DNA from: Bacteriovoracia bacterium
GTDB lineage: Bacteria; Bdellovibrionota; UBA1018; JBFWNL01
DNA: 64,000 bases
Assembly: GCA_050251055.1 (NCBI GenBank)
Contig: JBFWNL010000003.1
Coordinates: 64,001 to 128,000 of the forward strand
Direction: 5' to 3'
Part shown: positions 1-64,000 of the stretch, in pieces
Layout: every line of letters begins with the position of its first letter
Numbering within the stretch: the stretch's first letter is position 1
The notes under the pieces: model-generated
What the model was told of the DNA's origin: nothing
The model's input: the letters and a program-made list of their open reading frames with translations, nothing else
Databases searched by the model: none
Program-made: the position numbers and the translations under genes

Positions 1-1018
1 AACGCAGATTCGTACCGAAGTGCTCCGCGGCGACGGTGACGAATACCGCCCAGTACCCCACCGCGAAACCCAAAGCCGCGCAAAGGCCGTAAAACTCAAA
101 AGGCGTCCAACCCTTCACGTAGACGTAAACGCACGTTAAAACCGCGGTCAAAGAGAGAAAGCCTAAAACGACACGTTTGCGGGTACGCAGCCACTGGCTC
201 AAAAATCCGCTCGCGACGTCACCGGCCGCGAGCCCGATGTAAGACCACATCACGGCTAAACTCGCCTGAATCGGACCGGTGACGCCCATCTCGGTGGAAA
301 GCTCCGGCGAAAAGGTGATCAGAATGCCGATCACGTACCAGACGGGGACGCCGATCAGGATGCACGAGGCGTAACGCTTGAAGTGCCGGAGGGAGCGGAA
401 GAGCACCGTGAAGTCCCCGCGGCGGACGCCGGCCTGCTTGCAGCCTTCGAACATACCGGACTCGAACATCGACACTCGCATCACGAGCAGCGCCAGGCCC
501 ATCGCGCCGCCGACAAAGTAAGCCACGCGCCAATCGAAGTAATCGCCCACCCACGCGGCCGCGACCGCGCCGAGGATGCCCACGGAGGCGACGATGGTCG
601 TGCCGTAACCGCGCTTCTCCTTGGATAGAGTTTCACTGACGAGCGTGATCGCCGCCCCGAGCTCGCCGGCCAGCCCGATGCCCGCCAGCAGCCGTAGCGC
701 ACCGTACATCGGGACCGATTGCACGAAGCCGTTGGCGATATTCGCCGCCGAATACAGGAAGATCGACCCGAAAAGCACGGACACCCTTCCACGTTTATCG
801 CCGAAAACTCCCCAGAGAATGCCGCCCAGGAGCATCCCGAACATCTGCATATTCAGGAGAAAAACGCCGGTCCCGAGCAGCTCCTCGGAAGGCACCCCGA
901 TTGCCTTCAGGCTCGGAATGCGGACGATGGAGAAGAGGATTAGGTCATAAATATCCACGAAATACCCCAGGGCGGAAACCACGACCGTCGTGCTCAGGAT
1001 TTTGTTTGAATTCGTCAT
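1..1018 (-). CDS. MFS transporter (3' end runs off the window)
   Basis: Manual translation from ATG at 1018: MTNSNKILSTTVVVSALGYFVDIYDLILFSIVRIPSL..., with later GILGDKRGRVSV and GIGLAGELGAAITLVSE motifs typical of MFS. Absent from the ORF track because there is no stop in the window. Confidence 0.85.
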   Translation of the reverse strand, partial: MTNSNKILSTTVVVSALGYFVDIYDLILFSIVRIPSLKAIGVPSEELLGTGVFLLNMQMFGMLLGGILWGVFGDKRGRVSVLFGSIFLYSAANIANGFVQSVPMYGALRLLAGIGLAGELGAAITLVSETLSKEKRGYGTTIVASVGILGAVAAAWVGDYFDWRVAYFVGGAMGLALLVMRVSMFESGMFEGCKQAGVRRGDFTVLFRSLRHFKRYASCILIGVPVWYVIGILITFSPELSTEMGVTGPIQASLAVMWSYIGLAAGDVASGFLSQWLRTRKRVVLGFLSLTAVLTCVYVYVKGWTPFEFYGLCAALGFAVGYWAVFVTVAAEHFGTNLR

Positions 1019-1104
1019 TTTTTCGTTCTACACGGATTTCCTTCGTGGAAACAACGCTTACTTCAGACCGCCGAGGCCCCGAAACGAGCCGTCCCCGCGC
1101 CGGC

Positions 1105-2274
1105 GTGGTCCCCTTCCGGGCTCCGGGGATCGCCCCGCCACTGCTCATTCAACAGATCCAGTCGACGGCCCCTTTCGTCCTGACCTGGCCGATGGGGCCG
1201 GCTCGCCAGGTCGGCCCGCTCGACAAAGATTCGCGCGGCGCCCTGGAGTACGTGGAAATCATTCAAAGGACCGCGCAAAGAACCGCGGCCAGCGCCGCCC
1301 CCGAAGCGCCTGTTTTTCCGGACAATCCGGCTGACTACTTTGCCCTTTGCGTGGCGGCCCACTGGGCGACCGTGGGTTCGTTCGTGCCTACGGACGTCGA
1401 CAACGCCATTCGCTTCAAGCTTTGGGATCCCGCCCTGCCCGTTGCCACGCTCAACCAGATGGCCGAAACGGTCCTTCGCGCGCGCACGTGGGATGAGCGG
1501 CCCTTCACGCGCCGCTGGGTGCCCGTCGATTCGACCGAACGCTTAAGCGGACACCACGGCGAGTGGTTCAGTGTCGCGGCCGGCGCTTACGGCGCGCTCC
1601 GGCGTAAGGACCCGGAACACGCCCAGACCGTGGCCGACGCGATCATCGAAGAGGTGAACCGGCACGCTCGCGTGACGGAAAAGGTTTTCGCCGAGCGCGA
1701 CGGCAAACGCGCGCTGTTGGCATCGGTTCTCGTCGCCCACAACCTGGGCGACCTGGATCGCGTGATCGAGATGTGGAATCTCCCGGAAGGCGATCCCCTA
1801 CGCACGGCCGTGCATAAGGCGGGTCACGAGGCCAAACCAGGCCTGGAAATCCTGGAGCGCGCCGGAGCGCTCAACAAGAAAACCATGGCGGTGGAAAATC
1901 ACCGTCACTTCGCCCTTCGGCATCCGCGCTTTCTACGCGCGCAGCCGGAGTTCCTGCTCGACCTCTGTCCCTTTCTGGACGACTGGGGCACCCGGCTGGT
2001 GAAACACCCCGGCGTGACGCCCGAACAGATCGCCGAGCTCGTGGGCGCGCTCATCGACGGCTGGAAGAAACTCCACGGGACGGTGGCCTATGCCCGCGCG
2101 CTCGCCGGAATCACCCAAGCCTTTCCGGGCGGGATGTCAAATCTCGAACGCTACCTTCCCTCGCGGGTAGCCAAAGAGCTGAAATCCGGGTCCCTGCGAG
2201 TGCTCATCGACGTTCCCCGCGCCCGTTTCGAAGAACAATGGGCCGATAAAGCGGGCCTGCCAAAAAACCGATAA
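1105..2274 (+). CDS. Hypothetical protein, helical, with His-rich motifs
   Basis: Long ORF (901..2274 in the track). A start at GTG 1105 avoids overlap with the divergent MFS gene. Motifs SGHHGEW, AHNLGDLD, ENHRH. Start is uncertain. Confidence 0.7.
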   Translation: MVPFRAPGIAPPLLIQQIQSTAPFVLTWPMGPARQVGPLDKDSRGALEYVEIIQRTAQRTAASAAPEAPVFPDNPADYFALCVAAHWATVGSFVPTDVDNAIRFKLWDPALPVATLNQMAETVLRARTWDERPFTRRWVPVDSTERLSGHHGEWFSVAAGAYGALRRKDPEHAQTVADAIIEEVNRHARVTEKVFAERDGKRALLASVLVAHNLGDLDRVIEMWNLPEGDPLRTAVHKAGHEAKPGLEILERAGALNKKTMAVENHRHFALRHPRFLRAQPEFLLDLCPFLDDWGTRLVKHPGVTPEQIAELVGALIDGWKKLHGTVAYARALAGITQAFPGGMSNLERYLPSRVAKELKSGSLRVLIDVPRARFEEQWADKAGLPKNR

Positions 2275-2279
2275 GCCAA

Positions 2280-3806
2280 TTGGTGAAGTCCAAGAGATTC
2301 CAATACCTAATCGTCGGGGCGCTAACCGCGTTCACGCTCGTCCGCGCCGACGATGGCTCGGAAAAAGCCGCAAGCCTTGCCCTCTCCTCCATGCGGCCGA
2401 CCCGACTGGAAGTTCGTCTCGACGAAGTGGCCAAGCTCGAGACGGAGCTTCGCGAAATGGACGAAGCGGCGTTAGCTAAGTACTTTGAAAAAAATCCGCT
2501 CCGTGGCATCCGCATGCCCGACGGCGTTTACTACGTGACGGACGGTCACCGGTTGGCCGTCGCCCTATCCCGCTTGGGCAAACGCAACGCCCTGATGATC
2601 GTGGACGAAGACTATTCCGAACTGGGACAGGCCAAAGCGTACGAGCGGTTAGAGGCGCGGCATCTTCAACTCAAGGACAGCCACGGCCATCAGTATGCAT
2701 TCGATGACCTGCCTAAGACCTTTAAGGAGATGCGCGGAGTAGGCGAGCCCGTGCAACTCGGGCGCGCGCTGAACGCGCTAAAACCCAGCCAGTTTGAGGT
2801 GGACACCGCGGAAGTGGCACGTCTCCAAAAGACATTGGAGAAACTAGACGAGGAAAAATTAGCGGAATACCTCAAACAAAACCCCATCCCGGTGGTTTGG
2901 GGACCTGGCGACGCGATGTATGTCCAGGACAAACACGAACTCGCTTACGCGTTGATGAAATCGGGCAAGCGCAAAGCACGGGTTATCGTCCAGGACGATT
3001 GGTCTGGCTTAAAGGAAAACGAGTTCTACGAGCGCCTAACGGAAAAGGTTCTGAAGCTCAAGGATAGTCACGGGTACGAGTTCTCAAGGCTTTCGTTGCC
3101 GGACACCCTTAAGGAAATGCGGCCTAAGGGCGAAATCATCACGATGAAGTTCAAGGACCTGCGTCCCACGCAGTTCAAGGTCGGCCTGCTGGAAATCGAC
3201 GCCCGCAAGGGCCGCATCGCGGCGCTGTCGGAAGCCGATCGAAGAAAATACCTGGCCGAGCATCCGGTACAGGTCATCATTGGCCCCGGCGGGGAAAAGT
3301 ACCTCGTGGACGGCCATCACCTCAGCCGCGCGCTCGTGGATCTCGGGGAAACCGAAGTCCAGGTGACGGTACTGGCGGACTGGTCAGAAATGGCGGAAAC
3401 CGACTTTTGGGAAAAAATGCAGCGGAAAAACTACGTCCTCCTGCGGGACAGCGACGGCAAGCTGCATACTTATCAAGAACTCAGCCAGCTCACGCTCAAA
3501 GACCTAAAGGATGACCCCTATCGCTCGCTCGCTTGGCTCGTGAGGAAATCGGGCGGCTATGATTCGGTCGACGACATCGCTTTTCAGGAGTTCCGATGGG
3601 CGGAGTTTCTACGCGAACACGTGGACGTGGAAAAACTCGTGCGCGAGCACGGCCCCGAGCAAGGCTGGCTCATGGCTACCCAACAGGGCCTTTCCGCCGC
3701 CACGAGCGACCACGCGAGGAAACTGCCCGGCTACCGAAAGGAAGCGAAAGGCCTGGCTTGCAAGCTGGAAGTCTTGTTCCGCGAAACCCTGAAAGTGCGC
3801 TTCTAG
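2280..3806 (+). CDS. Exported protein with three tandem ParB-like (ParBc_2-type) domains
   Basis: N-terminal hydrophobic signal. Three related units (MRPTRLEV..DGHR; LKPSQFEV..DKHE; LRPTQFKVG..GPGGEKYLVDGHH) followed by DDPYRSLAW..FQEFRWA. Confidence 0.75.
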   Translation: MVKSKRFQYLIVGALTAFTLVRADDGSEKAASLALSSMRPTRLEVRLDEVAKLETELREMDEAALAKYFEKNPLRGIRMPDGVYYVTDGHRLAVALSRLGKRNALMIVDEDYSELGQAKAYERLEARHLQLKDSHGHQYAFDDLPKTFKEMRGVGEPVQLGRALNALKPSQFEVDTAEVARLQKTLEKLDEEKLAEYLKQNPIPVVWGPGDAMYVQDKHELAYALMKSGKRKARVIVQDDWSGLKENEFYERLTEKVLKLKDSHGYEFSRLSLPDTLKEMRPKGEIITMKFKDLRPTQFKVGLLEIDARKGRIAALSEADRRKYLAEHPVQVIIGPGGEKYLVDGHHLSRALVDLGETEVQVTVLADWSEMAETDFWEKMQRKNYVLLRDSDGKLHTYQELSQLTLKDLKDDPYRSLAWLVRKSGGYDSVDDIAFQEFRWAEFLREHVDVEKLVREHGPEQGWLMATQQGLSAATSDHARKLPGYRKEAKGLACKLEVLFRETLKVRF

Positions 3807-3898
3807 GGCATCGGGCGCCAATTGATTTACCCTACGCCTTCCGGTAATCTCAACCAATCGATACCACAGTTATTTTTCTCTTAGGCGCCGTTGCGGGT

Positions 3899-4609
3899 TT
3901 GATCGATTCGATGGCCGGAGGCGGAGGCTTGATTACGCTCCCGACGCTCGCGATCGCCCTGGGGCCGGGAGCGCTTGCCATCGGCACGAATAAAATTCCC
4001 GGGACCGTGGGCGCCCTCACCGCGCTGTGGGTGTACGCCCGACGTAAACACCTTTCCTGGAGGATCGGAATCCTTTTCGCCGGCTGCGTGGGCGCCGCCT
4101 CGTTCTTCGGGAGCCTCGTTACGCCGCATTTGCCACCTCGGTTTTTTCATTGGTTCCTCGCCGCGAGCTGCCCGTTGATTCTGTGGATCGTCTTTTCGCG
4201 CGACGTGTGGATCCGGTCGGACCTGGCGCACGCGCCAAAGACGGACGTTTCCCGCCGCGCGGTCGCGATCGCGGGCCTGGCCTGCGGTTTTTATGACGGG
4301 GCCTGGGGGCCGGGCGGAGGAACCTTCATGCTGCTCTCGCTCATCCTGTGGGCGAAACTTCCGCTCCTTCCCGCATTGGCCGCCTCCAAACTCGCGAACT
4401 CCGCTTCGGCCGCGACCTCGTTAGCCGGCTACAGCTGGAGCGAAAACGTGGCGTGGCGGGAGGGATTGGTCATTGCCGCGGGCGTGGCTACGGGAGCATA
4501 CGTAGGGGCTAACTACGCCAGCGAGAAGGCCGCGCGCGTGGTACGCCCGACCCTCGCGGTCCTAGCCGTGCTGCTCTTAATCCGTGTTTTAATGGATTCC
4601 GCCCGCTAA
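3899..4609 (+). CDS. Sulfite exporter TauE/SafE (TSUP) family membrane protein
   Basis: IDSMAGGGGLI, ALAIGTNK and GFYDGAWGPGGGTF motifs. The true start may lie upstream (see findings). Confidence 0.9.
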   Translation: MIDSMAGGGGLITLPTLAIALGPGALAIGTNKIPGTVGALTALWVYARRKHLSWRIGILFAGCVGAASFFGSLVTPHLPPRFFHWFLAASCPLILWIVFSRDVWIRSDLAHAPKTDVSRRAVAIAGLACGFYDGAWGPGGGTFMLLSLILWAKLPLLPALAASKLANSASAATSLAGYSWSENVAWREGLVIAAGVATGAYVGANYASEKAARVVRPTLAVLAVLLLIRVLMDSAR

Positions 4610-5209
4610 CTGGTACTCGATGGGAAGCATGAGCTTCCAATGCTCAATACCCAGCTCCTTGGGAATGGGTCGGAAACGCCGGGCATCACGCACGAGTGCT
4701 AACGCCGCGCGGTTGAGGGCGGCGTGCGCGCTCAAGGTCAGGATCTTCACGCCCGAGATCGTGCCGTCGCGTCCGAGCACGAACCCCACTTCGACCCGGC
4801 CGTTCTGCTTCGCCGCGCGTGCCGACTCGGGATAAACTTTGCGGCTCTCGAAAAACTCCACCAATCGCTGCAAATAGCGCTCGCGCACAGTATCGTTTCC
4901 TTCTTCGAACCCATAATCTTCCGTATCGAACTCGGCGAACGCGTTTCGGCTCGGTGCCGCCGTACGGGTCGTGAGGCGATCCCGGCCGTGACCGGAAAAT
5001 CGACGTTTCGTTCGCGAGGATTCGGACTTCGGCGAAATCGCCCCCCCTACGGCGGTAATCCACAGCGACCCGCTCTCGAGAGCGCTGGAGGGGCGAGGGT
5101 TTCCCTTTAGCCGCGTGAAGTCCTCCAGACCGGGGCGCCATCCCAGGCCGGCGATTATGCAAAAGTGGAGAGATAGGCTCAAAATCAGGCCTAATTGCAC
5201 GCGCTTCAC
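4589..5209 (-). CDS. TonB family energy transducer
   Basis: N-terminal TM with SxxxH (SLSLHF); C-terminal YPESARAAKQNGRVEVGFVLGRDG..LNRAAL TonB_C motif. Confidence 0.85.
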   Translation of the reverse strand: MKRVQLGLILSLSLHFCIIAGLGWRPGLEDFTRLKGNPRPSSALESGSLWITAVGGAISPKSESSRTKRRFSGHGRDRLTTRTAAPSRNAFAEFDTEDYGFEEGNDTVRERYLQRLVEFFESRKVYPESARAAKQNGRVEVGFVLGRDGTISGVKILTLSAHAALNRAALALVRDARRFRPIPKELGIEHWKLMLPIEYQLAGGIH

Positions 5210-5246
5210 CTAGCCTTCTTATCATATTTCGAGGTATAGGACGAAT

Positions 5247-5753
5247 ATGGGTAAAATCCCCTTTGAATTCGTGCTCGAAGCGCTGGAACGGATTTCCCCC
5301 CGCACCAATCCGATGTTTGGCTGTACGGCAGTTTATCATGGGGAGAAGATCGTGCTCATCCTGCGGGAGAAAGAAGACGGCACCGAGGACAACGGGGTCT
5401 GGCTGGCCACCACGGGCGAACATCACGCCAGCCTCCAAAAAGACTTCCCCTCGATGCGCTCGATCGCCTTGTTCGGGCCGGGCCCCACCGGTTGGCAGGT
5501 ACTGCCAACGGACGCGCCGGACTTCGAGGAAGCGGCCCTGCGGGCGTGCCGCTTGGTAATGCAAAACGACCCGCGTATCGGAAAAATCCCCAAGCGCCGG
5601 AAGCTGGCGAAGGCGACTCAAGCCAAGAAAGGAGCCCCGAAGAATGTGCGCGCAATACGAAGTAAAGGGCGACCTGATCGAGCTGCTGCTGCGGCTAAAC
5701 GAAAGCCTGCCACTCCATCCCGCCGACCTAAAAAACGTAAGGCAAAAAAGTAG
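5247..5753 (+). CDS. TfoX N-terminal-like protein with basic tail
   Basis: PMFGCTAVYHGEKIVLIL resembles TfoX_N (MFGxxxxY); Lys/Arg-rich C-terminus. Confidence 0.6.
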   Translation: MGKIPFEFVLEALERISPRTNPMFGCTAVYHGEKIVLILREKEDGTEDNGVWLATTGEHHASLQKDFPSMRSIALFGPGPTGWQVLPTDAPDFEEAALRACRLVMQNDPRIGKIPKRRKLAKATQAKKGAPKNVRAIRSKGRPDRAAAAAKRKPATPSRRPKKRKAKK

Positions 5754-6375
5754 TCCGTCCGCGATTCGCGTCGCCCCCGGCACGCTTGCCCCAGTAATCG
5801 CCGGCTACGTGGGGAAGCCCGGTCCCGCGCGCGTGGGTGAGCTACGATTTTCGCTCGTGCCGGCCTGGTCGCTCACCGAAACCTCCGCCAAGGCTGGCGC
5901 CTCCCGGCCAAAATTCGCCACTTACAACGCACGCCTCGAAGGCATTTCCACTAAACCTACCTGGCGCGAGCCCTTCGCGCGCAGACATTGTCTGGTGCCG
6001 ATGAGCGGCTTCATCGAGCCGATCTACGCATCTCCTGCTTTTCCAGGGCTCGAAAACTCCATGGTAAGCTTCCGAAGCCCCGACTTCGTGATGGCAGCCG
6101 GCATCTGGGAAGAGGCCACCAGGTCGTTCGCGATCATTACCGACTCGCCGATCCCGTTCGTAGAAAAAGTCGGCCACGATCGCTCTCCTCTTTTTCTGAG
6201 GCCGTCGGCCTGGGCGGAGTGGCTCTTCGGCCCACCTACCCCAGAGGCGGCGACGGCGTTCTTGCGGGCAAATCGCGAAGATCCCAGCCTAGCGCCGATA
6301 GTGGACCGGCCACTTAAATCCCGCGGCGGGGCCGAAAACCTCGAACCGGAGTTCGACTTTTTACCCCGCGGCTGA
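5644..6375 (+). CDS. SOS response-associated peptidase (SRAP/YedK/HMCES family abasic-site protein)
   Basis: Starts Met-Cys (catalytic Cys2); YNARLE, RHCLVPMSGFIE and HDRSP motifs. Confidence 0.85.
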   Translation: MCAQYEVKGDLIELLLRLNESLPLHPADLKNVRQKSSPSAIRVAPGTLAPVIAGYVGKPGPARVGELRFSLVPAWSLTETSAKAGASRPKFATYNARLEGISTKPTWREPFARRHCLVPMSGFIEPIYASPAFPGLENSMVSFRSPDFVMAAGIWEEATRSFAIITDSPIPFVEKVGHDRSPLFLRPSAWAEWLFGPPTPEAATAFLRANREDPSLAPIVDRPLKSRGGAENLEPEFDFLPRG

Positions 6376-6527
6376 CGGTGCCGCGGCTCATCTCGAGCGA
6401 AATTTTCTTGGCGGAGCTTTATCAAGCATTCTTGACAATCCTCTCCGAGAGCGAATTTCCAGCACCAAAAATAATTAACCGTTCTTTTTTCGGAGACTTT
6501 TTCGCGCGTGCGCCCAAAAATGAGGAC

Positions 6528-6911
6528 ATGAGTTCGAAATCCTGCATCTTGATTGTGGAAGACGAAAAAGAACTCGTCGACTCGTTGAACCAATGCCTCA
6601 CCGAAGAAGGTTATATGACCCAATCGTGCGGGAGCATCACGGACGCCGTGCACCGGGCCGCGAACCAGAAGTATGACTGCATCCTGCTCGACATGAAGCT
6701 CTCCAGGGGCACGGGCGAGCAGCTGATCAACGTGATCCGGGACAATAAGAGCCACTTCAACTTCAGGACTCCGATCGTGGTAACGAGCGGGCACCTCGAT
6801 CCCGAGCTGGTGAAACGGCTCAGTCAGCGCATTAACGGGATCCTGGTAAAACCCTACCGCGTGGATGCGCTTCTGGAAAAAGTGCGCTCCATCGCGCCCG
6901 CAAAAAAATAG
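6528..6911 (+). CDS. Single-domain response regulator receiver
   Basis: ILIVEDE, CILLDMKL, VVTSG, ILVKPY. ATG at 6528 follows GAGGA. Confidence 0.9.
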   Translation: MSSKSCILIVEDEKELVDSLNQCLTEEGYMTQSCGSITDAVHRAANQKYDCILLDMKLSRGTGEQLINVIRDNKSHFNFRTPIVVTSGHLDPELVKRLSQRINGILVKPYRVDALLEKVRSIAPAKK

Positions 6912-6938
6912 TCACCCATCGATTTGGAAGCGAAACCA

Positions 6939-7307
6939 CTATTGGTCGTTACTGGGGCCACTGCCGGGCCGGCGTAGAATCGTGCGCGGTGGTCCGGACG
7001 GCGCGGTCTTTGGGGCATTCGCCGCCTCGATTTCGGCGGCCGTACGCCGGGGGGCCCGGGGCTTGGCGTTCTCGCCGGAAAGCTCGCGTTTCCACTCCTC
7101 GATCGTCGGCGCCTGAAGCTCGACCGCCCACGATTCACGATGATTCATCATCGGAACGTGCGCATCCCAGCAAGCCACCGTACAGAAACTCAGGCCAGTA
7201 CGTTTGCGGTTACAGGTGGAAACGTTGCAGACCCAATACGTCGCGCGATAGCCGATGGGATTCTTGCAAGAATTACATTTTTTCCAATATTCCGGATGGG
7301 CTTCCAT
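6939..7307 (-). CDS. Cys/His-rich zinc-finger protein (ZZ-like), standalone
   Basis: WKKCNSCKNPI..YWVCNVSTCN..FCTVACWDAH..NH followed by a low-complexity tail. Confidence 0.7.
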   Translation of the reverse strand: MEAHPEYWKKCNSCKNPIGYRATYWVCNVSTCNRKRTGLSFCTVACWDAHVPMMNHRESWAVELQAPTIEEWKRELSGENAKPRAPRRTAAEIEAANAPKTAPSGPPRTILRRPGSGPSNDQ

Positions 7308-7320
7308 ATTGTTTTCGATT

Positions 7321-7836
7321 CTAGCGAAGACGTCGGTTTTTCAAAACGGTTTTCCGCATTTTCCCTTTGTACTTCAAAACCCGATCCAAAACCTTCTCGA
7401 ACGCCTGGCCTTTCCCGCCTTCACCGGCCCCCAGCATCTGCGCCGCCAAAACTCCCGCGTTCCAAGCATTACCGATGGCAACGGTGGCGACGGGGATCCC
7501 CTTGGGCATCTGCACGATCGAAAGCAGCGCGTCCTGACCTTTGAGATTACCGATCGGCACCGGCACCCCAATCACGGGCAACTCAGTGTAAGCGGCGACC
7601 ATACCAGGAAGATGCGCGGCCCCGCCGGCGCCGGCGATGATGACCTTCACGCCAAGGCGGCGCGCGGACTCCGCGAAACTCGCCACCTGGTGCGGCGTGC
7701 GGTGCGCGGAGAGAATCGCCATGCTGCTGGCGATGCCGAACTCCTTCAGCGCTTGCTCCGCTTCCCGCATCACCGGGAGATCGCTTTTGCTTCCCATCAC
7801 GATGGCAACCGGCTTCACTTGAGTCTTCTTCATCAC
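7321..7836 (-). CDS. purE: N5-carboxyaminoimidazole ribonucleotide mutase
   Basis: [25 protein letters not shown] and [14 protein letters not shown] motifs. Confidence 0.97.
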
Positions 7837-7865
7837 ATTACTCCCTTACTTTGGTCCTACTCTAG

Positions 7866-9032
7866 CTAGTGGCTGATCACCCGGGCGGCCCACTGACGAT
7901 CCCAAGCCTCGAACTCGCGGCGTAAGCCTTCGCCTTCGACGGCTTGGCTTAAATCCAGATGGATATGTCCCATCTTCCGCCCGCCGCGAAGCGCTTCCTT
8001 ATCATACCAATGCAGCTTGGCCTCGGCACGAGGTAACGGCGGTAGATCAGAGGACGCAGCCGCGCCCGCCGATCCAATCGGTCCGAGCAAATTCCACATG
8101 AAAAATGCGCTCGTGGGCTCAGTTTCGCCCAACGGCTCTCCTAGCGCCCCTAAAAGGTGGTTTTCAAATTGACCCGCGGGACAGACGTCCATCGTATAAT
8201 GTCCGGAGTTGTGCACGCGCGGCGCGATCTCGTTCACCAGGAGCCGGCCCGGGGACCAGAAGAACTCAATCGCAAAACAACCCCGAAGGTCGAGCGCGTC
8301 GCCCAGCGCGCGCGCCTGCTCTTTTGCTTGCACTTCAATCGCGGCGGGCACTTCCAAATCTCGCGCCGGGCCGACCACGTACTGGCAGATCCCGTTTGCT
8401 TGCCCGCTCACCACGAGCGGATATGCCTTGAACTCCCGGGGGGTTCGGCACGCCACGAGCGCGAGTTCGCGCTGAAACTCCACGCACTCCTCCGCGAAGA
8501 CGATCCCGCCCCGGGACTGACCTTCACGGATGAAGTCAGCCAGCCGTTGGGAGTCACGGGGGCGGATCAGCACGCCCTTCCCGTCGTACCCCTGGCGGCT
8601 CCACTTGAAAACCCGATCGAGCGAACCCGGCGAAGCGCCGAGTTCACGCACTTCGAAAGCCCGCGCCGAGGGGATTCCCAGCTGGTTGAGAATTTGCTTT
8701 TGCTTCCATTTGTCTTGCAGAGTTCGGATGGCGTCGAGGCCCGGCGCGAAGCGCACGGAGAGGCCTTGGGCGGTGGCGGCGAGCGCATCGCAGTCGACGA
8801 ACTCATTTTCGAAAACGACGGTTTCAGTTTGACCGAGAAAGTCCCGCAATGCCGCGGCGTCCGAGAGCTTACCCCGAAAGTGTTGTGCTCCGGTTCGAGC
8901 CGCCACCGCAGGAGATTGCAGGGCCTCATCGAAAAAAGCGGCGCGTAAAGATCGCTTGGCGGCGGCCTCTAAGAGCATGCGGGAGAGCTGGCCGGCACCC
9001 AAAACGCCGATGGTGAAGTTTTTTGGCGGCAC
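7866..9032 (-). CDS. purK: N5-carboxyaminoimidazole ribonucleotide synthase (ATP-grasp)
   Basis: GVLGAGQLSRML, GYDGKG, NEIAPRVHNSGH, RKMGH; adjacent to purE. Confidence 0.95.
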   Translation of the reverse strand: MPPKNFTIGVLGAGQLSRMLLEAAAKRSLRAAFFDEALQSPAVAARTGAQHFRGKLSDAAALRDFLGQTETVVFENEFVDCDALAATAQGLSVRFAPGLDAIRTLQDKWKQKQILNQLGIPSARAFEVRELGASPGSLDRVFKWSRQGYDGKGVLIRPRDSQRLADFIREGQSRGGIVFAEECVEFQRELALVACRTPREFKAYPLVVSGQANGICQYVVGPARDLEVPAAIEVQAKEQARALGDALDLRGCFAIEFFWSPGRLLVNEIAPRVHNSGHYTMDVCPAGQFENHLLGALGEPLGETEPTSAFFMWNLLGPIGSAGAAASSDLPPLPRAEAKLHWYDKEALRGGRKMGHIHLDLSQAVEGEGLRREFEAWDRQWAARVISH

Positions 9033-9084
9033 GAGCCATTCTATATCAATTGACGCCGTTTGGAACTGCCATTAGCGTCGCCCT

Positions 9085-11154
9085 ATGAAAAAATTCCCGA
9101 CTTTCAAGGCGTTCCTCTGCTCATCCCTCACGGCCATCGCTGGGCTAGCGCTTAGCCACGCGGCACGGGCCACGATCAATCCGATCTCCGATGCGGAAGA
9201 CAAGCGGGACCCCAAGGCCGGGGCGCTGATTCACGCGGTGAGTTCGACGTCCGCGACGGAACGAGCCCGGGCCGCGCTGGCCCTGGGTCGCATTCTAAAA
9301 CCCGAAGGCATCGACCCGCTCTTCACGTTGCTTTCGGATAAGCGATCGGACGTACACGTCGGCGCGATTTTCTCGTTGGGACAGTTGGGTTGGCAGCCTG
9401 AATTCAATGCCGGCCGCGACGGAGAAATACTCGAAAGGCTCAAGCCCAGCCTCCGTGACCCGGCCGCCACGATCCGGGCCGCGGCGACCGAAGCCGTGGG
9501 CAAGCTGGCCTTGGAGCGGACTCCGGAAATCGTAACTCCGCTCTTGGGAGACCGATCGCCCGAGGTCCGCGCCGAAGCCGTGATGGCCCTCATGCGCGCA
9601 CGCCTCATCGCCAAGCTCCGTGCCCTGCCTCCACCCGCCGACCTTCCGGAGTCCGTGATTACCCACCTCGGTCAGATGGCTAGCGATCCCGATGCGCGCG
9701 TACGGCGAAACGTGGCCTATTTCTTCGCCCGCTTCAAGGATCTGCGCGGCGAACCCCTGCTGCTGAAGCTAGCAAAGACGGTCGGAAAACCAGGGGCTGA
9801 AAGCAGGGACGACGAGGCGCTGCGGATGTTTATTGCCCAGGCCTTAGGCAAGTCGGGCCGGGCGGAAAACGCAGCGACGCGGGAGGCCCTAGAAAAACTC
9901 GCGCGCGATGCCCGTTATCCGGTTCGCCTGGCCGCCGTGGGCGCCCTCACTACCTTGCACGCCAAAGCGGCCTGGCCCAAGGGATTGGTAATCCGTCTCG
10001 TCCACGACTCATCCAAGCACGTGCGCGCCGCCACGGCCGCCTATTTAGGCGAAAGCCCGCATGCGGAAGCCGAGGCTTGGTTAGCCGAACTCCGGACGGA
10101 TACCTCTATTCAAGTGCAGGCCGCCGCCATGAAGGCGCTCGCCCTTCGCAAGCGCGAACAAGCCCTCGAAATCATCCAGGCCGCCGCCCGCAGTCCGCAC
10201 TGGCCGGTCCGCATCGCCGCGCTCGAGGCCAGCGACGGGATGAAGGGCCAGGAAACCTTTGCTCTAAGCTTGCGCAAGGACGCCGACGTCAGGGTCCGTG
10301 CGCAGGCGCTCGGCACGCTCGCCAAGCTCGAAACCGAAACCGCCTACGATGCGATCGTGGCGGCGCTCGGATCGACCGAGCTCGCCGAGCGCGGTTCGGC
10401 GGTCGATGCGTTGGCCGAACGCAAGGAAAGCGACGTCGCGGAGAATGCCTGGAAATGCTACCAGGCGTGTTTGCAAGACCAGGCGCTCGCGGCTACGCCG
10501 ACGAAGTGGAACGAAGTAAAAGAAAATCTCACGGATCTCATCGCCAAAACGCCGGGCGATACCACGACGGGCTATCTGAAGAAAATCGCGCAAGACCCGC
10601 ACGCCATGGCCGCGATCAAAGCCCTGCGTGCGCTCAAGGAACGCGGCGTAAACGACTTACCGGAACCGCCAACGCCCCAGCTAACCTATAGCCCCTATCG
10701 GGACCTCGTCTTCAAACGAAATCCCATCGTACGCATGAAGACGACCCGTGGCTTGATTCGGATGGAAGTATTCGCGAGCCAAGATGGCCAAGGGGCGCCG
10801 ATACACGCGGCGAACTTCATCGGACAAGTGAAGGCGAAGCTCTATGACGGCTTGGCTTGGCACCGGGTCGTGCCGAATTTCGTGATTCAGGGCGGCGACC
10901 CTGACGGTACCGGCTGGGGCGACGCGGGGTATTCCGTGCGCGCCGAGATCAATCATCGGCGTTTTCGGCGCGGCACGCTCGCCATGCCTCGCTCGGCGGG
11001 TTTCGACACGGGAGGCGTACAGATTTTCATTGATCACGTACCCACCCCGCACCTCGATGGGCAGTATACTGTCTTCGGACAAGTGATCGACGGCGCGGCG
11101 GTGATCGACGAGATCGAGATGGGCGACCGGATCCTCCAGGCGACGGTGGAATAA
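9085..11154 (+). CDS. Exported HEAT-repeat protein with C-terminal cyclophilin-type peptidyl-prolyl isomerase
   Basis: Signal peptide; many D-x-x-x-x-VR-x-x-A HEAT units; HRVVPNFVIQGGDP and PHLDGQYTVFG. Confidence 0.9.
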   Translation: MKKFPTFKAFLCSSLTAIAGLALSHAARATINPISDAEDKRDPKAGALIHAVSSTSATERARAALALGRILKPEGIDPLFTLLSDKRSDVHVGAIFSLGQLGWQPEFNAGRDGEILERLKPSLRDPAATIRAAATEAVGKLALERTPEIVTPLLGDRSPEVRAEAVMALMRARLIAKLRALPPPADLPESVITHLGQMASDPDARVRRNVAYFFARFKDLRGEPLLLKLAKTVGKPGAESRDDEALRMFIAQALGKSGRAENAATREALEKLARDARYPVRLAAVGALTTLHAKAAWPKGLVIRLVHDSSKHVRAATAAYLGESPHAEAEAWLAELRTDTSIQVQAAAMKALALRKREQALEIIQAAARSPHWPVRIAALEASDGMKGQETFALSLRKDADVRVRAQALGTLAKLETETAYDAIVAALGSTELAERGSAVDALAERKESDVAENAWKCYQACLQDQALAATPTKWNEVKENLTDLIAKTPGDTTTGYLKKIAQDPHAMAAIKALRALKERGVNDLPEPPTPQLTYSPYRDLVFKRNPIVRMKTTRGLIRMEVFASQDGQGAPIHAANFIGQVKAKLYDGLAWHRVVPNFVIQGGDPDGTGWGDAGYSVRAEINHRRFRRGTLAMPRSAGFDTGGVQIFIDHVPTPHLDGQYTVFGQVIDGAAVIDEIEMGDRILQATVE

Positions 11155-11161
11155 CCAAGCC

Positions 11162-12076
11162 TTACTTCGCGGTCGGAGGCGGAGAGAACCCGAACACTTT
11201 GGCGGCGTTGTCGTGGAAGACCGCCTGCCAGTGCTCCTTCGGAATCGCGCGCTTGAACGCCTCGATATACGAGCCCATGTCGGTGAGCGCCCAGTCCGTG
11301 CCGTACATGAGCTTCGAAGGATTCTCCAGATAACCAAACACCCAGGCGAGCGGCTGCACGACGTAGGCGTCGACCTTGTCTTTGGGGGATTTGGACAAAT
11401 CCCCGATGAGCAGGGCCGAGCCATCCAGGTACACGTTGGGGTTCTTGTACGCGACTTCCGCGGCGGACTGGATCCACGGATTTCCGCAATGGGCGATCAC
11501 GAAGTTCACATCCGGAAAATCCACGGCGACTTCGTCCACGGTCAGCGGATCTGCGTACTTGAGCTTGCCTTTCACGCTATAGGTGTCACCGGTGTGGAAA
11601 ACTACCGGCACTTTATACTTCCGCGCCAACCGATAGAGCGGCCGGTAAGCCGCATCGTAGGCATACCGATAGACGTACCCGAGATAAATTTTAATGCAGG
11701 AGTAATCGCCCGCTTTCAACCCGCGCTCGATGCCGGCGACGTCCACCTTCATGGCCACGCCCGCGCAGAACTTCACCTGCTTGCGCTTCAAGGAAGCGTC
11801 GAAACCGCGCCGATGATCCTGGCCGGTCATGGAAACCGCGCCCACCACGCCGTGTTTGTCCATCTCTTTGAACAGCTGTTCGGCAGAATTCACGATGCCG
11901 CTGGCGGCATCGGGCTTACCGTCGAAATCGGTGTGAATATGGGCGTCGATAATGCCCGGGGAAATACCCGAAGCGCCCTCCGCGCCGACCACGGGTCGGC
12001 TGAAAAATGAATATGCACCCAAAACGGTGGCTCCGATCGCAAGCCCCGTCATCCACCAACGCCTTGATTGATTCAT
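11162..12076 (-). CDS. Amidohydrolase_2 family metallohydrolase, possible Tat substrate
   Basis: IDAHIH, VFHTG, IAHCGNP and YGTDW motifs; SRRWW followed by a hydrophobic N-terminal segment. Confidence 0.88.
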   Translation of the reverse strand: MNQSRRWWMTGLAIGATVLGAYSFFSRPVVGAEGASGISPGIIDAHIHTDFDGKPDAASGIVNSAEQLFKEMDKHGVVGAVSMTGQDHRRGFDASLKRKQVKFCAGVAMKVDVAGIERGLKAGDYSCIKIYLGYVYRYAYDAAYRPLYRLARKYKVPVVFHTGDTYSVKGKLKYADPLTVDEVAVDFPDVNFVIAHCGNPWIQSAAEVAYKNPNVYLDGSALLIGDLSKSPKDKVDAYVVQPLAWVFGYLENPSKLMYGTDWALTDMGSYIEAFKRAIPKEHWQAVFHDNAAKVFGFSPPPTAK

Positions 12077-12132
12077 GGGCTGGTCATCGCACGGGCTACG
12101 GACCCACGCAACCCTCTCGGGCGTATCGCTCG

Positions 12133-12921
12133 CTAAGTAGTTTTGGTTTCTTGATACTTTCTCACGGCCTCGGTCGTGAGTCGGCGCGGCATAAACCGTA
12201 CAGCAAACTGAATGAACTTATTGGGCGCCCCGTGAATAGCCACCCCTTGGCCGCGCATCATCGCGGCGTAACCATACTTCGCTACGTCCGCCGAACTCGG
12301 CAGACGTCGCCCTTTGACGAGCTTGGATTGAGTGAGATTGGCCGCGGCTTGAAAACCCGAGATCGTGGGCCCCGGGCAAAGGGTGGTGACCGTCACGCCG
12401 GTCCCCTTGAGCTCGTTGGCGATGGCCTCGGAAAAATGCAGCACATAAGCTTTGGTCGCGTAGTATACCGACATCAAGGGTCCTGGCTGAAATGCCGCCG
12501 TGGATGCCACGTTCATGATCCGACCCTGTTTGCGCTTCAACATGCCGGGCAGGCAGAGCTTGGTGAGCTGGGTCAGTGCCGTGATGTTGAGCTGAATCAT
12601 CTCCGCCTCCCGCTCCCAAGGCGTGTCTTTAAACTCCCCGAACTCGCCGAAACCCGCGTTGTTCACCAGGATATCCAAGGCGATCCCCTTCTGGTCGAGA
12701 TCGGCCATCACCTGGGCCGCCATGTCGGGCTTGGCCAAATCGCGCGCCAGGACATCGACCCCCACCCCGTACCGAGCCGCGAGGTCACCAGCCAACTCCT
12801 TCAACTTTCCTTCGCTACGGGCGACCAGTACCAGCGAATGGCCATCTTTCGCCAGGATCCCCGCCAGTTCCCAGCCGATTCCGCTTGAAGCGCCCGTGAT
12901 CAATGCCCAGCTTTTTTTCAT
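12133..12921 (-). CDS. Short-chain dehydrogenase/reductase
   Basis: TGASSGIG, NNAG, YYATK. Confidence 0.95.
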   Translation of the reverse strand: MKKSWALITGASSGIGWELAGILAKDGHSLVLVARSEGKLKELAGDLAARYGVGVDVLARDLAKPDMAAQVMADLDQKGIALDILVNNAGFGEFGEFKDTPWEREAEMIQLNITALTQLTKLCLPGMLKRKQGRIMNVASTAAFQPGPLMSVYYATKAYVLHFSEAIANELKGTGVTVTTLCPGPTISGFQAAANLTQSKLVKGRRLPSSADVAKYGYAAMMRGQGVAIHGAPNKFIQFAVRFMPRRLTTEAVRKYQETKTT

Positions 12922-12968
12922 ATTTTCCTCGTTTACGCGGCTTTACCACGAAGCTACTCTGGCGCGAG

Positions 12969-13466
12969 ATGAAAATACGTCGCGCCACCCCCGAAGACGA
13001 TATCCGCATCGGCGATTTGCTCGTAGAATCCTTCCTTTACACGTACGGCCGCAAAATGCCCGAAGTCGTGGTGACGGAATCCCGCAAAAGTGACTTGCGC
13101 GCCGTGGCGGCCAAGCGGGAAACGGCCGGGGTCTTAGTGGCCGAACGCGATGGCGAGCTCATCGGGACGGTGAGCATCTTCCGGCCCGGGGATGCGACTT
13201 CGCGAGCCTGGACCCCGAACACCGTGGACCTGCGCTACATGGCGGTCGCCCCCCGCCACCAAGGCCAAGGCGTTTCGCGCGCTCTGCTGGACGCCGCCGT
13301 GGCGCTCGCGCGCGAATGGCAAGGTTCCTACATCTGCTTGCATGTGCGCCGGGGCGCGACCGGAGTCGCGCGGACTTACACGAGCTACGGATTTGGTCGC
13401 CAGCCCGAAGGAGACGCGGATCTCTTGCCCGAAATTTTTCTCGAGGCATATCTGCTGAAGCTATAA
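12969..13466 (+). CDS. GNAT family N-acetyltransferase
   Basis: MKIRRATPED start; MAVAPRHQGQGVSRAL acetyl-CoA motif A. Confidence 0.9.
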   Translation: MKIRRATPEDDIRIGDLLVESFLYTYGRKMPEVVVTESRKSDLRAVAAKRETAGVLVAERDGELIGTVSIFRPGDATSRAWTPNTVDLRYMAVAPRHQGQGVSRALLDAAVALAREWQGSYICLHVRRGATGVARTYTSYGFGRQPEGDADLLPEIFLEAYLLKL

Positions 13467-13469
13467 TCG

Positions 13470-14651
13470 ATGAACGCACCCTCGATCTTCCGTCGTAGCC
13501 TTCCCGTCACGGTCACCTCGTTCATCAACCGCACCGGCAGCATCGGCCTCAGCATCATTCCCGTGATTCTGGTCGAGCGGCAGTTCTCCAGCCACGACTC
13601 GGCCTGGATCATGGGCTTCGTGAAAGCAGGCGGACTATTGGGTATCTGGCTGGGAGGTTGGTGCTGCGATCGGCTGGGCTTGCGACGAACCCTATTGCTA
13701 TCATTCGCGCTTTCGGCCGTCGGCCTGGCACCCATTCCCTTCGCGGTGTCCGCGGGCGCGCTCGCAGGCTTCGCGTTCATCGCACAGCTGGGCAACGCGT
13801 TCTATCCCACCTCGGCGCGACTGCTCATCACCCAGCTCGTGGAACCGGGTGAACGGCGCGAGGCCATCGGCTGGCAGCGCACGGCGAACAACTCCGCCCA
13901 GATCGTGGCCTACTCCCTCGGTGCGTTCCTGGGAAAATTTGGAAGCGCGGTCTTAATCTGGTTTGATGCGCTCACGGCGCTCGCCGCAAGCATCGTCGGC
14001 ACGAAATTATTGCCCCAAGTTTCGACCGCTCAACGTCCCACGACCGAAGGCGGGCGACCGGGTACTTACGGACGCTTCCTGGTTTGCACGGCGATCACCG
14101 CGGTTTTCATTTTCCTATACGAGCTCTACATGACGGCCGCCGCCGCCCAGTGCCGTATCTTGTTTGGGGCGGAAGGACTTTCCGTCTTTTCCCAGATGAT
14201 GGTCATTAATACTATTTTCTGCGCAAGCCTCTCGCTTTTCGCCGCTCGACACCTCACCAATCCCGCCCGCGCCCTACCCGTGGGCATGCTGCTCACCGGG
14301 CTTGGGCTCATCGCCACCTTTGGCGTGTCGGAACCCTCGCGATTCACTTTCTACCTGGGTAACTTTTTACTGACGATTGGCGAAATCGTGTTCAACGCTT
14401 TGGCGGGCCTAGTGCTGATTCAGCTCACCCCCCCTGGCAAGAAACAGGGGCAAAACTACGGGTTTGCGATGCTCATCAACTACATTGCTCGGGTGGCTGG
14501 CGCGGCGGCCGCGTTTCCGTGGGTGGTAAACGCCTCTCATCCCCTGATTACCGTGACCATCGGTACGGCTCTGGGAGTTGCGCTTTGCCTTTTGGCGCGT
14601 CGGATTTTGGCGGAAACCCAGGATTTAAAGACGGCGCCCGCGTCTCCCTAA
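13470..14651 (+). CDS. MFS transporter
   Basis: About 12 hydrophobic segments; GWCCDRLGLRR motif A. Confidence 0.88.
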   Translation: MNAPSIFRRSLPVTVTSFINRTGSIGLSIIPVILVERQFSSHDSAWIMGFVKAGGLLGIWLGGWCCDRLGLRRTLLLSFALSAVGLAPIPFAVSAGALAGFAFIAQLGNAFYPTSARLLITQLVEPGERREAIGWQRTANNSAQIVAYSLGAFLGKFGSAVLIWFDALTALAASIVGTKLLPQVSTAQRPTTEGGRPGTYGRFLVCTAITAVFIFLYELYMTAAAAQCRILFGAEGLSVFSQMMVINTIFCASLSLFAARHLTNPARALPVGMLLTGLGLIATFGVSEPSRFTFYLGNFLLTIGEIVFNALAGLVLIQLTPPGKKQGQNYGFAMLINYIARVAGAAAAFPWVVNASHPLITVTIGTALGVALCLLARRILAETQDLKTAPASP

Positions 14652-14701
14652 CCCATTCCTTATTTGACGGGCTTTTTCGGCAGATAGTAGGAATAGGGTA
14701 T

Positions 14702-16243
14702 ATGAAAAAAACCCACTTTTTCGCGTTTACGTTTGCTGGGCTGCTCATCTCCACCGCGCTCGGTCTCAGCTGCGCGACCACCCCCAAATCCAACCCTTCG
14801 AACGGCCGCCCCGATCATCTGGTCTTTCTGGTTTTCGATGCCATGCGCCCGGACTACATCGATCGCTTCGAAATGAAGAACTTTCAGAAACTCCGCGCGC
14901 AGTCCCGCGCCTACACCCAGGCGCGCCTAGGCTACCTGGGCGCGGAAACCGTCGTCACCCACTCGGTGCTGGGAACGGGACTGCCACCACGCGACCTTCC
15001 TTGGCAGGACAACGACTACTTTGACCGCGATGGCAAGTTAGGCGTGCCCGGAAAGTTTTACTCTCTGACCGATGTGGGCCTGCCGGAATTCACCCGCCTG
15101 CAGTCGGAAATTCCACGTGAACGATTCCTCGTCCATGCGCTAAAGGAAAAGTTCGATCGGAAAGTCTTTTCCGCAGGCTCCAAAGGATATGCCGCGATGA
15201 TTTTCGGAACGCCCCACGCCGACGCTATCGTCACGATGAAAAAAGTGGGCGAGCGCTGCGTGCCGGCTGGGCGCAATGTCCCTTCGTATATTTCGCAAGC
15301 CCCCCGTTTCGAGGTCGACTGTAGCCAGGCCTATGGCACCGAAAGCACCTACTACCCGATCGACGGCGCCCATTACGTTCCGGGCGCCGACGCCCAGCAT
15401 GCCGGCGGCGACGTCTGGACCGCCGACGTGGCCGAGCAGATCATCCGCCGGGAAGAATGGTCGGGCCTCTTTCTCACCTTTGGCGGCATCGACAAGGTTG
15501 CCCATATGCTGGGCGAGCAGGACGGAAAACGTCCCGAACCCGCATTGGCGGTTGAAACCGAGTATGATCTACGCAAAGTCTGCGAGATCGCCGACGCCCA
15601 GCTCGGGCGCGTGCTCGCGACCATTGAGGATGCGGGCCTGAAAGATCGCACGCTCGTCGTCGTGACCGCCGACCACGGCGGTCAATCGAACTACCACTAC
15701 CTGGGCGTCGGGCGCAGCGCGAAGGTGGGTCGCGCCGAATCGGCCGCGTCGTCCAAGTGGGTGCAGTCGTACGCGAAACTTCCCGAGGTCCAGTATACTT
15801 TTCAAGACTCCGCCGTGCGCTTGTGGCTAAAAGAACCGAAGGCCACCGAAGAATACAAAAGCGTAGTCACGGCCATGAGCAAAGTCCCCGGCATGGTGGA
15901 GGTTTACCGAAAGCACCGGGGCGATCCCGGCGAAGGCGGTGGGTGGACTTACCGGAAGGTTTTCTCGCGCTTGCGCACCCAGCCCAAAAAGTTCCGACGC
16001 TGGGCGGAGTCGAATTACTCCGACATGCTTCATCAGTATGCCAGCGAGAACGGCCCGGATCTCGTGGGCCTTACCGCCGATAACACTGGCTTTGATTTAT
16101 TGGGAGACCACGGGGGTTTGCAGGAAAACGTGCAGCGCGTGCCTCTTTTTATTCGCGTACCGGGGGAAGCGCCCAGCTCGCCATCCACACCGATTCGTTC
16201 GTTCGAGATCAAGGCGCAGATCGTGGAGGCGATGGGGTTTTAG
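14702..16243 (+). CDS. Alkaline phosphatase superfamily (NPP/PafA-like) lipoprotein
   Basis: Lipobox LGLSC; VFDAMRPDY, Thr nucleophile region ETVVTH, DKVAH, TADHG, GDHG. Confidence 0.85.
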   Translation: MKKTHFFAFTFAGLLISTALGLSCATTPKSNPSNGRPDHLVFLVFDAMRPDYIDRFEMKNFQKLRAQSRAYTQARLGYLGAETVVTHSVLGTGLPPRDLPWQDNDYFDRDGKLGVPGKFYSLTDVGLPEFTRLQSEIPRERFLVHALKEKFDRKVFSAGSKGYAAMIFGTPHADAIVTMKKVGERCVPAGRNVPSYISQAPRFEVDCSQAYGTESTYYPIDGAHYVPGADAQHAGGDVWTADVAEQIIRREEWSGLFLTFGGIDKVAHMLGEQDGKRPEPALAVETEYDLRKVCEIADAQLGRVLATIEDAGLKDRTLVVVTADHGGQSNYHYLGVGRSAKVGRAESAASSKWVQSYAKLPEVQYTFQDSAVRLWLKEPKATEEYKSVVTAMSKVPGMVEVYRKHRGDPGEGGGWTYRKVFSRLRTQPKKFRRWAESNYSDMLHQYASENGPDLVGLTADNTGFDLLGDHGGLQENVQRVPLFIRVPGEAPSSPSTPIRSFEIKAQIVEAMGF

Positions 16244-16770
16244 AGAGTTTTCACGAACACGATATCCACCCGGTCCTTTGTCGTGATCCGAAACGGCGAA
16301 TAACCCACGCGCGCGTAGCCCAGCTTCTCGTAAAACCGGATGGCGGCAACATTCGTTTCCAAACAACAAAGCCAGATTCGTGCTAAACCCTGCGCGCGCG
16401 CGTCCATCTCCGCTTGCCGCATCAGCTGGCGGCCCGCACCGCATCCCTGCGCGTCGGCATCGACGTAAATACGAAAGAGATGCAAAGCGGGATCCACCCC
16501 CGCCACCGGGGCCAGGTAACCCTGGCGTAAATAGAGATACGCGATCAATCGCTCGCCTTGCCACGCACCGTAAAAGCGGTGACGGGAGTCCTCAATCTCG
16601 GCCGCGAACTGCGCGGGTTGATAAGCGGAGCGAATACGGGTTTCGATCTCATCCGGATCCAGCAGTCCATGGTAGGCCGTGGCAAAACAACGCGCGGCGA
16701 GCTCGGAAACCGCGATCGCATCGTCTGCGCGTAGGGGACGGATTTGCAACGGGGGCCTCGACATGTTCAA
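16240..16770 (-). CDS. GNAT family N-acetyltransferase (PaiA-like)
   Basis: RIYVDADAQGCGAGRQL and NVAAIRFYEKLGY. Confidence 0.9.
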   Translation of the reverse strand: MNMSRPPLQIRPLRADDAIAVSELAARCFATAYHGLLDPDEIETRIRSAYQPAQFAAEIEDSRHRFYGAWQGERLIAYLYLRQGYLAPVAGVDPALHLFRIYVDADAQGCGAGRQLMRQAEMDARAQGLARIWLCCLETNVAAIRFYEKLGYARVGYSPFRITTKDRVDIVFVKTL

Positions 16771-16776
16771 AGCACT

Positions 16777-18642
16777 CTATCTCAGGATCGGGGGAACCGG
16801 AACGCCCAGGACCAGGCTCGCGCCACGAAAAACCTCGGCTTCGCCCTCCAGCACCTGACGGTCGAAAATCACGCACTCCACCGCCCCGGCGAGCACTCTC
16901 TCCTTCCAAGCGGGGGGCAGTTGCTTGAGGTGGACCAGGTGACGCTCCAGCGATTCAAACGTGAGCGCTTCCTTACCCGCCGTACCCGTATACTTCTGAG
17001 TGCTCACTTTAGCGTATGCGCGCTGGAAGGCCTCGTTTCGGTCGGATGGGGACATCTGGCTTTGGCCCAGTAACCAGCGATAAAGAATCACGACGCTATC
17101 GACCCGGGATGCGATCGTGATCTCGCTCCGCCGCCCGGGGTTCAGGCCTCGCCCCGGAAACAAACTGTGCTTCAGCACCAGGAGCAAAACGGCCTCGAAA
17201 TGCGTCGCGCGCTGATCCCGACGAATCGCCGCCTCGATCTCCCGGACGATGGCTTCTTTCCGCGGGGTTGCCGCCACTTGCTTGAGCGTCCGTAGCGCCA
17301 AGCTCAAGAGCTCGATGCGGCCCCCATGCTCGGCGGTGAATTGGGAGATCGCGCCACTAAGATGCGAATACTTGGCCTCCAGCGATTCTCCCACGAGCGC
17401 GCGTAAGACGGCGTGGCTGCCGTCGACGGTCTCCATCGCCTTGCGCAATCCATAGGGTATGGCGGCGGCGAATGCATGCCCATAATGATGCTGGGTTGGG
17501 CTGATCTCGCCAATCGATTTCATGACCCGCACCGCGAAGGAGGCGCCCTCGGTCGGCGGCTCCTGCGCTTCGAGCATCGACAACGTGGGATGGCTGGCTT
17601 CTAACTGCTGGTTCCAGCGGGCTTTTGCGGAGTTTTCGTCAAGATAGCGAGGATCGAGCACGCGAATTCGCGATTCAAAGGACGGATGGGAGGAAAACAG
17701 TCCCGAAAACCAGCTCGATACGGCTTCCGCGAAAAAGAAGTGACTCGTCGTCATCGCATAAGGCGCGGAAACCGCCGATCCCGGTCCGTACAAGACTTTA
17801 CTCAACGCCGAAGCCAGCGCCCCAGGGTTGCGCGTGAACTGAGCACCGGACGCATCGGCCAAACGCTCGCGCGTGCGTGAAACCGCGGCTTGCAGCACCC
17901 GCGCGAAAAGCACGCCCAACCAACCCAAAACCAAAAGCACAAGTCCGATCGCGACCACGCCGCCGTGTCCACCCCGCCCCCTTCTCCGACGCCCGGAGGA
18001 GCCTCCACGCAGCAGAAAGCGCCCGGCTTCCGCCAGGAATAGGAAGCCGGAAACGGCTCCCGTTAAACGCAGGTTCAGGCGCATGTCTCCATTGAGGATG
18101 TGACTGAACTCGTGGGCAATGACGGCTTGTAGTTCATCGCGACTCCAGTACTGCACGGCACCGGCCGTCACTCCGATCGCGGCGCGCTCGAGATCAAAAC
18201 CGGCGGCGAAAGCGTTCAGCCCGGCTTCGGAGGGTAACAGGAAGATGGCCGGCATCGGCACGCCCGAGGCAATCGACATCTCTTCGACTACGTTCAGAAG
18301 CTTTCGCTCATTTGGATCTTGGGTATCCGGCGCTACCCGTATCCCGCCAAGCTTTTCGGCTATTCCCTCGCCGCTTTTGCCCATCATCCAAATACGGACG
18401 AGCGTAACCCCGCCGATGATCGCGGCCACCAGGGCCGAGAGCTGGAGAAACCATACCCTACCACCCGAAGAAAGCGCGTAACCCTCCGACGTACCCACCA
18501 CGAAATTCACGCCTTGCATCCCCAACGCCGCCAGCATCCCCAGCGCGACGATGGCGCTAAAGGCGGCGGTAAAGAGCAGGAAGAGGCCCACGAGGATAAC
18601 GGAGCTTCGCCGGGCGGCGCGCTGGTGCTCGAAGAATTGCAT
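16777..18642 (-). CDS. M48 family (HtpX-like) zinc metallopeptidase
   Basis: NAFAAG, AHEFSH (HExxH), SRTRERLAD and SSHP motifs; downstream of lemA. Confidence 0.92.
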   Translation of the reverse strand: MQFFEHQRAARRSSVILVGLFLLFTAAFSAIVALGMLAALGMQGVNFVVGTSEGYALSSGGRVWFLQLSALVAAIIGGVTLVRIWMMGKSGEGIAEKLGGIRVAPDTQDPNERKLLNVVEEMSIASGVPMPAIFLLPSEAGLNAFAAGFDLERAAIGVTAGAVQYWSRDELQAVIAHEFSHILNGDMRLNLRLTGAVSGFLFLAEAGRFLLRGGSSGRRRRGRGGHGGVVAIGLVLLVLGWLGVLFARVLQAAVSRTRERLADASGAQFTRNPGALASALSKVLYGPGSAVSAPYAMTTSHFFFAEAVSSWFSGLFSSHPSFESRIRVLDPRYLDENSAKARWNQQLEASHPTLSMLEAQEPPTEGASFAVRVMKSIGEISPTQHHYGHAFAAAIPYGLRKAMETVDGSHAVLRALVGESLEAKYSHLSGAISQFTAEHGGRIELLSLALRTLKQVAATPRKEAIVREIEAAIRRDQRATHFEAVLLLVLKHSLFPGRGLNPGRRSEITIASRVDSVVILYRWLLGQSQMSPSDRNEAFQRAYAKVSTQKYTGTAGKEALTFESLERHLVHLKQLPPAWKERVLAGAVECVIFDRQVLEGEAEVFRGASLVLGVPVPPILR

Positions 18643-18647
18643 GGCGC

Positions 18648-19235
18648 TTACGCGCTAAAGCTCACACGGACCGGCTCTTTTTCGGCCGGATTGGCGATTT
18701 CATAAGAGGTCGCCGGCTGAAACCCTAGGCCTGCGGCAAAGAGATTGATGGGAAAACCTTCGCGCGCATTATTGTAATGCATGACCGCGTCGTTGTAGGC
18801 TTGCCGCGCGAACGAAACCCGATTCTCGGTGCTCGCGAGCTCCTCCATCAACTGACCCATATTTTGGTTCGCCTTCAAATCGGGATAGGCTTCCGCCAAA
18901 GCCACGAGCCGACCGAGCGACTGGCCCAGCGCGCTTTCCGCGCCGATCAACTCCTGCATGGCGCGCGCATCCGCCGGGTTCGCCGCCGCCCGTCCGGCGG
19001 CACTCGCCGCGGAGTTGCGCGCGCGGATCACGGCCTCGAGCGCCTCCCGTTCGTGCTTCATATAGGCTTTGACCGTCTCTACCAGGTTTGGAATCAGATC
19101 ATAGCGGCGCTTGAGCTGGACATCGATCTGGGAGAACGCGTTTTTAAACTGGTTTCGCAGCCGGATCAGTTGGTTGTAGGAAACAATCCCAAACACTACC
19201 GCGAGACCTATAATCGCCAAAATAATGACGGACAT
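18648..19235 (-). CDS. lemA: LemA family protein
   Basis: IDVQLKRRYDLIPNLVETVKAY, EAYPDLKAN, TENRVSFARQAYND. Start taken at MSVIILAI (19235). Confidence 0.95.
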   Translation of the reverse strand: MSVIILAIIGLAVVFGIVSYNQLIRLRNQFKNAFSQIDVQLKRRYDLIPNLVETVKAYMKHEREALEAVIRARNSAASAAGRAAANPADARAMQELIGAESALGQSLGRLVALAEAYPDLKANQNMGQLMEELASTENRVSFARQAYNDAVMHYNNAREGFPINLFAAGLGFQPATSYEIANPAEKEPVRVSFSA

Positions 19236-19361
19236 GTGCACGCCTCCTCCGAATCTGATTCGATTCCACGATTCTAGCCTGGGCGAAGGGCGCGAACAAG
19301 CCCCGCGACGACCCCGCTTTGGCAATTGACCGGCGAAACCACGGCAAGGTTAAATAGGCGC

Positions 19362-20129
19362 ATGATCCTCATCACGGGAGCCAGCAGTGGGATCGGCGAA
19401 GCGTGCGCCCGCGCGTTCGCCGCGGACAAACGCAGCCTCCTCCTAGTCGCCCGACGAAAAGAGCGGCTCGACCGCCTGGGGGATGAGCTTCGCCAGCAAC
19501 ACGGTATCGAATGCGCGTCGTTTGGGCTCGACGTAAGAGACCGACCGGCCCTAGAGGCCTGGGCGAAGACCAACGCCTCGCTGCTCTCCCGGGTCACCGT
19601 CCTCATTAACAGCGCGGGACTCGCGCGCGGCCGCGAGGCCATTCAGGACGGCAAGCTCGAGGACTGGGACGAGATGATCGACACGAACGTGAAGGCCCTG
19701 CTGCATATGACGAAGCTCGTGCTCCCTTTTCTACTCGCGCGCCAAGATGGGAAGGGCACCCCGATCGGACACATCATTAACCTGGGTTCGGTAGCCGGCC
19801 GCTGGGCCTACCCCGCCGGTAACGTCTACGCCGCTAGCAAGTTTGCGATCAACGGCCTCTCCCAAGGGATGCGGCTGGATTTGCTCGGCACCGGCGTCAA
19901 GGTGACGGAAATCCTTCCCGGCATGGTCGAAACGGAATTCTCCAACGTGCGGTTTCGTGACGATCGCAAAGCCAAGGCCGCTTACGCCGGCATGACTCCA
20001 TTGACGGGCGCGGACGTGGCGGAAGCGATTCGCTGGGCGGTAAACCTGCCGGCGCATGTGCAGATCCACGAGATCGTGCTCACCTCGTCGGACCAGGCCA
20101 GCGCGGCCAACGTTTTTCGTCGCACTTAA
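19362..20129 (+). CDS. Short-chain dehydrogenase/reductase (YdfG-like)
   Basis: TGASSGIG, MIDTNVK, NVYAASK, PGMVETEFSNVRF. Confidence 0.92.
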   Translation: MILITGASSGIGEACARAFAADKRSLLLVARRKERLDRLGDELRQQHGIECASFGLDVRDRPALEAWAKTNASLLSRVTVLINSAGLARGREAIQDGKLEDWDEMIDTNVKALLHMTKLVLPFLLARQDGKGTPIGHIINLGSVAGRWAYPAGNVYAASKFAINGLSQGMRLDLLGTGVKVTEILPGMVETEFSNVRFRDDRKAKAAYAGMTPLTGADVAEAIRWAVNLPAHVQIHEIVLTSSDQASAANVFRRT

Positions 20130-21046
20130 CGATTTCCAGCGGCCATCGATGGCCGTGGCGCATTGGCGATCGCCGTGCCCAGAGACGCGAGCATGACGAA
20201 ACCGATGGCCGTCCATTGGCGGACGCTCAGCTGTTCGCCTAAAAGCGCGAGCCCCGCCATCCCGGCCACCGCCGGTTCCAAGCTCATCAAAATCCCGAAG
20301 GTGTGCGCGGGCAAACGTTTGAGCGCGACCATCTCCAGCGAATAGGGGATCGCCCCGGTCATCATCGCCACTAAAAAGGCGAGCGGCAAAACCGAAAAAT
20401 TTAGCAAAGCCCCACCGGCGTGCGCGATTCCGAAAGGCGCCGCCACCCCCGCCGCGATCACCATGCCCAATGTCGTAGCGATCCCAGCCGGCAATACCGC
20501 CGAGGTACGCTTGCCAAACCAGATGTACAGACCCCAACAAACGCCCGCTATCAGCGCGAACGCCACGCCTACCGGATCCAGCGAGTCGAGCGAACCCGAC
20601 GCAGACGTTCCCGGAAAAACCAGCCAAATCCCAGCGGCGGCGAGCAAGGCCCACACGAAATCCAGCGCCCGGCGGGAGGACAGAAATGCTACCGTGAGCG
20701 GGCCCACAAACTCGAGCGCCACCGCGATGCCGAGCGGAATCCGCGCAAGCGCCAGATAGAAGGTCAGATTCATCACGCCCAATGCCGCCCCGTACGCGAG
20801 CAAGGGCTTTAGCTGGGCCGAACTGAGGGGATAGCGCCAAGGACGCCAGAGCCCCAGTAGTACCAAGGCCGAAAAACCTTGGCGCAATAGCGTGGTTCCC
20901 GGTGGCCCCAAAACCGGAAAGAGCCCCTTCGCCAAAGAAGCCCCGGCCTGGATGGACACCATCCCGATCAAGATTACGAAAACCGCGCCCAAATACTGGA
21001 GATTCACCTTTTCCACGGTAACACATCCCCAGAATACGGCCAGCAT
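20126..21046 (-). CDS. EamA/DMT family transporter, RhtA-like
   Basis: SIQAGASLAK, RIPLGIAVALEFVGP, PYSLEMVAL, LMSLEPA. Start is uncertain. Confidence 0.9.
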   Translation of the reverse strand: MLAVFWGCVTVEKVNLQYLGAVFVILIGMVSIQAGASLAKGLFPVLGPPGTTLLRQGFSALVLLGLWRPWRYPLSSAQLKPLLAYGAALGVMNLTFYLALARIPLGIAVALEFVGPLTVAFLSSRRALDFVWALLAAAGIWLVFPGTSASGSLDSLDPVGVAFALIAGVCWGLYIWFGKRTSAVLPAGIATTLGMVIAAGVAAPFGIAHAGGALLNFSVLPLAFLVAMMTGAIPYSLEMVALKRLPAHTFGILMSLEPAVAGMAGLALLGEQLSVRQWTAIGFVMLASLGTAIANAPRPSMAAGNR

Positions 21047-21111
21047 ACGGAAGCACCTCCCCCGCTCGCCTTGTCCTCGTCGCTCAGCCCCCCACCCGGT
21101 ACCATGGATTT

Positions 21112-22245
21112 ATGGGAAACAAGGGTCAGGCGGGTTTTACGCTTCTCGAAGTACTTTTGGGCACCGTGCTCGTAGCCTTGGTATCGCTCGGAATGGCCGA
21201 TGTACTGGGTTACGCCAACCGCGCCACGCAGGCCGTGCGGGGTTCGGTGGATATGAGTACGCTGGCGGGCCAAGTCGGCTCGCTCCTCCTCAATCCCCAG
21301 CGCTGCGCCAACTCGTTGCGAAGCCTCGATCCCGCCTCGGAAGGCGGCGGCCCGCCCGTCTATCGGCCAGCCTCCATTCAGATCGGCAACGAATACATCG
21401 GAGTCCCGCAATCAGGCCCATCCGTCCTAGCGCTGGTGCAGGCCTCCCCCCAGCTTCCGCTCGCGGGCCTGGGGCAAAATTTGGGCAGCCTAGCCACAGA
21501 AGACCTCCAGCTGATCGTGCGGGGAGCGCCCGTGCCGGCGCCCGGCAATCAGTTCCAGGTTCCGTTAGAACTCGTGCTCAAGACACGACCCACCGGTCGC
21601 GCCAGCGGGGTTTCAGAACTCAGACGTTCGTTCCTATTCACGGCAACCACGCCGGGAGGTAGCGGATCCCAGCTCATCACGCAATGCTCGGCGGGAAGCT
21701 CCGACGGGGGAGGTACGGGCAGCCAGAACCTCCGCATCACGAGTCGTCAGCTGATCAACGGGCAAATCGTCAACCTCTGCATGTGCCGCTGGGAGGTGAC
21801 TTTCCCCCAAGCCTATCCCGTGCCACCTGCGGTGATTACCGCCGCCAGCGGCGTGAACTCCGGCGTTTACCACGTCAGGGACGTGAATGGCGTGCTGGCG
21901 CCGCAGCCGTGGACGGCATCGCAAAGTTACGTTTCGCAGATCACGACGACGGGCTTCACCGCTTACGCCAAAGTTCCCGAAGCCTACCCAGGGGGATGCG
22001 TATTCATTAGCGGTGCCAGCCTGGATCCCGGGCGCGGAGACGTCTGCCCGACTTTAGGTTACACGGCCTTTGGTAACGAGTTTCCGACGAACCACGGGCC
22101 AATCCCGAGCGTGGTGGACGTGCTAAATACTCCGCCCACCAACGTAGCCGGCGGAGCCCCGTTCACTCCTCCGGATTTGCCCGTGCCAGCGGCTCTCGCG
22201 CCCTTGGCAGCCACGGTGCCGAATCCGGCGCTCGCGAATCCGTAA
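21112..22245 (+). CDS. Prepilin-type N-terminal cleavage/methylation protein (minor pilin-like)
   Basis: QAG/FTLLEVLLGTVLVALVSLG class III signal; C-terminal VTFPQAYPVPPAVI..ITTTGFT segment and Pro-rich tail. Confidence 0.85.
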   Translation: MGNKGQAGFTLLEVLLGTVLVALVSLGMADVLGYANRATQAVRGSVDMSTLAGQVGSLLLNPQRCANSLRSLDPASEGGGPPVYRPASIQIGNEYIGVPQSGPSVLALVQASPQLPLAGLGQNLGSLATEDLQLIVRGAPVPAPGNQFQVPLELVLKTRPTGRASGVSELRRSFLFTATTPGGSGSQLITQCSAGSSDGGGTGSQNLRITSRQLINGQIVNLCMCRWEVTFPQAYPVPPAVITAASGVNSGVYHVRDVNGVLAPQPWTASQSYVSQITTTGFTAYAKVPEAYPGGCVFISGASLDPGRGDVCPTLGYTAFGNEFPTNHGPIPSVVDVLNTPPTNVAGGAPFTPPDLPVPAALAPLAATVPNPALANP

Positions 22246-22248
22246 AAG

Positions 22249-22548
22249 TTAGAGTTTACAATGTACAACGGGGCCTTCGCTCTCTTCCGACGCCGGAACC
22301 CGCAACGTTCGGCTAAACTGAGAAAGACCCCCATGGTACTCCCAGTAAATAATGCGATCATGGGAATAACTCATGCGGATATACTTTTCCGTCACGGATT
22401 GAATCCGCGAAACGGCGATGAGCTTGGGCATCCACTCCGCGCCGGGATTCACCTCTTCGATCTCGCGATTTCCCGAATCGAAGCCATGGATGATTTTATA
22501 GCCTCGGCACTGGATCAGAATAAACTGGGGACTATTCGTAGCTTGCAT
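22249..22548 (-). CDS. Small hypothetical protein
   Basis: 99-aa ORF directly downstream of the SDR on the same strand; protein-like composition. Confidence 0.6.
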   Translation of the reverse strand: MQATNSPQFILIQCRGYKIIHGFDSGNREIEEVNPGAEWMPKLIAVSRIQSVTEKYIRMSYSHDRIIYWEYHGGLSQFSRTLRVPASEESEGPVVHCKL

Positions 22549-22555
22549 CTGCGCC

Positions 22556-23164
22556 TCAGTAAGCCTTGAAAACTCGGCCGGTCTGGATACCCAGCACGGA
22601 TTTCCGATATTCTTCGCCTACCCGGCGACTGGAGACCGGCACGATCCCCGGAAAGGCACGCCCCAGCTTCGGCGCCGACGTCTCCAATAAACCCGGACTA
22701 ACGGCGTTGATGCGAATACCCCGAGGCAACTCCAAAGCGGAAGTAAACACGAAACCTTCCAAGGCCCGATTAATTGTCGTTTTCACGATTCCGCCTCGAA
22801 CGGGTTCCTCACTCGTAATTCCCGTGGTGAGCGTGACGGAGCCGCCGTCGCTCAGGTAAGGAATCGCCCGCTGGGTGAGGCGAATCTGCCCCAAGAGCTT
22901 GGCGTCAAAACTCGTCTGCCAATCTGTACGACCGAGTTCCCGAAGTGATCCAGCAGCTACTTCGCCCGCAGTACTCACCACCGCGTCGACCCGTCCATGA
23001 CGACGCAAAACTTCGCCGAAAAACGCTTCGAGGCTCGCTTCGTCCGCGAGGTCCACCCGCAAGTCCCCTGAGTTCCGGCCGGCGGAAATCACTACTTCAC
23101 CGGCAAATGCCTCTACCACCGCCCGCCCTACCGCGCCCGCCGCGCCGATCACCAGGATCTTCAT
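22556..23164 (-). CDS. Short-chain dehydrogenase (compact type)
   Basis: MKILVIGAAGAVG, AKLLGQI, GGSVTLTTG, RINAVSPG. Confidence 0.9.
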   Translation of the reverse strand: MKILVIGAAGAVGRAVVEAFAGEVVISAGRNSGDLRVDLADEASLEAFFGEVLRRHGRVDAVVSTAGEVAAGSLRELGRTDWQTSFDAKLLGQIRLTQRAIPYLSDGGSVTLTTGITSEEPVRGGIVKTTINRALEGFVFTSALELPRGIRINAVSPGLLETSAPKLGRAFPGIVPVSSRRVGEEYRKSVLGIQTGRVFKAY

Positions 23165-23195
23165 TTACTACCTCTTTCCATTATTGCTGTTTTAC

Positions 23196-23278
23196 TGTTT
23201 CCTATAAATAGACAATACTAGGTATTTTCATAGATTAAACCGCAAATTAGGAACACATTGTCTACATATGGAAACAAT
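23196..23278. promoter_or_regulatory. Pair of putative LysR operator sites in a divergent promoter
   Basis: tgtttcctataaatagacaat (23196-23216) and attgtctacatatggaaacaat (23257-23278) are near-inverted copies with dyad symmetry, between the divergent SDR and LysR genes. Confidence 0.5.
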
Positions 23279-24185
23279 TAGCCGCAACCTCGATGAACTA
23301 CTCGCCTTTCACACCGTAGCTTCCCACGGCAGCTTCACCCAGGCCGCCGACGCACTTGGCACCTCGAAAGCGATGCTCAGCAAGAAAGTAAGGCGCCTAG
23401 AGACTCATCTGCGTGCGCAGCTTTTCCACCGCACCACCCGATCGCTCGCGTTAACCCAACCCGGCCAAGCCCTACTGAACTACAGCCGCAAAATCATGGA
23501 GCTGTCGATCGAAGCCTCGAAACAACTGAACGCCATGAACCAAGGCGACGCCGGCATCCTACGGCTTACGGCTCCCGCCCTCTTCGGACAATACGTCTTC
23601 GACTCACTGTTGCCCGCGCTAGGACAAAAGCTCCCCCGTGTGAAGTTCGAACTCGACCTTTCGAACGAGGAGCGAAATCTCTATGCGGACGATATCGACT
23701 TCGCGATCCGCTTGTCCGATCTCATCCACCCCGAGCTTATTGCGGCGAAGCAGGGGCGGATGCGGGACGCGGTCTGCGCGACTCCGAAGTTCCTGCGGAA
23801 TACAAAACTCGGTGCGGACCCGGAGACTTTATCCAAGCAGGAATGCATCCTCAGTTCGCACCGGGAAACCTGGAACGAATGGCGGTTTCGCACCCCGACT
23901 GGAGTGGAGCGAAGCGTGATCGCCAAAGGCCGCTACGCCACCAACTCCTACGCCTCTATGCGCGCGCTTGCTTTGGCGCACCTCGGGATCTTGCGTATTC
24001 CTTATTACCTAGTGGCACGGGATATCGCTGAAGGAAATCTCGTGGAGCTTTTCCGGGAACACACGATCAGCACTCACGCGGTATACCTGGTGTATCGACA
24101 GACCCAATACCCGTCGAAAAAGCACCAAATCGCGCGCGATGCCCTCAACGAATGGTTCCGGGAACACGACGAGATTTTCGTTTAA
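23268..24185 (+). CDS. LysR family transcriptional regulator
   Basis: GSFTQAADALGTSKAMLSKKVRRLE..LFHRTTRSL helix-turn-helix; IDFAIR. Confidence 0.95.
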   Translation: METISRNLDELLAFHTVASHGSFTQAADALGTSKAMLSKKVRRLETHLRAQLFHRTTRSLALTQPGQALLNYSRKIMELSIEASKQLNAMNQGDAGILRLTAPALFGQYVFDSLLPALGQKLPRVKFELDLSNEERNLYADDIDFAIRLSDLIHPELIAAKQGRMRDAVCATPKFLRNTKLGADPETLSKQECILSSHRETWNEWRFRTPTGVERSVIAKGRYATNSYASMRALALAHLGILRIPYYLVARDIAEGNLVELFREHTISTHAVYLVYRQTQYPSKKHQIARDALNEWFREHDEIFV

Positions 24186-25234
24186 TCGCGCCCGCCGGCC
24201 GGCTTGAACCGGGAGCCTAAGCTTAAAATGCGGCGGATCGCCCCGTCATCATCCTCGTCGTAAACGTCCCCGATGACCTCTTCCAATATGTCTTCGATGG
24301 TCACGATCCCCATACGCTGGGTTTGCGAGTAAACGATGCTCAGATGGCTGCGCTTCTGCTGCATTTGCCGAAGCGCGCTGATGAGCGAGGCGCTTTTTTG
24401 CACCTTCACGGCGGGTCGAATGATCAAACGCCAATCCGCCTGCCCCGCCCGCCGCAGGGCCATGAACTCCTTCGTGTTAATGATGCCGATTACCTCGTTC
24501 GCCTCCAGCACGGGCAGGCGGGTATGCCCGGAGGACACGACGACAGCCTCTACCTCGGCCAGGTCCTGATCCGTGCGCACGGTAACGACGCTTTCCCACG
24601 AAAGGTACACGTCTTTCACCCGGCGCTTTTCTAAATTCACGAGATTCAGCACGTACTCTTTCGCCGGCTCCGAGAGATCGGCGACCTCGATCGGCTCCGG
24701 TTCGGCGGGCCGGGCCGCGGAGACGCTCTTACGGAAAAAAATCTGAAGAGTCTTTTTGGTCGACCATTCCAAGATGCTTACGACGGATGAAAAAAACCGA
24801 TCCAGGAATGCCAGGTAGGGCGCCGCCTTCAGGGCGATTCCCACGGGGTTACGCAACGCCAACGCCTTCGGTACGAGCTCTCCCATGACAACACTGAAAA
24901 AAGTGAGCGGCACCACTACGACGGCGACGGACAGAAACTCAGCGACGTTCCGACTCACGCCCAGCCTGGATTGAAAGATGGGGCTGATGAACTCCCCCGC
25001 GCCCGCCCCGCCGGTCGCCGCCGCGACCGCCCCGACGAGGGTGATGCCAATTTGAATGACGGAAAGCGTGCGTTCGGGTTTCTCCCGCAGACGCAAAAGC
25101 TGGGTCGCCTTGGGATTGCCCGCCTTCTCGAGTCCGCGCAGGCGCGCTTTCCGCGCCGTGACGAATGCCATTTCAGCCGCGGCTAAAAGCGCGTTCAGCG
25201 CTAAGCAGCCGGAAATCAGCAGGATCTCTTCCAT
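24182..25234 (-). CDS. CNNM (DUF21)/CBS hemolysin-family membrane protein
   Basis: AAAEMAFV, LSVIQIGIT, GELVPKALA, SGHTRLPV, GIVTIEDILEEVIGD. Confidence 0.92.
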   Translation of the reverse strand: MEEILLISGCLALNALLAAAEMAFVTARKARLRGLEKAGNPKATQLLRLREKPERTLSVIQIGITLVGAVAAATGGAGAGEFISPIFQSRLGVSRNVAEFLSVAVVVVPLTFFSVVMGELVPKALALRNPVGIALKAAPYLAFLDRFFSSVVSILEWSTKKTLQIFFRKSVSAARPAEPEPIEVADLSEPAKEYVLNLVNLEKRRVKDVYLSWESVVTVRTDQDLAEVEAVVVSSGHTRLPVLEANEVIGIINTKEFMALRRAGQADWRLIIRPAVKVQKSASLISALRQMQQKRSHLSIVYSQTQRMGIVTIEDILEEVIGDVYDEDDDGAIRRILSLGSRFKPAGGRD

Positions 25235-25320
25235 TTTGTCCGGGTTGTACCTGGTTTGGCCGCCAAAATAAATGAGTTGCGAATGTAGCGCGACCACTTC
25301 CCCAGATTCACTTTGATGAT

Positions 25321-25420
25321 TACTTAATTTAATATATTTAGATTTTAATATTTTTAAATATATGTTTTTATTGTGTTATTTATAAAATAAAATACATATA
25401 AATTAAAATTAATTTATTTA
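25321..25420. other. Extremely AT-rich tract
   Basis: 6 G/C in 100 nt by hand count, in an otherwise GC-rich window; TTGACA follows at 25423. Confidence 0.9.
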
Positions 25421-25473
25421 ATTTGACACTAAGAGTCAATTATAGGAAAATCTTCGGTATGGAAGGGGAAATT

Positions 25474-25773
25474 ATGAAAAAAGTAATCTTCAATTTAATC
25501 GTCCTGATCAGTCTGGTTTCGAATTCGCTTGGCGTCGCGGAGTCACTCGCAACAGAAGAACCTACCGGCCTCTATTGTTGCACTTGCCTACTTCTCCAAG
25601 ACCATCCTCGCAAGGAGCCCATTTATTCGAACAACGTGATCGAAGTCGATCCCGGAGAAGACCCTGGAGCCGTGTGCAGTTCGCCACGGCCAGGATTTCT
25701 AAAGTGCTATCTTAGACCGAACCAATTTTGCGCGCCCCAGTTTGAACAGTGGTTTGGTAGCGTCCTGGATTAA
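25474..25773 (+). CDS. Small secreted Cys-rich orphan protein
   Basis: GGAAGGGG RBS; MKKVIFNLIVLISLVSNSLGVA signal; six Cys in the mature part. Confidence 0.65.
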   Translation: MKKVIFNLIVLISLVSNSLGVAESLATEEPTGLYCCTCLLLQDHPRKEPIYSNNVIEVDPGEDPGAVCSSPRPGFLKCYLRPNQFCAPQFEQWFGSVLD

Positions 25774-25781
25774 GACTCTAC

Positions 25782-25831
25782 CTCTCTCGAAAAGAGCGAT
25801 TTTTTTTGAGGAACCGCTCTTTTCGAGAGAG
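25782..25831. terminator. 17-bp perfect inverted repeat, probable terminator hairpin
   Basis: ctctctcgaaaagagcg (25782-25798) pairs with cgctcttttcgagagag (25815-25831), just after the ORF stop. Confidence 0.6.
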
Positions 25832-25900
25832 AAATCAGATCCGAATTAATCACGAAAGATAACACGAGCCAAGCCATCGAATTCATTTTATACTTCGCTC

Positions 25901-26680
25901 ATGGCAAGACTTCCACGCATCGTCCTGGCAATTCTGGTCATTCCTTTTGGCGCCCCCACCGCCGCGCGAGCCGATCAAAACAGCGACTTACGAACCGCGA
26001 CGATCGAAAGCGTCGCCCGCAACCGCAAGGAGTGGGGCGTGGATCTGGAAGTCGGCACAAGCCTTCAACGCGGCAACGTCGACAAAAGCCTGGGCAAATT
26101 CACCACGTCGCTCTTCAAGGCCAACGACCCCTATTCGGTTTATCTCGATGGCGTCTACGCATTCGGAGCCGTGGGCGTCAAACGCTTCGAGAACCGCGCC
26201 ACGGGGACCTTGAGACTCGACTACCGCATGAGCCCCTTCTGGAAAATTTTCGTTTTCACGACGCATGGATTTAACGAATTCCAAAAGCTCGCCTACCGTG
26301 GCTCGATGGGAGCCGGGCCCTGGGTGGATTTCGAAGTGGGCGGCACGAAGCACGGCGTGAGCGCCGCCGTAAGCCACGAGTTCGAGCAGTTTTACGGTTT
26401 CGCCGCGGAAAGAACCGCTCGCGGTTCGCTCCGCTATCTCTTCTTCGTGCCGATCTCCGAAAACGCGGGGGCCGGCTTCGACTTCTTTTACTGTCCCAGC
26501 TTGGGCGACTTCGCTGACCACCACCTCTACTGGGCGCCTTTTTTGGAAGCGAAGGTGATCGATCAGTGGATGACGATGAAGCTTTCGGTATCCATCGAGC
26601 GAGATTCGCGACCCAAACCCGGCGTCTTCGCGAACGACACCCAGACGATGGTGTCGATTGGATTTCATGGCGGAAAGTAA
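25901..26680 (+). CDS. DUF481-like outer membrane beta-barrel protein
   Basis: Signal peptide; GTSLQRGN, alternating beta-strand pattern, terminal DTQTMVSIGF. Confidence 0.7.
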   Translation: MARLPRIVLAILVIPFGAPTAARADQNSDLRTATIESVARNRKEWGVDLEVGTSLQRGNVDKSLGKFTTSLFKANDPYSVYLDGVYAFGAVGVKRFENRATGTLRLDYRMSPFWKIFVFTTHGFNEFQKLAYRGSMGAGPWVDFEVGGTKHGVSAAVSHEFEQFYGFAAERTARGSLRYLFFVPISENAGAGFDFFYCPSLGDFADHHLYWAPFLEAKVIDQWMTMKLSVSIERDSRPKPGVFANDTQTMVSIGFHGGK

Positions 26681-26698
26681 CTCAGGCTGACGCTCAAA

Positions 26699-27100
26699 AT
26701 GACCAACGACACGCACAGCAAAACGATTGGCTACCTGGTTTGGATCTTCGGGTTTTTCGGCGCCCATCGGTTTTACTACGGCAAGCAAATCACGGGCGCG
26801 ATTTGGTTTTTCACGTTAGGCTTGCTGGGCATTGGCTGGCTCGTCGACTTATTTTTAATCCCGGGCATGGATCGCGAAGCGGACTTCAAGTATCGAGCCG
26901 GTCCCTTGAACTATTCGGTGGCTTGGCTGCTTTTAGTCTATCTGGGCGTCTTCGGCTTCCACCGCTTCTACCTGGGCAAGTGGATGACCGGCCTGCTTTA
27001 TCTGGTGACCCTCGGTTTCTTTGGAATCGGCGTGCTTTTCGATTATTGCACGCTTAACGGCCAGGTGGATGAAATCAACACGTTGAGCGGGGCGAACTGA
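26699..27100 (+). CDS. TM2 domain (NINE) protein with two TM2 units
   Basis: GFFGAHRFYYGK and GVFGFHRFYLGK. Confidence 0.92.
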   Translation: MTNDTHSKTIGYLVWIFGFFGAHRFYYGKQITGAIWFFTLGLLGIGWLVDLFLIPGMDREADFKYRAGPLNYSVAWLLLVYLGVFGFHRFYLGKWMTGLLYLVTLGFFGIGVLFDYCTLNGQVDEINTLSGAN

Positions 27101-27216
27101 AATTCATAAACGAATGCTCTAAATTCGTAGGTAGCTAACGGTTCCTAATTTCTACTGAAACGGTGGGCGCACTCATCCACCAACTATATCCAAAAAAAAC
27201 TGCAGCAACTACACCT

Positions 27217-27562
27217 GGACTCGGCTTCCGCTCTCAGCGCTACTCGCGCTTCGGCTGCAGCTCGGGCTCTTTCGCGGCCCGCAAGCGGGCGCCCCGCTCA
27301 GTCCGCCGTTCGAGTCCCGTCTTAAAGTACGAAACGCCACGCGTTTCACTAATTATAAACCCGCCACTTTTTCAAATCAGCCCGAGAGCTTCCGGGCATC
27401 GTTTCCCTCTCTCGAAATATTTTCCTGAGGGGGATACCACGCGTCAGGATGACGCGCGCGCAGCGGCGTGACAGGGCAGGAGCCCGACCCCCTCAGGAAA
27501 ATATTTCGAGAGAGGGAAACGGTGCAGGGAATATTTTAGTGCTGATTTGAAAAAGTGGCGGG
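27217..27562. repeat. Structured repeat copy 1 (~346 bp; nested 22-bp and 38-bp stems)
   Basis: Aligns end to end with 28196-28543. Arms 27360-27381/27541-27562 are perfect; 27396-27433/27488-27525 has one G-T pair. Confidence 0.92.
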
Positions 27563-27584
27563 CCAAATGGGACGAGTATCGAAC
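27556..27584 (-). mobile_element. Degenerate tRNA-Asp 3'-end remnant (att-like site)
   Basis: tggcggg-ccaa-atgggac-gagta-tcgaac versus the tRNA's tggcggg-agag-acgggac-tcgaac at 28537-28560. Confidence 0.6.
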
Positions 27585-27643
27585 TTGGTACTGGTCGCAA
27601 GCTGCCTAGTTTGTGGCCAACAGTTGACCGCAAAACGAGGGGT

Positions 27644-27940
27644 TCACTTAGCAGTATCAATAATGCAAAGTCCGGTAGCAATAGCGACTTTGATTCTTAC
27701 GTTCGGAATATTACGTTCTTCTATCGAAAGCTCAGGTGCAAAGTGGGATGCAAGTTTCCCATTTTTTTCACGGCATTTGTCTTCAAGTTTTCCCTTAACT
27801 GCCACATCCATTGATTCAGGTCTAGGTGCCGACCCAACAGATAGCCAATGAGCAGAAATAGGCTCCAGAAGCTCTTCAGCGTGTAAAACTTTTGCTTGTA
27901 GAGTCATGAACAAAACTATCGCGAATGTAGCTAATTTCAT
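27644..27940 (-). CDS. Low-GC small secreted orphan protein between the two repeats
   Basis: GAGGA RBS; MKLATFAIVLFMTLQAKVLHA signal; two Cys; AT-rich codon usage. Confidence 0.65.
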   Translation of the reverse strand: MKLATFAIVLFMTLQAKVLHAEELLEPISAHWLSVGSAPRPESMDVAVKGKLEDKCREKNGKLASHFAPELSIEERNIPNVRIKVAIATGLCIIDTAK

Positions 27941-28195
27941 TTTTTCCTCGCATGCAAATCCATTTAACACCGTGCGTCAAAAAAGTAAATATCTTTTATA
28001 TGCTATGGGCTAGTTCTCTATTTTTGGGCCGTAAGAGCCAAAACGATTGATTATCCGAACGGGTGTCTAACGTCAGGGGCGCAGTCTAATCCCAATGCAT
28101 TCCGGTTAGAGCTTGGACACAATCAGCCAAGTTACTAGAGTTTTTCTGGATTCGCTTACCACGAACAGAACAAAACTCCACTTTTACCCAAACTA

Positions 28196-28543
28196 GGACT
28201 CGCCTTCCGCTCTCGGCGCTACCCGCGCCTCGGCTGCAGGCCGGGCTCAGGGCCCACCCGCAAGCGGGTACCCGGGCCCTTCCGCCTTTCTTGTCCCGTC
28301 TTCAGGTACGAAACGCTAGCGCGTTTCATTCATTATAAACCCGCCACTTTTTAATAACCGCTCGAGTAATTTCGGACCCAGTTTAACTTTCAGGAAAATA
28401 TATCCCCGAGGGGGATAACACGCGTCAGGAAGACGCGCGCGCAGCGGCGTGAAAGGGCAGGAGCCCGACCCCCTCGGGGATATATTTTCCTGAAAGTTAA
28501 ACTGGGTTGGGAAAACTTGGTGCGGTTATTAAAAAGTGGCGGG
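28196..28543. repeat. Structured repeat copy 2 (~348 bp; nested 22-bp and 39-bp stems), overlapping the tRNA 3' end
   Basis: Arms 28340-28361/28522-28543 and 28376-28414/28469-28507 are both perfect inverted repeats. Confidence 0.92.
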
Positions 28544-28613
28544 AGAGACGGGACTCGAACCCGCGACCTTCGCCGTGACAGGGCGACGTTGTAACCAACT
28601 CAACTACTCCCCC
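28537..28613 (-). tRNA. tRNA-Asp (GTC) with encoded CCA
   Basis: Reverse complement GGGGGAGTAGTTGAGTTGGTTACAACGTCGCCCTGTCACGGCGAAGGTCGCGGGTTCGAGTCCCGTCTCTCCCGCCA: cloverleaf, anticodon loop CTGTCAC, TTCGA T-loop. Confidence 0.97.
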
Positions 28614-28875
28614 GGTAAAATGAAGTAGAATTCTCTGTGGTTAGATCCCTATGGCTATTCTCGTTGCTCCGCAAAGTCAACCGGCCAGTGAGCCCGCGCC
28701 TCACAAATCCAGCGCCGCTTCGGGAAATCCCTCTCCTTCCACCCTGCCTAGGCACACCGGTAACATTTTGATATCACTCTATTTTTTCGGCTCTACCCGT
28801 CCCAAAGACTTTGACAGGCGAAACCTTTTCTGAGAATGGATCGCCACCGTTTCATTTTCCAGAGGGGGAAAATTT

Positions 28876-30237
28876 ATGCGCGCTTGGCGAATTCTCGCGG
28901 CGACTTTTTGCACGCTCACGATCCATCTGTCCGCTTACCCGGCCTACGGGAACCCACCCATCGACTTTTCGAATCGAGCCGCGGTGGCGCAATGGCTGGA
29001 CCTGGGTATCGAACAAGGACAGTATCGCGGCGTCGGCTCCACGCTTGAGAATTCAGTCGCGATCGCGGTCCACCAAAAAATCCTATCCGGAGAATCGCCT
29101 TGGAAAGTGGAGGCCGTCGTGAACTACCATCCCATCACGGGCGAAGCCTGGCCGGTGACGGTAAAGGACGTACAAATCTCCCAGTCGCCAGAAACGTTCC
29201 AGAAGGTGGCGGTCAGCGCGACGCTTTTCCTGAGCAAAAAAAGTGACCCCAAAGCACGCCTGGTCGCCGGCGTGAGCGCCGAACGATTTAGCGTCCAGTA
29301 CAATAGCGGCATCGAGGGGCGCAAGGCCGACGCGATCGAGCTCGAAAAATACGTACAGGAAGAAATCACCACGCGATCTCTCTACCGCCGCCGCGCGGTC
29401 GAAATGAAGGAAACCGGCACCATCGGCTTCGTGCCCGGGATCCGCAGTTACAACTACAATTGGGATTCCATTATTCTAGAAAGTGGGCTGAAGCAAAAGC
29501 TCCGCTCCACCGTGGAAGATTTCATTAACCATTACGACTACGCCCGCTGGAAGGAACTGGGCCTGCCCATGAACCGAGGCATCCTGCTCGACGGCCCGCC
29601 CGGCACGGGCAAGAGCATGGTCGCGAAAGTCATCCTCTCGAACGTCGTACAGAAGGTGTACAAAAAGGAAGTCACCTATATTTACGTGGTCGCCCGGCAC
29701 ATCATCAATAAGGAAGCCGTGAAGAACATCTTCGCGGCGGCCCGCCTGCTGAATCCAGCCGTAGTTTTTATCGAGGACATCGACCTCATCGCCGGCACCG
29801 ACCGCAAGGACCGCATGGACGTAAAGAACGAGCTCATGCAGCAGTTAAGCGGCATCCAGGAACTCAACGGCGTGCTCACGATCGGCACCACCAACGTCGG
29901 CGCGCGCATCGACGACGCGCTTAAGCGGTCGAAACGCCTAGGTTTTCAATTCACGATCGGCGCGCCCGCCATGGCCGAGCGCGTGGCCTTGTTCACGGTA
30001 TTCACGAACAAGCTCGCGCACGAAGACTTGGATTTCCGGGCCTACGGCGATCAAAGCGAAGGCATGACCGGGGCGGACATCCAGGAGCTGATCGACGTAG
30101 CCACCGAACGGGCCATGCGTCAGGGATCTTTTAAGGATCCCGGCCAAGGAGATGGCAAGCGTCGCGTATTACTGAAGGACGAGCACCTGCGGTACGCATT
30201 CGCGCTCCGTAAAACCACGCGCATTCCTGGAAAGTAA
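28876..30237 (+). CDS. AAA+ ATPase with N-terminal signal-peptide-like segment
   Basis: Walker A GPPGTGKS, Walker B VFIEDID, sensor-1 TTN, DALKRSKRL, GMTGADI; N-terminus MRAWRILAATFCTLTIHLSAYPAYG. Confidence 0.9.
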   Translation: MRAWRILAATFCTLTIHLSAYPAYGNPPIDFSNRAAVAQWLDLGIEQGQYRGVGSTLENSVAIAVHQKILSGESPWKVEAVVNYHPITGEAWPVTVKDVQISQSPETFQKVAVSATLFLSKKSDPKARLVAGVSAERFSVQYNSGIEGRKADAIELEKYVQEEITTRSLYRRRAVEMKETGTIGFVPGIRSYNYNWDSIILESGLKQKLRSTVEDFINHYDYARWKELGLPMNRGILLDGPPGTGKSMVAKVILSNVVQKVYKKEVTYIYVVARHIINKEAVKNIFAAARLLNPAVVFIEDIDLIAGTDRKDRMDVKNELMQQLSGIQELNGVLTIGTTNVGARIDDALKRSKRLGFQFTIGAPAMAERVALFTVFTNKLAHEDLDFRAYGDQSEGMTGADIQELIDVATERAMRQGSFKDPGQGDGKRRVLLKDEHLRYAFALRKTTRIPGK

Positions 30238-30249
30238 GGGGCAAAGCAT

Positions 30250-31731
30250 ATGAAAAAGTATTTGATGACCATCCTACTCACGTGCCTAGCCGTCACCTTC
30301 ACCTCCACGGCCACCGAAGATGACCCACTCTTCCGCCAGCTTTCGCCGGCGCTGAAGTATTGGCTCCAGGAAAACCCGCTCATCCCCACCGAGATGACGC
30401 TGGATATGTCCTTCCAAAACTATAAGCAGCTGCATGCCTTCGCGCTCGACCGCATCCTCAGCCGCGACGGTTCCGATTGGAAGATCTACAAGGTGAAAAA
30501 CTACGATTCCATGGGGAACGAGTCCCCCGTGGGTTACGCCGAGCTGCCCGTGAATTCCAAAGGCGAAAACCGCGAGATCCTAACGGACGGCTACTACTTC
30601 GCCTATAAGGGCGATCCGAAGACCGGCCCCCGGATCGTGGTGCAACCCACGCAGCGTTACGAATACTACGTTTCGGACCAATACTTCATGATGAAGGACG
30701 CGGTCGAGATTTACTATGCCAAGCGATGGGAAACCGAGGCCCGCGAGTTCAAGGCGCTCCTGGCCCGCGAGCTGAACGAGCGCAATCTCTTCCGCAATTC
30801 CGTGCTGGAGTTCACCACGAGCGACGCCAGCCCGAACTTCAAATCGTTCGCGCTCACTTTCATGGATCACGTGGAGGACATGAAGATCGATTGGAAAGAC
30901 CTCATACTGCCCAAAGACTTCCACCAGATGCTGTACGAGAACACCGAGGGTTTTCTTCAGCTCAACGCTCAATACCGGGAGCACGGCCTGAAGCAGAAAA
31001 AAGGCCTGCTGCTGTACGGTCCTCCGGGCAACGGCAAGAGCCTGGTCGCGCAGACGCTGATCTCGTCGATGTACCAAGGCAAGCTCAAGGACCAAGTAAC
31101 GATGATCGTGGTCACCGCGCGGCATCTTTCGTTCCGCCACGCCGTCAAGGCGCTCTTTGAAGAAGCCGCTCGCCTAGCTCCTTGCGTGATCTTCATGGAG
31201 GACATCGATCTATTGGGTATCAAATCGCGGGATGGCCAGGCAGATAACTCCGCCAAGCAAGCCGAAGTGCTCAACGAGTTCTTGAACGCGATGGATGGCG
31301 TGGTCGACACGAGTGGCCTGCTCATGATCGGCACTACCAACAAAGTCGACGCCATGGATAGCGCGTTGACCCGTTCGGCCCGCTTGGGCATGCACCTCTA
31401 CTTCGAAAACCCCCGCTACCCGGAGCGCAAGGAGTTTTTCCTACGCCTGGGCACGAAGAAAGCCGTGTGGGCGGAGGATGTGACCGCCGAATGGCTGGCG
31501 GGTGAAACCGAAAACCTCGGCGGCGCCGATATCGTGGAGATTATCTCCATCGCCAAGCAAAACGCGTTGCTTGCGGGCTCCTACGCGGGCGAGAAGCTCC
31601 TGCTCACGAAGGCGTTCTTCGCCGATGCGATCGCGCAGATTCGCCGGGATCACGGCCGCCGGGACGATGACCGCGAAGATCTGCTTCCCGAAGCGCTCCG
31701 CAACCTCCACACCCTGGAGGCGACCTTCTAA
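30250..31731 (+). CDS. AAA+ ATPase paralog with N-terminal signal-peptide-like segment
   Basis: GPPGNGKS, IFMEDID, TTN, DSALTRSARL, LGGADI; N-terminus MKKYLMTILLTCLAVTFTSTA. Confidence 0.9.
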   Translation: MKKYLMTILLTCLAVTFTSTATEDDPLFRQLSPALKYWLQENPLIPTEMTLDMSFQNYKQLHAFALDRILSRDGSDWKIYKVKNYDSMGNESPVGYAELPVNSKGENREILTDGYYFAYKGDPKTGPRIVVQPTQRYEYYVSDQYFMMKDAVEIYYAKRWETEAREFKALLARELNERNLFRNSVLEFTTSDASPNFKSFALTFMDHVEDMKIDWKDLILPKDFHQMLYENTEGFLQLNAQYREHGLKQKKGLLLYGPPGNGKSLVAQTLISSMYQGKLKDQVTMIVVTARHLSFRHAVKALFEEAARLAPCVIFMEDIDLLGIKSRDGQADNSAKQAEVLNEFLNAMDGVVDTSGLLMIGTTNKVDAMDSALTRSARLGMHLYFENPRYPERKEFFLRLGTKKAVWAEDVTAEWLAGETENLGGADIVEIISIAKQNALLAGSYAGEKLLLTKAFFADAIAQIRRDHGRRDDDREDLLPEALRNLHTLEATF

Positions 31732-32370
31732 GTGTCTTCCGGCACCGAATCCTCCCGCAAATCCTGGCAGATGTGGCTCCCCTCCACGGTCGATTGGAGC
31801 CGCGGAGCCTTTTTTAGCTGGGCGCGCACGGGCTGGCAGTATCGGCGAAGAATCCTGCTCTACACCGCGGTCAACGTGCTCCTTACCGTCGGCAACGAGG
31901 CGATTTCACGCACGATCGCCGTGAGCCTCTGGCACGAACCCGAAAGCTACGGATTCTGGATCCCGCGTGTAGACGGCGGGCACTCGCTGAACCGGCAGTC
32001 GGCGATCAACATCTGGATGACTTTTTTCGCCTCCACCGTCGGCGGGCCGATTTTCTTTTTCCAAAACGTGCGCTCGCGCTACCTGGCTTTCTTGCTTTTC
32101 GGCGCGTGCAACACCTTCGTCAGTCAGGTCATGGTGTATTGCACCTTGGGCGCGGGCTTCGCGGGCATGAGCATGGTCGATCCACTCCGGCTCCTGTTTG
32201 ACGTAGCCTATATGGGAAGCGTGAAATACGGGATGTTCGAGCTGTTTCGCCGTCCCATCTTAAAATCCCGCAACAACGCCGCCCGCATCGGAATTTTCCG
32301 GATCGGGCAGGATTTCCTCAGCACCTTCCTGCGGGTTTCGATGCTAAATCTGTTCGGCTTCAAGGGATAG
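31732..32370 (+). CDS. Hypothetical multi-pass membrane protein
   Basis: Starts immediately after the ATPase stop; several hydrophobic segments. Confidence 0.65.
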   Translation: MSSGTESSRKSWQMWLPSTVDWSRGAFFSWARTGWQYRRRILLYTAVNVLLTVGNEAISRTIAVSLWHEPESYGFWIPRVDGGHSLNRQSAINIWMTFFASTVGGPIFFFQNVRSRYLAFLLFGACNTFVSQVMVYCTLGAGFAGMSMVDPLRLLFDVAYMGSVKYGMFELFRRPILKSRNNAARIGIFRIGQDFLSTFLRVSMLNLFGFKG

Positions 32371-32378
32371 GCGCCGTT

Positions 32379-32948
32379 TCAGCGAAGCATCTCGATTTCT
32401 TTTAGATCGTTGATCCGGAAGGCGCTATAGCTACCCGAGCGATGAATATTCCCGACCGCGCTTAAGTGAAAACTGGATTGGTCCATCGCTCCGCTTGTTC
32501 CCAACGAGCCATTGTTGAGATGACTCCCGTCCGGGATCTGCGGACTGAGCGCACCGTTGATGAACGCATTGGCCTGCACCATGATCTGGCCCGTGCAGTC
32601 GGGGCCTCCGGTCACCGGCCAAGCCATGCAGGAAACCGCGCCGGGCCAGCAGTTGGAGGACGCGAGCGAAGTGGAACGGTAGCCGATCGTGTAGTAGCGG
32701 CGCGTGCCTTCCATGCCGTAACCGATGTTATTGAGACAGGCGCTATAGGTCCCCGCCTCCATCCAGAAGGTCTTCTCGACGGTATAAATCGCCGAAAGCG
32801 CAATCTTGGCTTCTACCTGCCGCGCGCGCGAAGCCGACCGATCGAAGTTCGCTTTCGCCAACGTGGTCAAAAGCCCCAAGATCCCCACCACGATCATCAG
32901 CTCAATGAGCGTGAAGCCGCTATTTTTATTGCCGCCCCCGAACATCAT
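32379..32948 (-). CDS. Type IV pilin (PilA/PilE-like)
   Basis: NSG/FTLIELMIVVGILGLL, RARQVEAKIALSAIYTVEKTF and RRYYTIGY; Cys pairs. Confidence 0.88.
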   Translation of the reverse strand: MMFGGGNKNSGFTLIELMIVVGILGLLTTLAKANFDRSASRARQVEAKIALSAIYTVEKTFWMEAGTYSACLNNIGYGMEGTRRYYTIGYRSTSLASSNCWPGAVSCMAWPVTGGPDCTGQIMVQANAFINGALSPQIPDGSHLNNGSLGTSGAMDQSSFHLSAVGNIHRSGSYSAFRINDLKEIEMLR

Positions 32949-32955
32949 TCACCCC

Positions 32956-35900
32956 TTACCGCAGCGTGGGGAAGCCGCCATTGTCCCCGTTCTGCGGCAT
33001 TTGCCAAAAGCCCGAGCTTGCGAAATCCCAGCCCGCGTAGGTTCCCTGCGTCTGCAGCTGGATGTCCGACCGACCGGCCGCGAAAACCTGGTAGCCCGAA
33101 TTTCCGCCGATGCCCGCGACCGTCAAAGTCGTGAGACCACCCGAAGCGTTGCTGGGTACCTGGATCGTCGTATTCGCGCTCGCATTCCAGTAGACCGGCA
33201 ACGAGGATTCGCCGAAAGGCGAGATACCGCCATTCGTCCATACGTAGAGCTGGCCGATCAAGGCGCCCAAGCGGTAAGCCTGTCCCGACACGTAACCACC
33301 GGCATAGGTCACCCGGCCCGTGGCGTACGCATCCGAAAGCGTGCTTTGGTCAATCAAGTCATCCGACGAAGCCGACGTGTACATCCGCCCGATCAAGCCG
33401 CCCGCCGCGGCTTCCAAACCGCCCATCACGTCGCGGCCACCGGCCGTCAAGCTGACCGCGCCGCGGGCGTAGACGTGACGAACACTGGACCAAACCACCG
33501 CCCCCAAAGCGCCACCCGTGGCGAAGCGGGATCCGGTCACGGTACCGCTCGCGGATACCGACTCGATCCGGGATTGCTTCAACACCATCGAGTCGGTCTG
33601 GCTCAGACGGGCCGCCACGTTGCCGATCGCGCCGCCAATGCCGACAAACGGATATCCGCCATGGTCGACGACCGCGCCCGAAGCGCAGTTTCCGCCCTCC
33701 ACCGCGCCCGAAGCCGAGGAGCGGGTAACGATCGAGCCCTCTACGCTACCCACCAAGCCGCCCACGCCGCCGCATCCACGGACCAAGCCGCTCGCCGAAC
33801 TATTCGTGATGCGTGCCGATGGAAAGGCCGCCTCCGCATAGTAAGTGAAAAGCCGGCCGACCAAGCCGCCGGCGTTGATCGTGCTGCCGTTGACTTCCGC
33901 GGTGGAAACGCCGTTCGTGATCTCCGCACCCGCGTAGTCGCCGATCAAGCCGCCGACGTTTTCCACGCCCGTGACGATGCCGCCGGCCGAAGTATTCTGG
34001 ATCAAGCCGCCCGAAGTGCCGATCAAGCCGCCGACACCTTCGAAGTCATAGGTCGACTCCACGATCGGAGGATTTGCCGCCGATAATACGAGCGCCGAAC
34101 CGGTCACGCGCGCCTGCGCGCTGCTGTCGCTGATGTTCGACTGGTTATTGCCGATCAGCCCGCCAACCCACTTCTTGCCTTTCACTTCACCCAAAACGCC
34201 CGCCTGGGGTTGCGTGAAGTGCGCGTCGGCCACCTGCGCCCAGGAGCCATTGAAGCCGATTACGCCGCCGACGTTGAAGCTACCCGGGCCGCCATCGACG
34301 AGCTCGGTCGCCACGGAAGCGCCGGTGATCGGGTTTTTGTAGTTCGAACCAATGAGGCCGCCGACCGCGCCGGCGCCCGTGCCTTCCGCAGTCACCCGGG
34401 CACGCGAAGAAACATCTTGGGTCATGCCCGCGGGCTCGGCGTAGGAGCCCGACGAGCGTTTCACGCCGATGAGGCCGCCCACGGAAAGGGTCGCCGTAAC
34501 TTGCGCTCCCTGCTCGTTCAAGCGCGGTACCCCCCGCACCTGCCCACTTTCAACGTGAAGATTCGTGAAATGCACCGAAGCCACGACATCGCCCGCGACC
34601 GTGCCCACGTTTCGTTGGCCCGTGACGTTCACGTTCACGAAGCGCAGATTGCGCACGTAAGCAAAAGTTCCGGGATCGCAGCCCCCGAGCATCGAGCCGA
34701 AGAAGCCCGCGCCGTCCCGAAGCGGGCGGTTGATCGTAAGATTGGAGATTACGTGGCCGTTGCCTTCGATGTTCCCGCGGAAAGGCGCCGCCGGCGTCCC
34801 GATGGGTTCGAAGTCGATGCCGGAGAAATCAAGATCCGCGCAGATCTCGAAGGTCCCGAGAAGATTGGCGCGGATGCGGCTCACGTCAGCCGGCGTAGAG
34901 ATGCGGTTTGCGAGCGGCCCCGTGCAAGGCGTCGATCCGCCATCGCCGCTGACCACCGCGCGGGCCGCGATCACTACCGGCGCCGCCGTATAGACCGTGC
35001 CCCCTACCGCGTAGGAATAAGCGATCTGATAGCTGCCGTCGAAGGTACCCACGGAAGCGGCGTTGTAGCTAGCTGCAACTTGGCAAGCCTGGGACTCGCC
35101 GAGCGCCGCGCACGCCGATCCGTTCGCGCTGAAGCCCGCGGGGGTCCCGACAATAGCGAGCGCCTGGGCCGGTACGTTGCCGGAGTTCACCAGACCAAAG
35201 CCGGCGGAAAGCACGCCGCCCACCGAACCTTGAAAATCCACCAATCCGGCCGGGCTTTGCGCTAAGAGCGCGCCGGCGAAACGGATGCTGAGGTTTACGA
35301 CCTTGCTCGCGTTCGCCAAGGTCACGGCGTCGCGATAGGCGACGGCGAGGGCGCGGCCGGAGTACTGGGCCGGCACCGGGTTCGCGTAGCCCACGATCAC
35401 CGTGCAGGTCTGTAAGTAAGCGATCACGCCTTGGCAGGTGCTCGAGCGGATCGAGAACGGGATGGGCACCGTCACGCCCTGGATCTCGGCCGAGTGACCA
35501 CCCACGTTCATGTAATTGAAGCTTACCGAGCGATCAGCCGTGTCCTGATAAGGCACGTCACCCACGTCATGGCTGGAGGCGTCCGTCGGGATCAGCACGA
35601 GCTGGGCGGCCGTGTCGGGCGGGGTGCCGACCCCGCGAAGCTGGGCCATAGCGACCTGGCCATTTCCCCCCGAAGCCTTGGGGCTCAGCCGGTCGTAAGC
35701 CACTTCCACCGAGTACCGATTCGGATCCGCGACCGAGTCGCCGAAAATGCCCGCGTCTTGGCGAGGCGGCATCGAAGCCGAGTAAACGACGGTTAAGCTG
35801 CCGTTCGACGGCCCGATGGAGGCGGGCCGAAATCGCACGCGCTGCTCACAGCTCGCGCCCGCGGCGATCGCCGTGGTGCAGCTCCCGCCCACTCCGGAGT

Positions 35901-38067
35901 AGTCGGCAGGGCTATAGGACATGAGGTGGATGTAGGCCGTACGATTACCCTGGTTCACCAGGCGCAGTATGCGCTCGCTTTGCGACTGCATCGGTACGCT
36001 GCCAAAATCTTCCAACGAAGGAGAAAGCACCAGGAACGGACGATCGTAGATGCCCGTGCCCGAAAGCGCGACCGAAACCGACTGTTCGGCGTCGCCGGCT
36101 TCGCGACGGTAACGAATCTGAAGCAGATCGGAGTAAACTCCCAGCGAGGCGGGCGCGAAGCGCACGGCCACGTTGCATACCCCCTGACCCGCCACCTGAG
36201 GCAGGCATCCGTTGCTCACTACCGAGAACCGATCCAAAAGCACGGCCGGGAAGTTCAAGCCGACGGTGGGCTGAAGGCCCAGGTTGCGGATCTGCAACGA
36301 GAGCGTGCGCGTAGTGGCCACGTCGACGTTGCCGAAGGCGAGCGTGGCTGGGTTCGCCACGAGCAGCGGCTGAACGTGTGCGCTCGTGAAAGTAAGGCTA
36401 CGAGAAAGAGCGCGCGGGGCAGAAAACGCATCGGCATAGCCCACGTCGAACGCGCGCACATAATCCTGCAAGGTGACGGTTTGGGCCGAAGCGGCGTTAG
36501 CCGTGAAATTCACCTGGAGATTGCACGTCGCCTGCGCGGCGAGTTGCACGCCGCAAGGATTCGCCGCGGCGGTCGAGAAAGTGATGCGCTCGCCCGCGGG
36601 ATTCGCCGGCAAAACGAGGGCGGTCGCGGCCGCGTTGCCCTGGTTACGAATCTGCAAAGTAACGCTGATCGAGGTACCCACGGCCACCTGCTGGGCGGCC
36701 GGGACCGCGTCGATGTACACCAGGGACGCCGTCGCGGCGATCCCGGTGCCGCTCACCGAAAGCTGGAGCGTGCGCTGGTTGCCCACCCCGTTCTGATAGC
36801 GAATGAGGGCCTGGGCCGCGTGCGGACCGGCCGAGACAGGGTGGTAAGCGACCGCAAAATCGCACTGCCCGCCAGCGATCAACGCGCCCGCCGCGCAGCT
36901 ACCCGCGCTGAAGGTAAAGTTCGGATTGCCGCCGATGTTCGTGAGATCGAAATTCACGCCGGTCGCGGCGAGGCCGCCTTCATTGCGGACGACGAAGGTC
37001 ACATTACCGGCCGACTGGCCTTGCACCACCGAGCCGTAACCGTATTGACCATCGCCCGTGCCACCGTCAATCGCCAAGCCGGATTGGGCTTGGAACGCCA
37101 AACGAGCCGGATTGGCCGGCACCACCCCGTTGCCGCTGAACGCTTGCACGAGATCCATGCCCTGGCCGTTGCTCAGGTAGTTTACCGCGAGGTTTCGCGT
37201 GATCGGACCCGCGGCCGACGGCGCGAAGCTAACGCGCAGCTGGCAAGAGGCGTTCGGCGCCAGACGGCGCGGTTGGCTCAAGCTCAAACAGCTCGAATCC
37301 GGAAGCACCGTGAACGGTTCACTCAAGCCGCTCCATTGGATCTGCGTGGCTTCGCCGATACCGATATTAGTCAAGTTGAAGGTCGACACCCGGGACTGCC
37401 CCACTTCGACGTCACCGAACGCGGAAACGTCCGCGGCCGAAGCGGGCGTGAGCGCGAGGTGAGCCCGAGTATTGAGCCCGCGGCCGGAAACCTGGAAGGC
37501 CGGCGCAAAGAAAGTACGATCCGGATTGCTCAGGCGATCCGTTTCGCTGATGAAAAACACGCGTAAGCCGCCTTCGATGGCGTGTAGACCCGCCGCTTGC
37601 GGGTGAAACGTGATCCGCATCGAGCAGAATTGCGAGAAGTTCGGCTGGTTGACGATGGCGAGGTACGTGCCTTGCCAGCCGGGAATCTGGGCTTCATCCG
37701 CCAGGCAAGGCTGGGGGTCCCACGGGTTCACCGCGGCCGGCCCCGGCTGCACGGTGAAGTGTTGGCTCGGCAAATAGCTCAGGTCCAGATAGTACGCGCC
37801 CGCTAGGCCGATGTTGCCGACGTAAAACGTTTTCGTGTAACCGCTGGTTTGAATTTCCGTGTCGCGAAATTGAAAGGAAATGGAATACAGGTCGTCGCCT
37901 TCCTGCATCGCGACTTCGCCGCCCGCCCAATCGATGGCCGTCGGCCACCAACGAACGTTGGGTAGCGGATTTCCCGCGAACGCCGAGACACCGAAGACGA
38001 AATTTAAGATGGAAACGAATCCCAACCCGCGGACGAACCGCAAGCCCTGTTTAGCCGTTGCCCCCAT
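32956..38067 (-). CDS. Large secreted adhesin-like protein: ASH/choice-of-anchor-D Ig-like repeats plus GLUG-motif region
   Basis: 1703 aa with signal peptide; repeated FGxVxxG..F/LxxxNxG..SC..C..F units; FRGNIEGNGHVISNL followed by many GGLIG/GGLVG repeats. Confidence 0.85.
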   Translation of the reverse strand: MGATAKQGLRFVRGLGFVSILNFVFGVSAFAGNPLPNVRWWPTAIDWAGGEVAMQEGDDLYSISFQFRDTEIQTSGYTKTFYVGNIGLAGAYYLDLSYLPSQHFTVQPGPAAVNPWDPQPCLADEAQIPGWQGTYLAIVNQPNFSQFCSMRITFHPQAAGLHAIEGGLRVFFISETDRLSNPDRTFFAPAFQVSGRGLNTRAHLALTPASAADVSAFGDVEVGQSRVSTFNLTNIGIGEATQIQWSGLSEPFTVLPDSSCLSLSQPRRLAPNASCQLRVSFAPSAAGPITRNLAVNYLSNGQGMDLVQAFSGNGVVPANPARLAFQAQSGLAIDGGTGDGQYGYGSVVQGQSAGNVTFVVRNEGGLAATGVNFDLTNIGGNPNFTFSAGSCAAGALIAGGQCDFAVAYHPVSAGPHAAQALIRYQNGVGNQRTLQLSVSGTGIAATASLVYIDAVPAAQQVAVGTSISVTLQIRNQGNAAATALVLPANPAGERITFSTAAANPCGVQLAAQATCNLQVNFTANAASAQTVTLQDYVRAFDVGYADAFSAPRALSRSLTFTSAHVQPLLVANPATLAFGNVDVATTRTLSLQIRNLGLQPTVGLNFPAVLLDRFSVVSNGCLPQVAGQGVCNVAVRFAPASLGVYSDLLQIRYRREAGDAEQSVSVALSGTGIYDRPFLVLSPSLEDFGSVPMQSQSERILRLVNQGNRTAYIHLMSYSPADYSGVGGSCTTAIAAGASCEQRVRFRPASIGPSNGSLTVVYSASMPPRQDAGIFGDSVADPNRYSVEVAYDRLSPKASGGNGQVAMAQLRGVGTPPDTAAQLVLIPTDASSHDVGDVPYQDTADRSVSFNYMNVGGHSAEIQGVTVPIPFSIRSSTCQGVIAYLQTCTVIVGYANPVPAQYSGRALAVAYRDAVTLANASKVVNLSIRFAGALLAQSPAGLVDFQGSVGGVLSAGFGLVNSGNVPAQALAIVGTPAGFSANGSACAALGESQACQVAASYNAASVGTFDGSYQIAYSYAVGGTVYTAAPVVIAARAVVSGDGGSTPCTGPLANRISTPADVSRIRANLLGTFEICADLDFSGIDFEPIGTPAAPFRGNIEGNGHVISNLTINRPLRDGAGFFGSMLGGCDPGTFAYVRNLRFVNVNVTGQRNVGTVAGDVVASVHFTNLHVESGQVRGVPRLNEQGAQVTATLSVGGLIGVKRSSGSYAEPAGMTQDVSSRARVTAEGTGAGAVGGLIGSNYKNPITGASVATELVDGGPGSFNVGGVIGFNGSWAQVADAHFTQPQAGVLGEVKGKKWVGGLIGNNQSNISDSSAQARVTGSALVLSAANPPIVESTYDFEGVGGLIGTSGGLIQNTSAGGIVTGVENVGGLIGDYAGAEITNGVSTAEVNGSTINAGGLVGRLFTYYAEAAFPSARITNSSASGLVRGCGGVGGLVGSVEGSIVTRSSASGAVEGGNCASGAVVDHGGYPFVGIGGAIGNVAARLSQTDSMVLKQSRIESVSASGTVTGSRFATGGALGAVVWSSVRHVYARGAVSLTAGGRDVMGGLEAAAGGLIGRMYTSASSDDLIDQSTLSDAYATGRVTYAGGYVSGQAYRLGALIGQLYVWTNGGISPFGESSLPVYWNASANTTIQVPSNASGGLTTLTVAGIGGNSGYQVFAAGRSDIQLQTQGTYAGWDFASSGFWQMPQNGDNGGFPTLR

Positions 38068-38299
38068 ACCCCGAATGCCCCCTTCAACGTACTGAAGTTG
38101 GCCCTATCCCCGCTCTAAACCTTATCAAATTAGTCTGATTAATCAAATATTTCGACGCAACGCAAAAAACTATATAACCATATGAAATTAATAAATTTTA
38201 TTGAATTTTTGAAAAATCCAAGGCTTTTGCCCTTAACAATTGAGGGGTAAAAATGAGGGTAAACGTCACCCTCGGCACGGTTTATCCGGGCGAGGAGGC

Positions 38300-39328
38300 C
38301 TAACCGATCACGGGGTACTTCCGCTTGGCGTATTCGTCGCTGACGGCCTTTTGCATAACCGCCAGCACGTGGTCATAAATGACCTGGTAGTTTTCCTCTT
38401 CCGTGCGGTTGTCGTTCCAGAGCGACATGGGATCGATCGGTTCGAGGAGGCGGAAATTCATCTTGGCCGGCATGGGCACGAAGATCGAAGCGAAAGCCGC
38501 CGGCGCGAGCAAAAGCGGAAAAAACGTGAAAACGCCCGTGACCATGCACCACATGAAAAAGAGCGAGCGGTAGGTGATGGGTAATCCGTGCAGGCGGTAT
38601 TTCTTCTTGAGACCCAACGCCTCGGCGATCTCCTCGCCCCGATGCAAGATCACGTAACTCTCGTGCGCGCCGACGCTCACGAGGGGCACGATCGGAACTT
38701 TCGATTTCACGGCCAACCGAATGAACCCCTTGCGTTGATAGAAATCGACGAGCTTGCGGTCCTTATAAGGACGGAAGCTTTCCTTCTCTCCCCCGGGGTA
38801 CACGAGCACCGTGTAGTCACGCTTCAGCGCCTCCTCTGCCACGTCGGGATCGGCGGGAATGGCGCCAATACGTGGACAAAGCCAAGCAAAGAGCGGGTTG
38901 TTGAGCGCGATCCCGTGCGCGAGCCCCACCCCCCGCCGAGTAGATCCAAAACGCTTCCACCAGGCGTAAAAAAGCATGACGACTTCGAAAGTGAGCAAGC
39001 CGTTGTGATTGCCGACGATGAGCGACTTCTGCGTGGGCATATTCTCCCAGCCGTCGAACTCGCAACGGAAGTAATGCTTATAGAGGCCATCCAGGAAAGG
39101 CTCCATCTTCTCGATGAACCGGGGGTCTAGTCGATCGAGATCGCGAAACAAGCGACGTTTTTGCGCGGCAGTGACCATGGATTTTCGGGGACTCGCCTTC
39201 TCTTCCCCACGTTTCGGCGCGGGGGCGTCAGGAGATGAAGGGGTTTTTAACGCTTCCGATGGAACCGCGGAAGGCGCCAGGCCCGGCGTCAAGAAATCGA
39301 CATCATGATTGGGATCATTGAGTTTCAT
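38300..39328 (-). CDS. Lysophospholipid acyltransferase family protein
   Basis: IVGNHNG, VLVYPGGEKE, RKGFIRLA..VPIVP. Start taken at MKLND. Confidence 0.88.
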   Translation of the reverse strand: MKLNDPNHDVDFLTPGLAPSAVPSEALKTPSSPDAPAPKRGEEKASPRKSMVTAAQKRRLFRDLDRLDPRFIEKMEPFLDGLYKHYFRCEFDGWENMPTQKSLIVGNHNGLLTFEVVMLFYAWWKRFGSTRRGVGLAHGIALNNPLFAWLCPRIGAIPADPDVAEEALKRDYTVLVYPGGEKESFRPYKDRKLVDFYQRKGFIRLAVKSKVPIVPLVSVGAHESYVILHRGEEIAEALGLKKKYRLHGLPITYRSLFFMWCMVTGVFTFFPLLLAPAAFASIFVPMPAKMNFRLLEPIDPMSLWNDNRTEEENYQVIYDHVLAVMQKAVSDEYAKRKYPVIG

Positions 39329-39521
39329 CGCGAGCGCCCTCCTGGCCCTCCACCTATCCATTGAAAAAAACCGGTGAGGGACTGAGCCTAAGCGTGGCTA
39401 CCCCAATCACAAAGCCGGATCGTATTTTTTTTCCGAAAGGATTTTATATGCGCGCTGACGAGCAGCGCGAAGCGCTGAACTCGGCGCGCTGGCGGAGCGC
39501 GCCCACGCAAAATGGTTTCGC

Positions 39522-40662
39522 CTACACGCTGTCGTCGGCTTCACCGCCACGCGCCCATTCGCCGGTAATACGGCAAGTGAGGTACGCCTTGATGAAGCCG
39601 TCGAGATCGCCGTCGAGCGCCTTGTCAGCGGAGCTCGTGGAAAAACCCGTGCGGTGGTCCTTCACCAACTTATAAGGATGCAGGACGTAGGAGCGGATCT
39701 GGCTTCCCCAGGCGATGTCCTTCTTGGTGTCCTCGATGGCGGCCATTTTCTTGCGTTCTTCTTCCATGTGGCGTTCATAGAGGCGCGAGCGCAGCACCTT
39801 CATCGCCAGATCCCGGTTCTTGATCTGGGAGCGCTCCTGTTGGCAGGTCACGACGATATTGGTCGGCAAGTGCGTGATGCGCACCGCGGAGTCCGTCGTA
39901 TTCACGCCCTGGCCGCCCTTGCCGCCCGCGCGGTAAACGTCGATACGCAGGTCGGCGGGGTTGATGACGACTTCGAAATCGTCGTCGATCTCCGGGCTGA
40001 CGAAAACACTCGTGAAAGAGGTGTGCCGACGGGCGTTGGAGTCAAACGGCGAGATGCGCACCAGGCGATGCACGCCGGCTTCCGACTTCAACCACCCGTA
40101 GGCGTTCGGTCCGCTCACCGTGAACGTGGCATTTTTCAAGCCCGCGGTTTCACCAGACAAAACATCCATCACGCTGACCTTGTAACCTTTATGCTCGGCC
40201 CAGCGCTGGTACATGCGAAAAAGCATCTGCGCCCAGTCCTGCGACTCGGTCCCGCCCGCGCCCGCATTGATCGTCACGATCGCGTTCTTCGGATCTTCCT
40301 TTTCGGACATGAGCTTGCGGAACTCGGCACGCTCGAAGAGCTCCGCCATTTGGCTGACCATTGCCCCCACTTCGCCGAGCGTGCTCTCGTCGCTCTCCTC
40401 CTGGGCCAAATCAAATAAGGTGTCGGCATCGCTGAAGGCGCGATCCAGCTGTTCGAACTCGGTGACTTCGGCTTCTAGCTGCGATTTCTCCTGAGTCAAC
40501 GCGCGCGCCTTACGGTTGTCCTGCCAAAACTCGGGCTGCGCGGAGAGATCTTCTAGTTCGGCGATGCGACGTTTCTTTAGAGGGAGGTCAAAGAGAACCT
40601 CGTAGGAAATTGAGTTTCTCTTTCATCGCTTCGAGCTGCTTGCGGATTTCGTGGCGGTCCAT
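39522..40662 (-). CDS. prfB: Peptide chain release factor 2, with +1 programmed frameshift
   Basis: MDRHEIRKQLEAMKEKLNFLRGSL then CTT-TGA-C, continuing in the +1 frame as DLPLKKRRIAELE..; SPF and GGQ motifs. Confidence 0.97.
40587..40602 (-). promoter_or_regulatory. prfB frameshift cassette
   Basis: CGAGGT-TCT-CTT-TGA-C: internal SD-like sequence, slippery codon and UGA stop. Confidence 0.92.
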
Positions 40663-40676
40663 TCTCCGGGTGTATC

Positions 40677-41120
40677 TTATCGGCTCCGGGCGATCAAGCC
40701 CGGCGTACCCAAGGTTCCCAAAAGCTTCTGCTCCCATTTTGCCATGGCCCGCGCGGCGGCGGGGCCCCGCTCGTGATCAAAGCCCAGTAGGTGTAAATAT
40801 CCGTGGCAAAGCAGGACGTCGAGCTCGCGGCGCGCCGAGTGCCTTTGCTCGCGCGCCTGAGCTTTCAGCACCGGCAGGCAGATCACGAGCTCGCCTAAGT
40901 GCCCCTGCCGGCGAAAAACCTTCGGCGCGGGAAAACTCAGGACATCCGTGAGGCGATTTTTTTTTCGATACTGACGATTGAGCCGGCGCATCGCCGGGCC
41001 GGTCACGAGCTGAACGTCGACGTGCGAGGCCGCCCCCCGACGCTTGAGCGAGGTCTGGCGCACGGCCGCCTTCGCTAATTGGCGAAAACGACGAGCGGCC
41101 AATTGATTCCAAGCTTCCAT
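40677..41120 (-). CDS. ybeY: rRNA maturation RNase YbeY
   Basis: LNRQYR, TDVLSFP, HGYLHLLGFDH. Confidence 0.95.
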   Translation of the reverse strand: MEAWNQLAARRFRQLAKAAVRQTSLKRRGAASHVDVQLVTGPAMRRLNRQYRKKNRLTDVLSFPAPKVFRRQGHLGELVICLPVLKAQAREQRHSARRELDVLLCHGYLHLLGFDHERGPAAARAMAKWEQKLLGTLGTPGLIARSR

Positions 41121-41162
41121 AACATGGTGCGTATATCAGCCCGCCTGTGCTAAGACAAGGGT

Positions 41163-42029
41163 ATGGCCTCGACTCCCGCTGATGGCAAAAAAGACCCGCA
41201 AAAACTGCTCGATCTGATCGAAACCGTGCGCCGCCTGCGTGCGCCCGACGGCTGTCCCTGGGATCGCGAGCAGACCCACCAAAGCCTGCGCCCCTACCTG
41301 ATCGAAGAAGCCTACGAAGTATTGAGCGTGATCGACCAGATCGACGACGTGAAGAAACTCCAAGACGGCAAGATCCGTCAGGAGTTCCGCGAGGAGCTGG
41401 GCGATCTTTGGCTGCAGGTCCTGCTGCATTCGGAAATGGCGAGTGAAACGGGCGCGTTCAATATTTATGACGTCGCCCAGGTGCTGAACGAAAAGCTCGT
41501 GCGGCGTCACCCGCACGTCTTCGGAGACGCGAAGGCAGACTCCGCGGACGCGGCCTACGCCAACTGGGAACAGCAAAAAGCGGCCGAAAAAGCGAAAAAT
41601 CCCCAGGCGAGCGTGCTCGACGGGCTGCCGAAGGCACTGCCGCAACTGCAGCGCGCGGCGCGGCTCATTGAAAAGGTCACGAAGGTGGGATTCCAGTGGC
41701 CCGATATGGAAGGCCCGCTGGCCAAGCTCGAAGAGGAGCTCGAAGAATTCAAGGAGATCGCCGCGAATCTTCCCCCCGGCCAAACCCCTGACACCGAAAC
41801 CGCGGCCAAACTCGAGCACGAGCTGGGCGACGTGCTCTTCTCCATCTGCAATCTGGCATTCCTGATGAAAGCCAATCCCGAGGACGCTCTGCGTACGACG
41901 CTGGCTCGCTTCGAACGGCGTTTCCGCCACGTCGAAAAACGGCTGAAGGAAAAGGGTTCCTCGCCCGCCCAGTCCAATCTGGAAGAGATGGACCGCTACT
42001 GGGACGAAGCCAAGGCGCTCGAAAAGTGA
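41163..42029 (+). CDS. mazG: Nucleoside triphosphate pyrophosphohydrolase MazG
   Basis: GCPWDREQT, EEAYEV, EELGD, RRHPHVFG, ELGDVLF. Confidence 0.96.
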   Translation: MASTPADGKKDPQKLLDLIETVRRLRAPDGCPWDREQTHQSLRPYLIEEAYEVLSVIDQIDDVKKLQDGKIRQEFREELGDLWLQVLLHSEMASETGAFNIYDVAQVLNEKLVRRHPHVFGDAKADSADAAYANWEQQKAAEKAKNPQASVLDGLPKALPQLQRAARLIEKVTKVGFQWPDMEGPLAKLEEELEEFKEIAANLPPGQTPDTETAAKLEHELGDVLFSICNLAFLMKANPEDALRTTLARFERRFRHVEKRLKEKGSSPAQSNLEEMDRYWDEAKALEK

Positions 42030-42646
42030 AGACCGGAGGCAAAAACCGGGCGATCCCCGTGGTGGGCCTCACCGGCGGCATCGCCGCGGGCAAATCTGCC
42101 GTGGCCCGGTTTTTCGCCGAGGCTGGCGTTCCCGTGCTCGATGCGGACGTGATTTCCCGCGAACTATCGGCGTCGGGAGGAGCAGCCCACGCCACCATCT
42201 CCAAAGAATTCGGAACGACGGATCCGAGTGCATTACGCGAGCAGGTATTCCAGGATCCTTCGGCACGTACAAAGCTTGAATCGATCCTGCATCCGCTCAT
42301 CATCGCCGAGTCCGAGCGGCGTTTTGAGCAGCTAGGCCAGGCCTCGCCTCCGCCGGCCTTCGTGGTTTACGAAGCGGCGCTGCTGGTGGAAACCGGCCGT
42401 TATCGCGAATTCGACGCGCTCGTCGTCGTCGACGCGACCCCTGAGGTCCGCAGAGAGCGGCTGGCAAAACGAAACAAAGATGCCGCTCGGCTCGCCGAAA
42501 AAATTTTGCGCGCCCAGGCTGGCGATGCCGCCCGCTTAAAAGTCGCCACCCACGTGGTCAAGAACTCGGGCTCTCTTGACGAGCTTCGCTCCCAGGTCCA
42601 AAACCTGATCGAAGTCTTCCGCAAACAATTCGCGTCTCCCAAATAA
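42026..42646 (+). CDS. coaE: Dephospho-CoA kinase
   Basis: GLTGGIAAGKS, LDAD, LESILHP, EAALLVE. Confidence 0.95.
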   Translation: MKTGGKNRAIPVVGLTGGIAAGKSAVARFFAEAGVPVLDADVISRELSASGGAAHATISKEFGTTDPSALREQVFQDPSARTKLESILHPLIIAESERRFEQLGQASPPPAFVVYEAALLVETGRYREFDALVVVDATPEVRRERLAKRNKDAARLAEKILRAQAGDAARLKVATHVVKNSGSLDELRSQVQNLIEVFRKQFASPK

Positions 42647-42748
42647 TCCGCGAAATAATACGGCGCGCCACCATCGAATTCCTTGAACAACGAGGGGAAA
42701 TCCCTTACCGTTTTTGGACATTCTTTCATCTTTTTTAAGGAGAAAATC

Positions 42749-43615
42749 GTGAAAGCGAACCGCCTGCTTTTGGTCGGAGCCATGACTCTGACTACCCCCA
42801 TCCTCGGCTGCAACTTATTCGGATTCATGTCGAGCCCCGGCAACGACGGGCAGTACTTATCCGTCGCGCGGGCTTGCCTGGACAGCGGCGACTTCGCGTG
42901 CGCCTTGGAAAACTACCAGAAGCTCTCCGCCGCTTACGACGACATTCGACTGAGCGAAACCTCGTTCCTCACCTTGGCCCAAAACGGCATGACGATGGGG
43001 GTGTTCATGGAAGCCTTCGGGAACGGCGAAGGCGGCAGCGGGATTCGGGTCATCGCCAATCACTTGGCCGCGAATGCGAATCAAACTACCCGTTTGGCGA
43101 TTTTCGGCGCTTACAGCTCGGTGGACGGCAATACGGCGAATGGCGAAATTGCCAACAGCAGCCTGAAGGGATTCGTAAGATTCGTGGTCTCGCTAGCCTT
43201 AGCCGGGGAAATCCTGGCCGAAGATGCCGACGCCGTCGGCGCCGCCGAGTTCACCTCCGAAGACTTCACGATCGATCCGACGGCATGCCGCGCGGCCGGC
43301 ACGGGAGCCTGCGCCACCACCGGCGGATGCGACAAACCGGCGGCGGCGACCATGACCGACACCGCTGCGACTTTCACCCTTAACGACAGCGACGCCGGCA
43401 CCTCCACGGGGAAGCTCAACACCTCCCTCCCCGACCTGAAAATGTTCCACGCCGCGATCGTGCAAGTCGACGCCGGCTTGACCGCCGCCCAGGCGGGCGG
43501 AAAGTACGGCACCGGAACCGGCGGCTTCGCTAGCCAAATGATCACCGCGGCCACCGCGATTGGCGTGGCCAACAGCCGTTGCTACCGACAATCGCTGCTA
43601 AGCCAAGGCCTCTAA
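42749..43615 (+). CDS. Hypothetical lipoprotein
   Basis: AAGGAG RBS, GTG start, lipobox ILGC; TPR-like ARACLDSGDFACALENY. Confidence 0.75.
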   Translation: MKANRLLLVGAMTLTTPILGCNLFGFMSSPGNDGQYLSVARACLDSGDFACALENYQKLSAAYDDIRLSETSFLTLAQNGMTMGVFMEAFGNGEGGSGIRVIANHLAANANQTTRLAIFGAYSSVDGNTANGEIANSSLKGFVRFVVSLALAGEILAEDADAVGAAEFTSEDFTIDPTACRAAGTGACATTGGCDKPAAATMTDTAATFTLNDSDAGTSTGKLNTSLPDLKMFHAAIVQVDAGLTAAQAGGKYGTGTGGFASQMITAATAIGVANSRCYRQSLLSQGL

Positions 43616-43650
43616 ACCGTCTTTCATCCTAATTGAGCAGGTAAACCGAA

Positions 43651-44805
43651 ATGAACGCGACGAACCCTATGAACAAGCCCATGCTGAAGTATCTCAAGCA
43701 CGCCATCTACGTAGCCCTGGCCGCGCTCTTGGCCGCGATTTTCTTGATGAACAATCCCGCCCAAGCCTACGACAACATCATCAAGCCCTACCAAAGCCCG
43801 CGCTCGTCGGCCATGGGCGGAGTGAAGCTGACCACGGGCCTTTACGATGAAAACTTCTTCGGCAACCCCGCCCGCGTAACGGCGAACCCGAAGTGGAAAG
43901 TACAAATGCCCGACCCGATGCTGGAGTCCACCGTCAGCACCCTGGGGAACATCAATAAGATCATAAAGGCGGACGATAACTTTCTGCAGAGCGTGGGCAG
44001 CACCTCGGGCAGCAACTTACACGTACGCATCCAGATGACTTTTCCTTCGGTGTACCTCCCCGGCGAAAATGATCACTGGGCGTTCGGCCTGATCACCAGC
44101 GTCCAAACGGACTCTGGCCTGCGCAACTCCTTCCAGGTGAACCCCTCGGTGGTAACTGACATCGGCCCGGCCATCACCTACGGCCGAAAGCTCATGGATG
44201 AAGGCCGTCTTTCGGTGGGCGCCACGATGCACGCGATTTATCGCGTCTCTTCCGACGGCTCCACCTCGATGCTCGATGTGATCCAAGGCCGTTCGCTCAG
44301 CCCGCTTGACACCGGCGGCACCGGCTCCATGATCGATTTCGATTTGGGCATGACTTACCGGGTGAACTGGCGGCCGATGGAATTCGACATCAACACCGCC
44401 ATGGCCTTCAACAACCTGCTCGGTGGCAAATACAGCAATCTAGGCATCAAACTCAAGGACACGGGCCGCCTCCCCATTGAACAGCCGCGCACCTTCGGCT
44501 TCGGGATCTCGGCGTCCAAACCCTCGCTTTGGAAATTCACCGACTTCGTACTCGCGCTTGAGTTCCAAGACATCGGGAACAATACGAACGGAAATCTTTT
44601 CCGCGTGGTCCACATTGGGTCAGAAGCGACCTACGGCGTGCTGAAACCACGGCTCGGTTTTAACCAGGGCTATATCGCGGCGGGCTTGGGCCTGGCCTTG
44701 AAGTTCATGGATCTGGACCTTTGTACCTACGGCGAGGAGCTTTCCCTCGTTACAGGCCGCCAACAGGATCGCCGCCTAGCCCTTCGCCTAGCGTTTCAAA
44801 TTTGA
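43651..44805 (+). CDS. Outer membrane beta-barrel (TraF-like/FadL-PorV clan)
   Basis: Signal peptide; RSSAMGG..FFGNPA plug motif; beta-strand pattern ending LRLAFQI. Confidence 0.7.
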   Translation: MNATNPMNKPMLKYLKHAIYVALAALLAAIFLMNNPAQAYDNIIKPYQSPRSSAMGGVKLTTGLYDENFFGNPARVTANPKWKVQMPDPMLESTVSTLGNINKIIKADDNFLQSVGSTSGSNLHVRIQMTFPSVYLPGENDHWAFGLITSVQTDSGLRNSFQVNPSVVTDIGPAITYGRKLMDEGRLSVGATMHAIYRVSSDGSTSMLDVIQGRSLSPLDTGGTGSMIDFDLGMTYRVNWRPMEFDINTAMAFNNLLGGKYSNLGIKLKDTGRLPIEQPRTFGFGISASKPSLWKFTDFVLALEFQDIGNNTNGNLFRVVHIGSEATYGVLKPRLGFNQGYIAAGLGLALKFMDLDLCTYGEELSLVTGRQQDRRLALRLAFQI

Positions 44806-44877
44806 CACGCTTGTCGACCCCCAACCCTCGGGCGTATCATCGAGAGAGTTAAGAAATTCTGAAGGGTTGGTATTACC

Positions 44878-45327
44878 ATGTGGGATTTTCTCTCCGACTC
44901 GGGGGCTTCCGCACCCCGAAACACGCCTAAAAAAACGGCGTCTTATCACCTCATCAAGGCCGTCGTGGACCTCGTGGTGAATTCCGAGGACACGGCCACG
45001 TCTGGCGCGCCAGCTGAAACGTTCCAGGCTTCCGTCTTATTGAATGAGTTGAACTCCATCGGCATGACGCTTTTCACGGCCCGCCATTTCTCGCCGGGGC
45101 AACGAATGTACGTTCGCCTCGAAGGCACGGTGCCCTTTGAAACACCGGCCATGGTCACTTGGTGCCGAGACCTGTATCCGCGCTCGATCATCGTCGGCGC
45201 CACTCAGCCCACCTGTCGATTGGGTTTGAAATACCAGTTCGAGTCCGAGCAGCGCCGCCGCATGGTCGAGCAAGCGTGCTTGGAAATCTACGCCCGCCAC
45301 GTGGCCGTGCGCGAAGAAGCGGCCTAA
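44878..45327 (+). CDS. Degenerate PilZ-like domain protein
   Basis: LNELNSIGMTLF..FSPGQRMYVRL..VTWCR..RLGLKY; no RxxxR motif. Confidence 0.55.
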   Translation: MWDFLSDSGASAPRNTPKKTASYHLIKAVVDLVVNSEDTATSGAPAETFQASVLLNELNSIGMTLFTARHFSPGQRMYVRLEGTVPFETPAMVTWCRDLYPRSIIVGATQPTCRLGLKYQFESEQRRRMVEQACLEIYARHVAVREEAA

Positions 45328-45336
45328 GGCACCCCC

Positions 45337-46494
45337 CTAAGCCATTAGCGTAATGAACTCATCCCAGTGATGACGAAGCTTCGCCTTCAAGCGCAGGATC
45401 GCTTGGGTGTGCAACTGGCTGACGCGGGACTCGGTCACGTCGAGCACGCGGCCGATTTCCTTGAGGTTAAGATCCTCGTAATAATAAAGCGAAAGCACCA
45501 GGCGTTGCTTTTCGGGCAGGTCGGCGATGGCGTCGGCGATCATCTTCTTGACCGAGGCCACGTTCACTTCGCTAAACGGGTTGCTCGCCTTGGTGTTCCC
45601 GGTCTCATTGAGATTGATCAGATTGCGCCGATCGGCCTTCGAGAAGTTAGACACGTCGTCGAAGGAAAGGAGCGACACGCTACGCACCTGATTGAGCATG
45701 TCGTGATACTCGTCCTGCGAGATATTCAGCTCCGCGCAGACTTCTTCGTCGGTCGCCTGCCGGCCTTTCTGCTGCTCGATCTTGTTATAAACGCGTTCGA
45801 GGACCTTGGCTTTCTCGCGCACGGAGCGCGGCACCCAGTCCTGGGCGCGTAGTTCGTCGAGAATCGCGCCGCGGATGCGGAATTCGGCGTAAGTTTTGAA
45901 CTTGTTATCGCGTGAGCTATCGTATTTCTCGATCGCGTCCATGAGCCCGATCACGCCCGAGCTGATCAGGTCGTCGAGCTCGATATTCGCGGGCAAGCGC
46001 GCGGCAATGCGCTGGGCGATGTACTTGATGAGCGGCGAGTATTCGATAATCAGCTTTTCGCGGGTCATGTTGACCGGCGTGTAGTCTTCCTTCACGAGCG
46101 CGGAGGTCGCCTTGGAGTCCTGCTTCAGCTCTTTTTCGATCTCGAGCTGAAGCGCTTCCTCTTCCTGCTTCGCGGTCTCGGCGGCGACAACTTCGTCGAC
46201 CGCCTTTTCGACTTCCACCGGCGTGCCCTTGCCCGGCTTCTTCTTCTGCTCCTTGGCCGAATCTTTCGCCTTTTCCTTCGGCGTTTCTTTCTCGTTTTTC
46301 TTGCGGGCCGGCGTGGCGGCGATCGGCGCTTTCTTGGTCGCGTAGGCGGCCGTCGCGACCGCGGCCTTACCCGTCGGCTTCGTCGCGGTTTTGGGGCTCG
46401 CTTTCACCGCGGCTTTGGGCGCCGCCTTAGCGGACGACTTCGTCAGCGTTTTCGATGTTTCGCGATACTTACGGAGGCCTTCCGCTACTGACAT
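45337..46494 (-). CDS. fliA: RNA polymerase sigma-28 FliA/WhiG with N-terminal low-complexity extension
   Basis: DDLISSGVIGLMDA, RIRGAILDELRAQDWVPRSVR, LKEIGRVLDVTESRVSQLH. Confidence 0.96.
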   Translation of the reverse strand: MSVAEGLRKYRETSKTLTKSSAKAAPKAAVKASPKTATKPTGKAAVATAAYATKKAPIAATPARKKNEKETPKEKAKDSAKEQKKKPGKGTPVEVEKAVDEVVAAETAKQEEEALQLEIEKELKQDSKATSALVKEDYTPVNMTREKLIIEYSPLIKYIAQRIAARLPANIELDDLISSGVIGLMDAIEKYDSSRDNKFKTYAEFRIRGAILDELRAQDWVPRSVREKAKVLERVYNKIEQQKGRQATDEEVCAELNISQDEYHDMLNQVRSVSLLSFDDVSNFSKADRRNLINLNETGNTKASNPFSEVNVASVKKMIADAIADLPEKQRLVLSLYYYEDLNLKEIGRVLDVTESRVSQLHTQAILRLKAKLRHHWDEFITLMA

Positions 46495-47330
46495 TGTCTC
46501 ACCTCACTCCATGGCGTTAACGGGTTCCGCCAATCCAACAGGCGCTTGGAAATCATTTCCACGCAGCTTGCCGACGGATCCCCTGCATACAAGTCTACCA
46601 GAAATTCACCGCGATTCACGGTCTGATTTATTTTTTGGTCGTCAATCCAATGACCCAAGTAATCAAGTTCGACGCCGAACTTGCGCCGCGCGGCCGTGCG
46701 CAGCTCGCGGATTATTTCGCTCGCGGCCGCGGCGCTCCGTACTTGGTTTATAATCACGCCGGCCCGACGGATCCCGCGTTTCTCACGCAATATTTTCAGC
46801 AATGCATGATGCGACTTCATCGTCGCTTCGCGTCCGGTCAGGCGTGCGTTCACGACCATGACGTTGAGAAATTTCGAGCGAATCAGGCTCGGCATGCGCT
46901 CGTCCTCGGCGCTCCCCGCATCCACCAGCGCTAGCCCATCCGTTCCGCCCACGGCGCGCAGGCGCTCCTCTACTCCATCCAGGAATTTAAGCCCCTGACT
47001 GTCAATGGATTGACTCTCGTTTTCCCCATCGCAGGGAAAAACTCGGCGCGCCTCTTCCGCGTGCAAGGCGAAGCCCTTCGAACGACAAACGGGCGAAGAC
47101 CCTAAGCCGGGGTCCGCGAGCAGCACCCGCTCGCCCGCGCGACCGAGCGTCCGGGCTAAATTCATCAGCAAAGAACTCCGGCCGCCCCCCGGGGTCGCGC
47201 TGCAGAAAGCAACTACCCCCAAGCCCCGCGCGGCGGGTGCGGGGATCTCCCCTGGCCTTTCCGGGAGAGGTGAGGGCGCCGTGGCGGCATCCGTCATGAG
47301 TCTGCGTAAAGTTTCCGCTTGGTCGGACAT
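46485..47330 (-). CDS. flhG: FlhG/MinD-like flagellar number regulator, degenerate ATPase
   Basis: N-terminal DQAETLR motif; lies between flhF and fliA; P-loop altered to SATPGGGRSS. Confidence 0.75.
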   Translation of the reverse strand: MSDQAETLRRLMTDAATAPSPLPERPGEIPAPAARGLGVVAFCSATPGGGRSSLLMNLARTLGRAGERVLLADPGLGSSPVCRSKGFALHAEEARRVFPCDGENESQSIDSQGLKFLDGVEERLRAVGGTDGLALVDAGSAEDERMPSLIRSKFLNVMVVNARLTGREATMKSHHALLKILREKRGIRRAGVIINQVRSAAAASEIIRELRTAARRKFGVELDYLGHWIDDQKINQTVNRGEFLVDLYAGDPSASCVEMISKRLLDWRNPLTPWSEVRQCQ

Positions 47331-47347
47331 CCTAAAAACCCGCCGAA

Positions 47348-48763
47348 TTAAAGGTCGAGCACGAGGGCCGCTAGCCGCTCCGCCGTCGCTTCCTCGATGT
47401 CTTCGGGCACGCGTTGGCCGGTGGTGAAATACATCAGGGGGAGCTTTAATCGGTGCGACACGTTGTAAATCGATCCATAGACCAGGGCTTCATCCAGCTT
47501 GGAGAGAATCAACCCTCCTGGCTTGAACCCGGAAAAGCGCTTACCGATGTCATAGAGCTCCGTATCACGCGTGGTCGAAGACAGCACGAGCGCGGTACGC
47601 AGGTTCGGAACCGCCGCGAGAAGATCCCGCATCTGGTTCAGGTGCTCCATATCCCGCTGCGAGCGTCCAGTCGTGTCGATCAGGACGACGTCGAAGCGAT
47701 TAAACTCCTGCAAGGCGACGCGCAACTCTTCGGCGTCGGCAACCGATCGGAACGGCACGTTGAGAATCTTCGCGTAAGTGGAAAGCTGGTCGGCCGCCGC
47801 GATCTTGTAACTGTCGACATTAATTAAGCCTACCTTCAAGCCACGGTTAAGTACCGCGTCGCTTGCGATCTTCGCCAAAGTCGTGGTCTTCCCCACGCCC
47901 GTGGGTCCCAAGAGCGCGATCGCGGCGGGAGGATGGGAAGCGTCGGCGGATTTGGGGGTGATGCCTTCAAGCAAGGAGGCGACCTCGATCGTGCCCACCA
48001 GCTCTTCGGCCACCTGGTCCATCACCTGGTCCGGAGATTCGGCATCTTTTCCGTCGAGCGCGAAAACCGCCTGCTTCACGAGCAGATGCGCGTGCTTTTT
48101 TTCCAGACCGTTTACCACGAGCAGTTCGTAGCTGTCGCGCACGGCCGGATTGTTGAAAGCCGGCGCGGCGCCCATGGAGGGCGATCCCGATGCCCCCGAA
48201 GTAGCGGCGATTTCCTGGGAGCTCTTCATCTCGCCAAGCATTTGCTTCAGCTCGTCGATCTCCTGTCTGATCGCATCTTTGATCGGCGGCGTTCCGACGG
48301 CGGGCGATAGCACGGTACGCACGCTCGGGGCGGACGCGACGGGTCCGGGCGACGCCGAGGCGCCGGAGGAAACCGGCGGGGTATCGATGTCGATGTAGCG
48401 CGTGGCCGTGAGCTTACGCGACTGGCGAGCATCCGACGTTCCGGAAGCCCCGGGACGGGTAGCCGTGGGATAACGATCCAGGGTTTTCTGGGGATATCTC
48501 TCCAAGATCTCGGCCTGCTTGGACGCGGGAAGCTTCTGCATGGCCTCGACGGTTCCCGTCGGCAGCTTCGTTTCCAACGTCTTTTTCTTTTGCAACGACT
48601 TCTCCGAAACCGCCGCGGTCACCTCGACCGAGGACTTCGAAAGCAGCCCGAACCCGCCGCGAATATTCTTGGTCTGCAGGATGATCGCATCCGGCCCCAG
48701 ATCCCGCTTGATGGTCTCCAGTGCCTCTTGGATCGTAGGCGCTTCGAATTTCTTAACTTGCAT
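47348..48763 (-). CDS. flhF: Flagellar SRP-type GTPase FlhF
   Basis: GPTGVGKTTT, DSYKIAA, DTTGRS, SKLDE, TGQRVPEDI. Confidence 0.96.
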   Translation of the reverse strand: MQVKKFEAPTIQEALETIKRDLGPDAIILQTKNIRGGFGLLSKSSVEVTAAVSEKSLQKKKTLETKLPTGTVEAMQKLPASKQAEILERYPQKTLDRYPTATRPGASGTSDARQSRKLTATRYIDIDTPPVSSGASASPGPVASAPSVRTVLSPAVGTPPIKDAIRQEIDELKQMLGEMKSSQEIAATSGASGSPSMGAAPAFNNPAVRDSYELLVVNGLEKKHAHLLVKQAVFALDGKDAESPDQVMDQVAEELVGTIEVASLLEGITPKSADASHPPAAIALLGPTGVGKTTTLAKIASDAVLNRGLKVGLINVDSYKIAAADQLSTYAKILNVPFRSVADAEELRVALQEFNRFDVVLIDTTGRSQRDMEHLNQMRDLLAAVPNLRTALVLSSTTRDTELYDIGKRFSGFKPGGLILSKLDEALVYGSIYNVSHRLKLPLMYFTTGQRVPEDIEEATAERLAALVLDL

Positions 48764-50834
48764 GCGCTAACCTCACGGTGTCGAAAGCCCGCACGTTCAC
48801 GTTCGAGCTAATCTCATTATGGGACAAAACCACGATATTGGGAATGAAGCGGTCAATTAGTGACTTCAAATGCATTCGAATCACGGGCGAGCAAAGCACG
48901 ATCGTGTTGTTCGTCTCGGTGGCGATTTCGATAGCCTTCCGATTTAGTTCGGCAATAAATTGGCGTACGAACTCCGGGTCGACCGACAGCTGCTGACCTT
49001 GATCGGTCTGGATAATGCCGGAAGCGATTGTTTCCTCAATCGACTTATCGAGCGTGAGCAGCTTGATCTCTCCCGCGTCGCCCACGAGCTTCTTGGTGAT
49101 GGTCCGCCCCAGGGCAGTGCGGACGCTCTCGGTGAGCACCCCGGGATCCTTGATCATGGGCGCGCTTTCCGCCAGGGCCTCCAAGATCGTGCGCAAATCC
49201 CGAATGGACACGCCTTCCTTCAGCAGGTTCTTGAGCACCTTCAGCACCGTACTCACGGGCAGCACATTGGGAATCAGATCTTCGATGACTTTCGGGGCCA
49301 CCTGCTTGAGCGAATCCAGCAGCGTCTGCAATTCCTGTCGACCCACCAGCTCCTGCGCGTTTTGGCGAATCAGCTCGGTGAGGTGCGTGGCGATCACGGT
49401 GGAGAGATCGACCACCGTGTAACCCGCGAAGGTGGCATCTTCCTTTTGCTTGTCCGTGATCCAAAGCGCGTCGAGCCCGAATGCCGGCTCCTTCGTGGGT
49501 ACCCCGGAAATACGATCGGTGACATTGCCCGGATCCATGGCCAGCAGGTGACCCACCATGAGCGACCCCGATCCAATGGACACGCCCTTGAGCAGCACCT
49601 GGTAGTCGCCCGGCTTGAGCTCGAGATTGTCCCGAATCCGAAGCGGCGGCACGATAATGCCGAGATCGAGCGCGAATTGCTTGCGGATGTTGGAGATGCG
49701 TTCCAGCAAATCGCCGTTTTGTTCGGCATCCACGATGTTGATTAGCCCGTAGCCGACTTCCAGCTCGAGTAAGTCGACCGAGAGAAGGCTTTCGAGCTTT
49801 TCGGCGGCGGGCTTGAGCTTGTCTTTCTCCGCCTCGCGCGCCTTGCGCGCTTCCTCCGCGCGTTCCTTCTGGTACAAGCGGTAGGCTACGAAACCCAGCG
49901 CCCCGCCGATCATAAAAAATGGAATCGTGGGCAGTCCGGGCACGATCCCCAGGAATCCCATGACGCCGGAGGCCGCGAAAAGCGCCTTATAGTGGGTGAA
50001 AAGCTGCTTGGTGAATTCCTTACCCAGGTTGTTGCCGCTGGCGGTACGCGTGACGATGATACCGGCCGCGGTGGAAATAATGAGCGCCGGAATCTGGCTG
50101 ACCAGTCCATCACCGATCGTGAGCAAGGTAAAAGTCTTGGCCGCATCGGCGATCCCCATCCCATTTTGCAACGTGCCGATGATGATGCCACCGATGATAT
50201 TTACGGCGACGATGAGAATCCCCGCGATCGCGTCCCCGCGGACGAACTTGCTCGCGCCGTCCATGGCCCCGTAAAAATCCGCTTCCTCGGATATCTCCTT
50301 GCGGCGTTTACGGGCGGTTTCTTCGTTGATCGTGCCGGCGTTCAGATCGGCGTCGATGGCCATCTGTTTACCGGGCATGGCGTCCAAGGTAAAGCGCGCT
50401 GCGACTTCGGCGACGCGGCCGGCGCCCTTGGTGATGACGATGAAGTTGATGATCACCAGGATCGTGAAGATCACGAGACCGACGGCGTAGTTGCCACCCA
50501 CGACGAACTCGCCGAATGCCTGAATAACGTGCCCGGCGGCCCCGGCCCCGTCAGTTCCCCCGCGCAGCAAGACCACCCGGGTCGTGGCCACGTTCACGGA
50601 AAGCCGAAAGAGCGTGGTGATCAAGAGCAAGGTCGGGAACAAGCTGAACTCGAGCGCCTTGTTGACGTATACCGAGGTGAGGAGCAAGACCACGGCGGCG
50701 GCGATGCCGAGCACCAGCATGAGATCGATCATGAAGGGTGGTAGCGGCACTACCATCACGGCCAGGATCCCCATCAGGCCAATGGCCAGGAACAGATCCG
50801 GATTCTTACGCAATCTATCTAACCATATCGCCAT
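48753..50834 (-). CDS. flhA: Flagellar export protein FlhA
   Basis: RVAEVAARFTLDAMPGKQMAIDADL and FYGAMDGASKFVRGDA. Confidence 0.98.
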   Translation of the reverse strand: MAIWLDRLRKNPDLFLAIGLMGILAVMVVPLPPFMIDLMLVLGIAAAVVLLLTSVYVNKALEFSLFPTLLLITTLFRLSVNVATTRVVLLRGGTDGAGAAGHVIQAFGEFVVGGNYAVGLVIFTILVIINFIVITKGAGRVAEVAARFTLDAMPGKQMAIDADLNAGTINEETARKRRKEISEEADFYGAMDGASKFVRGDAIAGILIVAVNIIGGIIIGTLQNGMGIADAAKTFTLLTIGDGLVSQIPALIISTAAGIIVTRTASGNNLGKEFTKQLFTHYKALFAASGVMGFLGIVPGLPTIPFFMIGGALGFVAYRLYQKERAEEARKAREAEKDKLKPAAEKLESLLSVDLLELEVGYGLINIVDAEQNGDLLERISNIRKQFALDLGIIVPPLRIRDNLELKPGDYQVLLKGVSIGSGSLMVGHLLAMDPGNVTDRISGVPTKEPAFGLDALWITDKQKEDATFAGYTVVDLSTVIATHLTELIRQNAQELVGRQELQTLLDSLKQVAPKVIEDLIPNVLPVSTVLKVLKNLLKEGVSIRDLRTILEALAESAPMIKDPGVLTESVRTALGRTITKKLVGDAGEIKLLTLDKSIEETIASGIIQTDQGQQLSVDPEFVRQFIAELNRKAIEIATETNNTIVLCSPVIRMHLKSLIDRFIPNIVVLSHNEISSNVNVRAFDTVRLAHAS

Positions 50835-50837
50835 GGC

Positions 50838-51932
50838 TTAGAATCCTCCTCGTCCAGACTTCATCTTGTAAACGAACGCCAAGACCTCGGCGACCGCCTG
50901 GTACAGCGCCCGCGGAATGCTTTGGCCTACTTTCACCGTCTTGAATAATGTTCTCGCCAACGGCACGTTTTCCACCGTCGGCACGCCCGCATCCGCGGCG
51001 ATTTTCTTGATCTTCTGCGCGATGAAGTCCGCGCCCTTGGCGACTACCTTCGGCGCCGCCATCTTGTCTTTCTGGTAGCTCAGCGCAATCGCGATGTGGG
51101 TCGGGTTGGTGACGATCACGTCCGCTTTCTTCACCGCCTCCATCATGCGTTTACGCGCTTGATCGCGTTGCAGCGCTTTCACGCGCGCTTTGATGAGGGG
51201 ATCCCCTTCGTGTTCTTTATGCTCTTCTTTCGCCTCTTGCTTCGTCAAGCGTACCGATTTCCCGAACTCCCACTTCTGTAGCCAGAAATCGCCGGCCGCG
51301 AAGATGATCAAGATCGCGGTAAGCACCAGGAAGATGACCTTGGTGCTCGAGTCGAAAGCCCCCAATATCGACGAAGGATCGTTCAAGATGTAACTCGACG
51401 CCTTGCGGACATCGGGTTTGAGCAGCAGGTAGGCCACCCCGGCCACGACGATGGCCTTGAACAACATACGCACGGAGTCTAGCGCGTGCTTCATCGAAAA
51501 CAGGCGCTGCAGTCCCTTGAGCGGGTTGATTTTTTCCAGGTCCGGGGTCAGCGGCTCGGTGGAAAACACGTTTCCAACCTGAAAATAGCTCGCGGCGATG
51601 CCCACGATAAAGCCCACGATCGAGATCGGCAGACCGATACCCGCCAGAACCTTCATGGTCTTGCCCAAAAGCGCCCAAAGTGTTTCCTGCTTGCCTAAGT
51701 CCAGGTGCGACATCGCGTCCACCCGGAAAACGTCCTGCATGAATTCAGAGAGTTGTTGGCCCATCGAAGGCGCCATGGCGTAGGCAGCCAGCCCCGTGGC
51801 GAGCAGGCAGAACATCCCCGAAAGCTCCTTGCTCTGGGCGACGCGGCCTTGCTTCCGAAACTCCTCCAACCGGTAAGGCGACGCCTCGTCGGATAAGTCT
51901 TCGGTTGATCGGTCTTCCTTCTCCTGCGCCAA
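50838..51932 (-). CDS. flhB: Flagellar export protein FlhB
   Basis: EGDP, NPTH autocleavage motif, ENVPLAR. Confidence 0.97.
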   Translation of the reverse strand: MAQEKEDRSTEDLSDEASPYRLEEFRKQGRVAQSKELSGMFCLLATGLAAYAMAPSMGQQLSEFMQDVFRVDAMSHLDLGKQETLWALLGKTMKVLAGIGLPISIVGFIVGIAASYFQVGNVFSTEPLTPDLEKINPLKGLQRLFSMKHALDSVRMLFKAIVVAGVAYLLLKPDVRKASSYILNDPSSILGAFDSSTKVIFLVLTAILIIFAAGDFWLQKWEFGKSVRLTKQEAKEEHKEHEGDPLIKARVKALQRDQARKRMMEAVKKADVIVTNPTHIAIALSYQKDKMAAPKVVAKGADFIAQKIKKIAADAGVPTVENVPLARTLFKTVKVGQSIPRALYQAVAEVLAFVYKMKSGRGGF

Positions 51933-51944
51933 CTGACTTCCCTC

Positions 51945-52751
51945 TTATCTGCCCATGGACGCCATGACCGCGGTCATGTGCGTCCCGATATTCCCAAACA
52001 TCGTAGACGTAACGTCCTGAAACTCCGGCACGCTCAAGAGCATCACGAACAGCCCCACGAACGCGCTAATCGAAAAAGACAGTACGAGCACGTTGAGCTG
52101 CGGCACCGCGCGCGCCATCACGCCGTAAAAAATGTTGATCCCAAAGAGTGCGACCGCCATCGGCGCTGCGATCTGAAGCCCCATGCGCAGGACTTCACCG
52201 CTGAAGTGGATCAGCTTGTCGGCGAAAATCGCGCCAAACTCCGCCTTGCCCATGCCCACCAACCGATAGCTATCGAGCGCGCTCCGTAGCATCAGGTGGT
52301 GGCCATCCATCGCCAGGAAAATCAACATTGCGATGGTCGTTTGGATCTTGGCCACGACCTGGGTTTGCGTTTCCTGATGGGGGTCGAAGACGCTGGCGGA
52401 TGCGAAACCCATGAAACTACCGGCGATGTCAGAACCGATCTGAATGGCATCGAAAACCATGCGGGCGGAGAACCCCACGACGGCGCCGAAGAGCGCCTCC
52501 TTGGCGATCACGCCCCCCAGGGTAGAGGCCTGCGCGGCCCAGATCGCGGCCTCGGCAGGGCGGACCTGGCCGCTGCTCACCAAGATCGGATACACGACCA
52601 GGGTAATCGCCACCGACAGAAGAATCTTGGCCGGAGCGGGCACCGACTTGTCCCCCAAAAAAGGCAAGGTCGCGATAATCACGCTAAAGCGCACGAGCAC
52701 GGCGAAAAAGGTCATGATCTCGTTCTGGTCGAACTGCAGAAGCGAACTCAC
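51945..52751 (-). CDS. fliR: Flagellar export protein FliR
   Basis: VFDP, DGHH and ARAVPQLNV motifs; synteny. Confidence 0.95.
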   Translation of the reverse strand: MSSLLQFDQNEIMTFFAVLVRFSVIIATLPFLGDKSVPAPAKILLSVAITLVVYPILVSSGQVRPAEAAIWAAQASTLGGVIAKEALFGAVVGFSARMVFDAIQIGSDIAGSFMGFASASVFDPHQETQTQVVAKIQTTIAMLIFLAMDGHHLMLRSALDSYRLVGMGKAEFGAIFADKLIHFSGEVLRMGLQIAAPMAVALFGINIFYGVMARAVPQLNVLVLSFSISAFVGLFVMLLSVPEFQDVTSTMFGNIGTHMTAVMASMGR

Positions 52752-53017
52752 CTAATCCAGACCCCCGCGTTGCCAAACACCGTGATCGCGTACTCCTGCA
52801 TGACCTTGAGCATCCACGGCGCCATCACGGCCATGACGAGCACGACCGCGAATATTTTAGGAATGAAGGTCAGGGTGGATTCGTTGATTTGCGTGATGGC
52901 TTGCAGCACGCTGACGACGATACCGATGATCATGGCCGCGAGCAGTAGTGGACTCGCGAGCAAAAGCGTCGTCTTGATCGCTTCGGCTCCGATCGAAAGC
53001 ACTAATTCGTCCGTCAT
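52748..53017 (-). CDS. fliQ: Flagellar export protein FliQ
   Basis: QAITQINESTLTFIPK. Confidence 0.96.
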   Translation of the reverse strand: MTDELVLSIGAEAIKTTLLLASPLLLAAMIIGIVVSVLQAITQINESTLTFIPKIFAVVLVMAVMAPWMLKVMQEYAITVFGNAGVWIR

Positions 53018-53056
53018 TTGTCCCCCCGCGCGGACCGTCCGCGCTCATCTGCAAAT

Positions 53057-53857
53057 CTAACCGAAACTTTTCACCAGGCTGCCTACGACCAGCTCCCAGC
53101 CGTCCACGAGGACGAAAAGCAGAATCTTAAAAGGCAGCGAAATCATCATCGGCGGCAGCATCATCATCCCCATCGCCATCAGCACGCTGGCCACGACCAT
53201 GTCGAGGACCAGGAACGGCAGGTAGAGCATGAAACCGATTTGAAAAGCCGTTTTCAGCTCGCTGATGATGAAGGCCGGAACCAAAATATATGTCGGCACG
53301 TCCGCGCGGGTTTGCGGCTTTTCGCTCTTAGTGAGCGACAGGAAAAGCTCAAGATCCTTTTCGCGGGTTTGACTGAACATGAACTCGCGAATCGGCACCT
53401 CGGCGCGCTCGAGCGCCGTCTTTTGCGGAATCTGCTCGTTCATATAGGGTTCGATGGCGCTGGCGTTGATTTGCTGGAAAGTCGGCGCCATCACGAAAAA
53501 CGAAAGGAAAAGAGATAAGCCGATAATTAACTGGTTTGGCGGCATCTGCTGGGTTCCCAGCGATTGCCGTAGGAAGCTCAAAACTACCACGATGCGCGTG
53601 AACGAGGTCATCATGATCAGGATCGCGGGCGCCAGTGAAAGCACCGTGAGCATGATCACGATGCGCAAAACGGAAACCAGGTCCTGCGGTTTGTCCGATC
53701 CGCCGAAATTGAGCGATAGCGCCGGCACGGTCAGTCCCGAGGTGCCCGGGACGTACTTTTGGTTGTCCGCGTAGGCTGGCGCCGCCGTCACCGACGCCAG
53801 GGCAATCCCCAGGACGGCACTAAAAGTCAAGATGGCGGAGACCAGCCGTTTGATCAT
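53057..53857 (-). CDS. fliP: Flagellar export protein FliP
   Basis: [26 protein letters not shown]. Confidence 0.97.
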
Positions 53858-55047
53858 AGCGACTTCATCCCCTTGAGGCGGTCCCGGATACGGTCCCGGG
53901 CGTTGGCGCTCTTGGCCGCCGAGCTCAGCTTGACCGAGTCGGAAACGCGGTTCGTGGCCTGCGCCATCGCGGGATCGAGCACGGCATCGAAGCTAAGGGC
54001 CGGTCCCTTGGCGGCGGGAGCCGTCGCCGCTGGGCGACGATCCGTCGACTGAACCGGAGCGTGGGCCGAGGCGGGCGTCGCACGCGTGGTGGGCTCGAGC
54101 TCTTCGTCGAAATCCCCGACCGCTTCCGCCAATGCCGAAAGGTGCGAGATCAAATTGATCGAATCCTCGGTGATCCCTAGCACCATTTCCTTGCCGTTCA
54201 CGCGAACCACCGCGATGCTCTTCTTTGGCCCCAGGTAATGCGTGGCCATCACCTCGATAGCGGCCTTACGAGCGGATTTGCCTTTTTGGAACATGCCCGT
54301 AAGGCGGCCTTGCAATGACCCGCGGCCTTTTAGCTTCCGCAGCAGGAGCACGGCGCCCCCAAACATCGCGAGGATCAATCCCAGCCAGGCGAACGCCCGG
54401 ATCGGGCTAGGCAGGGGTTTGGCGCTCGTCAGCGGGAGCTTTTCCCCTTTGGAATCCGTCTTCAGATCTAGCTTCGCGGCCGACTTTCCATCCGCTTTGG
54501 CCGCGGGCTTAGGCGCGCCCAGAACTTTCTCTAGTAACGCCTTCTGCTCCTTATCGAGCGTGGGCGGGGAATCGTCGGCGGCGGTTTCAGCGGGTGCTTG
54601 GCGCGTGGCCTGCGCGGATGCGGTGGCGATGGCATCTTTTTTAGTGTCCTTCGGTCCCAGCTTCACGATGAGCTGCTTGCCATTGGCCTGCAGCTGCAGG
54701 CGATTGCGGAACGCCTCGGCGCTCTCCTTCACGCTCAGGCGACACCGAACCAGCTTCGGCGTGTACTGATAGGTAAAAATCTTGGTGATCTCCCCGCTAT
54801 CGACGGCGAGGATCTTTGCTGGATAGACCGAAACGTCCTTCAGACTGAGCTGAATGATATCGCGCACGTATTCGATTCCTACCTGCGCCATCGAGATGGG
54901 CTGGTCGAACTGCAGCACGATCTGCTCGCCTTTTCCGGATTGAACCTGCTTTAACACCGTGGTGGCCGAGGCTTCGCTCGGTAGGCACGCGGCCGCGACG
55001 AGCCCCAACCCCGCGAGAAAAAAGCCGGACAACTTGCTTTGCATCAT
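53854..55047 (-). CDS. fliO: FliO/FliZ-family protein with long N-terminal periplasmic domain
   Basis: TM segment followed by [28 protein letters not shown]; located between fliN and fliP. Confidence 0.8.
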
Positions 55048-55104
55048 AAAGCCTTCCTTGGCAAACTCCCGGGCCATCCTGGTCCGGGTTCAAAGCTTGA
55101 AACC

Positions 55105-55536
55105 TTACTTCAGCTGCTCGATCCGCTCGATCGGGGAGATGATATCCGTCAGACGAATCCCGAACTTCTCGTTTACGACCACGACTTCACCGCGAGCGAC
55201 GAGCTTTTCGTTCACTAGAATTTCCAAGGGCTCGCCCGCGAGCTTCTGGAGCTCGATCACCGAACCTTGCCCTAACTCCAGGATCTCGCGGATGGACATT
55301 TTCGCCCGTCCTAGCTCCGCGGTGACCTTAAGGGGGATGTCGAGGATGAAGTCCAATGACTGCACCGGACCTGCCTTGGGGGCGCCGCCCGGTTTCCCGG
55401 CCCCGGCGGTCCCTTGAGCCGCGGCACCCGCCGCCGCCGCTTGGAGCAGCTGCTCCGCGCCGGCGCCTTCGATCGCGGCGGCCACATCGGTGGGCGCGCC
55501 TGGTTCCATTGGAGATGTGGTTGCTTCTTCACTCAT
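55105..55536 (-). CDS. fliN: Flagellar motor switch protein FliN
   Basis: ILDIPLKVTAELGR..RGEVVVVNEKFGIR. Confidence 0.96.
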   Translation of the reverse strand: MSEEATTSPMEPGAPTDVAAAIEGAGAEQLLQAAAAGAAAQGTAGAGKPGGAPKAGPVQSLDFILDIPLKVTAELGRAKMSIREILELGQGSVIELQKLAGEPLEILVNEKLVARGEVVVVNEKFGIRLTDIISPIERIEQLK

Positions 55537-55560
55537 AGTCAATTCCCTTCTTTAATCCGA

Positions 55561-56622
55561 CTAACCTTCTTCAATCAAACGCGTCACCTGGACCGCCCGG
55601 TTGCCGCGAGAAATTCCAAAAAAACACTTAAACTTGGCCACGCCTTCGACGTTCACCAGCAGCTCGGCGTCGCTGTCCTGATGCAAAGGGATGATGTCCC
55701 CTACGTTCAGATTTACGAGGTCGCCTACCGTAATTTGCGTTTCGCCGAGATTGACGGCGAGGTTCGCGCTGGCGTTGCGAAGGTGCTCTTCCATCATCTC
55801 CGTCCACTCCTTGTCCACGCGATCGGACTCGGTTTGGAAAGAAGCGTTCAACTTGTTCTTGATCGGCTCGATCGTCGAGTACGGAATCACCAAGGCGATC
55901 GTGCCACTCGCGTTTTCGAGTTCGACTTCAAACGTGGTGGAGATGATGACGTCGGATGGGGGAACCACGCCCACGAACTGGGGGTTCACTTCCACGCGCA
56001 GGAAAGAGATATCCACCTTATGCACCGGCGCCCACGCCTCCTCCAGGTCATGGATCGCTAGTTCCATCACCTTATGGATGATGGACAGCTCGATGCGAGT
56101 GAACTCCTTGCCTTCGATTTTGGTATAAGGACGATCCGTGCCGCCGAAGTAGCTGTCGACCAGCGCGTAGGCGAGCTTCGATTCAAACACGAGCAACGCC
56201 GGCCCCCGCAGGCTCTCGAAACGCATGATGCACATGCAGCTGGGGATGGGGAGCGTATTGACGAATTCGCCGAACTTCAAAAGGTCGGTAGAAATGATGC
56301 TGATAGAAGCGATTTTTCGCAGCGAGTTCGAGAGCGACATCCGGAACAAGCGGATAAAACGCTCGTAAATAATATCGAGAGTCGGCATCCGGCCGCGAAT
56401 AACGCGGTCCTGGTTGGTAAGGTCGTAAGGCGTAACCTCTGGGCCGTCGGCGATGGCTTCCACGCCACCCAGTGATCCGGCGCCCCCGCCGGCTCCGCCG
56501 GCGGCGCCCGCCGCGCCACCCGCACCGGCCGCGCCACCCCCGCCGCTGGCTACGTCCAGCGAGCCTTCGGAGACCGCGCTCAACAGAGCATCGACTTCAG
56601 CCTGGGTTAATACTTGATTCAT
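55561..56622 (-). CDS. fliM: Flagellar motor switch protein FliM
   Basis: VLTQAEVDALL CheY-binding motif, YFGG, EVNPQF. Confidence 0.96.
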   Translation of the reverse strand: MNQVLTQAEVDALLSAVSEGSLDVASGGGGAAGAGGAAGAAGGAGGGAGSLGGVEAIADGPEVTPYDLTNQDRVIRGRMPTLDIIYERFIRLFRMSLSNSLRKIASISIISTDLLKFGEFVNTLPIPSCMCIMRFESLRGPALLVFESKLAYALVDSYFGGTDRPYTKIEGKEFTRIELSIIHKVMELAIHDLEEAWAPVHKVDISFLRVEVNPQFVGVVPPSDVIISTTFEVELENASGTIALVIPYSTIEPIKNKLNASFQTESDRVDKEWTEMMEEHLRNASANLAVNLGETQITVGDLVNLNVGDIIPLHQDSDAELLVNVEGVAKFKCFFGISRGNRAVQVTRLIEEG

Positions 56623-56665
56623 AATTCAGCCGTCCTAGCTTCCTTACGTTACTGACATTCCATTG

Positions 56666-57283
56666 CTAACTACTGAGGGCGAAGTTCGTGAAGAATACTC
56701 CCTTCACCTTTCCCGTCACCAAAAAACTATTTAATGCGTTGCGGATCTCTTCCTTGAGAAAGTCTCGTTGCTCGGGCGACGAGAGGTCGCCGGGCTTCTT
56801 GCTGTTGAACAGATCGATGATCGTATTGCGTACTTGCGGCATCTTCTGCGTGACTTCCGACTCCGTGTCGTCCGAAGGAACCTGCACGGAGATGCTCACG
56901 CGCACGAACTTTGGATTCACGCTGCCGACGGTGGAGAGGTTGACCGTGAATTGCTCGAGCGTGACCATCTTGCCGAAATCTTGATCGCCGCCGGAATCAT
57001 GGCCCTTGGCCGCTTCGCCATGACCATCTTTCGCGGCTTCGCCATGACCGCCGGCTTCGCCGTGGCCTCCCGCTTCGCCGTGGCCACCACCATGCTCATC
57101 TTCGGCGACGATGTCGTCGACCTTGGGATGGGAGTTTTCTTTTTTGAAAGAAATGAAAAGAACGCCGACCACGCCGATAGTGACGAGCAGATTCACCGCG
57201 GTCAAGATCAGTACGAGCTTATTGCCACCGCCGCCTTTACCGGCGTCGGCCGCTGCGGGTTCAGCTGCTTTTTCTTCCGACAT
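56666..57283 (-). CDS. fliL: Flagellar basal body-associated FliL
   Basis: N-terminal TM, FTVNL, terminal VFFTNF. Confidence 0.93.
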   Translation of the reverse strand: MSEEKAAEPAAADAGKGGGGNKLVLILTAVNLLVTIGVVGVLFISFKKENSHPKVDDIVAEDEHGGGHGEAGGHGEAGGHGEAAKDGHGEAAKGHDSGGDQDFGKMVTLEQFTVNLSTVGSVNPKFVRVSISVQVPSDDTESEVTQKMPQVRNTIIDLFNSKKPGDLSSPEQRDFLKEEIRNALNSFLVTGKVKGVFFTNFALSS

Positions 57284-57424
57284 GGGTTGAGCTACCCCTC
57301 CCTATCCACTTATTTTGCAATGAGTTGCACAAGCGAACAAGTCGGCAATATTTGCAGGCCGTGAATATAGGGGGGCGTTCGAGCCGCCGTCAAGGAATTG
57401 GCAGACCCCGACTTTTTGGGGGGG

Positions 57425-57503
57425 CGGCTCCGGAGCACGAGCCTCCGGAGCCGTGAACTACGTCAAATAACTGCCGGTGCCGAGGCTAATCCCCGACACC
57501 GGC
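57425..57503. terminator. Two hairpins downstream of flgE (possible terminator or processing structure)
   Basis: cggctccggag/ctccggagccg (57425-57453) and gccggtg../..caccggc (57473-57503); no clear U-tract. Confidence 0.45.
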
Positions 57504-57509
57504 CTAAAA

Positions 57510-58790
57510 TTACGTACGCTTCAAGTTGATCACTTCCTGCATCATCTCGTCCGCCACGCTCACCACGCGGGTGTTGGCTTGGAAGTTACGCTGAGCGTTC
57601 ATCAGGTTGATGAACTCATCGGCGATATCCGTCGTGGAAGACTCGATGGTCTTGGCCGAGATCCGACCGCGGCCGCCCTGCGACGGAGCGCCGATTGTAG
57701 GCTGTCCCGACAAGCGGCTTTCGCGGTATCGGTTTTGACCGCTCTTGAACAGGCCTTCCGGATTCTCGAACTTGGCCAAAGCGAGCTGCGCCAAGTTGAT
57801 GTTTTCCCCGTTGGTGTAGATCGCGACCAACATGCCGTCGTCGTTGATCGAAAGGCCCGCCAGGGTGCCCGCCGTATAGCCGTCTTGCATGGTCTTGTAG
57901 GCTTCCGATTCCGTACCATACTGGGTGACCTGGAGACCATCTCCGCCTTCTTTTCTCGACTTTCCGAAATTGAAGCGAATCTCCTGATCGGGCTGCGAGC
58001 CGATGAAGTTAAACGCCGACTTATCCGTCTGGTTCTCCTCCAAGCGGCCATCAGAGCCGAAGATCAACTTCCCAGCCGCCTGCTCCACGAGCTGACCGCG
58101 TTCGCCGCCGGTGATATCCTCACCCTTGGCCATGATGCGCCACTGCCATTGGCCTTCATCGACCTTGTTGAAATAGGCGGTCACGGTATGCGCCGTACCG
58201 GCCGTGTCGTAAACCGTCATGCCCGTCGCGAAGTGCGCCGTTTTCTCCGGCATCTTCGGATCGAACTGCAGGTTTTTATCGGCCTTGAGATTGAGGTTGG
58301 CGTAGAGGTTCACTTCCGAAGTCTTCTTCGCGTCGACGACGGTTCGGCCGGCGGCGATGGAGCCCATCTTGGAAGTGATCTTGCCTTGGTCGTCCGCCTG
58401 GAAACCCATCACGCGGTAACCGTCGGCGTTGATCAGCGCCCCTTCCTTATCGAAGTGGAAGGATCCGTTACGCGTGAAGCTGCGTCCGTCGACGCCGTCC
58501 ACGACGAAGAATCCGTCGCCGGTGATGGCCAAGTCGGTAGCCGATTCGGTCTGCACCAGGGAGCCTTGCGAGAAGATGGGGTTCACCGCCGCGAGCTTCA
58601 CGCCGCGGCCGATTTGGTTACCGCCCAAGATCCCCTTGAGGGACTTCGCGACCACATCCTGAAACTCGGGTCGGGAGGTCTTAAAGCCTACGGTGTTAGC
58701 GTTGGCGATGTTGTCGCCGTAGATCGAGAGGGCTTCACCTTGGCCTTTTAAGCCGGTGACGCCAGTATACATAGATGAAAGAATACCCAT
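57510..58790 (-). CDS. flgE: Flagellar hook protein FlgE
   Basis: DNIANANTVGFK, DLAITGDGFF, TRNGSF, AQRNFQAN. Confidence 0.96.
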   Translation of the reverse strand: MGILSSMYTGVTGLKGQGEALSIYGDNIANANTVGFKTSRPEFQDVVAKSLKGILGGNQIGRGVKLAAVNPIFSQGSLVQTESATDLAITGDGFFVVDGVDGRSFTRNGSFHFDKEGALINADGYRVMGFQADDQGKITSKMGSIAAGRTVVDAKKTSEVNLYANLNLKADKNLQFDPKMPEKTAHFATGMTVYDTAGTAHTVTAYFNKVDEGQWQWRIMAKGEDITGGERGQLVEQAAGKLIFGSDGRLEENQTDKSAFNFIGSQPDQEIRFNFGKSRKEGGDGLQVTQYGTESEAYKTMQDGYTAGTLAGLSINDDGMLVAIYTNGENINLAQLALAKFENPEGLFKSGQNRYRESRLSGQPTIGAPSQGGRGRISAKTIESSTTDIADEFINLMNAQRNFQANTRVVSVADEMMQEVINLKRT

Positions 58791-58946
58791 ATGGGACGCC
58801 TCCTTGCGTCGTTATTGGTTAAACGAACCCGCCGATCAGTCAGTCACGGCGAGCTAGGCTTCCCGTCTGGGTCCAGCCTAGATACTTCCTGCTATTTACC
58901 TACCGTGGCGCCATCCTGGCGTCCCGGCTTGCCATCTACGAAACAT
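58791..58946 (-). promoter_or_regulatory. Structured flgE 5' leader with GGA-loop hairpins
   Basis: Minus strand: gacgcc-aggat-ggcgcc, ctaggct..agcctag, ctcgccg..cggcggg, and gacgc-aaggag-gcgtc containing the SD. Confidence 0.55.
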
Positions 58947-59381
58947 TCAAACAATGACCGCGCCGTCAATGTTCGTGAAAACATTGCCGTTCAATGAATT
59001 TTTATCCATTGCGGTCACTACCGTGCGATTCGGGACATTCACGATAAATGCCGCGTCGGACGTGATCACTAACGTATCATCGATTCCCTTCGCGGCGGCC
59101 TTATCGATCGCGCCATTGATCTTCTCCATCAAAGCCGGATCCATCGAAATCTTTCGATCGTTCAAGCGTTGATTCGCGTGCGCTGAAAACTTCAACGGCT
59201 CGCGAATCTTGGAAAGATCTTTCGCCGCGTCTTTGCCGATCTCGTTGCGGAAAACGGCATCGAATTCTCCCGGAACCGCTTTCTCCGTCTTGCCGCCGAT
59301 TCTTTGTCCACGCTCGGCTTCTACGCGACCGGTTTGACTATTAAGCGAAGTTACGTTCGGGTATAAAATGGGACCGCTCAT
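58947..59381 (-). CDS. Flagellar operon protein (TIGR02530-type)
   Basis: LKFSAHANQRL..AAAKG..IVNVPNRTVVTAM..NVFTNIDGAV; located between flgD and flgE. Confidence 0.9.
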   Translation of the reverse strand: MSGPILYPNVTSLNSQTGRVEAERGQRIGGKTEKAVPGEFDAVFRNEIGKDAAKDLSKIREPLKFSAHANQRLNDRKISMDPALMEKINGAIDKAAAKGIDDTLVITSDAAFIVNVPNRTVVTAMDKNSLNGNVFTNIDGAVIV

Positions 59382-59384
59382 GCT

Positions 59385-60554
59385 CTATTCACCTCCTTCC
59401 TTGCTACTTTTATTGTAAACCGACATTCCATTTGGAAAACCTTTTTCTTCGCCCGCGCCTTGCTCATCCGCGGCAGCTTCTGCCGATTTTGCGGCGGCCT
59501 GCTGGGCTTGGTAACTCGCCAAGGCTTTCGCCGCGTCGGCCGGCAACTGCTTGGCCGAAACCGTCTCCGAACCCACGCCCGGTTCGAACTTGATGAAGTT
59601 GCCTCCGCCGGACTTCACGGGCGTGAACGGATTGGCCGGGGCCGCGGCCGTTCCTTCAGCCCCCTCGGCGGTCGCCGGAGTCGGCGCGGCGCCCATACCC
59701 ATCTTCGCGGCGAGCCCCGGGGGCAACGCGACATCGCCCGCGTCTTCGATCTGGGTCACGTTCTCGAGCTTCACTTTCACGTTGGAATTCGCATCGCCGA
59801 CGATAAACACGGGATCCTCGCCCTGCAGGGCCACGCCAATGATTTTCGAACGGGAAAGGGCGTTGGTCGCGAGCGGCTTGTCGTCCTTGCCCACCGCTTC
59901 TACCCGGATAAGATAATCGCCGCTTTCGGCCTCGATCGTATTGGCTTTCTTCCCGTCCCAGACAAAGCTTTGCGCGCCCGCGGCTTTCGGTCCTAAACTT
60001 TTTTCCATGACGACTTCGCCCGCTTGGGAAACCAGCGCGAGTTTTACCTCTTTGGCGTCGGCCGGCAGGTTGAAGTTCACGGTTTGATTGTCGCCTTTGG
60101 TGTGCGGGAAGCGGTTTTGGTCGATCACGACCGTCTTTCCGATCAGGTTTGTCATGGTCAAGCGCTCGAGCGGCTTATGCTGGTTGCCGAGCTTCTTCAA
60201 GGCCTGACTGACATTGGACATCTGTTCGAGCTGGGCGATCTGCGCGATTTCTTGGCCCAGTTTTTCAGTGTCGAAAGGTTTGGTCGGATCCTGGTGCTTC
60301 ATCTGCGAAATCATGATCCGCATGAAATCGTCTTTATCGAGGGATTTCTTGATTTGGCGTGGCTTTTCCGGCTTGGCGCCCATATCCGACTGGATGCGAT
60401 TCCAAACGTCGGCAAAGCTCTGCTTACCGCCTTCGCCCGGCTTACCGGCGCCACCCGTTTTGGGCGTGGCCGCGGGCTTGCGCAGCTCCGGCTCGGCTCC
60501 CCCCACGTTCACGGGCGGCGGGGCATTGAAGGTTTGTCCACGAATCGGGTCCAT
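59385..60554 (-). CDS. flgD: Flagellar hook capping protein FlgD, extended
   Basis: LDKDDFMRIMISQMKHQDPTKP, LEQM, NLIGKTV, FVWDGK. Confidence 0.92.
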   Translation of the reverse strand: MDPIRGQTFNAPPPVNVGGAEPELRKPAATPKTGGAGKPGEGGKQSFADVWNRIQSDMGAKPEKPRQIKKSLDKDDFMRIMISQMKHQDPTKPFDTEKLGQEIAQIAQLEQMSNVSQALKKLGNQHKPLERLTMTNLIGKTVVIDQNRFPHTKGDNQTVNFNLPADAKEVKLALVSQAGEVVMEKSLGPKAAGAQSFVWDGKKANTIEAESGDYLIRVEAVGKDDKPLATNALSRSKIIGVALQGEDPVFIVGDANSNVKVKLENVTQIEDAGDVALPPGLAAKMGMGAAPTPATAEGAEGTAAAPANPFTPVKSGGGNFIKFEPGVGSETVSAKQLPADAAKALASYQAQQAAAKSAEAAADEQGAGEEKGFPNGMSVYNKSSKEGGE

Positions 60555-60643
60555 TTAACTCGCTTACTCCTGGTTCACTTCTTGGGGAGGGGGCGACCGG
60601 CCATGCCGGCCCCCCCTTCACCAAACTCACTGCTTTCCACTAG

Positions 60644-62263
60644 CTAAGCCATCACATCCAAGCGCCGGTCACTTTGACTGGTGCGGCTGTAAGGGCCGGC
60701 TCGCAGACCTTGGGCCCCATGGGCCGAAGATCCGCTCGCGTACGGAGACGCCTCTCGGTAATCTCTCACCGACGAGTCGTTGCCGCCGTAACCTTGGTCC
60801 TGACGGTAACCGGAACTCCCACCGCCCATCGGGTCAAATGCGTTTTGTCCCGCGAACTGTGAAAAATCCGGTTGCCCCGACGTATTGCCGTTGGCCATCG
60901 CCAAGTTCGAACCGTGCAGGTTCGGACCCGAAGAATGGGCCGCAGCATGCGCCAGCGTCACCTCCACCTTAGCCAAGCTCAGATTCTGTTGCGCGAGGCT
61001 GTCGCGGAGATATTTCACGCTCTCCTCGATAACCTGCTTCGCCGACGGATCCGTGGCTTGGATGCGGAGGCCGACTCGATTATCGACCGTGGCAACGTGG
61101 ACGCTCAGCTCGCCCAAGTTATCCGGTCGCAAGCGGATGCGGATTTCTCCGCCGCCGCGATTAGCTACCGAGCCGATCCCGTTGGATAGGCCGATCATCG
61201 ATTCGGAAGACAGTCGGTCTTTGGCCCACGCTCCCTGCACCACGTGCCCCGTTACTTCCACGGGCGGGGGAGCGATGCTTCGCTCCACGCGCGCGCCGTT
61301 AAGCGCGGGATTCGCCATGTGCTGGGCGCCATCCGGGGAGAGGGGCAAGGTCGAAGGCCGCAGGCGCTTTTCACCGGTGAGCATCCGCTCGGACGTTAGC
61401 CCGTCGGCGAAGGCCGCCGACTCCGCTACCGTCATTCCCTCGCCGAGCGCGGGCTTACCGCCCGCGTTTAACGTCGAGGATCCGTTCGCGCCTCCCGCTT
61501 TCATGCGGGCGGTCACGCGCGGATTGTCCCAAGCGCGATCCAGCTTGCCACCAAATTCGGTGGCGCCGGTCTCGGCGCCCGACTCGCGAGCCCCGTCCAA
61601 GGCGGCGAGATACTCGCCACCGGAGAGGCCAGCCCGGCTGACCGAAGCTTGGGGAGCCGATTCCGGATCCAACTCGCCCGGTAACGCGCCTTCCGCGGAG
61701 AGCGCACCCAACATCGAGTCCGCCGGATCCACGGCCTGCACCGAACCGTTGAGCTGGGCAATCCGGCTCTCTAAGCCAGAAGGCACGGACTTCGCCGTAG
61801 CCGCGTCTTGGCCCGTGAGGGCCGCGGCGCCGGCTTTGCCCGAAGGCTTGCCGATCTGGTTAGCGAGCGAATTCGTCGAGGCCATTTCCAAGCCGCTTCC
61901 CGAAGATCCGATTTTGGATAAATCGTTTCCTGCCTGACCGATCTGCTTGAGCTCGGCGGGCAAGGGTCCGGCTGACTTTGAAACTGCTTCCGCCCCCAGG
62001 GCCGACTGGCCGTTTTGGGGAGCGTTAGCGGGTTTCTCGACTGCGTTCGTTTCCGCTTTCTGCACCGGGATCTGCGCGGCACCCGCCGTGCTCCACTGTA
62101 CTAGGTCCGCCATATTCTCGGACTGTTTCAGCTGCTCGGCGAAGCCTCCGGACTTATCCGACTCCGCGGACTCCGCTCCGTTGGCCTTGGCGGACGTCTT
62201 CCTGACTCCGCCCGTGCTTGCGTTTCCCGTGCTTACTACTGGGTTCATTGCTATTTCCATCAT
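60644..62263 (-). CDS. fliK: Flagellar hook-length control protein FliK
   Basis: Low-complexity N-terminus; IRIRLRPDNLGEL..LRDSLAQQNL C-terminal domain. Confidence 0.9.
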   Translation of the reverse strand: MMEIAMNPVVSTGNASTGGVRKTSAKANGAESAESDKSGGFAEQLKQSENMADLVQWSTAGAAQIPVQKAETNAVEKPANAPQNGQSALGAEAVSKSAGPLPAELKQIGQAGNDLSKIGSSGSGLEMASTNSLANQIGKPSGKAGAAALTGQDAATAKSVPSGLESRIAQLNGSVQAVDPADSMLGALSAEGALPGELDPESAPQASVSRAGLSGGEYLAALDGARESGAETGATEFGGKLDRAWDNPRVTARMKAGGANGSSTLNAGGKPALGEGMTVAESAAFADGLTSERMLTGEKRLRPSTLPLSPDGAQHMANPALNGARVERSIAPPPVEVTGHVVQGAWAKDRLSSESMIGLSNGIGSVANRGGGEIRIRLRPDNLGELSVHVATVDNRVGLRIQATDPSAKQVIEESVKYLRDSLAQQNLSLAKVEVTLAHAAAHSSGPNLHGSNLAMANGNTSGQPDFSQFAGQNAFDPMGGGSSGYRQDQGYGGNDSSVRDYREASPYASGSSAHGAQGLRAGPYSRTSQSDRRLDVMA

Positions 62264-62802
62264 GGTTTTTCACCTCCTTTCTGATTGGTTTCATTGTGAC
62301 TTACTTTCTTGACCTTCTTTTTCATGGCCAGCAGCTCGGTCAACTCCTTCGACCGGCTGATCTCCATGATATTGAGAATCTTGGCGAGCTTGGGCGTCGA
62401 GATGCGCTCCATGGCGGCGACCGCGAGCTCGTTCTGCAGCTTCGAAATCAGCTCGGCGGATTTTTTCGGGCTCATGGTTTCCAAGGTTTCCACGAGCTTG
62501 GCGACCTTCTCCTCCTGCTTGCTATCCTGAACGAGCGATAACCCGGCGATCTCGGCCTTGAGAGCCTCAAGCCGCTTCATCTCGACTTCGAGCGCCTTTT
62601 TCATGTCGGCGAGTTCCGCTTCTTTTTCTTTGAGCGCCTTCTCCTTGGCTTCCACCGCTTCTTTATTCCGCCGCAGATCCAGCAGCACGGCTTCGTCCGC
62701 CAGGCAGCCCTCCGAGTCGGGGGCGGCGAAGCTCATGGGCGCCCAAGCGGCGAAGGCTACGATCAGAAGGCCGGCGGCGATGAGGGCGATTCCGCGGATC
62801 AT
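62260..62802 (-). CDS. MotE/MgtE-N-like flagellar protein
   Basis: Signal/TM segment, coiled coil, ETMSPKKSAELI..AKILNIM; located between fliJ and fliK. Confidence 0.8.
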   Translation of the reverse strand: MIRGIALIAAGLLIVAFAAWAPMSFAAPDSEGCLADEAVLLDLRRNKEAVEAKEKALKEKEAELADMKKALEVEMKRLEALKAEIAGLSLVQDSKQEEKVAKLVETLETMSPKKSAELISKLQNELAVAAMERISTPKLAKILNIMEISRSKELTELLAMKKKVKKVSHNETNQKGGEKP

Positions 62803-63251
62803 CCGACGTCCCCTCCCGCGCGCGCGCGCATGATGTAGAGGTCTCGCAGCTGACTCTCCGTCTGTTTGGCGATCTCCCGCTTGTATTTGTTGAAATCGCG
62901 CTCACGCAGCTTCTCAATGACCATGCGCTGGCGACGCGCATAGAGGTAAATCCGCAGCATCTTTTCTACTTTTTTGCGTTCGCGGATCAAAGCGTGGTCG
63001 GACTGAATGATCCGCTGTTTGGTGCCGACGATAAAATCCTGTTCCGTACGATAGGCGATAATGCTCGTAGGAATCTGCGCCAGCTGTTCCCGACGGGCGA
63101 GGGATTCATCCAAGTCGCGGATCAAGCCTTTTTTCCGCTCGACTTCGGCGGCGTAAGCGCGCTGGGCGTCGCTCAAAGCACGCATGGCGATCTTCTCTTG
63201 ATCGATCCGGACCTTCTCGACGGTTTCGAAGCGAAACTTGAAGCGTTTCAT
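62799..63251 (-). CDS. fliJ: Flagellar export chaperone FliJ
   Basis: MKRFKFRFETVEKVR..EKLRER; coiled coil; synteny. Confidence 0.88.
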   Translation of the reverse strand: MKRFKFRFETVEKVRIDQEKIAMRALSDAQRAYAAEVERKKGLIRDLDESLARREQLAQIPTSIIAYRTEQDFIVGTKQRIIQSDHALIRERKKVEKMLRIYLYARRQRMVIEKLRERDFNKYKREIAKQTESQLRDLYIMRARAGGDVG

Positions 63252-63389
63252 TCCTATCTACGATTCTCCGGTAACCCGCGAAAGAAACTAGACTGAAAGT
63301 TTTTCCGTCGGCAAATCCGGCGGTGGGTATTTTCTGCCCCTCAAACTTGTCTCTTTCCCGATGACGGGTTTCGACTAGCATGGATCATC

Positions 63390-64000
63390 ATGCGGCTTAT
63401 AAGGGTGCTCTTTGCTTGGCTTTGGATATTCGCCGCGCCCGGTGCCGCGGGCGCCATTACCCATTCCACGCTGGCGCCGGAAATCCAACGCATCCTTTCC
63501 CGGGGGCGCCTAATCGTGGCCCTAGAGCGCACTGACCGGGCGCCTTTTTTTTATCGCGACCCTCGATCGGGATCCCTGAAAGGAATCGATATCGAGCTCG
63601 CCCGGACGGTCGCCGAAAATTTGGCGGTCGAAGTTGAGTTTGACCGCAGCGCCGTCACGGCGGATGAGGCGGTACGCCGGGTGACCTCCGGCAAAGCCGA
63701 TATCGCCATCTCCCGCCTGAGCGTTAACTTAAACTGGGCCATCAGCGCCCGATTTACCCGCCCTTATCTCGTACTGAACCAAGCTCAGCTCGTGAATCGC
63801 CTGCGCCGGGCCCGGACCCCTAATCGCTCCCCTTTCGGGAGCCTCGGCGAGTCCCGCGCGCGCCGGGCCGTCGGCTATCTCAAGGGGAGTGCCTACGAAT
63901 TCTTTGCCCAACGGTATTACCCCGATGCCTATCCTATCCCCTATAACTCCCTGGAGGGAATGTTCGAAGACGTGTTGCGCGGCGAGATCGACTCCGCCAT
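63390..64000 (+). CDS. Amino-acid ABC transporter substrate-binding protein (family 3), partial
   Basis: Manual translation MRLIRVLFAWLWIF..IQRILSRGRLIVA..PFFY..LKGIDIELARTVAENLAVEVEF..GKADIAIS..FTRPY; runs off the window end. Confidence 0.85.
   Translation, partial: MRLIRVLFAWLWIFAAPGAAGAITHSTLAPEIQRILSRGRLIVALERTDRAPFFYRDPRSGSLKGIDIELARTVAENLAVEVEFDRSAVTADEAVRRVTSGKADIAISRLSVNLNWAISARFTRPYLVLNQAQLVNRLRRARTPNRSPFGSLGESRARRAVGYLKGSAYEFFAQRYYPDAYPIPYNSLEGMFEDVLRGEIDSA

Follow-up and report, generated by a model that had tools for sequence, protein, structure and literature searches.

We read a region beside the tRNA-Asp gene of a Bacteriovoracia genome, with a probability of about 0.6, as a tandem stack of two miniature, gene-less, non-autonomous integrative units with a folded attachment site at the tRNA-Asp T-loop. 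The units are termed non-autonomous since none of them encodes a recombinase. They belong to a widespread family that appears to insert at the T-loop of many different tRNA genes and is apparently undescribed; full-text literature searches found no description of such units.

Organization of the array at tRNA-Asp

Within the window, the whole 64,000-nucleotide stretch that was analysed, two ~347-bp direct repeats (27217-27562 and 28196-28543) flank an orphan gene beside tRNA-Asp, and each consists of a GC-rich module and a ~200-nt rod hairpin. Whole-unit BLAST aligned 28196-28543 with 27217-27562 at 79% identity over 348 nt (E 2.7e-75). The direct-repeat families D1-D3 and D6 are spaced by 979-981 bp, in agreement with the ~980 bp given in the initial annotation, which had also correctly placed a tRNA-Asp 3′ end at both copies (the intact gene at 28537 and a remnant at ~27556). 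tRNA-Asp(GTC) is the single tRNA of the window according to ARAGORN, which found 45 tRNAs, one of them Asp, in the whole genome. The features of the array are as follows.

28537-28613, minus strand: tRNA-Asp(GTC) (ARAGORN; Rfam tRNA 69 bits)
28537-28557, minus strand: proximal copy a, tRNA-Asp positions 56-76
28340-28414 and 28469-28543, no strand: arms of the unit 2 body, a rod hairpin with its apex at 28415-28468 (inverted repeat I1; fold)
28340-28346, plus strand: second part of the unit 2 inverted copy a′, a sense copy of the tRNA 3′ end
28310-28327, no strand: unit 2 small hairpin sh, which splits the inverted tRNA copy (model helices 7/8; terminator-like on the plus strand)
28288-28301, plus strand: first part of the unit 2 inverted tRNA copy, equal to the 3′ arm of the closing stem P1 (inverted repeat I10; alignments)
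28194-28287, plus strand: unit 2 core with the conserved hairpin domains P2 and P3 (covariance model R1, 139.8 bits; covariation)
28194-28202, plus strand: displaced direct-repeat remnant of unit 2, equal to the 5′ arm of P1
27644-27970, minus strand: orphan ORF between the units, 98-108 aa, part of neither unit
~27556-27585, minus strand: decayed copy of the tRNA-Asp 3′ part, which starts the distal rod (direct repeat D6; tRNA-strand reading)
27360-27562, no strand: unit 1 body, rod hairpin (inverted repeats I2 and I3; fold)
27331-27347, no strand: unit 1 small hairpin sh
27308-27322, plus strand: unit 1 inverted tRNA copy (I5; 15 nt, a perfect complement of tRNA-Asp gene positions 28546-28560)
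27215-27307, plus strand: unit 1 core with P2 and P3 (covariance model R1, 136.3 bits)
27215-27223, plus strand: displaced direct-repeat remnant of unit 1, 7-9 nt

The whole matches of covariance model R1 extend over 28194-28329 in unit 2 and 27215-27349 in unit 1. The tRNA-side arm of the unit 2 body starts within the tRNA acceptor end, and the last 7 nt of tRNA-Asp form the start of the proximal rod. The segment 28288-28301 is a sense copy of the T-loop and the 3′ side of the T-stem, with 12 of its 14 nt matching tRNA-Asp. The decayed copy at 27556-27585 is a former working tRNA 3′ end, once that of unit 1.

In copy 1, the 22-nt outer stem (27360-27381 / 27541-27562) is 100% complementary, and the inner arms (27390-27433 / 27488-27531; 44 nt, 93%) enclose a 54-nt apex (27434-27487). 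The arms of copy 2 are 75 nt long and 88% complementary, with 54 nt between them. The folding energies are -201.6 kcal/mol (z -13.5) for copy 1 and -213.7 kcal/mol (z -14.3) for copy 2, and 0 of 100 shuffles folded as well in either case. These values bear out the giant rod hairpins that had been described in the initial annotation, and the apex is, as stated there, identical between the copies at 51/54 positions (family D2). The covarying fold that had been ascribed to the hairpins holds in part: a conserved fold with variable sequence is present, but the rod stems are the locus-specific, variable body of each unit, and the conserved covarying part is the GC-rich module together with the small hairpin. 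Elsewhere the body is reduced to a loop of 6 nt, as at L030, or takes the form of an ordinary terminator, as in Elusimicrobia.

The orphan ORF has a signal-peptide-like N-terminus and lies in DNA of lower G+C (40-46%), as had been noticed before. It matched no Pfam family, and a word-indexed protein search returned the ORF itself alone. The array is covered by short-read contigs from two DNA runs of one study, and since a 914-nt contig spans 27492-28405 with zero differences, the array is not an assembly artefact, which had already been judged unlikely. Contigs from three DNA runs of a single study break at the repeats and showed no joints, excised form or empty site. A search for empty or filled sites among metagenome contigs with the neighbouring AAA-ATPase gene gave 99 pattern matches and no relative.

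Unit layout at the tRNA T-loop

On the tRNA strand, a unit reads as tRNA(1-55), a copy of positions 56-76 (a), the hairpin body, an inverted copy of 56-76 (a′), a ~90-nt core and a direct repeat of 56-76 (a). The order a - body - a′ - core - a was found in every copy examined, and the inverted copy is interrupted by the small hairpin in each unit. The units are 170-350 bp in size, have no integrase or other gene inside and are mostly solitary, without cargo or ORF. With a length of 18-32 nt or more, the direct repeat stops where the gene does; in 49 rows it reproduces position 56 to the gene end with at most one mismatch. Judged from the sequences, this layout is the footprint left when an element inserts site-specifically in the T-loop and supplies a replacement for the tRNA 3′ end.

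The initial annotation had missed the defining feature of the units, the inverted and direct copies of tRNA 56-76 around a core, and with it the family at many tRNA genes.

Of the 19 rows without an encoded CCA, a single one has CCA after the direct repeat, and the genomic flank is mostly copied instead. Since the flank is usually copied and CCA is rare, the direct repeat derives from the gene as DNA rather than from the mature tRNA. An origin by reverse transcription was rejected, because no match to the reverse transcriptase family RVT_1 was found in the genome and because the direct repeats reproduce the gene together with its flank instead of a CCA-tailed tRNA. At L078, the terminators after the working tRNA and after the direct repeat differ. 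At L092, the displaced copy has CCA and a strong terminator, and the working gene has no CCA. Therefore, foreign DNA arrived at these two loci.

Covariation and strand signals

Across 25 sequences, 90.8% of the cells are paired and 32 of the 43 pairs changed on both sides; none of 500 shuffles reached the observed value, and slid controls gave 32-47%. With 90 distinct sequences from two phyla, the paired fraction is again 90.8% and 37/43 pairs show double changes (0/500 shuffles on four of five measures). Pairing in helix P1 reaches 84-87%, and double changes that track the local tRNA occur at 6-7 of its 9 pairs. The fold of the units is backed by covariation to the level of many curated RNA families. 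In the congeneric genomes G053 and G061, the fold of an orthologous unit has been maintained through numerous compensatory changes, and where the tRNA acceptor stem has changed, the direct repeat has changed with it. This pattern suggests selection or conversion in place and not a decaying parasite.

Such conservation raises the question of whether the units are RNA elements maintained by the host, either structured RNA genes or cis-acting modules of tRNA transcription units similar to the RtT repeats of E. coli tyrT, with a role in, for example, tRNA 3′-end processing, stability or regulation and with the insertion footprint being secondary. We regard this explanation as unlikely, although the covariation is strong in all helices, and the G053/G061 orthologue, with its compensatory changes and its tRNA-tracking repeat, occurs where only two Xer-sized tyrosine recombinases are present. 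A conserved G-U type pair is found on the plus strand at three positions (78/88, 52/89 and 22/90 sequences), which also speaks for RNA, but away from these three positions wobble pairs are not in excess (42 G-U versus 69 A-C cells), and the types of mismatch point clearly to neither strand. The small hairpin is terminator-like on the plus strand, where many Bdellovibrionota copies have a T-rich tract behind it; on the other hand, Elusimicrobia copies have a canonical terminator between the tRNA and the core on the tRNA strand. The units of L152, which sit between tRNAs within a tRNA operon, would suit an RNA module, whereas a scan for promoters and terminators found one promoter-like site against 1.4 expected and no shared promoter. 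The loop motifs of the small hairpin are heterogeneous.

Neither RtT nor any other Rfam family apart from tRNA matches the region. Rfam cmscan of 26500-29500 at E<=10, a check that had been suggested in the initial annotation, gave tRNA alone above gathering; the other six matches scored 10.6-30.5 bits against cut-offs of 40-80. The arrival of foreign DNA at L078 and L092 argues against a resident RNA gene as well. Furthermore, at least three unrelated cores occur with identical layout in the window's genome, which is easier to reconcile with a recombination site than with a single RNA function.

Spread and sublineages of the family

In the window's genome, each of the 10 matches of covariance model R1 at E<=1 lies at a tRNA gene (Asp twice, Arg-ACG twice, Gln, His, Leu-CAG, Val, Ala and Leu-TAG). 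The GC-rich module recurs at ~8 further tRNA genes, and units are present at about one-fifth of the tRNA genes. The initial annotation had proposed a covariance-model search for copies at tRNA 3′ ends, and such copies exist: the model found the module in 23 of 151 sampled Bdellovibrionota genomes and in Elusimicrobia, nearly always directly downstream of a tRNA or tmRNA gene. A tRNA or tmRNA was located at the expected place and orientation for 14 of the 21 BLAST-found loci in relatives and for 38 of the 52 nhmmer matches in a scan of public genomes.

Distances between cores were computed with the tRNA-derived arms left out. The core nearest to Asp unit 1 is that of the His unit (0.094), and the core nearest to Asp unit 2 belongs to another genome (0.13). 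Since these cores come from different sublineages, the two Asp units are not a local duplication. Of 29 cores, 16 have their nearest neighbour at a different tRNA of the same genome and none at the same tRNA. By these sequence relationships, the units appear to have arrived repeatedly and independently, and the mosaic similarity of units, whose arms match a different tRNA at each site, may reflect an exchange of cores between them.

It is also conceivable, although in our estimate distinctly improbable, that the units are inert scars of integrase islands whose interior was lost and which were multiplied by unequal crossing-over between tRNA-end repeats, with no present mobility or function. 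Decay is evident in the direct repeats, which are worn down to 7-9 nt at five tRNA types of the window's genome (Asp, His, Leu, Val and Ala), and in distal partial units cut off at variable points; the units lack recombinase genes and share their insertion site with integrase islands. However, compensatory change has preserved the fold across two phyla, and cores group by genome across different tRNAs. The separate sublineages of the Asp cores speak against multiplication in place, and tandem blocks at L004, L024 and L052 are 100% identical, so that recent events must have occurred there.

Recombinases and integrase islands

On contig C3, which holds the window, no match to the tyrosine recombinase family PF00589 was found. 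The initial annotation had pictured an integron-like cassette architecture, and a related explanation is a REP/REPIN- or IS200-type element; the array would be moved by an integron integrase or an HUH (Y1) transposase, respectively. Folded sites of variable sequence, the tandem arrangement and a cargo gene between the units made this plausible, but it is now largely refuted and very unlikely. The genome has no integron integrase: all eight of its tyrosine recombinases score 27-117 bits, below the NCBIfam cut-offs of 265 and 435. Y1_Tnp (PF01797) had 0 matches in the 93.5%-complete genome, and the control matched in 6 of 14 reference genomes; IS110 DEDD, TnpB-type and reverse transcriptase (RVT_1) likewise had 0 matches each. 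The inverted arms copy the local tRNA and are not family-wide terminal repeats. Moreover, no attI or Pc was seen, most units are solitary, and the Asp ORF lies between units and is not cassette-bounded. What stands of the non-autonomous, structure-recognized cassette system originally suggested is the lack of a recombinase in the units, the anchoring at tRNA 3′ ends and the tandem arrangement with variable cargo in several genomes, including stacks in G031 (2.8 kb) and G095; its integron component does not stand.

Tyrosine integrase genes end 140-320 nt before a unit in four cases (G013:C18, G007:C10, G013:C16 and G089:C41), and the integrase of G013:C18 (PF00589, 79 bits) is accompanied by an HTH_17 gene. 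In the window's genome, the integrase at C7:201845-203095 is followed by the same layout with a different core family and an 18-nt tRNA-Met repeat. Integrase-bearing islands thus use the insertion site of the units and sometimes abut them. Since a partial tRNA end and a hairpin intervene between the integrase gene and the inverted copy in all three integrase-adjacent cases read, the adjacency is best explained by two elements stacked at a shared site and does not establish that the unit serves the island as its attachment site.

A co-occurring recombinase or HUH gene, which the initial annotation had suggested looking for, did not emerge. The L172-type integrase was rejected as a partner, as it is present in 64 of 151 genomes of the phylum and in 7 of the 23 unit-bearing ones. 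The divergent Xer-like recombinase at C1:312805-313734 was also rejected, its distribution following taxonomy and not the units. Downstream of the integrase at C5:251250-252470, the closest relative of the unit-adjacent integrases in the window's genome, there is no unit-like structure. In each of three unit-bearing genomes of family f18, the only tyrosine recombinases are two of Xer size.

Proposed mechanism and its implications

The order of the parts is what remains after a small circle has recombined with the tRNA gene at the boundary of positions 55 and 56, with the junction of core and tRNA 56-76 as its attachment site. In this model, the incoming element supplies its own tRNA 3′ end, and because of this the tRNA gene keeps working; the proximal copy a at 28537-28557 was brought in by unit 2. 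Later arrivals enter at the same spot and push earlier units and cargo outward. The inverted and direct tRNA copies may pair into a stem that mimics the double-stranded target and is closed by the conserved core, and by analogy with the integron attC and the CTX-phage attP hairpin, this folded form may be what the recombinase recognizes. Mobility would be conferred in trans, and the most plausible source is the tyrosine integrases of tRNA-targeting islands that share the insertion site.

A further idea, which we put forward tentatively and hold to be rather unlikely, is that the module of inverted copy, core and direct copy constitutes a new structure-specific attachment site. A single strand would fold so that its stem resembles the double-stranded 3′ end of the targeted tRNA gene, with the conserved two-hairpin core closing it. 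It would let tiny circles without genes, and perhaps also single-stranded DNA arriving by conjugation or from phages, enter many tRNA T-loops with a recombinase acting in trans. In a bolder variant, RNA of the plus-strand core may take part in the recombination or its control.

tRNA genes are classic landing sites of islands and are viewed as plain double-stranded sequences read by the element's own integrase. A gene-less element of less than 350 bp is unusual in this setting when it has a fold so well backed by covariation, holds its target's 3′ end in both orientations, and is found at about one-fifth of the tRNA genes of one genome and in two phyla or more. If the fold is a recombination substrate, it would be the third natural case of folded single-strand recombination, after attC and CTX attP, and a general route to stack cargo at tRNA genes. 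If it acts as RNA, it would represent a widespread RNA family of tRNA loci that is missing from the catalogues. In both cases, the units give rise to "repeats" near tRNA genes, to pseudo-tRNA fragments and to breaks in assemblies, for which annotation pipelines currently offer no explanation.

Relation to known systems

The integron attC and the attP hairpin of CTX phage and IMEX are folded single-stranded recombination sites. As in these sites, a stem of two inverted copies reproduces the double-stranded site in the units and is broken by an unpaired or branched element, and structure is conserved with variable sequence. In particular, helix P1 is a stem formed from two inverted copies of the chromosomal target, as in the CTX/IMEX attP. 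The integrated order a - body - a′ - loop - a fits single-strand integration, although a double-stranded circle gives the same order. The units differ from attC and CTX attP in having no IntI and in targeting the tRNA T-loop instead of attI or dif; unlike an integron, they show no attI/Pc platform and do not follow the rule of an ORF plus attC per cassette.

The RtT repeats of the E. coli tyrT operon (RF00391) also lie behind a tRNA gene and each end in a copy of the tRNA 3′ end. They are not known to have an inverted tRNA copy or such a core, and the Rfam model gave no match to the units at E<=10. In an E. coli mobilome preprint, the mode of action of rttR/tyrT is described as not known (10.1101/2024.07.17.603846). 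Unlike MITEs, the units have inverted arms that differ between loci as copies of the local tRNA, and there is no short target-site duplication. They also differ from REP/REPIN-RAYT and the IS200/IS605-derived PATE, since the genome has no Y1 HUH transposase (RAYT/TnpA).

Williams reportedly defined, in 2002, sublocation classes of islands and prophages that integrate in tRNA and tmRNA genes, one with crossover in the T-loop. Like the units, elements of the T-loop class insert in the 3′ part of the gene, bring a replacement 3′ end and leave a direct repeat at the far junction; they also target tmRNA, as the units do at L022, and stack at one tRNA. With respect to this class, the units have the distal direct repeat and the intact rebuilt proximal tRNA, and lack an integrase gene of their own. 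They further differ from such islands in their size, in the inverted copy of the whole 21-nt identity block, in the ~90-nt core with RNA-like covariation and in the use of one core family for many tRNAs.

CIMEs and tandem accretion at one att site have been described for streptococcal ICEs. The units are far smaller than CIMEs and have a conserved folded core, and derivation by deletion from a larger element, a CIME trait, is only a candidate origin for them. Like CIMEs, they are att-flanked, have no recombination genes and occur in tandem with integrase-bearing elements at a shared site, as seen at L172, at L017 and at C7:201.5-203.1 kb of the window's genome.

Two gene-less units behind tRNA-Asp

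The tRNA-Asp gene is adjoined by two direct repeats of a small, gene-less folded element (hereafter unit), with an open reading frame between them.

28537-28613, minus strand, tRNA-Asp(GTC), the sole tRNA gene of the window
28196-28543, direct repeat of ~347 bp, copy 2 (unit 2, proximal)
27644-27970, minus strand, ORF of 98-108 aa, between the two copies in DNA of 40-46% G+C
27217-27562, direct repeat of ~347 bp, copy 1 (unit 1, distal)

The copies are 79% identical (BLAST, E 2.7e-75), and members of repeat families D1-D3 and D6 recur in them at a distance of 979-981 bp. The body of each copy forms a ~200-nt hairpin (hereafter rod). In copy 1, the rod has a perfect outer stem of 22 nt and inner arms of 44 nt with 93% complementarity, and in copy 2 its 75-nt arms are 88% complementary; both apices are 54 nt long. 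The folding energies of copies 1 and 2 (-201.6 and -213.7 kcal/mol; z = -13.5 and -14.3) were equalled by 0 of 100 shuffles each. The proximal rod starts within the acceptor end of tRNA-Asp, and the distal rod starts in a decayed copy of that end. The ORF has no Pfam family, and a word-indexed protein search matched only the ORF itself. The array is covered by short-read contigs from two DNA runs of one study. Since a single contig bridges 27492-28405 with 0 differences, the array is real, and the assembly artefact considered in the initial annotation is ruled out. The description that the initial annotation gave of the repeats, rods, tRNA link and ORF is correct.

Just past tRNA-Asp, a pair of neighbouring AAA-ATPase paralogues (453 and 493 aa, both with a signal-peptide-like N-terminus) occupies 28876-31731, and the first matches Pfam AAA at 72 bits. 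A sharp G+C trough (to 18.5% over 200 nt) is located at 25200-25500, between the gene of a CBS/CNNM-like membrane protein and a small ORF.

Conserved core and anatomy of the units

In the window's own genome (G000; 3.77 Mb, 21 contigs, 93.5% complete, 45 tRNA genes), BLAST with one copy gave six further matches, which cover only its first ~95-170 nt, the GC-rich module. All six are located 110-270 nt from a tRNA 3' end and antisense to the tRNA (Arg-ACG, Gln-TTG, His, Leu-CAG, Val-TAC and Ala-CGC). Partial copies behind tRNA-Leu-TAG and tRNA-Lys-CTT were found by profile search, and a covariance model of the module (R1) gave 10 matches in G000 at E ≤ 1, all at tRNA genes. About nine of the 45 tRNA genes are occupied.

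On the tRNA strand, all copies have the order tRNA(1-55) - a - body - a' - core - direct repeat of 56-76, where a is a copy of tRNA positions 56-76 and a' is its inverted copy. The body is a hairpin whose 5' arm begins in the tRNA acceptor end, a small hairpin (sh) splits a' close to positions 68/69, and the core is ~90 nt long. Pairing of a' with the direct repeat forms the closing stem P1 around the core, and its alternative pairing with the working tRNA end forms the rod. Rods differ from locus to locus, their stems being locus-specific and not conserved, and what occupies the body position in relatives ranges from a loop of 6 nt (locus L030) to an insert of 165 nt (L025). Of the direct repeat, just the initial 7-9 nt, which are the P1-pairing nucleotides, are left at Asp, His, Leu, Val and Ala of G000; at Arg-ACG, Gln and most relatives' loci, the repeat is intact through CCA.

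Covariation of the fold

A structure of 43 pairs (helices P1, P2a/b, P3a/b/c and sh) was written by hand on 25 sequences. In this alignment, which was not fitted to a model, 90.8% of the cells are paired and both sides change in 32 of the 43 pairs; 0 of 500 shuffles reached the observed values, and slid controls were 32-47% paired. R1, trained on Bdellovibrionota sequences only, aligned 93 matches (90 distinct) from two phyla, with 90.8% of cells paired and double changes in 37 of the 43 pairs, counts that are biased toward the structure by fitting to the model. Here 0 of 500 shuffles reached the observed values on four of five measures and 6 of 500 on the fifth, and slid controls were 32-46% paired. 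The fold of the core and sh is real. The covariation is explained only by a folded nucleic acid.

Distribution

BLAST detected the module in 9 of the 41 genomes examined from the order, G000 included. At 14 of the 21 relatives' loci, a tRNA or tmRNA is placed and oriented as expected. As in G000, most matches sit at tRNA 3' ends, where the initial annotation had suggested looking for them. Across the phylum, R1 detected units in 23 of the 151 genomes sampled, with a patchy spread over families (f18, 7/9; f25, 3/3; f4, 4/9; f17, 5/20; f15, 0/20; f21, 0/23). Scanning one genome per species with a sequence pattern gave at least 80 loci; among those listed, full-length matches are from MAGs labelled Bdellovibrionota and many others are from Elusimicrobia. 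A tRNA lies within 600 nt in the expected orientation for 38 of 52 profile matches in these loci, and several of the rest are at locus edges. R1 gave at least 49 matches, nearly all full-length, in the Elusimicrobia-type loci listed, and 0 in 22 loci from unrelated taxa that are chance pattern matches. The unit family is real, widespread and apparently undescribed; full-text literature searches gave no description of such units.

Stacking and mosaic origin

With the tRNA-derived arms left out, the core of Asp unit 1 is closest to the His unit (distance 0.094) and that of unit 2 to a unit of another sampled genome, G013 (0.13). The nearest neighbour is in the same genome at another tRNA for 16 of 29 cores, and at the same tRNA for 0 of 29. 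The apices of the two Asp rods are identical at 51 of 54 positions, though the two Asp cores are not mutually closest, and local duplication is rejected as the origin of the array on the latter ground. Since the Asp cores are nearest to other units yet the rod apex is common to both, the units are mosaics, and the array would reflect two arrivals or core exchange.

Stacks elsewhere carry different genes, in line with the variable cargo first proposed. In G031, the unit next to the tRNA is L025, and its direct repeat doubles as a of an older element. This older element has a 2.8-kb body (LysR regulator, two unknown genes, BrnT-like gene) and terminates in another unit, L029. The layout in G095 is the same, with BrnT-like and epimerase-like genes, and G089 has units behind three tRNAs within one operon.

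Insertion at the DNA level

At L078 (Elusimicrobia), the terminator after the working tRNA is unlike that after the direct repeat, and at L092 (Elusimicrobiaceae MAG, tRNA-Gln-CTG) the displaced copy has CCA and a strong terminator, the working gene neither. Because of these differences, we conclude that the proximal tRNA 3' end and body arrived with the element and that the distal copy is the original. At L092, the incoming unit altered CCA acquisition of the tRNA.

For CCA-less genes, CCA follows the direct repeat in 1 of 19 rows, and mostly the gene's own flank is found instead. Since the repeat rarely has CCA and continues into the gene flank, it was copied from DNA, not from mature tRNA. 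A retro-element origin is ruled out by this copying of the flank together with 0 matches to RVT_1 in G000. Most direct repeats measure 18-32 nt, starting at position 56 and extending 0-9 nt past the gene end. They are longer where a second unit comes next, be it a complete one (L052) or one cut off at varying points (L004, L024, L136, L148 and others).

Recombinases and integrase islands

G000 encodes two large serine recombinases and eight tyrosine recombinases (XerC-like, XerD-like, two more Xer-like and four phage-type), none of which is an integron integrase. Y1 HUH transposases, IS110 transposases, TnpB-type nucleases and reverse transcriptases gave 0 matches in this 93.5% complete genome. 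Units are like attC and the CTX attP hairpin in principle, the recombinase and a single-stranded stage being putative here. The integron framing of the initial annotation is not borne out, and mobilization by an integron or HUH system is very improbable.

On the tRNA strand, four units are preceded at 140-320 nt by the end of a tyrosine integrase gene (genome:contig).

G013:C18, integrase (PF00589, 79 bits), HTH_17 gene alongside
G007:C10, integrase, split gene, 61% identical to that of G013:C18 over 168 aa
G013:C16, integrase
G089:C41, integrase

In the three integrase-adjoining cases read at single-base level, the integrase gene and the inverted copy are separated by a hairpin and part of a tRNA end. 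Downstream of the integrase gene C7:201845-203095 of G000 come a terminator, a degenerate inverted copy, a core from a different family and 18 nt repeated from the 3' end of tRNA-Met; this core is homologous to gene-less units behind tRNA-Pro GGG and TGG. The best reading of such cases is that an integrase island has been stacked onto a complete unit at a shared site. They show T-loop-targeting integrases acting at precisely the unit site, but not that these integrases move units.

The L172-type integrase family, named after a unit-adjacent integrase of G013, is found in 64 of the 151 phylum genomes, yet in only 7 of the 23 unit-bearing genomes. The search for a co-occurring recombinase or HUH gene proposed initially yielded no partner. 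Three f18 genomes with 3-5 units apiece have just two Xer-sized tyrosine recombinases each, and a divergent Xer-like gene was rejected as partner, tracking taxonomy and not units. These patterns speak against any simple dependence of this kind.

A 612-aa large serine recombinase gene of G000 (C4:249708-251546, plus strand) runs into the opposite-strand tRNA-Ser(GCT) c[251491-251581], its last ~18 codons being antisense to the tRNA 3' part.

Integrative element or RNA

We consider the units to be integrative elements, with a probability of about 0.6. A circle with the site core|a would integrate to give a - body - a' - core - a, an order expected from a double-stranded circle and a folded single strand alike. 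Single-stranded DNA is favored by P1 mirroring the double-stranded target, by the sh branch that renders P1 asymmetric, and by a layout common to several unrelated cores.

A primary RNA function, ranked second, is unlikely. It is consistent with three conserved G-U type pairs on the plus strand, where sh is also terminator-like in Bdellovibrionota. An orthologous unit in G053 and its congener G061 keeps its fold via many compensatory changes, and its direct repeat tracks an acceptor-stem change of the tRNA that is itself compensated. However, there is no wobble excess outside the three fixed positions (mismatches, 42 G-U vs 69 A-C). Ranked third, the reading of the units as inert scars is improbable. 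The initial reading of a non-autonomous, structure-recognized system is right in spirit; no unit encodes a recombinase, and the fold may be what is recognized.

In their behaviour, the units match both the tRNA-targeting integrative elements of the T-loop class (in the sublocation scheme of Williams 2002) and the non-autonomous, att-flanked CIMEs. Unlike both, they are tiny and have an inverted identity block and a covarying core, and a single core family serves many tRNAs. The one feature in common with E. coli RtT repeats is that tRNA 3' ends bracket the unit, and the array region has no match to the Rfam RtT model.

Related structures

At least three further unrelated core families in G000, outside the window (C13:64200-64520, C1:239250-239512, C6:135510-135870 and C2:455900-456286), have the layout of inverted tRNA end, core and direct repeat. 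They sit behind tRNA-Lys-TTT, tRNA-Cys and tRNA-Pro GGG and TGG; the Pro-type core recurs after the C7 integrase with tRNA-Met arms. In G053, a group I intron (L161:1740-1943; Rfam RF00028, 88 bits) splits the tRNA-Asn anticodon loop, and this gene was missed by ARAGORN; tRNA-Asn of G061 has no such intron.

A conserved G+C-rich apex motif of ~55 nt tops long locus-specific hairpins in G000 (e.g. C4:53135, C8:63754, C13:64374). With up to 4 mismatches it occurs at 54 places. At 15 of these a tRNA gene is no more than 400 nt away, and near-exact matches are mostly among these 15. The Asp rod apex differs from this motif and is found only in the two Asp copies. Far from any tRNA gene, at C2:198300-198520, a lone tRNA-Ser 3' part (variable arm to CCA) precedes a giant perfect hairpin that bears the common apex, and probably marks where a large island ends.
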